Below are positions 1 through 64,000 of a DNA stretch of 64,000 nt, one piece after another. Origin of the DNA: Trichosphaerium sp. ATCC 40318 (Eukaryota; Protista; Tubulinea); the NCBI GenBank assembly GCA_038496445.1, contig JALMLS010000299.1, positions 124,001-188,000 of the forward strand, written 5' to 3'. Position numbers and translations under genes: made by a program. Each line of letters begins with the position of its first letter. The first letter of the stretch is position 1. The notes under the pieces are model-generated. The model had not been told where the DNA came from. It worked only from the letters and a program-made list of their open reading frames with translations, and searched no databases.

Positions 1-296
1 GGCTTTTTGCGACAAAAAAAACAAAAAAAGAAAGAAAATCATTGGCGTTTTAAAAGCTATGTTCAATAAAAATGTACAGTTGTTAATAATCATCGCGGTC
101 AGTATACAAGAAAGAGAGTGTATAAGATTTAAGGGTTGTCAGTACACTTTAGAACCTCAACACGTTACGGAACGACGAAGCCCTCAAAAGTAATATCATA
201 ATTTTGTACAAAGTTGTTTTAGTTTATTGAAACATTTGTCCTGTTGTTATTTCATTTAGTAACGTTGTTGGTAATTACCCTAGAGTACTCAAGTGT

Positions 297-2689
297 TAAC
301 AACCAGCTAATGTCATAAACTGTTTTATTATGCTTGACGTACGTATTGTTGTTGTTGATAACCTCCAGGTTGTCCTTGCTGAGGAGGCGGTTGACCTTGA
401 CCGTATCCATAAGGTTGCATTTGTCCTTGTTGTTGAGGAGGTTGACCTTATCAAATCAGTCAGAACTTCTTAATTTTAAATCAATGTCTTACCGTAACCT
501 TGTTGCGGAGGATATTGCTGCCTGTTTGTGTTCGCAACATTCGCTACAGAAAAGAGTGAACCAAAGCTACTTTGCACACCAACACGTTTTTTTTTTCCTT
601 ATCATACCTTGATAACCTTGTGTATTTAACTGTCCTGCATTATACTGCTGTGGCGGTTGTTGGTAGCCTCCTAGAAAAGAATTCTTTAAGAAAATCAAGC
701 TTCCGTTAGTTCAGTTTTACTTACCTTGTGGTGGTCCGTTGTATCCCTGTTGTGGTGGTCTATTATAACCTTGTTGAGGGCTTCTATATCCCCCCGGTGG
801 GCCTTGGTTGAAACCACCCTGTTGTGGCGGTGGTCTAAAGTTTCCTTGTCCTGGTGGAGGCCCTTGGTGTTGACCTGGAGGAGGTCGGTAGTTTTGTTGA
901 CCTGGTGGAGGACCTTGGTGTTGACGTTGGCCGGGAGGAGGTCCAAAATTACCTCCATGCCCTTGAGGAGGTCCAAAGTTTCCTTGGCCTAGAGGTGGGC
1001 CAAAATTGCCTTGTTGTCGTTGAGGTGGGAAGCTACCTTGACGATTTGGTGCTTGATAATTTTGGCCAGGAGGTTGGCGTTGACCAGGTGGCCCTTGTCC
1101 TGGAGGTGCTCCTTGATGTTGATGACCTGGTGGAGGCCCTTGGTGTTGGCCGGGAGGAGGTCGGAAATTTTGGTGGCCTGGCGGAGGTCCTTGTCCTGGC
1201 GGAGGTCTTTGTCCTGGCGGAGGTCCTTGGAGTTGGCGTTGACCAGGTGGTCCTTGTCCCGGCGGAGGTCCTTGCCGGTGGCCAGGTGGTGGCTGGGAGC
1301 CTTGTGGAGGTGGTCTAAAGTTTTGCTGGTTTGGAGGTGGTCCATTATCTGTGTAATGCGTAAGATTTAAAAAAAGTGTATAAATGGTTAGCTTACTTTG
1401 TTGTGGTGGTTGATAACCAGGCGGATAACCTTCTGGCACATTTGATGCACCTTTAGGTGGATTTTGTCCAGGAGGAGGTGCATTACCCTGTCCTGGTGGA
1501 GGTTCTTGTCCTGGCGGATGTCCTTGTCCTGGCGGAGGTCCTTGACCTTGTGGAGGAGCGCCTTGTGGTGGTTCTTGTCCTTGAGGATTATTCTGTTTTG
1601 GAGGTTCTTGACCTTTCGGAGGTGGGTTACCACCGCTTGGAGGCTTTCCTTCTAGTTGTTTTTGTGGTGCTGCCTTACCAGGCTCACGTCCTCCCTTCTT
1701 TGGTGCTGATTTCTGTGGACCACGTTGCGCAGGACGTTGTGCAGGACGTTGTGAAGGACGGCTTGATTGTTTCTTTGATGCTGCGGATCTTTTTGGTGGA
1801 TTCTTTGTTTTCATATCTTCTGGTGTTATATCCACTATAAAACGGCGTTAATCATTCACCACATACGCAGTGTTATGTGAACGAACCTGCTTCGCTATCT
1901 GGAACGTAAGTTTTCGGATCTGTGCCGAAATTTAGAGCCTAAACTTTTTGTTTAATGTACAATGTCGAGAAACACTATTGCGCACTGTCATTTCTATCGT
2001 CAAGAAGCCAACTTGTTTTTTACCGTGCTCTAGAGCAAGTTTTTTCTTAACTGGAATACCCTCAGGTAACTGTCGTAACCGGTAACGCGCATGCCCGACC
2101 TTTTCCACGCGTTAGATGTGGTTGAAGGCCGTTAAAAAATATATCATACCTCTCGGGCTATACCCACTTGTGGATCGCTTGTTACTGTAACCTAGAGTGT
2201 AATTAAAGACTGGTGTCAATTAGTTTCCAAAATGTATTGGGATACCTTCAACGTTGCTGTATTGGCGTCGTACATTGGCATCTTCCACTGTTTACGATTC
2301 CATTTAGGTGTAGTCGTTAATGCTTTCCATTTACTAGGTGACGTATTAGAAACGCTTCAGCCACGATTTGAGGCTGTGTACTCCGTTTTGTAGGCCTTGC
2401 CCCATTGTTTGCTTTCTCCAACCTGACATTGTCCGCGCAACCAATTATCTTATCAATTAGAGTGGGTTACAACGTTAGAACGGCGCGTACAGTTTTTATT
2501 TAACTTGCAATCTATAAATCTAACTTCTACCTCAGCGAAAACGTCCTCACTGTACACAATTGGCGGTTGCTGCGGTTGTGGAACTTGTTGAACAATTACA
2601 GGTGCTCCATAAGTCTGCACGGGTGCACCTACAACTGTGGTAACAATAGGAGTAGTAGTTACTACTGCAGGAGCGCCGTAGTAGTACAT
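297..2689 (-). CDS. C2-domain protein with long Pro/Gln/Gly-rich (PPPGQG) C-terminal tail; multi-exon, ends approximate
   Basis: Hand splicing of GT-AG introns joins ORF 2453..2689 to C2-like strands (TPKWN, VEVTV, VGHARYRLRQLP, VGFLTIEMT|ALNFG) and then to ORF 717..1835 (PPPGQG/NFRPPP repeats). First and last exons uncertain. Confidence 0.65.
700..1600 (-). repeat. Coding low-complexity repeats (PPPGQG / QGPPPGQ)
   Basis: Repeated ggtccttgtcctggcgga-type units on the + strand; produce many shadow ORFs. Confidence 0.85.
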
Positions 2690-3043
2690 CCTGACTGTAA
2701 TGACAAAACCGTTAGCGAAAAACGGTCAAAGCTAGCTTCAGTCCCGAAAAGGTGTTTTATATTATGTACTAAATCGACAACCATGCGTAATCGAATACGA
2801 ATGGCACCCTGGCATAAAACGTTTGCTGTTTTTGATTAGATCCCACGTGTTAAACATAAATATGTACTGTAGTACGTCAGTTTAACGTATTCTGTTTGTT
2901 GAAAAAAGTCTCAGAACTGTGAAAACCAATGTGTGTTATTGTGGTTATTCCGCAAAATTTCACTTATTTATTGTTAAGGCTAGAAATAAATCCTTTAATT
3001 GGCTACACTCGACGGACGATACTCTTTAATTACATATTCCCCA

Positions 3044-4729
3044 ATGCCGCGAGGTGGAAAGCAGAGACGTGAGACTTTGATACTGTTTAAACTATACCCG
3101 TTCTTACGCTGCCCAAGGTCGTGAGCAACGAAAAAAGCGTCAGGAACCTGATACAAGCGTTACAGAGAAGCAATTCGAGGACTTCTTTAAGAACAAGCCT
3201 GAGGCTGGTTTAGAAGACTCCCTTGACCTACTTTTTGAATCTAGGTAATGTTTAACGCATGTTGTAAAAAGTACTAACCCAAATAGCTACAAATCGAGAG
3301 AACTTGGGTACAGAGCACTTTTGCATCACCTTTCAAAGGCCTTCCATGAGTCTTTCGTTGACACAAGGTACGGAATATTTAATTTTAGTCTGCGTGCGCC
3401 TTAGACTCGATAGTAAACAAACCATCGCAAGCGCAGTGAGAACTAGCTTTCGTAAAGGGAAAAACGGTGAACGATACCTTGCTGCTCGTTCTTTTTCTTT
3501 GACTTGCGTTACCCTCGGTACATCATTTTATTGTACGACCATATCGCGTTTAATAGTATTCAGGTGTTGAGTGTGAGGAGCTGTTTAAAGAAATGAAAGA
3601 GCCGTTAATGAAAATTGTACTAGAACTTACCCAGGACGCTTTAACAGCATCTGCAGTACGTATCGCAATTTATTTTGACTGACTACAAAACTAACGACAC
3701 CATAGTGCATTGATGCCCTTGCATTGACGTGTTTTATTGGTGCCGAAGAAGATGAGGACACTTGGTCCGTATTAACGTTCTTGTACTCCCTATTCGCCAA
3801 GTCTATTCCAAATTACGTCACAGCGGCAATTGATGCGTGGGTATTGCTCTTAACGACCGTCAGTCAGACAAAAGTCGTCAACGACATTTTACCAAAGTGC
3901 GTCTTAACAAATTTTTATTGTAGAAAATATTTTGGTTTGTGAAAAATACGTCATCTTCAAACAATGTTCCCAACATTTTTAGGGCATTACCACGATTATG
4001 TGTACTGTTAGAGAAAGGTAACGTTGACCTCAAGATCGCCGTTGGTGAAGCTATCGCTGTTCTATGTTCAATCTATATGTCCCATACAAAAACAGAGCAA
4101 GAGGTAACAGTTCTCATACTATACTCTACTCATTCTAACTCCTTGTGAAACTAGTCATACGATCCAGAAGTATTTAGTGATTATATTGATATAGATAGTT
4201 TGCTCGATACTCTCAACGACCTTGGAAGCAGCGGACAGAAAAAGTATTTGAGTAAAGGAGATAGACAAAGACAACGACAGTCATTTAAGAATATTCTTGA
4301 TATGGTAGAAGCTGGCTATGAAATAGACCACTCTATGGTTATAAAAGGGCAACCAGTACAGATCAGCGGTTGGTGTCCAGTTAAGCAATTTCAGTTTTTC
4401 AGAAATGTACTCGGTGCTGGTCTTCAATTACATTTTGAGGTACGTCAGTTGCGTCACTGATTGTCAAAATGCTTATTAAAAATAGGAGAACGAATTACTT
4501 TCTGACATCTTTGGTGTTACCTTACACAATACTACTAACTCTCGCATGTCTAAAGTGGAAAAGGTATGCAACAATTTTCTTATTTCTTATTGCAACTGCT
4601 TGATCGTTGACGTTATCGCAGCGAATGTACATGTCTCCGAACTCTGGCGTTAGTAGAGATCGAGCACAACAGCGGAGTTACGATCGTGCGACGAAACGCG
4701 ACCAAAATACACAATTTTTGTATGACTAA
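3044..4729 (+). CDS. IFRD: Interferon-related developmental regulator (IFRD family), multi-exon
   Basis: Spliced product has AAIDAWVLLLT, LKIAVGEAIAVL, KGDRQRQRQSFKNIL, FRNVLGAGLQLHFEENELLSDIFG, typical of IFRD1/2. Confidence 0.85.
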
Positions 4730-5038
4730 AAAGAATTACCTAACAAAACTGTAAACTATCCAATAAACTTTCTATTATAATGTTACCTATACGCAAAGGA
4801 TTTATTGCAACGTACGCGCATAATATCGAATACTACACCTCAGCTCAAACACCCTTGAGACTTGCTTGTTCCACTCGTATTCAAACCAATGGTACTAACA
4901 CGCCTGTATCAAGATTGTACGATGCGCCGGTTCCGCTGGCGAAAGTATTCAGTGATAGTTTGACGAAATTTGCAGAAAGTAAATTTTTGGTCGAAGTTTG
5001 TTGAGACTCACAACAACAACACCCACAACTGCAACAGC

Positions 5039-8000
5039 ATGTCAGGTACCGTATTACACTCAATATAGCTTGTTTTACTATAGTGGTTTAACGTTTAATG
5101 TAGTTTACGCTTGGGGAACTGGTACAAGAGGCCGCTTAGGCACAGGAAACGAAAAGACGCAACTAGATCCAGTCGTACTGGAAGGATTGAAGGGGAAAAA
5201 CATTGTTGAAATTTCATGTGGCGAACAGCACTCTCTAGCGCTTACAGGTGCGTAACGATTCGTTTTACACTTGTTTCGTATTTTTATCTATCCGGGAACA
5301 CTGCTTACGAGGTTAGAGTACGGTACTGTATACAGCTGGGGTCGTGGCACAGAGGGACAACACGGGAACAACAAACGGGAAAAGTTTCAAGTGAAACCTG
5401 ATCGCATACGAACGCTCGCATCTGAAACGATAACCCAAGTATCTTGCGGCGCGCACCACAATCTCGCTCTTACCTGTACGCTAGGCAAAAGCGTAATTTT
5501 AGCGTCTAATAAAACACTAGCGCAAGGAGAGGTATTTCAATGGGGTAAACTACACAGAAACGCAGAGGGTACGATTCAAAGCGAAAAAATACACAGTTTT
5601 TGACGCTTGTATTAGAAGGAGCATATTTTGGTGTCGCTATCGGTTTAGCCGGTATGTCCGATTGGAAACGAAAGATGATTGATCGCTCTCATAAGAAATA
5701 CTATGCTGGTAAGTTATAAAACAGATATCACGTGATTTGATGAGGTGTTCTAAAATATCAACAGGAAGAAACAAAAAAGAAACTGTTGAGGCTGGCGATG
5801 ATAAAGTGACTTACGATAAAGAAATGACTAATTTCGGGCAGTTTAAGGCGTATGTTCAACCAAGCCCAGTGCCAGTAATACCACTACAAAAACACCGCGT
5901 AACAGAAGTAGCAGCTGGTTATTCTTTTAGTATTGCAATAACAGGTAACATAAACTAAACTTCTGAAAAAACTGATTGAAGATAACAATTTTGTTGTTGG
6001 ATGCGCCATTTTCTTACACTTTATTAGATACTGGCAAAGGATACTCTTGGGGATTTAACGACAAATTTCAATTGGGTCTTGGGCATCGCTACAATATCCC
6101 AGAACCTGTCATTATTCCTGGCCTTGAAAGAATGTCACGTGCTTGTTGTGGTCAGCAACATACTGTTTGTATTGATAAAGATGGTAACGGTTGGTCATGG
6201 GTATGTTGACACAAAATGAAATCATGTTCTAGTACTGACATTTTTTCTAGGGACTGAACGTATTTGGTCAGCTCGGACAGGGCAAGATAAAGGATGTTGG
6301 TAGACCACAGCGCATTGAATTTTTCGTTGAAGAAAAAATAAAGTTAAAACAAGTAGCTTGCGGTTCTCATCATACTGTTGCTGTGACTGATGATGGAAGA
6401 ATTTTCTCTTGGGGTAGTTCAGAATATGGTATGCGTTTATAAACTTGTTGGTAATTTTTGGGTCATCATTAACTCTTAATTCAGGTCAACAAGGTGGTAC
6501 CAAAGATGGTATGGATTGGGAAGCGGGTGCTAAGAAAAAACGTACTGGTAAATCCAAAGAAGACGCATACTATTATGCAACACCACGTGAATTAGATGCT
6601 TTTGATGGTAAAAAAGTTGCTACAATATGTTGTGGCGCTTTACATAACGTTGTAACAACAGGTACGAACGATGATAGAAAATCTTAAACAGTAACAAAAA
6701 TTAACTTTTTCTTTGTAGAAAATGGTGAAGTGTACACATGGGGATGGGGTATAAATGGTGCATTGGGCCATGGTAATAGAAAATATAGATTAAGACCTAG
6801 TTGTGTACAAAGATTGAAGGGCGAGCCTCTATCACATGTTGCAGCTGGACCAGTATTTACTTTCGCTGTTACAGGTAACATTTTTTTTCATTCGCCTGTG
6901 TTTCGTTCTTTATCTTATAAAATTGTTTAGCCAAGGGTAACTCTACATTCGCTTTCGACTTTAAACAATATATAAATTCGAAAGAATATAGTGATATTGA
7001 AATTCATGTACAAGGCAAAAAGTTACATGCACATAAGGTAAACGCAATGCGTGATTATACTTATCTTCTCGCACAAAATTTCTTATTTTTTTCCTAGGTG
7101 ATCATATTTAGTCGTTGTCCTAGACTACGTGCGATGTGGTCTATGTACCAACGGTTTTCTCTACATACAGATGAAGTAAGATCGTGGAAACGTATTTTAC
7201 ATACTAATATTTCTCTAGGATCCTTTCGTTATCCCTAACGTTGAATATCGTGTTTTCCTATCATTATTATACTATCTGTACACCGATCATCTCAAAGTCG
7301 CTTCACATCTTGTTGAGAAGCTATCAAACTTAGCAAAAGAGCTCAGATTGCCTCGTTTAGTTGTTCTATGTGAACGTTATTCATTATTCAAAGAATCAGT
7401 TGGTACGCTACTTTTACTTGGTTGTTGTGTCTTTTTGACTTTCTAACTCTTGCCAGGTGGTAACGAAAAGCTACTCATCGGTGTGCCACCTTCTAAATTC
7501 TCAATGGACTTGAGGATGGGTGTCAATGACTCTGACTTTTCAGATGTCACTTTCGGATTATCAGGTATTGTAAATCAGCTTTATCTCCTGTTATCCAAGA
7601 TTAAAAGCTAACTAATGATTAGATGGATCTAAAGTATCAGCACATCGTATTGTATTGGCAGCACGATGCGATTACTTCAGAACTATTTTTGAGTCAAGCT
7701 TTAGAGAAAAAGACTTGGCCTCTATTCCTATGCTTGAAATTCCACAAGATATCTTCCTTGCGCTTCTTTCAACCATATACACCAATGGAACAGAGATAGA
7801 TCCTGATTTGGTTGTACCTGTATTACTAGCAGCTGATCGCTTCCTACTAGATGATTTAAAAGAGGTACGCAAAACGATCGTTTGTACCCTTTGTTTTCTT
7901 TCTTCTATCTTGTTTTCTTATTCTTTTCTTTAGCGACTTGAAAAGTTACTCGAACCAGAATGTACATTAGATACTGTGGCTGATTTGTTATTGATTAGTG

Positions 8001-8261
8001 AACAGTCTTCAAGCCCTAGACTTAAAAAATCCTGTGTAGATTTTATAGTAGCAAACTACGACAAGTTTAAAGGTAAGCAATATCAGAAAAAGAGAGTGTA
8101 ACATACTTACTCATTATTTAGCTACTGAGGGATTAAGTATTTTGCGTGAGGCTTCACCAACAACACTACGTGCTATTGAATTCCTTAATCATAAGCAAAA
8201 ATCTTCTGCAACAGAAAGGGAGGAAAGCGTTGTAAAACAATCAGCAAAAGCAGGTGTGTAA
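5039..8261 (+). CDS. RCC1-repeat + tandem BTB/POZ protein (RCBTB-like), multi-exon
   Basis: Repeated VYAWG..G.LG / SCG..H RCC1 motifs (5100-6870), then two BTB domains (YSDIEIHV..LHAHKVI; FSDVTF..VSAHRIVLAARCDYF). First coding exon is only ATGTCAG. Confidence 0.85.
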
Positions 8262-8517
8262 GATTATTTATAAAAATGTAACAAAGAAACAAAAAACCAA
8301 CGCAAATTCTTCTTGCTTGTACCAATAGAAATGGCTTTTGACAATGACCATGCTGTATCGTTTTTACTTCTTTTACCTTGAGTATGTATACAAGAAGCTT
8401 AATGTAACCTCCTTGCATTGAAGTCAAACAAATGCTAAAACTTAAAAAAACCATCATGTGCGACAAGTACTTGGTAAAGATGCCAGTAGCTTGCTACTGC
8501 AAAATTTTTAATTCTAT

Positions 8518-9300
8518 TTATTTTTCTACAATGACAAAGAATATCCATCTCTGATAATCGCTCCCCATTCTCCCTAAGTCTTTGTTGATATCTGGTACAT
8601 AAAATTGAACACTTTTCTCGTGTGGTATCAGTTTAGCTGCTGAAACAGATCTTTGTAGAACTTCATTACATTTGTGGTATTCTATATCGTCAATATGAAT
8701 AAGGCCAGCGAGACATACAATGTAGTTTTCTTCAGTGTTGATGCTTTCAAAAAAATCTGTAAAATCAGTTACAAGATTTGGTGCATCACCATAGTAGGCA
8801 TAATCTATTTGTCCGTATTCGCGGTATTCTGTTTTTTCTGGAAATTGAGCACGTGTTTGGTCATACCTTTTGCTCTTGACTTCGTTTTGACCAGTCAGAG
8901 CGATATCCGTTGTAAAGTACACGTTACGTTGTAAGTACGCTCCTTTTCTATAAGGTGACTCCATAGTGTCCGCCAACGCTTGAACGTAAGCTTGAGGGTC
9001 TAGAGGAGTAGTGTATCGAGGTATTGAAGCGACTATAAACGAAATAGCTTCAGTACACAGTATTTCCTTGTTTTTATGCGAAAGTAAGCGTAGTATCTTA
9101 TCATACTCCTTTGGAGATAATTTATTGCCTTTGGAAAATTGTAGTGCGATGTATTCATTCGTTTGGCGCTTTAAAAACGAGTCCACGGCATTTAACCACG
9201 AACTAGATACTTGCCTACTTCGATAAAAGTCTTTCCTGCTGTCAAAAGTGGTGTTGTAAAGCTCTTTGAGAACAATAAAGAGAGTATCATAATCAGCCAT
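8518..9300 (-). CDS. Intronless hypothetical protein (~260 aa), possible degenerate N-terminal F-box
   Basis: Uninterrupted ORF; ATG at 9300; N-terminal DTLFIVLKEL...RQVSSSW resembles F-box; rest unrecognised. Confidence 0.55.
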   Translation of the reverse strand: MADYDTLFIVLKELYNTTFDSRKDFYRSRQVSSSWLNAVDSFLKRQTNEYIALQFSKGNKLSPKEYDKILRLLSHKNKEILCTEAISFIVASIPRYTTPLDPQAYVQALADTMESPYRKGAYLQRNVYFTTDIALTGQNEVKSKRYDQTRAQFPEKTEYREYGQIDYAYYGDAPNLVTDFTDFFESINTEENYIVCLAGLIHIDDIEYHKCNEVLQRSVSAAKLIPHEKSVQFYVPDINKDLGRMGSDYQRWIFFVIVEK

Positions 9301-9701
9301 TGTGGATTGCAACGTAGTTAAATGATACGTGATAAGTCAATAACGTTAGTATCAGTGTGTAGCACAAATACAACAAGTTCCAAGTCCAAAAGTGGCATGT
9401 TTTACTTAATTTTCTTATTAAAATACGGGAAACTGCTAGTGTCGAACGTGTTGCTGCTTTGAGATCACTAGAACAGTTATGTTTTGATGCCTAAAACACC
9501 ACGAGGTACAATTGGCCATTCCCCACAAATGAAGCGATGTAAGCATACCAAAAAAAAAAAGAGCAATAACTTTTTCCTCTTTTTTTCTTACTTTACATCT
9601 ATCAGCAGGCCTAAACGAGCTACAACCTCAAAAATGGATTGGACTCAAGAAAAACATATTATTTTTGTACATATGGACAATTACAGAGGAGAGTAATTTT
9701 C

Positions 9702-10325
9702 CTAGTTCTCTAGTTGCTTTAGACTAAGCAAACAATTTTTGAGTGATCTTTTTGATACGTCAGCACCAGGAAACAGCTGTTGAATATGGTCGTATCCAGG
9801 ATAAACACCTTCTTCAGCTAGAGACTTAACAATGGATGCTACAACGAATTGTTTTCTTCTCGCGAAGCGTTGTCGTTGTGCAAGAGATGACTTTTTTGTT
9901 GAAGACCTGAATTTTTTTACGCCATTTTTTTCAGACAGTTGGCTTCTGAAGACTTGTTCCCATTTTTTTTTCGCTTTTAATTCAATAGGAAGTTGCCTAC
10001 TACCCTCATAATATTTACCAAGCGCTTCTTCAATGTCTCGTAGACCTTGATTAAACCATATTTCATCCTCACACAAGTCGTCAAAGGACTGAGCTTGGTA
10101 ATGTATTTTCTTGTATGAAGATGAGTCAGAACGGTATAGATTGTACTCTGGTTCATCAGATATCATTCCTGATTGGGCAATTACACCACAAGATGTGCAT
10201 ACGAGTTCAGCACTTCGAGTTTGAGTGAAGTCTTTACCATCACATTGTGCGCAAGTTCTTGCATTGCGAAGGCTGTTGCGCTTCATCATTTGCTCTAACT
10301 CAATCTGTGTTTTAACAAGAGACAT
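9702..10325 (-). CDS. Intronless, truncated TFIIB-like protein (zinc ribbon + one degenerate cyclin repeat)
   Basis: CAQC...LVCTSCGVIAQSGMISDEPEY matches the TFIIB zinc ribbon; RRKQFVVASIVKSL resembles a cyclin-fold helix; probable ATG at 10325. Confidence 0.7.
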   Translation of the reverse strand: MSLVKTQIELEQMMKRNSLRNARTCAQCDGKDFTQTRSAELVCTSCGVIAQSGMISDEPEYNLYRSDSSSYKKIHYQAQSFDDLCEDEIWFNQGLRDIEEALGKYYEGSRQLPIELKAKKKWEQVFRSQLSEKNGVKKFRSSTKKSSLAQRQRFARRKQFVVASIVKSLAEEGVYPGYDHIQQLFPGADVSKRSLKNCLLSLKQLEN

Positions 10326-10694
10326 GGTGTTATTGAATTTATTTAAGGCTTCTATTAGAAGTTTTTTGGTTGTGAAAATCGAAATTTTAACTTTGTTTGA
10401 TACAAAACGAAAGAAAAAAATTGTGGTTTTGGACATTCTTTTAGTAATATGTTGCAAGCGTGCAAACAACAGAAATGTAGCCTCACATTGGTCGAAACGT
10501 GAATAATGTAAAACAATTACATGAAACTAACTCATTCAACGAAAAATAGTGCACTATTTATCAATATTATTTTTCATTAACTTTTCTGACGGAGAAAAAA
10601 TCTATTGTAGACAATAACTGCTTTTTTTTTTTACATAATTTGTACATTTCTTTTTACCATTAAAACTACCATTACCATGGTACTGGCATCAACT

Positions 10695-13600
10695 TTACTT
10701 TCTAGGTGTATCCCAGTCTGAGCCAGTTCCTGTAACAAGAGGTACCATTGCTAGAAGAATACGTGTTAGGCTTGGAAAGTTTCAAAAAAAAAAAGGAAAA
10801 TTAAAGTACGCACGTCCAAGCTGTGACCCGCCCTGTTGTTTAGCGTAATCAGCAAATCCAGAATACTGGTTACCAAAACCATTATTGCCGGTAAGGTTAC
10901 TACCAAAAGTGGGACCGTTATTTATTGTACCAGCCATTTGTTGTGCATAGTTTGACGCTTGTGTTTGAGATCCAAAAGCACCTGGTTGTCCAAATACAGG
11001 ATCACCAGTTGGATTATTTTGTTGGCCACCTTGTTGGTTAAAACCGTTTCCTTGATTTGGAAAGCCGCCCATATTATTTGAAGGAGCATTTCCGAATGCA
11101 GCGTTGTTCTGAGGTGCTGAGGCAAATGCATTACTGCCTCCCCACCCTTCAGTGCTACCTCCTTGTTGTTGTTGTTGTCCCCATCCGCTGTTATTATTAC
11201 CAAATCCTTGATTGTTATTATTACCAAAGCCTTGATTGTTTTGGCTGGCGTTGTTGAATCCTTGATTGTTATTATTACCGAAACCTTGGTTGTTTTGACT
11301 ACCATTATTCGGGAATCCTTGATTGTTGTTACCAAATCCTTGATTGTTATTATTACCGAATCCTTGATTGTTTTGACCGGCATTGTTATTGAAACCTTGG
11401 GTGTTATTATTACCAAAACCTTGGTTGTTATTTTGACCGCCATTGTTATTGAAACCTTGGTTGTTTTGACCGGCATTATTAAAGCCTGGGTTGTTGTTTT
11501 GACCGCCATTGTTAAAGCCTTGGTTGTTGTTTTGACCACCATTGTTACCAAAACCGGTATTACCGAATCCTCCACCAGTGTTGTTTGTGTTTCCAAAACC
11601 TCCTTGTTGTTGTTGGTTATTTCCAACTCCGCCTTGAGCATTGTACGTCTAAAAAGTCATTGTAAGTATCTACAAGAAAATTATATTTCATTGTACTCCA
11701 TCTGCTGCGTCCTCGTTGTCCGAACTGTGACCTTCAGAAACTGTATCGTCATCAGAAAATTCGCCTACTACATCTGACCCATCGCTTGCACTGAGCGTCG
11801 GTGGCTATTAACAATATATAAGATATTAACACTATGAGGAGTGCGTGTACCTGATACGGTTTTTGTGCTAAAGCTGGATCTGTACCGGATTTAGTGGCTA
11901 CAGGTGGAGCAGTAAAGCCACCACCCACTCCTTGAACTTTCTTAGCAGCTGGGGCACTTGGTGCTGTACTTGGAGAAGCAGTTGGAGATGCAGTTGGAAC
12001 TATAGGTTTAGGTACAACAATCTGCGTGCCAGTTCCGCCAGAGTTTGCGGAAAGATTAAACCCAGTGCTAAGTCCAGTACCAAATCCACCAAATCCAGTT
12101 TTTGGAGCTGTGGTGGCAGGTTTAGGATCTTGTTTCAACAAGGATTTGCGTTTTGGTGCTACCCCTGGGGTTGTAGTTCCAAGTGAAAGACCTCCCAAAG
12201 TAGAACCAGGCGCAGTAGCAGGTACTGTCATAGGTGTAAAAGCAGGTGCTGCTGAAGGCGCAGTGGCAGGTACTGTTGAAGGTGCAGCAGCAGGTACTGT
12301 CGAAGGTGCGGCAGAAGATGTAGTCGTACCACCTAGCGAAAGACCAAAACCAGTAGTAGGTGCTGTAGCACTAGTTGTTCCACCAAGCGAAAGACCTCCA
12401 AAACCAGTGGTAGGCACTGTTGAAGGACCTGTAGAAGATGTTGCAGGTACAGTCGTACCACCAAGCGAAAGACCAAAACCAGTAGTAGGTGCTGTAGCAC
12501 TAGTTGTTCCGCCAAGCGAAAGACCAAAACCAGTAGTAGGCGCTGTAGCACTAGTTGTACCGCCAAGTGAAAGACCAAAACCAGTAGTAGGTGCTGTCGA
12601 AGGTGCGGCAGAAGATGTAGTCGTACCACCTAGCGAAAGACCAAAACCAGTAGTAGGTGCTGTTGAAGGAGCTGCGGCAGGTGCGTTACTTGTAGAGCCA
12701 ACGCCAAATCCTGTGTTATGTGTTGTAGTGGATGGTAGAGTTAAGCCACCACCTGCCTTTGGAACAGTAGTACTTGTAAATCCAAACCCGCCACCAGTGT
12801 TACTAAAATCTATCTTAGGTAATGGCAAGCTGCTTTTTTCTGGTGTTTTAGTAGCAGATGGTGCCACTGCTGTATTGGTTTGTGTAGTTTTTTGCTTTGC
12901 GAGATCAGCCTGTGCGAGTTTAGTCCCCCAATTATCAGTTGTTTTAAGTGGCGTAGAAGCCCCAAATCCAGCTCCCCAAGTAGTCGTAGGTTGTGACGCC
13001 CAAGCAAAACCACCATTACTCTGAGCAGGTTTTGATGCAGGCACAGGTTTAGGTGTAATTGCAATACCAACTGCGTCAGGTTGTGTAGGTTTTGCAGGAG
13101 AAGGTTCAAAGGTATATGAAGTTTTAGGTCGAGGTGTTGTGATAGATGGTGGATCTAAAGAAGCTTCTTCGTCTGAGGAGAAGTCTTCAAAACTATAACT
13201 ATGCGCTTTCTTCTTACTAGGTGTCTCTAATGTACAACAATAAGTAAACTCCAATTCCCAAATTATCAAAGAAACAAAAACCATGACGTACTCTTTTCGT
13301 AAAGTGCATGCTGTCCGGAACTCCTGAGGGAAAGTAAGTTAGCACGAACTGTTTTTATTAAGAAATTTCTACGTACTGTGAAGGTTTGCCTGGAGTTTGT
13401 TGACTTTTATAGCTTGCTTGTAGCCTATTTGTACTTTTCGCCAGCTGCTGCAATTGCAAGTGCCACGAGTTCAGTGATTTCTCTGGAACTCGCTTATACT
13501 TCTTACGAGGTGTTCTAGGTGAAGCCCCACTGCCAGGTCCAGGACCATTGCCACCGCCATTGCCACCGCTACCATAACTGCCACGGGAAGCACTTCTAGG

Positions 13601-16600
13601 ACTTGCTCTAGGACGCATAGGTGATGGAGTCAGCGGCGAAACTTTTGGCGCAAGTGGGCTGTTCGCTGTAGAAACGGTTCTGAGCCTAATGCTTTATAGT
13701 TAGCGTCAATACCAGTGTTAGAGTTACGAACATAGAGCCAAGTTGTAATCGGGAAATACGTTCATTAAGCTGATAAACACGCTCTCTGCTGGCCAAAGTT
13801 GACTTAACGTGGTTGCATAGAATGCGATAAATAACGTTAAAAGAAGGTTCTCTACTTTGTCGACTATGAAGAGGGTGAGAAAAAACCTCGAAAAGAGAAC
13901 ATCGCTTAGGTGTTGCGTACATTGCTTGTCGGTTCTTTAGAAGCGAGTTTGTTTGTACACGTAAACTGTTTATAGAACCTTCAATATTGGCGACTTTGGT
14001 CATAATGCTATCACGCATTATCCGTGCCTCAACATCCAAAGGCAATTGTTCCATGGCATGATGAAGATGAGGACTTTGTTTAGCTATAATGATATTCCGT
14101 ATTCCTTCAGCCTATAGTCGTTAGTGATGGGTCTCTGTAAGTATATTATAGCATACCTGGGCATAACCGCCAAGAGTTTTCTCGCTAGCAGTGCTGATTT
14201 CTTGCAATTGCTTGTCAATAGTTACATTTGTTTTTATGCCCTTCAAGTGGTCGATAATTTGTACAAGCTCTTCAATATCACTTTTGTAAAACGGTCGCGG
14301 TGGACTCAAAGCGTTAGCAGTACTTTCTAAAGCAATGTAAACAAGCATACGATTAATAGGAAATGTGGACTTACTATCAAATTGTGAAAAGATCATTTTG
14401 TCAAAATGCTCCTGTAGTGCCTTTTGTTCAGCCATAATCATGTCAAACGCTTCAATAATCTTTTCGACCTCTGTACAAATGTTAGAATTGCAGTAAAATA
14501 TAGTTCATACTTCTAACTGTCAAGTCTTTGGGTGTTTGTGCAGGAGATGGGGGGTTGCCGCCCTGAGGACCACTACCACTAGGAGGACCACTACCACCGG
14601 GAGGACCACTTCCACCAGGACCACTTCCACCAGAAGGTGGAGGTGGAGGAAAACTACTGGCTGGTTGGCCAGTATTGGCTGGAGGTACATTAACAGCTGG
14701 TTGATTGGTACCACCGCTGGCTGGAGGGGCATTGCCGGCTGGAGATACATTAGCGGCTGGTTGGTTGGTACCACCGCTGGCTGGAGGGGCATTGCTAGCT
14801 GGAGGTACATTAGCGGCTGGAGGTACATTGGCGGCTGGTTGCTTGGTAGGATCTGACTTTTGTGAAGGATTACCTGTGGCGGTTGTACCAGCTGCTGGCT
14901 TTTGTGGAAATGGTTGCGATACAGCTGGAAAAAGACTAGTAGTGCTAGGCGCAAAGGCAGTCCCAGTGCTAGGCGCAAAAGAAAAGCCAGTAGCTTTATC
15001 TGCCGGCTTTTGTGCAACTGGTTGTGATGCGGTTGGTGTGGGACTAGTAGTGGCGGGAGCAAAAGCACTAGTGTTAGATTTGTCCGCTGGTGTTTTCGGT
15101 TGTGAGATGACAGGTGTAAAACCACTAGTTTTGGGAGCCGGTGAGCCAGTAGCTTGGATTTTCTTTTGCTTGGGTGGTGTGCCCAGGCTCGAAAGAATTT
15201 GTGCTGCATCAAAGTCGCTATTGCCAGAACTACCATCAGCTTTTCCTTTGTTTTGAGCTGTGTCAGCTGTTGCTTTAGAGTCCGCGCTATCGTTTTTCTG
15301 TACACCAGCAATAGGAGAGTTGGTAGAATTCTTACCTTTGTCAGATTGGTCATTCTGAGGAAAGGTTAATACAAAACTTGACTAGACTTTTGTACGGTTA
15401 AAGCTCCTGGTTTTGGAGCTGCAGCACTCTTGGAATCGCCAGGTGTTGGTTTTTCTTTACCTGTAGTGCCTTTTGCTTGTGTAGGATCAGGTTTAGCTGC
15501 AGTCGGCTTAGGTTTCACAGGGGTGGGTGGTTTATTCTATACGTGAGGTTATATACTGATATTTAGTATGTTTTTGTTGTAATACCAATGCAAGAGTTGC
15601 TGTCAAGCGAAGTTTTCCAGACTTTGCGTTAGGGATGGGAATCCTTTCAATTGTTAGTTTGAAAAAAGAAAAAAAAAGACATCAAAGTACCATGTTCCGT
15701 CGTCTCCCTTTGTATCTTCACCTATAGCGCTCAGTGGAAGTTCAATACCGTCCCCTATAGGATCCGCTACTGACAGCTATTCACATAAGATTGAGCCAAC
15801 AAATAAAAAACCGTACTTTATCTTCATCGTATACTGCCAGGCGAACATAACTGTCTGGAGATTCCACACTAAATGTCATTGTTTCTTCCCAAACTGGGTC
15901 CTTCCTTTTTTGCTTCGTGAGGTTCTTTCTCTGCGTGTCAACTCTTATTGCTACAAAAGGATCACATCCTCCTAATAGATCCATACTGGGTAGGTCAATA
16001 CATTCAATACCTTGGCGTTGTCAGCGAAGAAAAAAATTTATCTGTATCTTCATACGCGTAATTGTCAACACCCCATATGGTTGTTTCTTCTCAGGTTTGG
16101 CTGGTTTCGTTACTGCAACTGGTTTGTTGTCTGTGAGATCAGCGAGTGCTTTCATATTAACTTTTGAAGGTGGAGGGAGTTTCGACGACTCTCTAATATG
16201 AGAGAGTTTTGGCTTAAACAAAATCACTCAGCAAAAACGAGTTTCAATTACAAAACGTACAAAATGTGCTGGTCGGGTCACACGAGTAATCAAAATTTGT
16301 CCAGTACTGCAATACATCAACAGTGAAGGTGACGCAGGTAGCTTCTCTCCCTCACTCGTCATTCTTTCTTCCATGTCGTTGAGAACCAGTTGCATACCAA
16401 GAATTTCTGGTCTAATACCATCTTCCTCATCAACTTAATAATTCGTTAACATCAATAAATGTCTAACCGTTTTACTCACTAAAAAAATCCACTGCATCTT
16501 CCATCTCTAACAAAACTTCCCTCCAAACATCCTGTTCACCTCTAAATATTCTAATAGTGTCGGAGTCTTCTTCATTTGTAGCCAGTAAAATCAAATTCCT

Positions 16601-17956
16601 AAATCATAAAGGATAAGTTCAAAACAAGCCCAGTTGAAAAAAAAATTTACCATTCACGAATAGAAATTGGGTAATATTGCTTGACAACCTACATACAAAG
16701 TGTCAACATTATATTACGGCACCATAACTTACGTTTACGTGAGCAAAGTCAAGGAACTCTTCATGAAGGTGCTAAAAGAGCATAGTTAATACGTAGATAA
16801 CTGTGATAACAAGAGAGTACTTACACCAGAAACAGTGTTTGGTTTACAAAATATAGCTGTGTTGGATAGAGTAAGATCTGTTTCATCCGCCTTATCAACC
16901 ATAGTATAAAATACCATACACGAGTTTGGACCAATGTATTGGCAATAGTGCGCTACCCGAAAAGTGAGTACAAAACCAAAAGGGATTTAATAAATACCGT
17001 ATCCGGTTAGATATTGATCATCTAGTGAATTTTTTTCCCAATAGTCCTCTCCTAACAACGGAAACTCGTGTATGTCATCACCGTTAAAATTTATTATTCT
17101 CAGTGCGCCTGAGGGATCTAAGAAGCATATTTCGTCACTACCGGACTTTGTCAGTAATGGTTCATTTCAACTGCACACGGTACGTACATCACAGGATCAA
17201 AATCAGCAGAAACTACATTTTCAACGAGCAACTGTACAAAAAAGTTAGCATAGTTTCTTGAATGTCAAAAAAAACCACTACGTACTGCATCTGTATTATA
17301 ACTACAAAAGAGTATCATTTTTTGAGTATGTGTCACTACCAAAAAAATATCGGCGTTTATAAGCTGTGGACACCATTTAAAATCAACAATGTTGCCCTCA
17401 TCGACATCTTCTACGCGGAATGGAGCATCCTATTGCCTTTCTTAAGTTTGACAAGTAAAATTACGGTTAGTTACCACAGATTTAGGTGCTAGCAATGCTG
17501 GAATGTCAAAAAATTTGATTGCTGAAGATGTAACTACAGCCAAAACAGTCTCATAAGGCGACAAGTAGACGCCAAAGACGTAATCTTTGGACGACAGCTA
17601 TTTAAACGTTAGTTATTTACCAAGTACATTTCTATCGCGTACAACTTGCTTAGGCGTCTTATTGAGGTCAGATAATTGCCCACACAGAATACCTGTTATA
17701 TTTATCAGTCCTGTCAAGTTTTTCTCAATATAAACGTACACGGAACCCCGCTCATATCTACATTAACATAAAACACTAAATCATAGGCGGAAGACGCGGC
17801 AACGAAACTACCGCGTTTTTTGCTCAGCTGACAAGCTACACAGCGTTAACGAAGAGTGCCATTTGTACTACGACCTTGAAGAGGCGGCAAGCGTGTAATT
17901 TCTTCGTTACGAGGAGGCCTAATAAACTTGAGATCTTTGCCTCCGCCTGGTTCCAT
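10695..17956 (-). CDS. NUP214: Nucleoporin Nup214/Nup159-like: beta-propeller, inserted C2 domain, coiled coil, FG repeats
   Basis: Propeller motifs VYLSPYETVLAVV..IKFFDIPALL and LPASPSLLMYCSTGQI; coiled coil MEQLPLDVEARIMRDSI / PSFNVIYRILCNH; TTGFGLSLGG and GFGNNNNQ repeats; ends DWDTPRK*. Exons checked around C2 and the C-terminal half join via GT-AG introns. Confidence 0.85.
11180..11620 (-). repeat. Coding tandem FG repeats (QGFGNNNN / GFNNNAGQNN)
   Basis: Repeated ccttgattgttattattacc-type units on + strand within the Nup214 tail. Confidence 0.85.
12170..12665 (-). repeat. Coding tandem FG repeats (APTTGFGLSLGGTT)
   Basis: About six copies of gcgaaagaccaaaaccagtagtagg-like units in ORF 11752..13284. 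Confidence 0.9.
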
Positions 17957-18042
17957 GGCGGCCACCGTTAAAATGTTATGCAAATAAAATCAAAGTTTTC
18001 GCAAACGCATTCAAATGAATTCAAAAAAAAAAAACCGCCACA

Positions 18043-18986
18043 ATGAACAAGCTATTTGATGAATTTAACGCCAGTATTGGCATGTTAATTACTTTTCACT
18101 GCTTTCGCTAATTCAAATAAACACAGACGCTCAAAACAAAATTAGGGAAGAGATTAGCGTCAAAACAAAGGAATTAGATCAAGTGGTTCGTGCGTTGCAC
18201 TCAACGTTTCAGGTAGGACAATAATTTATCTTGTCATCACCAGCAAACTTACAGAGCATAGGGTATTCACACAGACATCACCAAAGGAGCGGATATCTTT
18301 TCGACATGTAAAAAACAATTCCCTTTGGTAAAAGAAAAGCTTGTAGCGCTCCAAGAGGTTGTACCAGCACAATTTTACTACAAATACTCTCAAATGTGGC
18401 AATACAAAATAACTTCCTTTGTGTGCGTTTACGCTCTCATTGGGTGGCTAGATAGCGGTACGTAACGTCTAGTTAGTTTATTATTGAGTTAATTATCAGG
18501 TGCCTTGGTTACATTGCAACAAGTCGAGGACGAACTTGGATGTACGTATTTTTACCACCTGGTTAATATCTGAAATACAATAGTACCAGGTAAAAAGGCT
18601 GGCCCAAATGCTTTTGCAGTTGAAATTGGTAAGTGACATTTAGTGACATGTCATTTCTCACATTGCATAGAGGACTACTTGTACGGTCTAGCGTCTGTGC
18701 CATCAGAATTAGTAAGGTTCGCTACGAACAGTGTCATCAATGGAGATTTCAAAAAACCAAGAGAGATTGCTCAATTTGTAACACAGTTACACGCTGGGTT
18801 TGGATTGTTAAACTTGAAGAATGACGGTCTTAGAAAAAAATTCGATTCTATGAAGTATCCTTTTTTGGGTTTAAAAAATCCGTAATTTCGCCATTTATCT
18901 TTCCTTCACTACACAGATATGACATTAAAAAAATAGAAGACATAATATACGACCTAAAAATACGTGGTTTGGTGTCAAAGGATTGA
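18043..18986 (+). CDS. TSN: Translin (C3PO subunit)
   Basis: KIREEI, EDYLYGLASVPSELVRFATNSVINGDF, GFGLLNLKNDGLRKKFDSMK|YDIKKIEDIIYDLKIRG. Confidence 0.93.
18080..18126 (+). other. Probable GC-AG intron in translin
   Basis: G|GCATGT...ACACAG gives FDEFNASIDAQNKIREE, preserving the spacing of the animal translin N-terminus; the upstream GT alternative is also in frame but removes 2 aa. Confidence 0.6.
18855..18916 (+). other. U12-type (minor spliceosome) GT-AG intron
   Basis: 5' site GTATCCTTT, branch-like TTCCTTCAC at 18901-18909; removal restores MK|YD. Confidence 0.85.
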
Positions 18987-19247
18987 TAACTTCTATTTTA
19001 CGTAAATATTAATTACTGCAAACCGAAAAAGTAAAGTTGTACTGGCAAAAGGTACTGGCGGTCGACGAATTAAAACAACGGCTTCTACATATATTGTACT
19101 AGTTTATACGCATGTAAAACTGCCAACCAATGTTGTTTTAACTTCAAAAAAAAAATCGTAAGACTTAACGTTATTGTTGTTCGCTACAACTAAACCAAAA
19201 GGCCGCCTGAACCACAACAACAACTACAAAAAAAAAACGGGCGTGTT

Positions 19248-20961
19248 ATGAATGGTTCGTTACAAGCCCAAATACAAGGCTTTAAAAAAAACAAGCTGTC
19301 CAATGCCGACACGGTTGATAAAAGCGTTGCTACAGGCGCTGGAAAAGGTGCGATCTTACCTGATCGTTCAACAGCTCACCAAACTAGTTTTAAGTGGCAA
19401 AGACGCGAAGAAAAAGGCTGGAAGCCCACCTGCGAGACCTCCAGCAGTATCTGCGTCTCGCCCCAATGGACGCAGCTCTCATGCACCCAAAATGGCAATG
19501 CCTGGTAGTACGTTCGCAGTAAAACCATATCGCGCTCGAAAATAGCTAGTCTACGCCATTTTTGGGTTTTTTTTTGGTTTTTTGCTTCGCCTGTATAATA
19601 TGCGCCTTATTTGCATTACACACGCGATTTTGGCGACTCACAATTGTTGTGTAGTGTAAATTCTTTTCTATACTAGACAGAAAACTTATTAACTCTTTTA
19701 ATTAGTGGGCCGACCACCCCCACGCCCTGTAGTACCTCCACAAGCGGCTATGCCATCTCCATATGCGACACCAACTTCGTCAAGCAACGGATCCTCAAAT
19801 AGTAATTACTCCTACTCAACATAAAAATCCAAACTGACTTTATGCAAAGGATGGAATTTTCACCAGCCTTCAGAATTTCCAAGCGCACCTACATTTTCCG
19901 GAAGGACAAAAGTATACCCTTCAGGATCTTCAAGGTTAGATTATAAATAGTTGCCATGTACTGACAACCACACAGAGGAAGTAGTTTTCCATCTCTCAAA
20001 CCTCAAGCTGGTGTCAATGGAGGAGGGATTGTGTCAACTCATGCTCCAGCACCGCCACCTGCACCTTCACCTTCACCTCCGCCTCCAGCTCCTAGCAAAA
20101 TTAGTCTAACCGTACGTGATGACTTGATGTTTGCACAAAAGTAATATATAAAACAGGGTTCACCACGACCGGCACCGGCACGTCCACCAACAACAGCGCC
20201 ACGCATGCCATCACCAACACCAATGGCTCATCCTCCTCCTATGCCACCAAAAACAGCACCTCGTTTGTCTAGCCCAGCTCTACCAAATGCACGACATCCT
20301 CCAGCTCCACCAAAGAAACCAGCATCACGCAAAGCTCCACCACCACGGCCTGCAGGGCGACCATCGTTTTCACCAATGCCTGCTAAAAAGGCGCCACCAG
20401 CACCGTATGGTAAGGCACCACCAGCGCCGTACGGTAAGGCACCACCAGCACCGTATGGTAAGGCACCACCAGCGCCGTATGGTAAGGCACCTCCAGCACC
20501 ATATGGTAAGGCACCTTCAAAGCGACCTGCACCTGCACGCCCAGGTAAACGCAATGCGCCACCTACACCAGGCAAAAGACCTGGCTTTTCTCCTAAAAAG
20601 TGCGATAAACATTATAATCACGTGATTGTTAACAAATAATTATTTTAGAATGCCAAGGTTGCCACCTAAGCGATCACCTGGTCCACTAAAACGGAGGGCA
20701 CCTAAAAAAAAGCGTCCTAATTTTGGACCAAAGAAAAGGTTTGGAAAGATGAGGCCTAAAGGTAAAGGTAAATTTGGCAAACGCCCACTTAAGTTTGCTC
20801 CAAAACGGAGATTTCCAAAAGGAGGTGTTAAAAAGAGAATGGTTCCACCAAAGAAACGAGGAAAATTACCTCCTTCCCGCCCACCTAAAAAAGGATTTGG
20901 TGCTCCAAAAGGAGGGTTTGGTAAGCGTAGACCTGTACCTAAAGTACCAAAAAAATGGTAA
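19248..20961 (+). CDS. WIP/verprolin-like actin regulator with extended Pro/Lys-rich tail
   Basis: N-terminal WH2-like LQAQIQGFKKNKLSNADTVDKS; WASP-binding-like WNFHQPSEFPSAPTFSGRTKVYPSG; polyproline tracts. Confidence 0.75.
20388..20507 (+). repeat. 24-nt coding tandem repeat x5 (KAPPAPYG)
   Basis: aaggc(a/g)cc(a/t)ccagc(a/g)cc(g/a)ta(t/c)ggt repeated five times. Confidence 0.95.
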
Positions 20962-21239
20962 TAAATATTATAACTATGTACATAAATTTTTGCTACATAT
21001 GGTTTGTAACTTTTTCTATTCACCTTTACTATCCGCAGTGATACATAATTGCATGCCAAATTGCCCCTTGATTATTTAAGACAGTTACACTCTTTAAGTC
21101 TTTATCACTGGTACACAGATACGTATTGTGCCACCTTGTTGCGGCTAACATTGCCACGTGTTCAGATTAACATTGTAAAAAGTACAAAGCGTCGTGTTTT
21201 GGCTACCAGAACAATATTTTTATGTCTAGCGCTGCAGGA

Positions 21240-22181
21240 ATGGAAGGTACAATTTAATAAAACACGTGGTTACTCAGATTTACGAAAGGGCATGACATTC
21301 CTTCTACTACACTTCTACAGCTCCCTAATGAGACATTAACAGCCATCCTAAGGATTTTACCTCGAGGATGGCGTATTAAATCATCGCTAGTGTCTCACCT
21401 ATTCAACGACATTATCAAACAAAATATTGGTATTTCCTCGATTACAGTGAACAATCCTTCAGACTTTCTTGTTTTGAAATCAAACCCACTTCTCAGAAAT
21501 ACAACCATCAAATTTAACACTCACCATAACCTAACAGATGAAAATTTTGAATGTCTCAGGGGTGTACACACTCTTGTACTTTTCCCTAGATATTCACCCG
21601 TAACACCAGAAGGATACAAGCATATAGTCGGTGTTCATGACCTCCACTTACATTACACTGCGCCAGATGAAGTGGTCAAATTATTTGCAGGTATTCATAG
21701 TATGAACCTTTCATATAATCACGTGGTAACAGATAGTGGCCTCGCATGTCTTGCTGGTGTTCATACTATAAATTTATCAGGTTGTTCTTCCATTACAGCA
21801 CGTGGAATCAAAGCAATTAATGGTGCTCACTCGATTACACTTGGTGCTCACGCAACAGATGAGTGGCTTGAAGAAGTAAAAAATGTACATACAATTAAAA
21901 TCGTTCCAGTAAGTCCAAATCAATGCCGTATTACAAATGCAGGTATCAGAGCTTTGTGTAATGTCAAGCACTTGGAACTGGTCTTTTCTAGTAGGGTTAT
22001 TACTGATTTGGGAATGAAACACTTGACTAGCGTGCAATCCCTCACTGTATGCCACTTTTCTTCTATTACAAACGACTTTCTCAAGTATCTTACTTGTCTT
22101 AAATCTATAAAGACATATAAAACTCGGATAACAAAAGATGCAGTAGTTGCCTTGGGTATTACTTGGAAACCTATGTTATGA
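21240..22181 (+). CDS. F-box/LRR protein
   Basis: ATGGAAG, short intron, then F-box LLQLPNETLTAILRIL..SSLVSHLF and LRRs GVHTINLSGCSSIT, VTDSGLACL. Confidence 0.85.
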
Positions 22182-22330
22182 TTACACAAATAAATATGAA
22201 TAAATTAAATTTGCTGATAGTAGTGGCTTTAAACAAAACCAGTCAAAAGAACGTATGTCATATTAAATTTTACTAGACCATTGGACATTTTGCTGTTTTT
22301 GAAACACAACAATGTTCACGATTCATAGTT

Positions 22331-23921
22331 TTATTTGCCAGAAAGGGCCATGACAAGAAAAGACATAAAATCAACGCCTGAAGAATCTAGGTTAGGTATA
22401 GCAGCACCTTCGATGTATTCACTGTGGCCGATGTTCGTTATACTGCTTTGCACATATTCATTCTTGCATAAATTGTTTAGTAAGTATACGTAGTCCACAG
22501 ATTGATTAAAGGGTACAACTTTATCATTACGACCATGTAAAAATGTATAACTTTGTGGCATGTTTGTTCTAAAGGTAGCCAATATGTTCTTGCATTTTGT
22601 GTACTAGAAATTATTATGGAGGTGATAAGATGTACAAAAATTAAAGGAAAACGCACATATGGCGAGGTTGGTTGAGTTGCTAAAAATTGAACTTTCTGAA
22701 GTATCTTTAAAGGACTGTATCTATCAAAGTTGATAAAATCTTCCATTGTAGATCTCATTGGACTATAACCCTCGACTGAAATAAAAATTAAGACTTAATA
22801 TCATCTCGTGTTTTAAAGCAATAAGTGCATCGCTCAGGGTTCAGGTCCACCTGAGCGAAAACACGTGAACAACAAAATAGTTCAGTGAAACTTTTTGCAA
22901 AAAGCACGTGGTTGAATGCCTACCTCCTCTGTTGGATTCAAATACATAATGAGATGAAATATCATAAACACCAGCAAAAGCAATAACTCCCTTTATATCA
23001 GAAGGTAACCAAGAAGAAGTTGAACACTCTTCAACCGTTTTATCAAAATGTATTTCATGTGCCTTTGCAGCTTCCACGCTTAGTCTTTTAGTTCTAATAG
23101 AAGCGCCACCTATATTCAAGGTACGTTCCAGTAAAGTAAGCGCAACAAGATGTGCTCCAGAACTATGAGAAATAATGAAAATGTTTTGTGAATCACCGCC
23201 ATAGCTCTCAATGTTTTCTATCGTCCAGGATATCAACTTATCTATATCAGTGACCATTGTTTCACACTTTTCAGGGTGTTGACTGTGGTTGCTAACGACA
23301 CATAAAGCTTGTAACCTCTGTGCTAAGTGACATCCCATAAAATGATACATTTCTTTGTACCCAATTTTCCATGCTCCTACACATAGTTACAACGAATTAA
23401 AGTTGCTTATTTGTTACCTCCATGTACAAAGACAACAACGCGCATTGGTTCGGCCCTCCTTTTTGGAAGCTGAGGAAGGAATATATCCAACTTTTTGGTA
23501 CTTGAGTATTTAATGTCCTTGGTGAGATAACCAGCTTTAATCTACGGAATACGTTACGGTTTTTATCCGTGTCACTCAACAACAATTATGGTGTCAAAAT
23601 ATCTCTGAACAATGTCAAAACGTGCCATAGAATGCCTGCTAGGACCAATACGCAGGTACACTGAAAAATACCGTAGTACAAACTCAAATGCTCCAAACAC
23701 CATTCTGAGCGCTATCCACTCTTTATACAAGTGCGAGTATCGCGTTATGCCAATCTACACTATTTTAACGAATATAGGCCAAATACATACAGTATGTCCC
23801 GGCCACGCAGGATCACGAGGTGTGCGGGGGTAAAAGAAGCGTCTTATCCAGCATACAACAACCACGGCCTAAATAGAATGTCACAATTTAGTAATATCAA
23901 TAAAACACTTACATAGCTCAT
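22331..23921 (-). CDS. Isoprenylcysteine methylesterase-like alpha/beta hydrolase; start approximate
   Basis: VVVFVHGG|AWKIG, IESYGGDSQNIFIISHSSGAHL, AGVYDI, FLHGRNDKVVP. Confidence 0.8.
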
Positions 23922-24351
23922 AACGTGTTAAATACAGACTAATTACAGTAATTTGATCAAAGTCAACTTAACAAAGATAAGGCATCACACTGATTTATTA
24001 TTGCCTGCAGCAAAAAAGCTCATGTTTAACACTAGTGTGATTTCTAACTACTTTGAAGCAAGCTGAAGACGCGCTTGCTTCAAACGGTGATCCACATGAA
24101 GAGTTACATCAAAACGTTCTTGGTTGCAACTGTTTATTTAGGAGGTGCGAAAATCGATGAAAAAGATTAACGACAATCTCATTTTTTAGTTGGTCATTGT
24201 TCATCACTGTGAGCGTATACTTTACTTTAAGAACTGTGCACGTTTTACGTACCCTACAAGTAAACACCACACTAAATATGAGGCATGGACACGGTTTGGA
24301 TAATGAGTAATATTTGTTTCAGGTTTAAGAACCCTTTAAACAATCTTTGTT

Positions 24352-25612
24352 TTATTTACAATCATACTTTGGCAACAGCTTACTCTTTTTGAAATACGAA
24401 CACAGCATAGAGATCTACAAAAAAAGTTAATTAACATACGTGCCACGTGCACATACTCAAGATGTCCCGTTGTTCTTGCTTGAATTGCCCACGTATGTTT
24501 ATATCCTTCAAAGACTGCGCATAATTTTTCTTGTTGTCTAGTGAAGGTAAGTGGCATGAAGTCAAACTGGTTATGCTCACCTTCGTAGTAATCTGAGCAA
24601 TTAACTATTTCTATCAATTTTAATCCAACGTCATTGCACAGCCTAAAGGAGGTTGATTTAAAAGAAGGATTTGCCTTAGGTACCTAATCAGTGTTGGAAA
24701 GTGTATCAAGTACAGCTGCGCGTGAATGCCCTCCATTATGTGCGTATACTTTGATCCCACGCTCACAAAATCAGTGGGCACATGGAGTTCCACCAATCCA
24801 TTTGGTGTTTGTATTGTGGTACTTCGCTGGCCTACACAATGAGAATGAGTAAGCAATACAACAAGCGTATTTACCTTGCTTGCTTGACTTCTGCGCCCTA
24901 TTCCAAATTTCCGAGCTACGTTGTGATAAGAGTGTCAAGGTATTATTTTGTCTCTTTTTTGACTTACCTGTCCGGGCATAAACCAAAAAAGTAACCATCA
25001 GGCTTCAGTAGAGCTGCAGCGGCCTTGATAATATTCCTCAAGGAAGCAATCTCATTGCTTTCAAGTGCCAAACCCTCAAAGCAACTGACACATGAGCACG
25101 ACTCCAATCCCACACCATTACTTCTAAGAGCAGCTATGCGTCCTTGCTACAAACGTTAACAAAGATGACAACAGAAAACATACCTCTGTCAAATCAAGAT
25201 TTATAAAGTCCGCTTTGAATGGCATATCTGAAATGCTAGTTTAGCTTGTGAGGACTAATTGTGACGTACTCTTCTGCTGCCACCGCCCTTTGGCTTCTTG
25301 GAGTAGCTCAGCAGAGTTATCTATACTTGTTTAACATAATACAAGAAATTATACATACCAACGGCAATTAGCCTCGAAACTTTCGCTCTTTCCCATTTAC
25401 CAATGTCCTGGCCATTTCGTACGAATAATTGTGCAGCTTATTACAATTATACCCAAAAAAAGTACCTAGTAAGCATACCTGTGGCGTCTGGTTGCGAAAA
25501 TTCGCGTATAAGCACCTCTCTTTAATAAATAAGCGTTTAAATACAAAAACATACGAATCTACCTTATCCAATTCTGACACGCTCTAAACTGCCAAACAGG
25601 CGTATTTATCAT
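24352..25612 (-). CDS. mRNA cap guanine-N7 methyltransferase-like, resembling the plant 'type 2' paralogue; start approximate
   Basis: QFRACQNWIR, DIGKWERAKV..IAVD, LLKPDGYFFGLCPDSSEIW, YLIHFPTLIR. Confidence 0.75.
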
Positions 25613-25672
25613 TATATTAGAACCAAACTGTCCAAACACCAACTTAACCTGCTAAGTCAAGGTTTTCTTACT

Positions 25673-25698
25673 TTTGACACATTGCGCAATGTGTCAAA
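25673..25698. repeat. Perfect 26-bp palindrome TTTGACACATTGCGCAATGTGTCAAA
   Basis: Self-reverse-complementary; lies between two minus-strand genes. Confidence 0.95.
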
Positions 25699-25721
25699 CT
25701 TTATTTTTATCTGGCTTTGCT

Positions 25722-28103
25722 TTAAAGTTTATTATGTACATTGATTTCTACGGCTTGATCAAGAACATAAGTCTTAGGTTCTGTTGTCTTGTCAATTAAT
25801 CTAAAATTTCGTAGTTTGAATAGGCCAGCTACTAATGCAACAAATTCGATTGTTGTATTGTATTCACTGTGGCTGTCGATTTTACTAGTAATAACTGTCA
25901 GTCAACTAACTTTTTATCGGAAATACTCAAAAAGGTAGTACCCAAGGTTGATAAGCCTGTCAACGCAAAATATCTTTGGTGCTTTCTTTTTATTTTTGAA
26001 CTGGTCAAACGGGGAACGTTTACCGTTGTGCTCAGCTGGTTGTGTCTCCTAGCTTATGTTAGGAGGTTTAATATTAATTGAAACAGTACTTCTTCATTAG
26101 TTTCTTCCATTGAATCAAATCCTGGTAGCGGTACTTCAAGTTGTAGTGTACGAGGGTACTTGGCCAAATTAGAGATAGTTATTCCTAATGTAAAGGTATC
26201 GCAAGCGCGGATTGGGGTAGAAGGTAACGAAAAGGAAACCTGAATTAAACTTAGTATTGTATTGTTAATATATTGCCGCACTCTAAGATCCTTTGTATCT
26301 GTTTCTGGAAGAACAATATCGGTCTGAGATGTAATTGTTTCGGACAATGAGTTATTGCTAGTTCACATCAGCTCGTAGAAATACAACTAATGTCACTTAC
26401 CGCCAAGTAATTAGTAAGGATGTCAGTACCTCGCATTCGCTGATATCGGGTTTATCAATTGCAGACAGAGTATCTACTATGAGAACAAAACTATGCTCTT
26501 CTCCAGCCAAAAGTGTAAGAGGTACTTTTGGCTACAGAAAAATTGAGTTAAAGGCCACTAAGCATCTACTTTCTCAACGTACCTCTTGAACTGAGAGATT
26601 ATAATAGTCAGTAAGGTTAAATGGCATTTCTGATTTGCCTTCGAGACAGGCATGTTGCTGTAACTCGACATGAGTTATATACAGAGGCTTTGTATGTGCG
26701 TTTTTCGCTGTTGCTTGTATATAGTATTTATCCATTATTCTCTGAGGTTTACCAACTGACACCTAGTTTCCATAAGCTTTGTTTAGTTGCTTGTGTACGT
26801 ACACGCAGTGGTTGTATTAATTTAACACCAAGACCAATGTGTAGAGGAGAAAAACGCGTTTCTTTGAAAGTTGTTCCAATATCACCAATGATATTGCGAA
26901 GTACTTATTTTAGGGTAAGTACAGAATTGAATTTAAGCACAATACCTTGCTGTGGATCAGCACTAATCTTTGTAGATGGTAAAATGGTAATAATCAACGT
27001 CATTCGTTGCCCTGTAAATCTAGGACGCAAAGCTACAACCAATTTAAACAAAGGAGAATCTAAAACAAGTCATCCGCACCGACATGAGTTTTTACTTCAT
27101 AAATGATATTACCATTCTCCAAAACTGCACAAGGTGTCATGTCACTAGAAAATTGGACAACTTGCTAAAACGAAAAGCATGAGCTACACCTAATATAAAA
27201 ACAAACGTACAATTTCTTCATCATTTTTGGTGACAGCTGTCTACAATGTTGTGTCAAAACAAACAGGTTACCACAAGTAAATAAATCGAACTCACGGTGT
27301 GTTGGTAGTTGGCATGTTTGTGGGCGCGGTGTTGTACTGTTGTGGATTTCACAGACATGTAAAAGTTTTTTGATGGATAAGTATCAAGCTTCTTCTCCTT
27401 ACAAAACTCAATACGTAATTTTAAGTTCGAAAAGAGATTAGCAAGCTCCTTGCGGCTCTGTAAATTTTGTGGGGATTTCTTGACATCTGACGGCTTGATA
27501 CTAAGTACTTGATTAGCGTGTAAATTAGTTTTTGTACGAACGTCTTAATTTGTAACTTCCTTTTGTCTGTGCCGCGATTCTTTGTTTTGTCCTATAGACA
27601 AGTAAGGTGCCACTCAAGTTAGAAGCGAATTGCGGTACTTTAGAAGGTGAGGGAGGTTGTGATGAGCTTTTGCCATTTTGCGTCTTGTCGTCATCTGAAT
27701 TATTCCGTTTGAGGTCTTTCTTTCCAGTTTCTGTAGCGTTGAGAGAGTGGGAGCGTGGCCTAATAATAAGGTATTTTTAAAATGCTAGTGTCAACGCACC
27801 TATGAACACGAGGTTTAGGTTTTGTTGCCAACGCCTCCTTGCTACCGGACTTTATAATAAATGAACGTTTAACTGGGGCCAACAGACTTTCACCATCAAG
27901 ACGCGAATAAACGTCTGCTAAATGAACCACAGCGTACACGCGTAATAGTTCACCTAAAACAATTAATTATTGCTTGTAAGCGCTTATTTACCTTGTATAA
28001 CATATTGACGCGAATTCTTCCAGTTGTAGGTAGAAAAATCGGTTATAGGCTCGTGTGGGATACATAACTCAATGACTGGCAGCTCAAACTGCTTCTGTGT
28101 CAT
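25722..28103 (-). CDS. TRAPP II subunit Trs65/TRAPPC14-like, multi-exon
   Basis: N-terminal RQYVIQGELLRVYAVV; C-terminal Ig-like FTLGITISNL..LCVDRLINLG..LFKLRNFRLID. Confidence 0.55.
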
Positions 28104-28262
28104 AGTGAAACGTGTTGTTCAATTTTACCACTTCAACAATGATGTTTTGCGAGCTTCATTCGTTTCACAAGGCTTATTTTACAAAACTTGACGGCAAGCG
28201 CAAAACTTTTTTAACTCTTGCTTAAATAAAGTACTTAACCCGCTGAACTCAACACTGTGACC

Positions 28263-28922
28263 ATGCTTTGCCGTATTAGTAAGTTAACTCAAAGAGCCTC
28301 ATACCGCTCTACTGTTTCTCCACGTAAAACTGTAAGCGTAAGGAGAGTTAATGCCGTACAAACACGCGCATTCACTACAGTACGAGATATTTCTCCTTTT
28401 CATCGCAGTTGTAGTTAATATGTTCTACAGAGCAATGTATTGCAGGGAACCAGGTTGAGACCATTGGCAGATCGCGTTTTGGTTTCGCCAGTAAAATCTG
28501 AGGAAAACGAAATTGGTGGAATTGTTTTACCAGATTCAGTCAAAAAAGACGCTCCAAACGAAGGTAGATACCATAGCGCACTATTCCCGCCGTTTTTTTA
28601 TTTATTTATTGTACTAGGTACTGTTGTATCCGTTGGACCTGGTAAAGTTACCGAAGACGGTAAAGTATTACCAATGAACGTCAAAATTGGTACGTGACAC
28701 TCCATTATTGGATTTGTTTGAATTATTATTAATAACATCTTCGCATTTTTTTTTTCAACCTACTTACTCGTTGTAGGCGACAAAGTTTTGCTCCCAGAGT
28801 ACGGTGGAAGTTCAATCACCCTCGATGAAAACAAAGAGTACATCATGTTGCGCGAAGCGGAAATCCTTGGCATATTGGAGGAGTACGATGGCAACGAATT
28901 ACCTGACCTCAAAACGCAATAG
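28263..28922 (+). CDS. HSP10: Mitochondrial co-chaperonin Hsp10/GroES with N-terminal presequence
   Basis: LRPLADRVLV, GGIVLPDS, VVSVGPG, GDKVLLPEYGG, MLREAEILGIL; first exon Arg/Ser/Thr-rich with no acidic residues. Confidence 0.92.
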
Positions 28923-28984
28923 GGAGCCATAAACGCAAATGTAAAAAACAATGCACAGCAAGAACATGTCCAGGTTTAATAACC

Positions 28985-31029
28985 TCAGACCGTTTGTTCC
29001 AACGATTGGTTTCTTGATAGTACTCGATAACTTGATAAATCAAAAAAAAACTTGATCCACACTCTGTTCTACGTTGCTTTTATAGCATACATCTTCGTAA
29101 AAAGGGATACAGCTTGTCTACTCCGACAGCTTGTGCGATTAAAGTCTCTACAAAATCCTCAACTTCGATGTCTCTGATTGCTTGTACGTCCGCTAGTTTG
29201 TCAGACACGATGTCGCCTAGCACACCGGTGAGCAATCTATTCTATATATATATTCTTTCTCTTTTGTATTTTTTTGGTTTTTGTTTGAAAAAAAAAACCT
29301 GTTTGTTTTGAGACTATAACACACCTTCGAACATTTGTAGCCTCTTAAGTCGGCGTAGTGTGAAAGCTACATCACGGTTTAGGTCAATATTTCGTTTTTC
29401 CGCAAGATATTCTGGGGTGACATGTTTCACTACGTGACAAAGCTCCTTGTCTTCCCATGCCGCCAAGTACTATTGGCAGGTTAATAACGGAAAAAAGACA
29501 TGCACAAATACTCGTACTTTAAACTCATCGTGCAGTGGCTGCCATCGCGTATCAACAATTCGTTGAGTGATTTTTTGATGGTCACCATAAATTTTTTCTA
29601 GGAGTGCCTTCAAAAATAGTAGAGTAGCAGCTTTATGCTCCTTAGGATCTTCTATTGTGTCTATGTTCAGCGGCTGCTTCTCATATAAAATAGACATTGC
29701 TTGATCAACACCGCTGTCAGAGAGGGAAGCAATCGATACTAGCGTTAAGTTATTAACTCCATAAAAAAAATTTTAAGTCGTGCCTGAAGGTGTTAAAGCG
29801 TGAACCTTGTGCCACCAGTACGGTGGAATATATAATACGTCTCCTGGCTCAACAATAGCCTACAAAATTTTTTGGCATTTTTGCGTGTCACAATGTCAAT
29901 GTGTACCTCATATGCGTTGATGTTCGCGTACTCTGGTGTCTTGGTCAAATCAGGCGAGTCAAAATTCACTTGTGATTTTCTAGTAGCTGGATGTACACGA
30001 GGGTATAAATAAAGCTTGGAGTATTCTGTTGGTGGGTAGAGCACAAACCGTTTTCTCAAAATAATCTTAAAAAACGAAGGTATGACATATGGAATTTTAC
30101 CTTCCTGACACTTGTATATAAAAGTTGTGGTCCATGTCGTAATGAATAGGTGGCCCTACATCAGCTCCACCAAGCCATATCCAGTGCGATGACGCTTTCT
30201 GGTCCAAGTCAGTTATAAAAGTGAAATTGCCTTCCTCGATGTCATTCTCCAATTCTCCATCTATTAATCCAAGGTGGTAATAATATTGAACTGATAAGAT
30301 TTATTAAAAAGCACTATTTAATATTTAAGTACCGTCTTTAGGGTCGTTGATATGGCGTATCAAATCTTCCGCGGTCATTTGCAATGTGTCAAAATTTAAC
30401 CTTGTTCAAGTTAAAATGTATAAATGTTTATCAGCTTACCATGGAATACTGGCTGTCACGTTGTCAAATTGCCTGGCTTTTGACATTGACGCTCCTTCAT
30501 AGGCTTGCCCCATGGCTGGATACGCACCACGTTTTACTTCCAGAGTACCAAGTGCCGACTGGTTACTTTGAGAATAAGTCAAATCAGGAGTAGTACACGC
30601 ACCCCAAGGTAATTTGTGTCAAATCTCCATTTCTTGATGGCTTGCCAGTTTGAGGCTTTTCTACTTGAATTACACACTTCAGTGGCGATTGGGCGTACGT
30701 GTTTTGTAGCACGACAGGCGTGCGCATTTTTGCAAGAGATTTTGTAAAAGGAAGTTCTGGGTTCCACCGCATTCGTTCAATGCGCGTAAAATTAAGGTTC
30801 AAGAGACTCCATGATTGCGCATCGTTTCTGTAATTTTATTTTATTTACAATTATGTACTGTTACGCGTTAGTACCTGCTATGGCTTTGTTTTGTAGGAAC
30901 AGGAGCGTCTGGAAGGCTAATAACAAATACAACACCTACTAAAATGCTTATTAAAGCGATACCAACGGCAATGGAACCAATAGAGCAACAGCCTTTCGCA
31001 GCAGGCGTTGCTTGCTTTTTTGAGCTCAT
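28985..31029 (-). CDS. FIH-like JmjC/cupin 2-oxoglutarate oxygenase with N-terminal signal anchor
   Basis: APIHYDMDHNFYIQVSGRKRF, KSQVNFDSPD, VEPGDVLYIPPYWWHKV (HxD...H); N-terminal IAVGIALISILVGVVFVISL. Confidence 0.85.
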
Positions 31030-31123
31030 GGGAACACTGGGCTCTAAAACACTTAACCAAAATCGCAGCTAAGCTCCCGTTGCAACAGTGATAACGGTTA
31101 CACCACAATGTTGAAGCAAGCGG

Positions 31124-33404
31124 ATGTACCCAGTGATAATTTTAAAGACGAAGAGAGAATTGTTACTGTTCTACTTGAAAGTTCTGCTCCAACCGAACTA
31201 AAGCTCGCTTGCAAGTATTTGTGGCAAAAGAGCTGCGAGTCATGTACTACTTGCTAATCTGGTCCATGTGCTAACGTTTTTATAGGGAAAGTGGCTGTAT
31301 GTATAGGACAAAGCAGGAAAATGATGCCAGGCATATTAAAGTACTTTGTTTTAGTCAGAACCACCTTTCGGTTTTAATTGTAGAGTTATTTGACATTCAA
31401 CAAGGTGTTGTAGTTCGCCATTGCCACACGTCCAGGCAATTGCGTTACACTTGGTGTGGAATTTGAGCGCATACGAAAAAAACAAGCGTACGCCCTTTCT
31501 ATAGCATTAACAACGCATAGCGCTCGGTTTCACTCGTTTTTAATAAGTAAGGAGTCAAAACCCTAACGCATGTAGCAACTCTCGTTGAAAGCGGTATATT
31601 ACCGATCCTACTAGATCAGGGACTGAGATCTAAAACCCATGATGTTACGTCGAGTAGTTTGGCCATAATTCAGAACATTAGCGAGTCGAGATTTGCTTCA
31701 GGCACGCACGCGAATCGAGTTTTCATTTTGTAGAGTACTCACACTTTCGAATCTAAAACCGAGAATAGGTATGGAGAACCCGCATCTAGTCCGTATAGCT
31801 CAAGAAGGTATACAGCCCTGTGTAAGCTCCGAGTTAACTTGTGCGTAGGAATGCTCAGCGCTTTGGTACGGTTTACGAAAGCGCCTTATTCGTTGGAAAG
31901 CCGATTCCGGGCTGTTATGTCGATGGCGAACCTCTCTTGCCACCGTAAGCCCGTAGTTTTTTTGCACCATCTAAATCTTTTTTTAGCTCAAAATCGTATA
32001 TTTTTCGAGCAAGCAAAATGTAGAGAGTTAATCAGTGACTTTGTACAAAACGATGGCCCTGAGCTAGCAGCAAAGGTCATAAAACTTAACCAAATTTAAA
32101 AAAAAACTAAACTAAACGAGTAGGAAGCCACATGGAATTCGTGGTTGGGTCTTCAACCGTTTATTCCACTCTTAGACTCAAGCTTCTCCGAAGTAGCTTT
32201 ACTGGGTATATTTTGCGTTTCAAAGTTTAGCTCTCTTCGTACGTGCAGTTTTCTATCATTTTATATGCAAAATGTTAAAATTGTTTTTTAGACGATTACC
32301 ACTCCAAGATTTGGAGAGATCTCAGCAAGAATAATGGCATCAAAACTATCATCAGGTTGGCCCAGAAAACTCATAACCTCACGCGAAAGTACGCTCAAAT
32401 GACGTGCGATAACTTGAATATTGCCTGTAAGTTCAATCACATTACTTATATTGCTATTGCTGATATTTTTTCAGATGATAAAGATTCTATTTGTGTTCCG
32501 CCTAGTACACTCGAGAATGATATGAAAGCCTTATTTGAGTATGTTCTTACTCTTATTCACTTCGCCAATGTACCTTTAGACAATCGCAAACCGACCAAGA
32601 CAGTACCTTTATGGCTCGACCGGATGTAGTTATAGTGGCAGGGACAGAGCGTATTTATGCTCACCAATTCATCTTGTGCTGGAGGTGTGATTACTTCAAA
32701 GTCAGGTAAGGCAAAGGCAAACCGTACCAACATAACGAGCAAAAAGGCTATCTGAATCATGGAAAAAGAGCTCCTGCGAGATAAAAGATAATATGATATC
32801 TGTTGAAGTTCATGGCGTAACAGCTCAGGTTCGGTTATTTGGTAAGCTTTATGTCTTACAAGGTTTAAGGACATTCGCCCTTGTATAGAGTTTATATATA
32901 CTGGGTTTGTACAATTGGATTGGAGTGTTGTTGTTGGTGTTATGGGTACTTAACATGTACATTTTTTGTGACAGCACTAACATTATACATTTTAGAAGCA
33001 GCTGATATGTTTGGTTTAAATCGCTTAAAGATTATGTGTGAGGATGTCATAGCACAGGGCTTAACCAAGGATAATATTGATGAGTTATTGGTGCGGTTCA
33101 ATTGCGTATTTAGCGATATCTTATTGGGCACATAGGTTGTAGCGGATCGTTTCATGGCCAAGAATCTAACCACAAAATGTATGGATTTTGTAGCTAGGTA
33201 TATGACTGATGAAGAACGACTAGCATTCATTACGAGACACGTGCGCGATATTGTTACATTTGTTAATTCTGACTTTAACAACTAAAGGATAAGAGAGTAG
33301 CGAGCGAAGTTGAGGTTGCTGTTGTAAAGGAAGAAATACGTAAAAAAGATTGGGAAAATGCCAAGGATACGGTACTTCAGTCTATGGAACTAGACTATAA
33401 CTGA
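31124..33404 (+). CDS. Armadillo-repeat + BTB protein, multi-exon
   Basis: ARM-like ALHLVWNLS, AIIQNISE, AVMSMANLS; BTB VPPSTLENDMKALF..IYAHQFILCWRCDYF..ADMFGLNRLKIMCE. Confidence 0.7.
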
Positions 33405-33461
33405 GCGAACATACGCACAGTAACGATGTAAATAGTAGTTTTATTGTATAATCAAGCTGTT

Positions 33462-34841
33462 TATAGTTCAGGAATGATCAAAGCTAAGGACTAGAACAAC
33501 GTTAGTGAGTAATAAGACGCTACTCTTTCCTTTTGTGCTGAACTTCGTGAATCTGGATTCCACTGTAGCAACTCAGTCAAACAAGTGACGATAACCTCAC
33601 TTGCGTTTGTAAATACTGCCTCAAGTCAGTATTAATTTTCGTTGATTCGTACTCTTGTTGAGAGGTATTTTGTCATGCTAGGAGCATCAGAAGTAATAGA
33701 AAAGTAACACCTTACTTGTCCAAAGTTAAAGCCTCGCGCTGAAGCAAGCTGGCAACCAATTGGCCAACTAGTTGCAGTAGGCGGCCCTAACACTTCTGAA
33801 ATCTAATGGTGGTAAACTAACATTAGATAAGAGTATTACGTTGTTGAGTTGAGCAGCCGCTGATTTACCAATAAACAAAGGCTCAAGAAGATAGATTTCT
33901 CCAATTATAGCTCCAGCCGACCTAAAAGACGTAATGAGAAAATAATAGGAATGGCGTACCACATATCGACCTAGAATGCATAAACACAACTATACAGTGT
34001 AAATACTAACCGCTTCAGAGTAGTCTCGATTTCCAAGTAGTAACTCGGGTGCTCTATACCAACGTGTTGTTACGTATGTAGAGTATGGTGGTGTATTTTT
34101 CCTCGCAGCGTTACCGAAATCTGCCAAGTACAAGTGATTTGAAGCCTTTTTTTGGTTATAAACGTTTGTGGCATTGAGTTCATACCGAAACGAGTATGTT
34201 TTCTGGCTTTAGATCTAAAGGACAGCTTGTCAGAGTAGCGGTATAAACAGCAGTACCTCTGTGCATAAATCCACACTTGTGTAAACTTGAAATTGATGCG
34301 AGTAGTTGAATTCTACTCGTATGTTCAGCATGCGGTATGGTAGCTAACAACACTCACACAAGCGCTTGAATGCTTTTTGTAGGTAGTGGAGAGCTTTGTC
34401 GGGACAAGAGCGCTGCAAGGTCTTGCTCAACCTATGACAGTTAGGCTACTATCACTGCAAGTTGTACAACGTATTTAAAGACCAAGTAGATGTAGTTGTT
34501 CTCCTTGATCATTGCTCGTAGTGATACAATGTTAGGACAATGACGTGTTGCGTACAGAACCTTACAAGATAAATAACAATATAAATAATGAGATTACCTG
34601 CACTTCTGGTAATGCTAAGCATGCTAAAAAATCTTGTTCGCGTTCTTTCAACTTTTTGATTGCCACCTACGCCAAGCATTGAATGTTTCATTTGTTACTA
34701 CATAAGATATTTTACCTTTTCTTTCGTCCTTTTGTCTGTGGCCAAGAACACAGAAGATGAAACGCCCTCACCTATCTAATAGTAAATGAGCAATGTGCTT
34801 GTAGTTTTTCTCACTTTTGATAGCACTGCGTAGCTTTCCAT
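33462..34841 (-). CDS. CMGC Ser/Thr kinase, MAK/ICK/MOK-like; 3' end approximate
   Basis: IGEG, VAIKK, HRDLKPENILV, LADFG, PYSTYVTTRWYRAPELLL, PLFIG. Confidence 0.85.
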
Positions 34842-35082
34842 TGGTGTCGATAACGGCCTTAATTGAAAGCGCTTAAACAATAAAAAAAAGTACAAGCAAG
34901 AATCGCTAGAGGAATCAAAGGTATTGGTCGTTTTGCGTAACTAATTTATGTTTTGAATTGTCTAAGAGTAAGACCATACAGTTTTTAAAGAATAAGACGT
35001 TATCATGTGACTTTTCCCATCCCAAAAGGGACGTTTAGTTTGTCCATCTTTTCTGTTATACACGATAAATGATTTACTTTGA

Positions 35083-36920
35083 TCAACTTACAGTCTCATC
35101 AGTACATGCACCTATCAATACAAAATTCCTTGGTGAAAGCTTTGGATCAAACATTGGAACAATCTTACACTCTACACCATGTTCCTTAAAGTACAGCAAT
35201 CTATCCACCATAATCAAAGTTTCAATTACAGGAGCAAGGGCTGCACGCAAACTCCAATAAGCAATGACTGTCTTTTCCCTATTGAAGAAACATAAGCACA
35301 GGTTTAGAAGGCTCTTCTTAAGTACGTACAATACTGCAAAAGGCTCGTATTCAGAAAGCACTTGTGCTTCATCACTCGGCAGGCCACATTCGGTTGTACG
35401 ACTTTTAGCAAGATTATAGTATGATAAAAATGATTCAGTGTCAAATTTTCTTATGAATCCAACTACCACTGAAGGTAAGATATCTGCAGGAGCATATTTG
35501 CGAATCATGTGTTGCAATATACATCGGAAAAAATGCTTCCTGAATAAACGTTTGCTATGGCTTCCTGCAAATGTGGGTACAGATTGACAACCTGGAATCT
35601 ATATTAGTACAAAAAAACAGTTTTTGACAAGCTAAGTTGTTTCATACCAAGCATTAAAGAGTCTCGGTTCAGTTTGCTCGGATCAAGAGCATTGACGAAC
35701 TTGCTAATGGGATAGCCAAAATTTCCTTCCGGTGAAGTAATCTTGTGGTAGCAACAAGCTACATCAACAAATGCCTTGAATTTATGTCTTAAAAAAATGT
35801 CCATCATGGACGTTGCCAAATCACCACAAGTATGTAATCCTTGGTAAAGAGTTAGCCACTTACAGCAAGTACGTGTGCATACCGAGGAGAATGCTAGATT
35901 CAGGTTTAGCAACAAACTCGGTGGAAGGTTCTTCGCCCTCCGTTTGCTTATTTACAACTTTATACAGGTCCTCATGGCTCATCTGTGGTGTTATAACATC
36001 CGTTATGATTTTAATTTTACCCATGTTTGGGTTCTTTAGGTTTTTGGCAGCTGTAAGATTGTTAAAAATCATTGACTCTTTTATATCTACGTACTAAGCC
36101 AAGCGTCTATATTGCGCATACGTTTAGATGCGCCATTACTATGTATTATGTTTGCATCAATTGAGATAACATTAAGGTTGTGGTGGTATGCGAGCACCTG
36201 AGATAAATAGCCCTTTTGTTGATTTAGCGTCGAGACTTACAGTTTTTTATGTTTGTCCGTACCTTGCCCGATCCTACATCTACTACACTATCGAGACCAT
36301 ACTCTTTAGCGAGTGCCGCAATCGAGTGGGACAAATAGAGCACTTCATGTTTCTTTTTAGGATTCATGCCTCTCATTATACTCTGGTCTATCTTTATCGC
36401 CTTGTAATCACCTGGAATCACTTGTTCGTTATCAAACGCAAGACGACGAGAAGTTCTTGCGCTTTGTTAGATTGGGTGGGAATAAATTGTGTACAAAATG
36501 AAGGATTTCAGAGATTCTGGCCATTCGGTACAATATTTCCCTGTTTGACGCTTAGGATTCGGTTGTGTTGAACTTTGCTTGTACCTGAAGGTATGGCAAC
36601 AAGAGATTCGAATGAAGAGTTTCTGAAATTTAAATAAGATTAGATACAACACGTTGTAACGTGCGTCAGCGGAGATTGCCATTCTTGCGGAATGTCTGCC
36701 CATTGTCCTAACGCAAATAAATTTATTCCCTAGCCTTAATGTAAGCTATGGTAGCCTACATCGCTAACCTTCTTTCTGTGCAAGCTTCCCACGCTATTCA
36801 AGTGTGCCTAGAGTTTATTCAGTTGTAGTTGGTGTATTGTTGAATAATTCGCACTATTATCTCCTCGGCGCGTTGTTTGAGCGCACTAACACAAAGCGGG
36901 TCTTCAGCACGTTCTGCCAT
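35083..36920 (-). CDS. METTL25/RRNAD1-family methyltransferase
   Basis: GMNPKKKHEV, VVDVGSGK, GLHTCGDL, VACCYHKIT, LAPVIETLIMVDRLLY, MFDPKLSPRN. Confidence 0.88.
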
Positions 36921-37186
36921 CGCAAATACTTGGTGTTTTATTGTTAAACCTACTTGAGCTGCCTTGGTGGTGAATTGGGATGGTAGAGTGACTTGTCATG
37001 GCACCAATTTTATTACTGTATTTGACTGCAATTACAACCATTTTTATTTGTAATCTGGCGTAAGGATACCAACTCAAGCAGTGGTGAAACAACGTCATTA
37101 ATAACCGCGCAATAATATTTGAAAAGTGTACAAATCGCGAAAGCGTACCTCAACCTTGATCAGGTGTAAAACTGCACGTTTACAAA

Positions 37187-39189
37187 ATGCAGATGGTTGT
37201 AGAAGGTAAAATAAATTGGTTATTGCTTTCCTGACAATAGTAGGTTTGGGCTATGCATTCACCGCAGTACACGGACTAATGCAAGCGAATAAGGTAACAG
37301 CTTTTTTGTACAATTAAAACTAACCAACCAAGGACTTCGTTAATGAAGTAGATGGGTTAACAGACACTATTGGCATGGTCGAAGCAGCAACGGCACCTGT
37401 TTTATTACAATACGAGGCAAGCTTTTTGTATACGCGTGTATTTAGCTCTAACCGCGTTTAGAATGATAAGGAAAGCCTCGGTGATGACATGCAAACCGTT
37501 GTAGAATTAATTGATAAAACTGTAAAAGATGCTAAAGATACCCTTGAACGCGTACAAGAAAGCAGGTACATAACATGGAATGTTATTCTCCTATTAACGC
37601 CACTAGAAAAAATGCAACACTCATTTTTGGTGTCAACTTGTGGCGCCCTCAAAAAGACATTGACGAGCTTAAAAGTCATCAAGACAAGTTAAACAAGCTT
37701 ACACAAGTACTTTCTATAGCTATATCGTCTCGTAAAGGCAACCCAACCGCTCAAAGGTACAAGACAACGTTCGTTTTGAATTTTTGACATAACTGTTAAA
37801 GGGGTTGCGTTGAATTGAGGGAACAGTTACTGAAACAGAAGTCACTAGCTTTTTGGGCAAAACACTTTGCAGATAGCTACGTCAAAGTATCATGGGGATC
37901 ATTTGGTGCTGCCCTAATGCATGAATACTTGCCTGAGTATGACAATGATCTGAAAAAGTACAGACAAATGGTGTGCGCTTTTTATTCCAGTACCAACCTT
38001 CTCTTTGACTCATTCGACCTTTTTCTTTAGCAACACGCCTTGAAACAAGTACTCGATCGCAGTAGGCACGTGTAAAACCCAAGACCATTTGTTTTTCTTA
38101 TGATTAACATAAAGTTTATAGGGATAACGTAGTTACAATATATGATCTAGCTTCGTTTACAAAAGACCTTGATTTAGACGAAGCAGTAAAACAGTTCGAA
38201 GAACGCTTCAAAAAAGAACTTGAATCCACAAAATCATCCTCATCCCGTAAGAGAACTCTGGCACAATCAGATGACATGCCAACTACAAAGTACGCCTCGT
38301 AAAAAATAAAAGAAGAGAAAATAGAGCTTTGATAAGCATCATCAAGTACAACTACTTACCCCTTTGTTAGACGAAGAAAAATGATGCCTCCACCTATTCC
38401 AACACGGAGTAAATACCATTTAGAAATATTCGGAAGTACTCCAGTTATAAAGCATACCACAAACAGCAAGGTTGCTCGCATTGGTATCAATTGGCTTAAA
38501 CCACATGCAATTGGAAGACAAGATTTTGTTGGTATTCTTCCACCAGAGCTCTTGGCGCGTATTAGTCGCGTTCATTTTGTTATTGGAGCACAGGTCGATA
38601 ATCAAGGAAAGCCCTCTAGTTTTTACGTTACAGATAAGAGGTACAAAGTCCGGGTATTTATTGGGAAGAATTAACTTTTTTTCGTACAGTGGGAATGGAA
38701 CTTTTTTGAATGGTACCCTGTTGGGACGAGGTAATACGAGCCAATTGGCAGCTCTTGATAAGATTGTCATGCTTCGCAATAAAAGAACACATAAACCAGA
38801 ACTTGGGTACAGTTAAAGCTACACGACAAGAAATTGACTCAAAATGTTGTTCTAGATATACATTCACTATCAAAGTGAAGAAGCAATTATCCAGATCAAT
38901 GTCATCACCTTCTGTTGGCATATCAAAGATGTCCATAACGTCAGATACAAAAATACAGCCAAACAATCCGCGACCATCCTGTAAATACGGCAGAAATTGC
39001 TACAGAAAAAATGAAAAGCATAGAACAGACTTCTATCATGAAGGGGAAGATGATCCTTTGACTGATGATACTGCATCTGAAGGAAAATCGCCTTCAATTA
39101 GTGTTCCTGATACCAAAACAACTGATAAAGTACCAGACATTGTAATAGTAGAAGCGTCAGGAAGTGATAGTGTAAATAAAGAAAAATAG
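37187..39189 (+). CDS. Multidomain protein: N-terminal helical bundle, Cbl-type EF-hand-like domain, FHA, PBZ zinc finger
   Basis: FWAKHF..VSWGSF..LKQVLDRS|RDNVVTIYDLASFTK; FHA AIGR..ISRVHF..DK|SGNGTFLNG; PBZ RPSCKYGRNCYRKNEKHRTDFYH. Confidence 0.8.
37417..37461 (+). other. GC-AG intron
   Basis: TACGAG|GCAAGC...CTAACCGCGTTTAG|AATGAT; nearby GT donors give the wrong phase. Confidence 0.7.
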
Positions 39190-39342
39190 TCTCAACAAGT
39201 ATTAGGTTGTTTTAGAGCTTTATATTTTTTACAATTTTTACAATTAGTTGCCGGTATCGACTGCTCTAAGTTTTATTTCCAAATAATGAAGTGGCATTGT
39301 TAATCAATGTCCTAGTTTTCGTTAGTTTGTGATGGCTAAAGT

Positions 39343-40500
39343 TTATGATGTCGCCTCAACGTACTTCTGTGTAGTTCTCTTTGCTCGATCAGTGAATAGT
39401 CCCCAATCCCATCGATAATTAGGATATAATTGACCCAGTACTTGTGGATAGTATAGTACTAAACCACGTGCACCTATTTCTGAAAGTGCAGTATACGATA
39501 CATCATACCTAACATATCAAATGTCAAACGGTGTGTTGACAACCTCAAATAAAAAACCAATCAACACTGTACCACTTGCTAGGATAAACTATCTCCAACT
39601 TTTTTTCCAAATCTCTTAATGTTTTAACAACAGGATCATCTTGTTGCCAATACCCTTGAGGTGCCTTACTAACTTTATATTGAGGTGATACATTTCAAAG
39701 GATAAAATAGACTAACCCAAATAAGTAGTGTTGCCATGCAAAATGTGGGTACAGCGTTTCAAGTGCCATGGGTAAACTTCCATTATATCTGAGTTCTGTT
39801 AGTTATACAGTAACTGTTATAAAGGCTGCAAAGGCTGTTGCAGTGTGGTATGTAAATCTCACTTTTTATGTATTAAGAAACCAACGCCAATAGATGCCAA
39901 GTCATCCTTGTTGTAGTTATACCACTCATCCATTGTTTTGAAGTTTTCTTTTTGTGAGAACATATCAAATGCTTGTCTTTGGTTAACCAGAGAATCCCAA
40001 TGATTTCTTGGCACCTTTCTAAATCACGTGAGCTTCAGTGCCATCAAAACTGGTAATACCTGAATCTGTGCATATCCCAATCGACTTCTGGGTAGATGTA
40101 CGCTAGTGCCAGTGAAATGTGACGATGTCTAAGGCGTTAGAGTAAGAGCAGTTTACTTGATGTATTCGTGCGATTTGATAATATCGTAGCCTCCTAGGCG
40201 TTTCTTTCGAATGTCTACATTTGTTATGTTGTACCAACCGTCAAAACTCTTTAGATCAAAAGCTTGGGTTATTTCATCAAGCTTTCGCTTATGCCTATAC
40301 TCTAAATCGAATATGGCGTGGTATGGAGCGATTACACCGACCTCAGACTGAAAGCTTGCTTTGGCAACTACAATCACCGTAAATAACATTATTGAGTATT
40401 AATATGGCGTTTTCGATAGTAATAGGCTTTTCTTACTTGTAATTTGCACAACAGTACTAGGCTTTCGTGCTGCTGAGCGCATAACACACTGAACGAGCAT
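39343..40500 (-). CDS. Uncharacterised repeat protein (FD..DWY....GG...YP...W repeats), likely mitochondrial
   Basis: Three ~70-aa repeats: FDGWYN..YPEVDW, MDEWYN..YPHFAW, SKWYD..YPNYRW; basic N-terminus. Confidence 0.7.
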
Positions 40501-40608
40501 GTGACGCACATGTAGGTATTTATGTACTGAGTATAACAAACTTAACACTAAATATTTAAAAAACAAGGTTCTGTTTTTATTTGGTCAACAAGATTATCCA
40601 AATAGGAT

Positions 40609-43600
40609 TCAAGGTCTTTGGATTGTTAGGGAGAACAGTTGACCCACTGTATTTGCAGCAATGATATGCTTCTTTCCAGAGACAGTGGCACTGGCTACGC
40701 TCGTGAGAGGAGCGGAGGTAACGAATTCGCCAGTGGATTTGCGCGTTCTAGTGTTCCAAGCGCGAAGTGTTGTACCACCAACAGATAGGAGCTCTGTGTT
40801 GACAGCAGGCATAAATGTGATGCCAGATAAGCGACCTTGGCCAAGCAACGTGATTGAGCTGTTGTTTGGTGAATTAACGGAACTCACACGAATAGATCCG
40901 TCTTCGGAGCACGAGGCGAGAGAGTTGCTATCAGGACTGAAGGCGAGATCGGTGACACAATTCGTGTGAGCAGGGATTTGAAAGGCAAGAACACCGTTTG
41001 ATGGATTCCATAATCTGACTGTATCATCGTATGAGGCCGAAGCGCAGAAGCGGCCATTAGGAGAGAAGCATACCTGAAAAAGAAATTAATTTATGAAAAA
41101 CTTGAAAAGAAGATATTATACACTTACCTTAGTGATCCAGTCAGTGTGTCCAGTCATAACCCTTTGTTTGGATCGCGAACCAACACTCCAAACAATGACC
41201 TGGTTGTCCCAACCACCTGAAATGATCTTGGAGCCAGAGGAATCGAATCCACAACTCCACACAGGGGCATTATGACCTGTGAATGTGGCAACTGCTGTGT
41301 TACCTTGACGAATATCCCACAGTTTCAATAACTTGTTGTCAGCAGCTGTAACAATAAGAGAACCATTTGAAGAGAACTTGGCGTCACGGACTGGGATATT
41401 TTCTCCGTGAGTGAAGGTGCGCATTTTGAGGCCTGTCTCGAGGTTCCAGACGATTGCGGTTCCATCATCTGAGGCTGTGACTGCTTTGCCTGAAGAGGTG
41501 ATGTCTACGTTATTGACATAACCAGGGTGTCCTTCCAAGGTTTCAAGGACTACTTCTTCTTCTGGCTCGTCGACAGTAAGGGAAAAGCTGCTGGTAAAGC
41601 CATAACCGCCTACATCGTCATCGTCGTCCTTGTCATCACCAATACCGGCATTCCACATTTTCATTGTACCGTCCTTGCTCGCAGATACAATTTGCTTGGT
41701 GACTGGATCGAAATTTGCAGATAGGACAGAGTCTGCGTGACCAGTAAGAGTAGCAACCTCAGTAGCTGCCAAAGGATTCCAGATCTAAACAATGACGTTA
41801 ATACCAAACACTTCGCTGATGTATTATTATTACCTTTAATGTGTGGTCATCAGAAACGGAGGCAATACGTTTGCCATCTGGAGAGAATGCAACGCCGTTG
41901 ATGCGCATCTCGTGTCCTTTGAGAGTCGTAATTTCAGTGCAGGATTTAGCGTCCCAGATTTTAAGGGATCCATCATACGACGCAGATACAATATGTTCGC
42001 CGGTTGGAGAGAATCGGCAAAATACAACAGCGCTCTCGTGACCAGCCATAGTCGCGATTTCCTTGGTCTTGCGCATGTTCCACAATTTGAGGTTGTAATC
42101 CCATGAAGAGGATATGACGCGGTTGCTGTCGTTAGACATGTGACAGCAATTGATCCAGTCCATGTGAGCATTGATGACTTTTAGGCAATGTCCATTTCTA
42201 GCGTCCCATAGTCTTAACGTTTTATCTCTAGAAGCGGAGAGAATGTGCTTGCCTGTTAAAAGGGTAAGTAACTATTTTAGAAGGGGACAAGAAATAAACA
42301 AAAGAAGTATTATTCTTAGCGTACCGTTTGGTGCGAATGACACAGAGCGAACAACTGAGTCGTGACCAACAAGTTCTTCTTCGCATGCACTTTCACCAGT
42401 TGCAGCATTCCATACCCGAATGCTGAAGTCATCAGAGCCGGTGGCAAGGCGGTAGTCACCAGAGATTGGTGCCCATGAAAGTGAGTTTACAGCGCTGCGG
42501 TGACCCTTTAGTTCTCGCTCAACTGCACCGCTAGAAGCGTTCCAGATCACAACGAGTCCATCTTCAGAGCAAGATGCAACATAGCGGCCGTCGTACGAGA
42601 ATTCAGCGTAGGTAATTGGGCGATTGTGTGCTGTGGCAGACCAGAGTGGTTCTTCTGGTTTCTCCAAGTCCCACACAGATACAATGCAATCGGAGGATCC
42701 GGTAACAACGAGATTGCCTTGAGAAGGGTTGAAGCACACGCAGTTGAAGTAACCTTCCTTGATTTTTATGGTTTGGATCTCTTTACCCAAGTTAGCATTC
42801 CAGACTTTGAGGGTGCTGTCGTCTGATGCGGATACTACTTGCTGGCCATCTGCAGAGTATGTGACGCAGTTGATAGGCTTTGCGTGAGCGCTGAGCTTGC
42901 TGATAACTTTTCCGGCTGCGGCGTCCCAAAGGATCATTTTGTTGTCTAAGCCGCCAGATACGATGTGCTTTCCTGAAGGGGACATGGAAAGGGAACGGAT
43001 GGATCCTTCGTGACCAGAAAGGGTGCGCAATAAAGCACCGTCTTCAACATTGAAAATTGTGATATCTCCATCCCAGGAGGCTGCAATGACCTGTTTGTCA
43101 TCTGGGGAGAATGTACAACTGTTGAGAGGACGAGATTTTGGGAAATTGAACCATTTTCGTAAAGGTTTGCCTTCGATAGCATCCCAGTACTTAAGGTGGC
43201 AATCCCATGAAGCAGAAAGTAGGTATCTGCCATCGTTGGAATAAGCAACATCATTGACTCTCCTGTTGTGACCCTTGAGAGTAGTGATTTCGGCTTTGAC
43301 GTAGAGGTCCCAAAGCTTGATGGTCTTATCCCAAGATCCTGATACGAGTTGGCGACTGTCGTAAGAGAAAAGAAGAACTGGGATTGCGTTGGTGTGTCCA
43401 GTCAAAGTGCATATTTCGGCACCTAAATTGTACAAATAAGTATCTGGCAATAATATAGTAAAAAATTAAAGAGAAGCAAAACGTACCAGTGTGAGCATCG
43501 TAAATCTTGATGCTGCAATCCTTTAGAGCGCAAGCAATCATAGTTCCGTCAGGCGATACTGTAGTAGCGGTAACTGCGCCTTGGAAACCAGAGAATGTCA

Positions 43601-46600
43601 TCTTGCAACTGTTATGCTCTTGAGGTTTGTTGAGCCATTTGAACCATTGGCCATTGTGTAGCTCCTCATTCCAAAGCTCGGAGGCTTCTTTAGATGGTGC
43701 GGAGTCGTCAGGTTGGTTAATAGCCTGTTGGAATACGAGAGCTGGGCTTTTATGAAGGGTAAAGGCGTTTGACTGGAAGAATCTCATGAATTCTTTTACT
43801 TCCTTGCGTTTGTCGTATGAGCCTTGTTCTTTTGATACTGCGCGGTTGTAATCTGCGAGAAGATCGAAGCTCATGCCAAGGCTTACCTTTAACTCAACAA
43901 AGGACAAGTTAGTGAGTAAGGCGCTGAAGAGGTCGTTGCGTTCAGCCAAGCATGCGTGGTATACGACTTCAGATACGGCGTGAGTGTTTGGAGAAGGAAG
44001 GAGCTTTTTGTTCTCGTCTACCACTAGTGTGTTGTAGTGTGTTGCAAGCTTAACGTGGATCTTCGTTACGTTCTTGCGGCGTGTTCGTGATGTGTAACGC
44101 TTTTGCACGGCCTTTGTGAGCTCGTTATGGAAGAAGTTGAGCGTGCAGTCTGAAACAGGGCCAGTTTCTTTTAAGAATGAACCGAGAGCTTGGTAGAGGG
44201 TCAACCATTTTTCGGTAGTGAAACCAGTGATGTTATCGAGGAGTAGGCGTTCTAAGGTCTCCTTTGGAATACCACCGCGAGAGCAAGCAATGGCAGCGAG
44301 AGTGAGCTCAACAACTGGTTTGGTGTGATCGGTTTCGAGACGGCGCAGTACTTGGTCGAATAATTGATGGATCTTACCACCCATATCACGGATTGCTTTG
44401 GTTACTAGTTCGTATACACCAAAGATTCTCAGTTCTTCGCAAGCAACCTTTACGAAAATGTTAACAAAGGGACGAAGGAATACTAACACAAAAATCGTAC
44501 CATAAGATAAAGAGGTTTATACGCCTCTGGTTTGCGAAGTAGTACTCTCATTTGGTTGTTCATTGGACGTTCATCTAGTTTCTTGTGGTAGTCCCATAGG
44601 GTTTCACGGACAATTTCGGTTCTGGTCTTTACGTCAAGTTTTGTCATTTGAACATCAATAACCTTTGAGTGGCGTCTCTTGAATGCACTTAGAGGGGCGC
44701 CGTTGTTGAAGGAGAGCATAAACTGGCAAGGAGCGGATTTTGGAAGCCAGTCTAGAGAGTGAGCATTTTCTATGCTATCATTGAGTTGATCAATACCATC
44801 GAGTACTACGATCAATTTGCCTTGGAAAGAGGCCTCTTCGAGAATGGTAGGGAAGATCTTTACCAAATCGCGGTAGCCAGCAGGAATCTCAATGTCAAGG
44901 CTAAACGCAGCACAAATTTCGCGACAAAGGCGATCCAATGTTCTGGTAATGTTGGTGGATCCTGGACTAGATCCTAATGAAGATAGTGAGTAAATGAAGT
45001 AATGTTTGCAAAAGAGTTTACGTACCAATGTAGTGAGTTAGCACGAAAGTGTTTGGGTGCGTCTCAGCAAATCGTTTTGAGAAAGTAGCCAATAGTGCTG
45101 ATTTTCCATCACCAGGTTCGCCTGTAACTGCCAATAGTTTGGACTTATCGTTATTTGCGAATTTTTCGAGGCTGGCGAGTTCTGATTTGCGTCCAATAAA
45201 ACGACGGGATCTGTCGTATGCGTACATCTGATGGTAGTTTCTCTCCTTCTCTAGAGCATCCTTTGTATCTGGAGCAGCCGGGTATTGAGTGTCAATGGCC
45301 GACCACAACCAGTTGAACACATTTTGGCCAAAGACTTCGAGACCAGTTACAACGGGTTTGCCTTCAACTTCTCCGCCCCATGTAGCTGGGTAGTTATCAA
45401 GCACGTTCAAACCGCTAGAGCGAATGCGGTTCTTGAGATCAGTGAGCTTCTTGTGACTTTCGGCGTTGGTATCTTTGAAGTCGCGTGCGTATTTTTCAGG
45501 TACTTTAATGTCATCATTACGCAAGAAGAAACATGCACCGCTGGCCTTGCTAGGATCTTGAAGAGCGGCAAGTTGCATTTCGAGTTCGGTGATGGAGCGA
45601 CCAGCAGGGTAATTTTTGACCCATTCGAAGCGTGGATGATCTGGCAGGCCTTCGTATTCTTTTGGAGCCCAACCGTATCGGTTACCCAACATACCGATAA
45701 AGAATGGTCGACAGCGCTCAACTTCGTCGAGACAGAGCTCGAGGGACTTTCCGAGCTGGGATTCTTCTTCAGTGACACCCCAACGTAGATCAACTTCGAC
45801 TAGGTTGATTCTTCTTTGCATGCATCGTTGTTTGAGTTCAGGGAAGATTTTACGGGTGAGGAAATCACGCTCACCATGCATATCACGGAAGGTGGAAGAG
45901 ATAAACACACGGACTTCGCGCCATGGTTTGCCAATGGTAATGTTAGGATAGTTTACAGGAGATGGGACTGCTTCACCCATTTTCTCCAACCATGTCCACC
46001 ATGGAGAGGACTGTAAAAGAGGGTTAGTGCGACGAATAATTTGAGAAAAAACAAGAAAATAAAACCGTACCTCAATTTCGCGTTTGACGTTCAGGTTCTT
46101 TACGCCCTTAGCTTCGTCGATGTTTTCAACGTATTGGAGTTGGTTATCTCCTTTTTCAGCGATAAAGCGAAGAATTTGGTCGCTGAAACCGGTAACGAGG
46201 AGATCGTTTGGACTTTGTTCGTCTTGATCAAGGCTTGGTCTACCTTTACCGCTGAGGTCCACGCTTACGAAAAGAAGGTCTTCGTTTACTTCTTGACGGT
46301 ACTTCTTGAGTAAGTTGCCCTGTAAAAAAAAACAGTAAGTACTAGTAAAAGATAATTATGAACTTACGAGCTGGGATTGACTGCCATCAGAAGGATTCAT
46401 TGGGGTGTGAGATAGCACAACAATGTTATCAATACGTTTACGTTTCAAAACGAGGTCGCTTAAGTATTGGTAAGGGAATTGACCTTGACGGCTCTGATCA
46501 AGGTTGGTTGCTTGGGCACTGACGAGATTCATATTATCTAGGATGGTTCCTTCCTTGAGTTCTACTGACAAGCCATTAGGATAGGCTGTGCTTGGGGCAC

Positions 46601-48306
46601 TAAACAAATTTATAAGTAAGGATTTGAGGTTATAAAAGTATTGTGGTACCTGAAGATTCTAAAGTCGCAGTCTTCGCACACGTATTTACACATGAGACCA
46701 AGTAAGTAACCAACTTCTTGGATTTTGCGGACGGAATTACCCATGCCACGGGCTCCGGAACAGTCAGCATCGGAACCAGCACCGACGTTGCAAAATACAA
46801 CAGTGGAACCACGAATAGGACTGACATTGTGAACAGTAGCCAACTTGACAGCAGAGTCTAGAGCTGCGCGGTAATTGGCGAATACGTAGTCTGGTGGCAT
46901 ATGGGCAGGGATAATTGGCTTTTTGCGTTGGCGACGTTTCTTGCCATCGTCGGCACCACGTTTGCCGGAATTTTGTTGCTCAATGAGCTGTTTGAAGTGC
47001 GCCAAGTCGCGCGGAATTACTTCGTAAGCCGAAAAGAAGCGGAAGGGGAATTGTCTACTGTTTCGTACAGCAACTTCATTGGAAAGACGATTTTGCGCCC
47101 ACTACCACGTATTAGCACATTTTGAGATGGAGAGGAAATAAAACAAAATTATATACCTTATGGTACTTAGGGTGAACCCCTGCGAATATCAAGTTTCGCA
47201 AGTTACGCAACATGGCCATGAATGGGAGTTTTTTGTGCTCGATTAATTCTTCCCAAGTGGCTGCTTTGTTTCCCTTTTCGGACAAAAGAGTTTCCCAGGT
47301 TTCAGGAGTTGGAAGCTTCATGCGTTTTCCAGCCAATTCAGGGTCGAAGCGCCCAGGTAGACCTACACGAAAATGTTAACAAACCTACACTTTAAAATCA
47401 GTCAATAGACTTACCCGACATAGCGAATTGCGAGTCGTTTTCTGGGTACTTTTTACCCAAGATGCACATGACTGGGAACACTGGAGAGGAGACATGAAGG
47501 TGTCTAATCATTTGTTTGATAGTTAACATGGGCTTTTGAGGTTTCGTGAAACGATCAGGGTTCTTTTGCTTTTCTTCACGCATTTTTTTCAACTGTGATA
47601 AAAAAGTCAGTTGAAAAGTTTTTTTTTGCTGGCAAAGTTTTTCAGAACGTACCTTGCGCTTTACGCTGCGCTCCTTGTTGTATTTACCCAATTGATAGGC
47701 GTCGAAGCTAGGGAACTTATCGCACATAGCTTTACGTAGGCATGTTGGTACTGCCTTGCCGCTTAGAGCCTTATCAGGCAAAATGTTGTAGGTGGCAGCA
47801 ACATCAAGCCAATCGGATGGTAACCTTACAATGTGGCACAAATATTTGCGTACGAACGGCTGGCAAGCAGGGATGTTCGCTGCGAGTGCGACAATGTAGT
47901 TGGCGGTTGTTCTAATGTTCAAATCGCTTCTAACGTACAAACCCATCTTGAGAACGAACTCTGGGTCATAGAAAGAGATGGTCTTAATCTACAAAAGATA
48001 AATTTAGTTTATTTTTTAGAGCTAAAACAATTATGCTCCACAAAGTGTCTTAAAAAGTACGTACTAGATCGGCGATACGAACAAACACTTCTGCTGTTAC
48101 ATCAAATCTGGGGTTATTGATAAGAGCAGCCGAAACAGTGTTCAAGAGCGCTGTTTTAACTTTACGAAGCTCAGCTGGCGATAGCTGTTGAAAGTTGTCC
48201 TTTAATCTTCAGTTGGGTTAGTATTAGTCTTTTTAGGTTTTACTAGTACGTACCCATGAGCCCCCGATGATTTCGCTGTACCTTTACCGTTATTGCGTCC
48301 AGACAT
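40609..48306 (-). CDS. TEP1: TEP1 (telomerase/vault-associated protein): TROVE-VWA-DUF4062-NACHT-WD40
   Basis: DPEFVLKMGLYVRSDLNIR, FDAYQLGKYN, PETWETLLS..LPFMAMLRNLRN (TROVE); VRVFISSTFRDMHGERD; Walker A GEPGDGKS; Walker B IVVLDGIDQL; long WD40 array. Confidence 0.93.
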
Positions 48307-48674
48307 TATAGTTTTAGTTAATTAGACAAGCACGGTATAGTTTAGAGATAATAGGAAGAGGGGTTGCGTTTAAATAGGAACGGTCTTTTTATGAGGTTCT
48401 GTGTTCTTCTAGAACTTAGAAATTTCACAAAAATAGAATAAAAGTAGAATAAGTTGCGAAGAGATTTCTGAAAGATACGTCACATGTTTTTGTAGCGAAC
48501 CAAAACAAACTCTGCTGTATTGATGACGTTTTAAACAAAAAGCCTGTTATTCACGTAAAACAAAAACTTTGCTAAGCTCAAACTTAGTTCTTTCCAGTCC
48601 ACAGCGTATAAACAAGCGTACAAAGGTCGTTTAGAGGGTTGTAACGCTTATTTATTTTTACATGGTTAAAAGCG

Positions 48675-49444
48675 TTACGAGCGCTTTGATCGAACTTTGG
48701 GTGTCGGCGTGAGGTAATTGTATGCCCAAATAACCCGTTGAAAGATTGTAATCCATACTAACACTGTAAAGATTGAAAAAGTGTACAGGTTGTATTGGGG
48801 AAAACATAGCATAACGTTAAAAAACACAATCGTTTCAAAACCTCCAACCAAACCTGTGAGAAAGGTTAGAGTTTGCTAACTTGCAAATACTCACCTCTAG
48901 GCATCGTGATTGTTGTCAGTTCCCCAGTTGTTGACGCACCGGAATTTCTTTTTTCTAGTATTGCGGATAGGTACATCCAAGCGCCTGCGTTGATAAAAAA
49001 CGCGCTGACAAGCGTCAGAATGCTATGCTAATTCAAATGACATGCGTACCCTTCCATAAAGCTTAAAACGAGCCATAAGTCGTTTGACTGGGCGCTATAC
49101 GCGAGGCCAACTGGCAGGTATGCGTATACGATGAAATCGCAAACAATATCGAGGTAGCCTCCAAAATCGGATTGCGTATCGGAAAACCGCGCTACAGCAC
49201 CATCAAGACCATCGAGAATGCGATTGAGCAACCACAGAACTAATGCGAGTGTGTACCTGCGAAAACACCATTAACATTTCGTGTCGAACGTTAAAACATA
49301 CCACTTAAACGCTGCTGCGTACGCAGAGGCAATTCCAATCACTAATGCGAATAACGTTATGTATATTGGATGGAAGGCCGAGAAAAGCTTTGCGATGGGT
49401 AGAAATACTGCATCTTTACCAGAGCGTAAATAATCGTCAAACAT
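48675..49444 (-). CDS. CDP-alcohol phosphatidyltransferase family (YnjF-like)
   Basis: NRILDGLDGAVAR..SDFGGYLDIVCD signature; GLVGGFETIVFF. Confidence 0.88.
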
Positions 49445-49611
49445 GCGTTTGACTACTGAACAAAAGATTTAGCCTGCGGAGAAATGCAAGGGAACCTACA
49501 GAAAATGTATCACGTGTCAGTTGGCGGTGAAGATACTGAACTTAAAAAAGTATCAGCAAACGACACAGTCGCGCTAATTCAACTACCAAAGCCAAATGTG
49601 CCAGACTTCCC

Positions 49612-50311
49612 ATGGGTTGTTTTTGCTCGCGTAGAGCGTCTATTCATGGATCCTCAACAAGCACGTGGCCTGTATTTAATGAGTCACGTTACAAACAAAA
49701 TTTTGGTGTTATTGAGACAGTTGATTCTTATGTACCTCCTCCACCGTCCAGCACACTTCAAACGCTCGATGAAGAAGCTTCAGAAGATAGTTTTAGTATA
49801 AATGACGACGACAGTCAAAATAGTGACTCTAGCGAAGATATACGCTTTGTGTATGGCACAACACCAAGACCAAGCGTAACAAAAAGTAAAATACACCCAC
49901 CGTTGTAATTATGTTTTAAAAGTAATGTAGGTTTCATGGACGCATTAAACGAAGCAGAATCGTTGTCAAAAAAGGAACAAAAACCACAATTAGCGCAAAA
50001 AGCACGTGCAATAGAACCGAACGACACAAATGAAAAACCTTTACCGCCACCCAAGATAAAACATCCTGTACCATCAGTGAGGTAAGCCTTTGCGCCTATT
50101 AACCTCACAGTCGTTCAGTAGTGAGCCGACACCTACACCAAATGCAGTCAAAGCGGAAATACAAAATCGACCAAAAAGTACACCCAATATAAATTGACTA
50201 CACTCACTTTATGAAGGTACTCAATTCACAGCCAATCCCATGTTTAAGGACAATTGGGAGGAGTCACCCATAGCAATTGACGCACACGATCCCACCTCGC
50301 CGATGCTCTAG
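49612..50311 (+). CDS. Small disordered protein with N-myristoylation/palmitoylation-type start
   Basis: Starts MGCFCS; spliced exons acidic and Pro-rich; ends TANPMF..SPML*. Confidence 0.55.
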
Positions 50312-50447
50312 CCTGCGAACAGTCTCGGTTAATAAACATTGTAAACTTTAGCAGAATCCAAAAATGATAAGGCTTAACGTTACCTAAGTAAGGGTGGAAA
50401 TTCATTCAGAAAAGCTACAACAATCTCAACGTTGTACATAATTGATA

Positions 50448-51920
50448 ATGAGCACGTTCGGAACAGCGTTTAAGATCACTACTTTTGGTGAAAGCCATGG
50501 CACAGGTATACATGCCTTAGCACGCCTGCTGAGTGTTAAACCATCGTAGGTGTTGGCGTAATAATTGATGGTGTACCACCATTAATGAAACTGAGCGCTG
50601 AGGACATACAGCCACAACTTACGCGTAGGAGACCAGGTCAGAGCGAGTGGACGACCCCCGTAAGAACCTTTAACGTATTTCTGTTCAACTCACATCAATA
50701 GCGAAACGAGGCCGATAAGGTTACCATACAGTCCGGTACAGAGAATGGCATAACTTTGGGAACACCACTCAGTTTGTATGTAAAAAACAATGATTTTAGA
50801 CCTACTGACTACTCAGGTACGTAAATTGTTCTGAATACGCGTACTAAGCGATAATTGTAGACATGTCAGCAGTACCAAGGCCATCACATGCGGATTTTAC
50901 TTATGTAGCGAAATATCAAATTAAGGCGTCCTCTGGTGGCGGTAGGTCGTCTGCACGCGAAACAATAGGTACGAAATCAAGTGTCAACTTTGTTTTGAAG
51001 TCTAAGAATGACGTTAGGTCGCGTTGCTAGCGGTGCTGTAGCTGAAAAATGGCTCAAGGAAAAGTTTGGTATTGAAATAGTAGCGTGGGTATCTGGTGTT
51101 GGCCCTATTGAATCAAAAAAAGTTGATGGTGCCACAATAACTCGCGCCGAGGTCGATGAATCCAAATTACGTTGTCCAGACAAAGAAGCAACAATAAAAA
51201 TGATGGAGGTAAAATTTGATTAAGATACTCTTTTGCTTACGCTTGTAGGTCGTTAAAGCGTGTAAAGACGAGAGTGACTCTACTGGTGGCGTTGTAGAGT
51301 GCATTTGTAGGAATGTACCAGCTGGCTGGGGCGAGCCTTGTTTCGATAAACTTGAAGCAAAATTGGCACATGCAATGATGTCAATCCCTGCTACAAAAGG
51401 TATTAGAACTACATCCAATTTGTCGACTCAATTACAATAAAGGGTTTGAAATTGGCTCCGGATTTTCTGGCACTAAATTGAGGGGATCTGAGCACAACGA
51501 TCCATTTGTCTTAAAGGATGGTAGATTGGGTACCACAACAAACAACAGTGGCGGCACACAGGTACATAAAGCATTTTCTTCAAAGTGATCACAAACATTA
51601 CGAAATAGGGTGGTATCTCTAATGGTGAAGCAATACATTTCCGCATTGCCTTTAAGCCACCAGCAACAATAGGCAGAGAACAGGTATACAATAATTACAA
51701 GTTTAAATGTCTTACAAGTCTATAGTCTACTTCAGACTTCTCTGGTAATAGCACAAAGTTGGCAGCACGTGGTCGCCATGACCCTTGTGTAGTTCCAAGA
51801 GCTGTTCCTATCGTGGAAGCAATGGCAGCTCTTGTCCTCGCTGATGCAGCACTTTTACAGTTGGCTAGGCAAAGCGCCCACTCACACTACAAGTCTCCAT
51901 TGACTTTTTTGAATAAATAG
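50448..51920 (+). CDS. aroC: Chorismate synthase
   Basis: [53 protein letters not shown]. Confidence 0.96.
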
Positions 51921-51954
51921 ACTATTTTGATTGAAAATAGAAAGCTGTTCTATT

Positions 51955-54671
51955 TTATTGTGGTTTATGTTGAGTTTGTATTATATGGGCATACGCCGCA
52001 TCGACAGATTGTTGTGTTTTCATGAATTCCTGGGCAGGTTAGTATGAAAGACAAATTGATTAAAAAACTAGTGTCTAGAGACACTATGTAGCTCACCTGT
52101 AAATGTAATTCAATGTTTTGATCCGATCCGTCATTATTTTGAAGAGCTTGCTTTAGAGCCGTAAGTGTGTTGATCTCTTTTGTGACTTTAGTCAACATGT
52201 TTTTGTATCGCTGAACTAGTTGTGGTTCTTGAGGATTAAAGTGAACCACAAACCCAGATGGCATTTTGTTTAGTATACGTCCAGCAACAGCCCAGACGTC
52301 CCTAGAATGTTGTCCACGAATATTGACTACAATTTGATAACATTGTACATCTACTTCAGCAATAATATGACCGCTTATTAAGATAGTACTATTCTCACTA
52401 ACAAATCTTGTTTTGTTCTTATCTTCACCTGTTAACTTGAATTGCATTTCCAAAATAGCCTCTATAGCCTCCTTGGCAATAGAGATATCATTTCCAGTGG
52501 TGCTCTGTGCAGTTGTCAACCCACTTTGAGGGAGAACAAGAAGCGATATCGTATTTCTGACCAAAATTTCCGCCTCGAGCTTCTCGAGTGGCTGGTTCAG
52601 AGCGCCCAGTGGTATTGTGAGGATCTGTGAAGGCACCCACTCTAATTTGCTAGAACCTAAAAACATCATAAATTTCAGATAGTAGCAAGTGCATTTACCT
52701 TCCACTGTACAAGCCACAAGCACTTCTATCTCCAAGCTGTCAGAAAAAGATTCTCCATTGTATAACTCCATATCAATACAGCAACACACGGATATATTAG
52801 ATTCACTTCTTTGTGATATCGTACATTGAGAATGAAGAAGAGAAGAATCAATGATTGCCACCAAACTAGACACTTGAAGATGTATGTTATCCTTTGAGGA
52901 TACTTCAACTTCTACAATCACGCTTCTACTATGTACCGACCACTTTAATATGCTCACATTAATGACCTTGTCGCTTCCACTCGTAAATTTCTTTCGAGAT
53001 GAATTTTCTCCAATCAAAGGTACTAACCCTGTAGTGCTCCAAGGTTGCACTTGGTGTTGTTGTTTTGTGAGTCTCCTAAGTAATCCTCCAGCCGCGATCT
53101 TTAGTTGCCTTTTTTCTTGTATTGCAGTGGCAACATGATGCAGATCAGAAGCTGATTCTTTTAGTCTCAATAATAAGTTACGTGGCATGTTGTGTTGCTG
53201 GTAATTCTCAGAAATAGTCTTGGCACTGCCCATAGCATCAGTTACAATATCATTTGCTTTCAGCATCTTAGCAGATGAAAATATGGAATCTATTGTAGTC
53301 TCTGAGGTATAATTAAATAGTACAAGTTGTGGGTGTTCAACACAATCCAAAGAAAACCATGAAACACCTGTAATAACTGAAAAGTAAAGTAAGAAGCTAA
53401 CAAAGTGTCTAATTTTTGTACTTTTCAATGGCTGGTATGTTGGCAAGTGAAACAAGTGTAAAGTTTTGTTTGGGTCTTTTAACAGTACGCCGAACAAACC
53501 ACCTCCTCGTAGTATCCATTCGTAGTTACTGGGCATTGTTAGATATTAGTTGATTCATTAAAATGAAAAAGTGCGTACATGAGAAGAGCTGGGTAGTCAA
53601 AATTCAATTTATGTACAACTGACCGGTTTGCAATTATGAATATTGTGTTCATCTTTGTCGCACATATCCACGTTGATGTATTGATAAGAGATATAGATAT
53701 AATCACATGAGCAATTGCTTCTGGGACCTCGTTCCACATTTCTTGTTGCACGCGATTATCCTAGACCACTAAGTTATCTCTGTAGGGTAGGGTGTTGTGA
53801 ATGTATGCTAACCGTTGAAACCGAGAACTGACACAGAGAAGAAACATCATTTTTATCTTTGAATGAAAAGATAGCTATGGCTCTATTTCGAGTGTAATAC
53901 AAACCCAAGAAACTCTGTAGACCACTTGTATCACTAATTTCAGCCACTTTGAAGTTATCTTCACCCTCTATGATTCTCGTAATCATCTACAGTTTTAAGA
54001 AATGCGTTATCTAGCTTGACTTACGTGTGCACAACAAACAGTATTTGATTTTATATCAGTGTATGCAACAACAAAAGATGGTCCTTCGCATACTTTTACA
54101 GCCACGGTTGCTTAGACATTATAAGTGGAAGATTGACGCAGCACTTAAATTACCATGTATTGGTGGAGGAGCTATTGTGCACTCCTGCACGTTCACCACA
54201 GCATCATTGTTAATCAGCCCAATGCTGTATGAACTAAGTACCTATTAGTACGCTGATTCTTTGCAAGATGCACGTGCTTGTTCTTGTTAGTTTTGCTTAG
54301 GACCCACGTGTTACACCTAGAAGCGGTTAGATTATCACTATCGTGACGTTAGTGTACAAGCCTGTCCTTGTGTCATTTTCTTCAGTAAAAGCGAGAATCC
54401 CCTCTAAGAACTCATTGTTAGCTAGTACTTTGGTATATCTAGTGCCTGGAGTGTGAATTGACGATTGCTGTTGCCATTTACTGTTTGCTTTAACGTATTG
54501 ATATAAAATAGCTGTACGCGCTACTTTCGCGTGCGTGGCGTATATTCTACCGTCAGAAATGCGATGCCATTTGAATTGAGCCATAAGTTTTTGAAACACT
54601 CTCTACTCCATACGTGCCAATAATATATTGCCTTCCACAAAGAAACGCCGTCGGCGGTCTAAGTCATACAT
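51955..54671 (-). CDS. FANCB-like protein (propeller, coiled coil, beta-sandwich); 5' exons uncertain
   Basis: Coiled coil LKESASDLHHVATAIQEKRQL followed by GLVPLIGE, then WSVHSRSVIVEV and terminal QQSVDAAY; order and motifs recall vertebrate FANCB (comparison from memory). Confidence 0.5.
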
Positions 54672-54713
54672 TGCTTAGTGTGAATTTCACCAAACGGCAA
54701 AACAATAACTCCC

Positions 54714-56022
54714 ATGAGAGCTGTTGAAGTATTTGTAGCCCTCACTGCTTTACTGTGTATCGCTAGTACCTATGCTGAGCCTACACCTATCGTAATGTGG
54801 CATGGAGTACGTTAGTTTAATCAAATATGTAAAAATAACGATGAATATAGATGGGCGATACGTGTTGCTACTCATTCAGGTATTTGGAACATTCTTTACG
54901 AGTAGAAATTCTGTTGTTAACTCCAATAGTATGGGCGCTATGAAAAAGTCACTAGAAGCCGCTATTCCAGGAGTTTACGTCCGTAGCTTAATGATTGGTA
55001 CGGAAAAGTTGACGGTTCGTGTGCTTACGTGTGTAGGGGACGATATTGAAGAAGATGAAGCCGCTGGTTTTGCTGGAGATGTCAACAAACAAGTACTCAC
55101 CCGTTAACTTACCCAATTCTAACAATTATAAGGTTGATCTTGTTTGTGCACGTTTAAAGAATGACACAAACCTTCGTGGTAAATCTATCAATGCCATGGG
55201 CTTTTCTCAGGTATTGGTTACCATAGCGCTTCCCCATTAACCAGCATAGGGTGGTCAATTCTTACGCGCCTACGTACAAAGATGTAACGACCCTCCAGTC
55301 GCTAATTTAATTTCAATTGGTGGTCAGCACCAGGTACAAGCGTTTACAGTGATCTACAGTGCTTAACAGTTTTTGATAGGGTGTATTTGGATTTCCTAAA
55401 TGTCCGGGAAAAGAAACCGTTTGTAACTGGGTGAGAGAACTCTTAGACTTAGGTGCATACATTAGCTATGTCCAAGAGAGCGTTGTACAAGCACAATACT
55501 GGCAGGTATGTACACGTGTCGCTTCGGAACATGTCTAATTTTCTTCCAGGATCCGTATGAGCCAGAAGAATACATCAAATCATCTCGCTTCTTGTCTGAT
55601 ATTAATAACCAAAAGGCAACCAAGAACCCACTTTACAAAAAGAACTTAATGTCATTGAACAACTTCGTTATGGTAAAGTTCACTGAGGATACCATGGTTC
55701 AACCTAAGGAGTCTGAGTGGTTCGGATTTTACAAAGATCATGATCCTTCCACTATCATTCCTCTACGCGACTCAGCCTTGTACAAAGAGGTACGCTAAAA
55801 TTAAACATAAAGGGTTTTGTTGTAATTTATCCCAAAAAGGACTGGTTGGGCTTGCGTGCAATGGACGAGCAAAAGAAATTAACTTTTCTGGAAGTTGTTG
55901 GTGATCATCTTAGATTTAGTACGTCTTTTATAAAACCTCACTACCACTTGGCGCTATTACTAATGGTTTTCTAAGACGAAACTTGGTTTATGGACCGTAT
56001 CGTTACACCTTACCTCAAGTAA
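54714..56022 (+). CDS. PPT1: Palmitoyl-protein thioesterase 1 (lysosomal)
   Basis: Signal peptide; WHG|MGDTCC, GFSQ|GGQFLR, GGQHQ|[33 protein letters not shown]. Confidence 0.95.
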
Positions 56023-56123
56023 AGGGTCACAAACTGTTATGCTAAACTAGTAATACTAAAAACTGTTTCAAAATACGTTACAATAAAGTATTGCGAAAGG
56101 GCTTTTAATCGATTGATAGTAAT

Positions 56124-58238
56124 CTACAACTGTGCAAATTTCTTCATTGCTTGTCTCACACCAAGATCAAGCATAATTTCTACACATTCATTAGTACTAG
56201 CAACGCGCAATCTATACATCACGCACCTTCTGAACCAGCTGGAATAGCGAGAGCGCGAACTTCACGGTACAAGCGCTCAATCTTTTCTCCTTGACCACCA
56301 CGGGTGTAAGCAAGACCTATGCAATGTAAATATCGACACTTCAAAATCATTTTAGTGACACTTCTTACCTCCAAAAATTTGTGCGGCTTCACGTGCGCAA
56401 AATTCCATAGTTTGAGTTGCTTGGGCCTTTAGAAGAGCAATTGGGCCACCCAATAATCTGCTAGCTTCCTCGTATGGCAATACAGTGAGTTGGTAAGTGA
56501 CTTGTTCGAGCCAAGCATGTGTTGCTTCAACTTTTCTAATCATGTGTGCTAGTTTGTTTCTAATAACTGGGTGGTCGATGAGACGCTTTCCGAAAGTCTT
56601 ACGCTTGTGCGCATAGTTGATTGAGTCTTCGATACATACACGTGCGAAACGGTTGGCCTGTACAACAGTACCCCATCGCTCATGGTTGAAACTGCAAGCA
56701 TTTGTAAGTAGAAAATATAAAGGCTAGGAGTAGTACTTGGTCATAATGGATTTGAATCCTTCGTTTTCTTTTCCAATCAAGTTAGATACAGGTACACGAA
56801 CATCCTCGAAAGTAACTACGTTCACCATAAATAAAGACCTTTGGTTGTAAGTGTCGTACTGTATGTAGTTCCTGAAGCCCAGACGCCCATACAGTTCATT
56901 TGCTTGCAAGTAACACCAGGCATTGTTTTTTCAATGAGAAGCATAGAAATACCTTTGTTACCAGCTCCACCAGTACGGACAGCAGTTGTGCTACACTAAA
57001 TCAGATGCGAAAACAATTAATACGCGTACAAATAGTCAGCGAATACTCCGTTAGTGATCCATTTTTTAACGCCGTTTACGATGTAGTATTTACCCTAGCA
57101 TAGGAAATGAATACGTTACAATAAGAAATACTCTACTTACACATGGGGTTTTCTTTGCGGTAGTTTTCAAGTTACGAACATCACTTCCCGCCCATGGTTC
57201 TGTGATAGCCAAGCAGATAACTTTTTGTCCGCGTAATACAGCAGGAGCTACTCTTTTTCTCATCTCAGGTGGACCAAAGTGCAATACCGGAGGCAAGCCA
57301 ATCTGGATACCAGCGATGATACTACAAACATTAAGCAACTGACAGGTACAGTAATTCTGTACCCCCATAATACACCACAAGAACCTGTACGTGCAAGTTC
57401 ATCAACAATAATAAGTTCGTGAAAGTAGTCGAAGTCTTCTGGTTTGACACCTCCCAAAATTTCGCGACCAGCATATTCCTTTTGAAAAAAAAAATGTCAC
57501 TTCGTGGGTATTACTCGCAATCACGTACAGTAGCCCATTTGCCTCCACATACACCAGGAAGCCATGAACCACATTTTGCATGTAATCCCTCAGGTAGTGT
57601 TTTGGCCTCGTCCCATTCGTGGGTGTAAGGTCTATAACATATTAAGTTTTTTTCTTTTTTGGTTGAGTGTTATGACACCTACATGATCTCTTCATCAACA
57701 AATTTGCGCATTGCGGCACGCATTTGTCTGTGGGAATCATTGTAGTATGTGCTGTTCCAGCCCTGATACCAATTTGGATCACCATAAGGTGTCAACTCGC
57801 CTGTAAAAATAGTTGGCTGTGAACTTCGGTTTGTGTTTTTCGTACCAAATGTTGCGCCTTTAGAGCCGACAGTAGAAGGCCCTGCTGATGGTTTGGATCC
57901 AATAACACCAATACATAAGCGTTTACCGTATTTTTGTAGTACCGATCGTACATTGTGAAACCTATTTTTTGTTTTTGTTAGAATTGTGCCAATAACCAAA
58001 GTAACGCTCGTACATTTCGAATTGCTTCGTGGCGTCCTTACCAGCGAGTTTTAGAACTACATTCTTACCACCTGGATGTTCTGCCAAAAAGCTATTGTAT
58101 TGTAAGCTATGGAGGGCAGGGACAGTGGGAAAATCTCCAATACCCAGTAACATCATAAACCTTTCCTGAGATGATAATCCAAGCGTCAGTGGCTTTGTTA
58201 TGAGCAGCAACTTGCTCCACAGTGTAAACCGTTGTCAT
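56124..58238 (-). CDS. Acyl-CoA dehydrogenase with N-terminal cytochrome b5-like domain
   Basis: GKVYDVT..FLAEHPGG..AGKDATKQF; CLAITEPWAGSDV; FNHERW; EAAQIFGG; AIPAGSE; ends AQL*. Confidence 0.92.
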
Positions 58239-58315
58239 GTGGTTGTCTAGCTGAGTTTAAAATGACTTGACATGACTTATTTCGTTTTTTAGTTGTCTTG
58301 CTCTCAAAGTACAAA

Positions 58316-58895
58316 ATGGCAGAAAGTAGCGATGAATCAGACCCTTTTGATCGTTTACTTAACATAGAAAGCGAATTCCAACAAGAAGGCTTTGTTGAAG
58401 GTGAGAAATGGGGTAAAGATGAAGGTTTGCGTCAGGGTACGTAAAGACTTGCGCTCATTGTATTTACGGTAGCGTAGGAGACGAATTAGGCTATGCAGCA
58501 GGATTTGACATGGGAGAGGAGGTGGGGTACTACAGAGGCACTATCGAAGGTAATAACCTGTTATGCTTGATGTAATTCTATTCAGAACTAAATTCTCTCG
58601 CTACACAGTTCCCTGATCGCTTCTCTGCACGGTACGCATATTCTATAAGTAAATCTAACTTGTGTAGAGCAATAAAAACAATCACGAAGCTCGCCACAAC
58701 CATAAAACCCGATCCGGAAAAAGATTTAAACTCAAGCACAGTGGCTGAGTTAGAAGCATTCAGAAAGGCATTTAAATTACTACAAGCTCAAGTTCCTTTC
58801 CTACAAAAGTCACCTTATGCACCAACGTACGGTACTCTTTAAACATTAATTGCTAACAAATTGTAATTAGTGAAAAACCAAAGTTGGATTTTTGA
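58316..58895 (+). CDS. LTO1: LTO1/ORAOV1 (Yae1-Lto1 Fe-S delivery adaptor)
   Basis: Deca-GX3 motif GFVEGEKWGKDEGLRQGDELGYAAGFDMGEEVGYYRG; C-terminal LDF CIA-targeting tripeptide. Confidence 0.85.
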
Positions 58896-59051
58896 TCCAC
58901 ATGCTCTTCAAACACCTGGCAAAACGTTTGTGTAACTTGTAACATACGAAAGAAAAATGGCCAAATAAAATACAATTTCTGGCAACCTGTCAAAATGTGC
59001 CATGTGTCAAACTATTTTCAATGAAGTTCTTTCACCACACATTGTTTTATC

Positions 59052-60923
59052 ATGACAACGGCTCTTAAAAAGACTGAAACTGTGTGCATTAAGGCGACCA
59101 CCCTTGAAAGGTATTACGAACACCTTTACACGGCTAACAAATTAAAGTTATACTTGTTCAGTACCATTGGACCATTCCACTCCAGAAGGGCCTCAAATAG
59201 AGATATTTGTGCGTATAGTATCGCAAAAAGGTAAAGAAGGATTAAAACAGCCATACCTAGTGAAGTTACAGGTAACAATTACTTGTGTGTCGTATTTTAC
59301 TAATATAGCATTTAGGGAGGGCCTGGATACGAATGTAGTCGCCCAAGGTAAGCGAAAAGATTGTAATTGTAAATGAAGTATTTGTAGGTCTCAAGGTGGC
59401 TGGATAGGTACTGCCTTGAGCAAAGGCATGAAAGTTGTATTGCTCGATCAACGTGGCACTGGTTTGAGTACGCCTATCACAAACAGGACTATATTGCGTC
59501 ACAAGACTGCTGAGGCACAAGCTGAGTACCTGTCACATTTTAGGTTCGTTAACAGACTTTTTTAAAATTGGCTATTTATACTGTATTAGAGCTCCAGCAA
59601 TCGTAGCCGACTGTGAAATAATAAGGAAGCAATTGGGTGTAGATAAATGGAGTTTACTAGGTAAATATTCAATATTTATCATATTTTTAACGATGCTGTA
59701 GGTCAGTCCTATGGAGGCTTTTGTTGTATTACATACCTGTCCCAAGCGCCATCTAGGTACATAGCTTGATAATTAATATTGTTTTAATGTCATTAGCTTG
59801 GCTGCTGTGTACATGACAGGTGGATTAGCACCTCTCAGTGAGGATCCAGATGATGGTAACTAATAATTCTGTTCTTTGGTTGTTGAGTATTTTTGTAGTG
59901 TATACGCGTCTTTACAAAAGAGTTCTTTGGTACAACGAGAGATTTAATGAGGCTTACCCAAATGACGCTGCTAAAGTTCGAAGCATTGTTGACTACTTAC
60001 AAGCCAACAAAGTAACGTAAGTAATCTAGAAAAGGTTCCTCTTTCTAACTGTTTCTCACAGCTTGCCTGGAGGTGGTACGTTGACTGTGCGCCGGTTCCA
60101 AGCTTTGGGGTTAGGTTTCGGCTTCGGTTTTGAATCAATGCATTACTTGCTTGAGCATGCATTCGACGAAGGTACAACGTATTGTTGTTCAAGTAGAGAA
60201 CATAGCGTGACAACGATTTAGGTCCTGATGGCAAGGAACTTGGTTTGAAATTTTTAAGGACCGTTGAAAATAGGACACATTATACCACCAATCCTCTATA
60301 TGCAGTATTACATGAGTCCATATACTGTCAAGGCAAAGCATCAAACTGGAGCGCTGAACGAGTCAGAAAACAATATCCTCAATTTTCCGTTACCAAAGAC
60401 GCACCAGGTAATTTTTTTTAAATTTGCTTGTACTTCGGGGCTCACTCTTATTTTGTGAAGTTTACTTTACTGGTGAGATGATTTACCCATGGTACTTTGA
60501 TGATTTCGAAGAGCTTCAACCATTCAAAGAGGCTGCTAATATCATTGTACACTTATTTAATTTGTGTCCAACTAAATGGAGAGTAGGCCAGCAAAAGTGA
60601 TTGGCCAAAGCTCTATGATAAGGAAGTTCTCAAGACGAACACCGTGCCTGTAGCTGGTACTGATATTTCCCTATTTATAGCACTAAAGTTTGTAGCTATC
60701 GCGTACTTCAAGGATATGTATGTAGATTTTGATTTATCAATGGAAACAGCAGAAGCTATACAAAACTGCAGGATTTGGGTCACCAATGGTTACTTACATA
60801 ATGGTCTTGGGTACGAACGCTTCTTTTTACCATATGTACCTACTGACATTGTTAAGCGTTGCTGGTGCTAAAATATTAACACGACTCATGGGTCTTCAGA
60901 ATGATGTACTTAGTAAAGTGTAG
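59052..60923 (+). CDS. Proline iminopeptidase (peptidase S33, Pap type), many short exons
   Basis: VPLDHS, LQGGPG, LLDQRGTGLSTP, GQSYGG, NPLYAVLHESIY, FTGEMIYPW, DMYVD, HNGL; ends SKV*. Confidence 0.92.
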
Positions 60924-61026
60924 ATAGCACTCTAACAAGTACTCACTAACAAATGCTCAATAAATTCTGCATGTGTCAACTGTTGCATTTACTCAGTCAT
61001 TTCGTGACACATTATTGCGAGTTTTT

Positions 61027-62132
61027 CTAATACTCAGGTACATAGCGAGGATAGGTCTTCTTGGCAGCTCTGGCTTCTTGCAAATCAATCTCAACAGTCA
61101 TGATTGGAGCTTTTGGATCGGTAACTGCAATGGTCTCACCTGCTGGTGTGCTAATGTAGCCCTACAAGTTTTTAGTCGGCTGGTTCGCTAAGACATGAAT
61201 CTTTACCTTGCCACAGAACCATTTATCATCATGTACATGATTGGAAGATAGACAAAAAGCTCCACCACATACAGCGGAAATTGACCCTAAAAAAGTAATA
61301 AGTTACCACGATAGTGGCGCTAGCTTAATACCTCCTTTGATCCATTTTGCGGCTCCAGCAACCTTTAAACAAAAACCGTCAGTGGGTACTATTAATTTGA
61401 AAATTTGTACCTGAGTTGCGCGTGGACAAAACAATATTTCCATGCCCTTTTTTCCAAGCAATCTAGCGTGTTCGATAAACCAAATGTCTGCAATTAATCA
61501 GTACTTAGAGTTAAATGTACAACTGTAACTTGCCAGTGCATATTTGAATTCCGATAACAACGTCACCTTTACCAGGGATGGTAACAGTTGCAGGTTCAAA
61601 AGTTGGAGTAGCATTTCTCTCGTACCAAGTAGACTCCCAATAACCTTCGTGGTTAGGCAAGTAGCACTTAGTGTGAATGTCACGGAATGAGCCGCCTTGC
61701 CAAACGAAACCTAAGTTATGGTTTTTACCGTTTACAACGGCTGGTCTTGATGAAACGACTACTGGGACGCCAAGTCTAACGTGTGTGAGCGTCACGGGTA
61801 GAAAATGAATTCGTACTCGCCAAGCCTGCCAATCCATTCCTCATGTGCTTTCTACGCGTGTAAATAATACGTTTAGTGCGTCTCTGTACGTACCACGGCT
61901 TTTTCCCACTCGCTTTGGTCCTTTTTCTCTAAAGCAGCCAACCACTTGTAAAAAGGCATTTCTAATAGTACTATTATAAAACAACGCTAGACGTAGCACT
62001 CATACCAGGGAACAGGAGGATATCTGGTTTCTCAACTGCAGCGTGCTGTTTCAAGCTTTTCCATGAAGCTGCAAGCTCTTCTTCAGTTCGTAAACGTAAT
62101 TCGCAAACGCAGACCTTTACTTTAGTTGCCAT
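61027..62132 (-). CDS. Carbon-nitrogen hydrolase (nitrilase superfamily amidase)
   Basis: E-K-C triad: LLFP|EMPF, HTKCYLP..EGYWE, IQICT|DIWF; ends KKTYPRYVPEY*. Confidence 0.88.
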
Positions 62133-62239
62133 TGACAAAAGTTCCAAAACAAGTGAGTGTTAAGGTAGTACAACAGTTTCTTAACTGCACAACAGCACTT
62201 TAGGCCTACCTACTAGGCTTCCAATGGTGCCATAGTTTA

Positions 62240-64000
62240 TTAGTTTTGTACTACCAGGTATCTGGACTTTTTGCGTGTATGCCACCATCGTCCAATTACA
62301 AAGAAGAGACTAATCAATACTGCAATTCCAAATATGGTAACAAGTGTAGAAAGGATTGGAAAAGTGCCTCGTTAAATTTTAGCTAATTAATCACGTGTGC
62401 TTAGCTAACCTTTGTGACTGATGTGAAAAAATCTGACTGAGTAACCGCTCAACTCTTCCGTAAATTTACCATTCTCTACTTGACGGTCTTTATCATCGTT
62501 GAACAGTAAATCCTAGCACTGTATTTCACAAGTGTTTACAAAAAACTTATCTTACTTGGACTTTAGCGTCATAGTTAACATTCTTGAAGTTCACTACAAC
62601 ATCTGTCGAGAGATCATTATCATTTGCCATCATCATGTATAAGTCAGAAGCAGACTCATCCCATGCTCTAGAGAATAGTGAGTTGAAGATCTACGATAGA
62701 AATACCTATATGAGATTTCAAAATCAGCAGCAAGTAACCCGATTGAACGTGAAGACTCAAGGTTAGTTGTTATAGATATCATCGAGGCAAGCTTGTATAT
62801 CTTAGAATGTCCGCAAGCATATACAAAGTACCTGAGCTTTCATGTGTGCGGTGGTGTTAAATAGTGTTTCTGAAACTTCTGGTACCTTGGAGAAAGTGAT
62901 TCCGTACATTACCTCAAAGGTTGTTAATAAGCACTGATTAGAAAGATAGTGTACATTTTGAAGAATACTGGCAAACACCATGTATTTCATTTCAATTTCA
63001 CTTGGTTGCCTCTTCCATGTTGGGTTCTGTACATTCCCTGTCAATCTTCAGCGTCTAATGCCTAAGCCAAACACATACCCTTCGCTTGTAGCATTGGTAT
63101 TATTGGCAACAAATTGTGATTTACAAGGTTGTATTTCTTTAGTCTATTTACAACATCTGTGGGAGCACCGCTGCAATGGTCACAAGCACAAGTTGGACCT
63201 GGACAACTGTTGGTATCAATCCCCTATTGTCAATAAGTGTAACGAGGATAACCTTAACGCACAATAGGAAATACGGCAGCTATAGCAACGTCGGCTGTTT
63301 TACCAAAAGCTTCAGATGTAAACATACAGCCAAGCACGTTTGTAACTGGGTGGAAAGCATCATTAGATTTGATGAATCTGTAAGTCTCTTTCAATTCCGT
63401 AGGTTGCACTCCCTTAGCCTTTACATTTGTTATTTTTTATGTTGCTATTTATATGAGTTGTACATCTTCTTCAAAACCTATATTCCAAGCAAATACTGCA
63501 GGATGATTCTTGAAGGCTTGCATGTGCGAAGCAACCGCTGTTTTATTATGCCAAAAATCTTCAAAACTGTAGTATACTTTTAATCCTGGTAAAGGTTAGT
63601 ATATATCTTACAACGTAACAAATTACGACCTGATAAGTGTATAGCATCCATTAACTTCTCCCATTCGGCGGTGATACCCATTGGTGTGCCTCTGGGGTAA
63701 ACTGTTGTAAATCCTGCAGCATGTTATCCTCAGCCAAATACCAAGTAGTACCTCTAGCTGCAATAGCATCCCAGGTGCTTTGAGTTTGATTAACCAACCA
63801 ATCATAGTCGTAGCTATATCCATATGGTATAAAAATGTCACCACCTTATTTGACGAAGTGTAAGTTTTCAATCATTGTGCGCCACGTGCTTTTTGTAAGA
63901 AAAGTTTTTTTGATGAGGTTAACAGAGATCATATTGGAGGGAGCGTCAAGTCTTGAGTACGTCAACCTAGCACATTCATTAGACGTTTACAAACAGTGGC
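62240..64000 (-). CDS. Type I membrane glycoside hydrolase-like protein (clan A TIM barrel); 5' end probably beyond window
   Basis: FKNHPAVFAWNIGFEED, YRFIKSNDAFHPVTNVLGC, ADVAIAAVFPI, CACDHC; C-terminal TM helix then RKKSRYLVVQN*. Confidence 0.65.

Follow-up and report, generated by a model that had tools for sequence, protein, structure and literature searches.

Background

Human Nup214 (also known as CAN), yeast Nup159 and fission yeast Nup146 are FG nucleoporins of the cytoplasmic filaments of the nuclear pore, the heads of which dock the mRNA-export helicase Dbp5/DDX19. In Nup214, a head, a spacer, a helical stalk and an FG tail follow one another in a chain of around 2,000 residues. The head is an N-terminal seven-bladed beta-propeller, with PDB entries 2OIT and 1XIP as the reference structures for Nup214/Nup159. 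We know of no C2 domain in either human Nup214 or yeast Nup159. Other soluble pore proteins touch the pore or nuclear membrane, through the ALPS motif of Nup133 and the amphipathic helices of Nup53/Nup35, Nup153 and Nup1/Nup60; these motifs are all short amphipathic helices that work independently of calcium, and are found in scaffold or basket proteins. To our knowledge, none of them is a C2 domain and none belongs to the Nup214 complex. The action of calcium on nuclear pores has been disputed for decades, and we are aware of no pore component with an obvious calcium sensor having featured in that debate. A known precedent for a C2 module that responds to the condition of the nuclear envelope is provided by cPLA2: a rise in Ca2+ brings its C2 domain onto nuclear and ER membranes, and membrane tension lowers the calcium threshold (PMC12716060).

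The window, the whole 64,000 nt stretch of Trichosphaerium sp. ATCC 40318 DNA analysed here, contains a gene whose product resembles Nup214, Nup159 and Nup146 in its layout: some 400 N-terminal residues that are folded, then a region of disorder, 200-300 residues of helical stalk and an extended FG-repeat domain (Table 1). Its length is close to the 2,090 residues of human Nup214. In contrast to what is known of Nup214 and Nup159, a C2 domain is inserted between head and stalk, together with a basic linker of its own. A literature search gave no description of a Nup214 or Nup159 with a C2 domain, hence this architecture appears, as had been supposed when it was first noticed, to be undescribed.

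Table 1. Position of the Nup214-like gene in the window and of the parts of its predicted product
Feature	Position	Strand	Details
Nup214-like gene with C2 domain	10782..17956	minus	24 exons; ~2,033 residues
Head, residues 1-396 (exons 1-12)	16261..17956	minus	folded, non-repetitive; putative seven-bladed propeller
Lys/Pro-rich linker, residues 397-443	16072..16212	minus	19% K, 17% P; shares an exon with the first C2 strand
Linker and C2 cassette (exons 13-16)	15586..16212	minus	495 coding nt, 165 codons
C2 domain, residues 444-561	15586..16071	minus	four exons; Pfam and PDB matches
D459	15981-15979	minus	aligned to synaptotagmin-3 aspartate (HMMER)
D465	15963-15961	minus	aligned to synaptotagmin-3 aspartate (HMMER)
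D510	15828-15826	minus	aligned to synaptotagmin-3 aspartate (HMMER)
D512	15822-15820	minus	aligned to synaptotagmin-3 aspartate (HMMER)
D518 (ADPIG)	15764-15762	minus	by spacing rather than alignment: six residues past D512
Disordered spacer, residues 562-889	14511..15536	minus	Pro/Ser/Thr/Lys-rich
Helical region, residues 890-1120, candidate coiled-coil stalk	13732..14470	minus	AlphaFold2
FG-repeat domains, residues 1401-2033	10782..12798	minus	composition

Gene structure

Three-frame reading of positions 18000-9000 gave short open stretches, separated by gaps of 38-67 nt with GT..AG ends. In the resulting minus strand model, the frame is open throughout from the ATG at 17956-17954 to the stop codon, the end of which is at 10782. 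Ten of the introns are supported by RNA and a further 13 are predicted (GT..AG, 38-67 nt); most are 38-54 nt in size, with GTA(C/A/T) donors and (A/T/C)AG acceptors. A gene model built with the fewest introns was rejected, having chosen over-long introns that contradict the RNA joints, and a curated intron list was used in its place. The 5' end of the gene is fixed by a divergent gene on the opposite strand, which begins around 90 nt upstream, as measured from start codon to start codon. This neighbour belongs to the translin family (18044-18990 on the plus strand; Pfam Translin, E 3e-23 on one exon). Locally, the model is uncertain at 13200-13380 on the minus strand, over which RNA coverage is absent: the simplest join there leaves an odd hydrophobic stretch, which probably hides either a second short intron, with a GTACGT donor at 13291, or a single intron of 152 nt.

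Splicing of the transcript

RNA contigs from two runs of one study were placed on positions 13500-18000, with the FG-repeat exons lying outside this stretch, and had 95-100% identity to the window and a depth of 1-9. Their joints skip exactly the GT..AG introns of the minus strand, hence they represent spliced RNA from the same organism. The introns seen directly as joints are 17874-17836, 16824-16772, 16732-16689 and 16650-16599 in the head, and 16055-16011, 15690-15644 and 15585-15537 in the C2 region. Three others were identified from the loose ends of contigs, these being 16997-16953 (22 letters), 16479-16434 (16 letters) and 16260-16213 (nine letters); the last of these ends, AAAATGTGC, corresponds to 16261-16269 and links the linker exon to the last exon of the head.

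One contig of 208 nt contains these nine letters of the last head exon, the linker exon (16212-16056) in full and, from the first exon to encode C2 sequence only, 38 letters. Further contigs span the junction between the third and fourth C2 exons and that between the fourth C2 exon and the linker exon downstream of it; this last joint, 15536/15586, leads from the C2 domain into the downstream spacer and is present in both RNA runs. The boundaries between head and linker, linker and C2 domain, successive C2 exons, and C2 domain and downstream linker are therefore all crossed by spliced contigs, and the C2 exons are part of the same transcript as the head, neither forming a separate gene nor being skipped in these contigs. 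The original prediction had named skipping of the C2 exons, or their assignment to a separate gene, as an outcome that would count against it; every contig that reaches a boundary of the cassette includes the cassette.

Canonical GT-AG introns that keep the frame had also been proposed from the end of the propeller onwards. Those at the C2 boundaries are confirmed by RNA, whereas intron 15816-15777 and the joins to the stalk and FG exons are predicted. In the former case, the prediction follows from the GT..AG ends, the frame and the restoration of the C2 consensus across the junction (VYDEDK/LSVADPIG); in the latter, it follows from GT..AG introns of 40-49 nt and the open frame. RNA coverage was absent over intron 15816-15777, from 15460 to 14900, and below 14550, as well as over the helical region, with contigs present at 14558-14890.

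Two contigs from one of the two runs (X1) each retain an intron, 17474-17430 and 16650-16599 respectively, in the manner of partly processed RNA; the second of these introns is spliced in a contig from the other run (X2). Relative to the window, the retained copy of 16599-16650 has one substitution and lacks one base, and presumably represents an allele.

The C2 domain and its calcium site

A C2 domain had been recognised at 15585-16085; its extent is 15586-16071, and all of the peptides then quoted are present. It is encoded by the end of exon 16212-16056, followed by exons 16010-15817, 15776-15691 and 15643-15586. The 64-residue main exon alone scores 52.2 bits (E 7.8e-14) with the Pfam C2 family (PF00168), the cut-off of which is 22, in an alignment spanning profile positions 8-76 of 104, and matches 28 solved C2 sequences in the PDB at E <= 0.001. 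The best of these are the C2A domains of synaptotagmin-3, -7 and -1, with further matches to Munc13-1 C2B, PKC-gamma, E-Syt2, MCTP2 and small plant C2 proteins (CAR, CAR4), all of which bind lipids in a Ca2+-dependent manner. No other C2-like sequence was found in the window by tblastn. A word-index search with the C2 exon returned no candidate relative, and metagenome scans with this exon and with the last head exon returned nothing.

All five of the aspartates that bind Ca2+ in such domains are present, in agreement with the original prediction. Four are paired by HMMER with those of synaptotagmin-3, SMD-LLGGC-DPF aligning to AKD-SNGFS-DPY and VYDED to VYDFD. The fifth, D518, lies beyond a predicted 40 nt intron in the next exon, the 28 residues of which are too few for any match. 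The resulting spacing of 6 / 2 / 6 is that of D172/D178/D230/D232/D238 in synaptotagmin-1, and five aspartates with canonical spacing are likewise found in the C2A domains of Syt1/3/7, Munc13-1 C2B, PKC-gamma, E-Syt2, MCTP2 and CAR4. The leucines following D459 and D512-K513 occupy the positions of M173 and F234, the residues of synaptotagmin that insert into the membrane. Past the first calcium loop there is a basic run, TQRKNLTKQKRK, which coincides in position with the phosphoinositide-binding patch, such that the domain shares both hydrophobic loop tips and a basic stretch past this loop with synaptotagmin-type C2 domains. Lys/Pro-rich linkers flank it on both sides. The leucine loop tips, basic run and linkers fit a C2 domain that docks on membranes and, given all five aspartates, Ca2+ binding by the domain is likely, though not certain.

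In two respects the domain departs from the synaptotagmin pattern. Starting with GVLTITRIE and ending with GKLRLTATLAL, its sequence suggests a type-II circular permutation rather than the type I of synaptotagmin. Furthermore, synaptotagmin-type C2 domains are hosted by vesicle, ER-contact and kinase proteins, whereas here a single copy lies inside a putative nucleoporin.

Phase-0 introns bound the cassette of linker and C2 domain on both sides. A module of 495 nt between two such introns is both compatible with exon shuffling and skippable in frame. However, there is no compositional sign of a recent arrival, as cassette and head have equal GC3 (0.34 and 0.35, respectively).

The N-terminal head

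The placement of the C2 domain, in frame after a folded N-terminal domain and ahead of a tail with disordered, helical and FG-repeat parts, is as originally described; the accompanying identification of the N-terminal domain as a Nup214 propeller found no match to that family in searches with individual exons. The head has an ordinary composition, is spread over 12 exons encoding 13-58 residues each and, at 396 residues, is approximately the size of the Nup159 and Nup214 propellers. It was searched by its larger exons, and no nucleoporin family was matched by the exons searched singly, seven against Pfam and six against the PDB, at E values of up to 10. One exon weakly resembles designed propeller blades (8prl, E 0.018), and another has a weak match to Nbas_N in Pfam (E 0.07).

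A match to the designed 'Bagel' propeller at E 9.7e-14 was rejected, the score being inflated by eight identical repeats contributing about 7 bits each; an honest figure for the blade match, from chains of one or two blades with 80-85 residues, is E 0.02-0.2. Likewise, a likeness between the last head exon and formyl-transferase fragments, returned by a language-model look-alike search, was rejected as chance. Crude statistics of propensity and periodicity failed to distinguish the head from control regions and were set aside. Four short stretches of the head, SFVAASSAYDLVF, FFDI, VDFKWCP and LPASPSLLMYCSTGQIL, resemble LLAVSNKYGLVF, FFDV, IDMKWNP and LPPAPVLMLLSTDGVL of the human Nup214 propeller, with the same order and similar positions in both, a resemblance that we treat as a lead only.

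The spacer, candidate stalk and FG repeats

The spacer of around 330 residues includes a few FxF/AFAP motifs and virtually no acidic residues, and contains one predicted intron (15395-15355). In the Dictyostelium pore model, the coiled coil of Nup214 corresponds to residues 601-901, hence a long region before the stalk is not unusual in amoebae; the term 'C2 domain' is absent from those Dictyostelium pore texts that were searched for it.

AlphaFold2 models of each candidate stalk exon alone consist entirely of helices, including helices of 40 and 36 residues. Blocks of these models reach a pLDDT of 93, within an overall confidence that is low to moderate (mean pLDDT 51.8 and 67.6). Fold searches starting from the helical model had no informative outcome, and a language-model look-alike search with the helical exon produced no result. 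A full-library HMMER search with the 130-residue helical exon had a single match, which was rejected as a spurious repeat protein. In Nup214/Nup159, the coiled-coil segments bundle with Nup88/Nup82 and Nup62/Nsp1, partners that are not encoded in the window. No Pfam family matches either the helical or the FG parts.

Almost all of the FG dipeptides in the protein (24 of the 26) fall within residues 1401-2033. The tail begins with about seven units of the TGFGLSLGG type, which are followed by a short acidic patch and then by Asn/Gln-rich QGFGNN/QGFNN units. Over its approximately 630 residues it is nearly uncharged, comprising 0-0.3% E and 0.6-0.7% D, and it thus has the length and low charge of a Nup214-type FG-repeat domain. 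The repeats differ in type, being GFGLSLGG and N/Q-rich GFGNN sequences, whereas the tail of human Nup214 is rich in SxFG and FxFG. In the disordered region past the stalk, a KTTQT motif (12877-12894 on the minus strand; residues 1369-1374) fits the consensus for binding of LC8/dynein light chain. Yeast Nup159 carries a row of such motifs; the single copy here lies in a Thr/Gln-rich stretch and may be due to chance.

Identity of the protein

The name of Nup214 is given to this protein because of the order and sizes of its domains and its FG content. We consider it to be an FG nucleoporin of the Nup214/Nup159 type, with a calcium-dependent lipid-binding C2 cassette following its head, with a probability of roughly 55%, and infer a location at the pore. 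The tie to the family is one of layout, the searches with individual exons having given no sequence match; full-library HMMER, metagenome and word-index searches found no relatives of any part. A protein unconnected with the pore might have much the same outline if it were a cytoplasmic scaffold acting in membrane traffic or at the cell cortex, combining a propeller-like head with a C2 membrane anchor, a coiled coil and a prion-like Gly/Asn/Gln/Phe tail that mimics FG repeats. Prion-like tails of low complexity are common in amoebae, the C2 domain is typical of membrane-traffic proteins (synaptotagmins, Munc13, E-Syt and MCTP being among its matches) and no part of the chain matched a nucleoporin family. 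However, the GFG cores recur at regular spacing in uncharged spacers, which is a hallmark of pore FG domains and unlike plain N/Q runs, whilst the order and sizes of head, stalk and FG tail are those of the Nup214 layout. The colinear motif resemblances to human Nup214, although a lead only, point in the same direction, and we regard a scaffold of this kind as unlikely.

That the head and C2 domain belong to one gene, and the stalk and FG repeats to a neighbouring one, with the two artificially joined through predicted introns, appears very improbable. Introns 15395-15355 and 14510-14471, and all those that follow, are indeed predicted, and no RNA contig covers 13500-14550 or 14900-15460. Yet the exons are just 40-49 nt apart, too close together to accommodate a 3' end, an intergenic region and a promoter; the intron ends are canonical (GTA..AG), the frame is open over 6 kb and the junctions have neither a stop codon nor the context of a new ATG. 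In addition, the RNA contigs at 14558-14890 fall in the same exon as the predicted continuation. A reading that accepts a protein of the Nup214 type, but in which the cassette is not a calcium switch, acting instead as a constitutive module for binding membranes or proteins, or being included optionally (for instance, for pore assembly or storage on ER membranes), seems distinctly unlikely. An optional cassette would be consistent with its 495 nt between phase-0 introns, as skipping keeps the frame, with an RNA depth of just 1-4 that leaves room for isoforms, and with the partly spliced contigs of run X1; however, all of the contigs reaching its boundaries include it, with no skipping joint being reported. 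Against a role without calcium, the domain has retained all five ligands, the hydrophobic residues at both loop tips and the basic patch, which argues for selection on calcium-dependent lipid binding.

A possible calcium switch at the pore

If the protein is a Nup214-type nucleoporin with a calcium-dependent C2 cassette, the helical stalk would fix it to the cytoplasmic ring and the FG tail would become part of the transport barrier, leaving the head and adjoining C2 domain to swing on some 330 disordered residues, a tether that should be long enough to reach the membrane from the cytoplasmic ring. A local rise in Ca2+ would cause the C2 domain to bind acidic lipids in either the outer nuclear membrane or the pore membrane, and this docking might then pull the head towards the membrane or hold the filament there. 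Each of these steps goes beyond the intact C2 domain in the transcript and is hypothetical. The original suggestion, of a membrane tether under calcium control that possibly couples Ca2+ to the export of mRNA or the assembly of pores, extrapolates from the behaviour of C2 domains of this type, and its link between calcium and mRNA export is speculation. In its most specific form, this would be an mRNA-export platform with a calcium switch of its own: Ca2+, possibly together with membrane tension as for cPLA2, would make the C2 domain pin the Dbp5-docking head to the outer membrane or the pore membrane, such that the head is moved from the mouth of the channel or locked at it, and either the release of mRNPs or the assembly of filament or pore is gated by calcium. 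We think it quite improbable that the protein works in precisely this manner.

The comparison with cPLA2 has its bounds. It is a soluble enzyme that translocates, whereas the C2 domain described here would already be tethered at the pore. Furthermore, cPLA2 has a preference for phosphatidylcholine and is active mainly at the inner membrane. It is not among the PDB matches of the main C2 exon, and has no particular closeness in sequence to the present domain. Were the favoured reading of the gene correct, a nucleoporin of the cytoplasmic filaments with a built-in and intact C2 domain would represent a pore component with a calcium sensor, and the first membrane contact of the C2 type in the Nup214 complex. 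Should the head prove not to be a Nup214 propeller, the finding would shrink to one more lineage-specific domain fusion.

Other genes in the window

Downstream of the Nup214-like gene, a neighbour on the same strand (9702-10469, minus) has a weak match to a TFIIB-type zinc ribbon, below the cut-off at E 3.5e-4. On the other side, a Pro-rich stretch at 19965-20640 follows a WH2-like motif, LQAQIQGFKKNKL, as read by eye, and an open stretch at 21261-22178 on the plus strand encodes F-box-like and leucine-rich-repeat sequence. A large gene at 41116-47946 on the minus strand encodes TROVE and DUF4062 domains, an ATPase of the AAA_16/NACHT type, an APAF1 helical domain and many WD40 repeats; this predicted layout is that of TEP1, the telomerase/vault-associated protein.

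Follow-up and report, generated by a model that had tools for sequence, protein, structure and literature searches.

The stretch of DNA analysed here (the window) comprises 64,000 nucleotides of contig JALMLS010000299.1 from the amoebozoan Trichosphaerium sp. ATCC 40318 (GenBank assembly GCA_038496445.1, positions 124,001 to 188,000 of the forward strand). At 37187..39189 of the window there is a single gene on the forward (+) strand, on which all of the features described for it also lie, with a predicted protein of 499 amino acids (aa) that consists, from the N- to the C-terminus, of a helical region, an EF-hand-like segment resembling that of Cbl and STAT, a basic linker, an FHA domain, a PBZ zinc finger, and an acidic tail. 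A preliminary description of the locus had named a helical N-terminus, an FWxxHF..VSWxxF segment with a Cbl-like EF-hand, an FHA core, and a PBZ finger, and inspection of the sequence together with profile searches located each of these elements at its expected place. The neighbouring genes are both found on the (-) strand, i.e., an upstream gene (35607-35915 and ~35083-36700) with a Methyltransf_32 domain (E 1.4e-08), and a downstream gene (40612-41772) encoding multiple WD40 repeats of a propeller, with matches to TEP1-like propellers.

Gene structure and transcription

The surrounding region is eukaryotic, and stop codons interrupt the open frames every 20-270 nt. By frame tracking and splice-site analysis the gene was divided into 11 exons (37187-37205, 37244-37293, 37333-37416, 37462-37565, 37607-37756, 37802-37970, 38031-38065, 38122-38289, 38371-38640, 38690-38806, and 38856-39189) and 10 introns of 38-81 nt. 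The start codon is the ATG at 37187, upstream of which an in-frame TGA is found at 37157, and the stop codon is the TAG at 39187-39189. Eight introns are of the GT-AG class and two, introns 3 (37417..37461, 45 nt, donor GCAAGC) and 7 (38066..38121, 56 nt, donor GCACGT), are of the GC-AG class, the latter splitting the EF-hand loop described below. A TAAC-like motif, reminiscent of a branch point, is present close to the 5' side of the acceptor in several introns (37206-38855).

All of the exons are short and GC donors are needed for two introns, as might be expected if the gene model were an artefact in which two adjacent genes, or untranslated DNA, had been joined by eye. Against this, all ten junctions, the two GC-AG junctions included, are present in spliced contigs of the public runs X1, X2, and X3, which come from three studies. 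In X3 the junction of intron 3 was read as 37414>37460 with 2 ambiguous letters, and that of intron 7 as 38062>38119 with 4 ambiguous letters. An X3 contig of 1176 nt covers 37460-38988, running from exon 4 as far as the beginning of the PBZ finger in exon 11, and therefore the exons belong to one mRNA and not to two genes; among further contigs, some join the 5' untranslated region with exon 4 and others extend from exon 10 to where the coding region ends. The reading frame is uninterrupted over 499 codons in a scripted frame check. The gene is thus transcribed as one spliced mRNA, and an artefact of the gene model is hardly conceivable. The preliminary description had also assumed a single gene, to be abandoned if cDNA revealed two, and the spliced contigs contain one transcript; its span and its start at 37187 were retained, while the acceptor of intron 1 had to be moved by 3 nt. 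In the RNA contigs this acceptor is the AG at 37242-43, so that exon 2 begins at 37244, the coding sequence (CDS) is 1500 nt long, and the protein has 499 aa.

The sequences of X2 and X3 are identical to that of the window. X1 differs at 38438 (A>G, T283A) and 39107 (C>T, P473L), both of which change an amino acid in the linker or the tail. In the analyses that follow, database searches were carried out exon by exon, and the joined CDS was used for the frame check, the pattern scans, the hydrophobic moment, and two local hidden Markov models (HMMs).

PBZ finger and acidic tail

Exon 11 encodes a zinc finger of the form C-x5-C-x6-H-x5-H (aa 431-450, 38971..39039, sequence CKYGRNCYRKNEKHRTDFYH), in which Arg and Tyr residues flank the first Cys pair. 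It was matched by the Pfam family zf-CCHH (PF10283) with 43 bits (E 4.2e-11, gathering cut-off 22.7), and in a six-frame scan of the genome it scored 46.1 bits at the same coordinates, 38971-39039, at which a textbook PBZ finger had been recognised beforehand. It also matches both PBZ1 and PBZ2 of human APLF (E 3.8e-10) with the same spacing of the zinc ligands, and in this alignment the flanking Arg, Tyr, and Tyr-Arg positions are identical. Judged by its sequence, the assignment of this finger to the PBZ family is certain.

The protein ends with an acidic, Ser/Thr-rich tail (aa 451-499, 39040..39186) containing 13 acidic and 5 basic residues. As read from the translation, the stretch at 39139-39171 contains IVIV and then E-A-S-G-S-D-S, which resembles a SUMO-interaction motif and might function as one.

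FHA domain

The FHA domain (approximately aa 275-396, 38414..38877) is distributed over exons 9 to 11 and contains the motifs G308-R309, S325-x-x-H328 (SRVH), and N352-G-T. The Pfam FHA model (PF00498) matched exon 9 with 13.2 bits over profile positions 3-37 and exon 10 with 14.7 bits over positions 42-65; the two matches are adjacent and colinear, and sum to 27.9 bits compared with a gathering score of 20.7. Each exon alone falls below this cut-off because the domain is split by intron 9. A second comparison was made by hhalign with P0003, a bacterial 4xFHA protein (Pfam FHA 5.5e-49) whose four domains had been aligned with one another; it yielded colinear matches with probabilities of 96% for exon 9 (GR...SRxH) and 74% for exon 10 (NGTxLNG...GDKI), G308-R309, S325/H328, and N352-G-T falling on invariant columns of the bacterial protein. 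Since P0003 had come from the search with exon 9, the exon 10 match alone is independent. The FHA core proposed at the outset from the GR, SRxH, and NGT motifs is borne out by these part-matches, and we take the intron-split FHA domain to be real, as far as profiles can tell.

The four weak matches to exon 9 among 1.84 billion representative proteins included no orthologue. Three of them have only scattered, unrelated Pfam matches, none of these to FHA, and are probably artefacts of repeats or low complexity; the fourth is the bacterial 4xFHA protein, which is not an orthologue. No relative of exon 9 was detected in JGI metagenome contigs, and exons 5, 6, and 9 found only themselves, and no paralogue, in the 70-Mb genome of the organism. 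When phmmer was run against the PDB, exon 9 returned only cutinases, which were set aside as chance matches, and exon 10 returned 0 matches; exons 6, 9, and 10 together yielded no FHA or Cbl chain.

N-terminal helical region

The first 135 aa, encoded by exons 1-5 (37187..37756), look helical, with approximately four predicted amphipathic helices separated, by eye, by Gly and Pro residues. The mean helical hydrophobic moment of this region exceeds that of shuffled sequences with z 2.7 (compared with z -0.6 for the FHA region). The amphipathic helical N-terminus of the preliminary description is thus matched by a measurable excess of amphipathicity, and a bundle formed by these helices is a prediction. 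Pfam searches with the N-terminal exons matched no family, and the Cbl_N model (PF02262) was silent on exons 3, 4, and 5 at E values up to 10. The same model was silent on helical exons located upstream in two loci of this genome, L001 and L003, that encode EF-hand and SH2 domains, and its silence on the present gene therefore says little. A genome scan with Cbl_N gave a single 18-bit match elsewhere, which was discarded because it lies in a non-coding-looking stretch. No paralogue of exon 5 was found in the genome. The last N-terminal helix is similar to helix D of the Cbl four-helix (4H) domain, also in its distance from the FW motif, a likeness that we treat as a lead.

EF-hand-like segment

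The helices are followed by a segment of the form FWxxHF..VSWxxF..LDxxxDxxVTIYDL (aa 153-213) within an EF-hand-like region of Cbl/STAT type (approximately aa 144-220, exons 6-8, 37824..38170). Exon 6 was matched by a sole Pfam family, Cbl_N2 (PF02761), with 15.4 bits and E 0.029 over positions 2-33 of the 84-position profile, below the cut-off of 22 bits; the rest of the domain would be spread over exons 7 and 8. A local HMM for the first half of the domain, built from four of the EF-hand and SH2 loci of the same genome with the present gene left out, put exon 6 at the top of 1998 pieces from the six reading frames of the window (E 0.0038, compared with 0.23 for the runner-up), and its score was reached by 0 of 2000 shuffles. 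The candidate loop, DRSRDNVVTIYDL (aa 201-213, 38055..38149, split by intron 7), fits a PROSITE-type EF-hand pattern (PS00018), which had any match in just 65 of 20000 composition-matched shuffles. A profile of the second half scored -0.5 bits on the joined sequence (p ~0.02), with its best placement at the DRSRDNVVTIYDL loop, and no match on exon 8 alone.

The loci used for comparison deserve a short account. Eight Cbl_N2 matches (L001-L008, on contigs C401, C447, C88, C50, C2, C45, C32, and C5, respectively, of assembly G000) were found in the genome, five of them above the cut-off, one of these with in-frame neighbours only; L004 reached 33.5 bits as a stop-free piece. In at least five loci an SH2 domain directly follows the Cbl_N2-type EF-hand, as detected by Pfam in L005, L007, and L008 and by eye, as SH2-like motifs that are often in tandem, in L001, L003, and L004. 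In this family, which numbers at least six loci, the SH2 domains, one or two per locus, are of the GTFL[IV]RFS type, and several loci have a long helical exon upstream.

Two readings of the front of the protein were weighed against these data. According to the first, residues 1-220 form a helical region specific to the lineage and unrelated to Cbl and STAT, attached to the same nuclear FHA-PBZ adaptor, and the likeness to Cbl_N2 is that of a generic EF-hand or is due to chance. The Cbl_N2 score of 15.4 against 22 bits, confined to profile positions 2-33, is what such a region might give, as are the silence of Cbl_N, the weak second-half profile, the absence from this gene of the GFGP motif of the genome's EF-hand and SH2 genes, and the lack of any significant match when all exons were compared by tblastn with the Cbl_N2 loci of the genome. 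An intron right after FW..FG, which L001, L003, L004, and L008 appear by eye to share, is likewise missing here, and its absence argues against a recent derivation from those loci. However, two independent profiles choose the same 30 residues, and a Ca2+-loop pattern comes next at about the expected spacing. On this evidence we regard an unrelated front region as rather doubtful. The second reading, in which the front half truly descends from a four-helix and EF-hand module of Cbl/STAT type that lost its SH2 domain and became joined to readers of phospho-threonine and poly(ADP-ribose) (PAR), is put forward tentatively, as a possibility somewhat against expectation. Taken by itself, a true EF-hand of Cbl/STAT type in this gene is fairly probable. 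The motif pointed out in the preliminary description is present, and the Cbl-type assignment is moderately supported by the Cbl_N2 match below the cut-off, the first rank in the local HMM, and the loop pattern. A phmmer search with exon 6 against the PDB gave 0 matches, hence no Cbl chain, and the features that exon 6 returned in the ESM Atlas, retrotransposon-gag fragments, were dismissed, since a helical piece of 56 aa is not expected to be informative in such a comparison.

Linker and putative nuclear localization motif

The EF-hand-like segment and the FHA domain are separated by a spacer of about 60 disordered, low-complexity residues with a high content of Ser, Lys/Arg, and Pro. Within this Ser-rich basic linker a bipartite motif resembling a nuclear localization signal (NLS), consisting of KR, 11 residues, and KRRK, was read from the translation (aa 247-263, 38246..38380, split by intron 8), and we infer from it that the protein would be imported into the nucleus. 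With a disordered spacer of this length, the FHA domain should be tethered rather than packed on the front module in the way that SH2 is in the TKB module of Cbl (4H, EF-hand, and SH2), and a compact TKB is therefore not expected.

The helical N-terminus had also prompted the idea of an executioner triggered by PAR or phosphorylation, in which a four-helix bundle like those of MLKL, HeLo, and RPW8 would permeabilise membranes on engagement of the readers. The location of a helical region of ~135 aa at the N-terminus, its amphipathicity (z 2.7), and a first helix rich in small residues (G-L-G-Y-A-F-T-A-V-H-G) would suit such an effector, but no exon had a Pfam match to MLKL/HeLo/RPW8-type families, the bipartite NLS-like motif and the chromatin-type, damage-associated readers point to the nucleus, and the helices lead directly into the EF-hand-like segment, as they do in Cbl. 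We know of no pairing of such an executioner bundle with these domains. Nothing was found in favour of this proposal, which we consider very improbable.

Comparison with known FHA, PBZ, and TKB proteins

Four known systems share parts of this architecture. APLF (aprataxin and PNK-like factor) of vertebrates is, as predicted for the present protein, an adaptor without an enzymatic domain; in both, FHA, PBZ, and an acidic tail follow in this order, and the PBZ finger described here shows 40-50% identity with those of APLF (PBZ1 and PBZ2), the Cys/His spacing and the Arg/Tyr positions being the same. The FHA domain of APLF is of the PNKP/aprataxin subtype, which is without the NGT motif. APLF has an N-terminal FHA, two PBZ fingers, and a Ku-binding motif, whereas the present protein has an internal FHA of the NGT type, one PBZ finger, and approximately 235 additional N-terminal residues, and has no sequence match to APLF beyond the PBZ finger. 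Membership in APLF was therefore rejected on the grounds of the internal, NGT-type FHA and the single PBZ.

CHFR resembles the protein in having a canonical NGT-type FHA domain plus a C-terminal PBZ finger. It differs in being an E3 ligase with a RING domain between the two, while here FHA and PBZ are approximately 35 residues apart and no exon has a Pfam match to RING; identity as CHFR was rejected for these two reasons.

In the Cbl TKB and in the EF-hand and SH2 genes of the same genome, the likeness lies at the other end of the protein, in the approximately four predicted helices, the FW..F/V.W..F...L segment, and the Ca2+-type loop. The present gene differs from them in that it is without SH2, RING, and GFGP, and the next domain is FHA; Pfam found neither SH2 (PF00017) nor Cbl_N3 on any exon, and identity as a Cbl TKB was rejected because no SH2 follows the EF-hand. 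With FHA some 60 disordered residues away, a composite binding site like that of the TKB is unlikely. The preliminary description had envisaged a Cbl-TKB-like module with exchanged readers. One transcript with FHA, PBZ, a Cbl_N2-type EF-hand-like segment, and no SH2 is consistent with that idea; the part that did not stand is the position of FHA, which is not in the place of SH2 in a compact TKB.

APL of Dictyostelium, an FHA and PBZ adaptor without a catalytic motif, reaches damaged chromatin via ADP-ribose (PMC5087659). The named PBZ proteins of Dictyostelium all fall within DNA repair or the damage response (PMC5087659, PMC8529158), and in amoebae the PBZ finger has proved valuable for tracking down further pathways that depend on PARP (PMC8529158). 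The present protein, a probable adaptor, has in common with APL its amoebozoan origin, FHA and PBZ, and the lack of a catalytic motif, and it is predicted to work most like proteins of this class. APL has an N-terminal FHA and is recruited by a C-terminal, circularly permuted macrodomain, whereas the present protein has a helical/EF-hand N-terminal part and no macrodomain, none being matched by Pfam on any exon and the protein ending 49 residues past the PBZ finger; the exon 9 search gave no APL-like relative. Identity as APL was rejected because the macrodomain is absent.

Predicted function

The presence of FHA and PBZ on one protein makes it probable that this is an adaptor in DNA-damage or ADP-ribose signalling, and the protein has no catalytic domain. 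On balance we lean towards a nuclear adaptor of the APLF/APL/CHFR kind, predicted to bind both PAR and phospho-threonine, with a helical/EF-hand front module of Cbl/STAT type. The bipartite NLS would bring the protein into the nucleus, where the PBZ finger would bind PAR made at DNA lesions and the FHA domain would bind a phospho-threonine of a partner protein; the protein may accumulate, or bridge its partners, at sites that bear the two marks together and nowhere else, as in APLF, CHFR, and Dictyostelium APL. The front part would most likely be related to the helical/EF-hand module found ahead of SH2 in Cbl, in STAT, and in the EF-hand and SH2 genes of this genome, with the SH2 itself absent. 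Its Ca2+ loop looks intact, and it might provide a third surface for interactions or a regulatory surface, possibly a Ca2+-sensitive one.

FHA and PBZ adaptors such as APLF, CHFR, and APL carry repair factors to ADP-ribosylated lesions, and an arrangement of FHA and PBZ behind a Cbl/STAT-type EF-hand module was found described nowhere; in the other copies seen in this genome, a module of this type accompanies an SH2 domain. If the proposed descent of the front half is true, the gene would be a natural swap of reader domains on a TKB scaffold, and its product a damage sensor with three inputs, sensitive to Ca2+ and restricted to a single amoebozoan lineage. Confirmation of the front module by fold would bear on how an ancient phosphotyrosine unit of helices, EF-hand, and SH2 could be dismantled and reused, and would hint that Ca2+ and PAR signalling might be connected; should the fold not confirm it, the protein would be one more lineage-specific DNA-damage adaptor.

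Other PBZ loci and possible duplicate loci

In the six-frame genome scan at least six PBZ loci, counting this gene, were detected. Other fingers of this family in assembly G000 are located at C30:18351-18428, C4:126473-126547, C91:10628-10705, and C62:90328-90372, and these loci may mark more damage-response genes. The PBZ matches on C30 and C371, as well as the Cbl_N2 loci L001 (C401) and L002 (C447), have identical scores and near-identical sequence, although the members of each pair are on different contigs, which suggests that the assembly contains uncollapsed haplotigs or recent duplicates.
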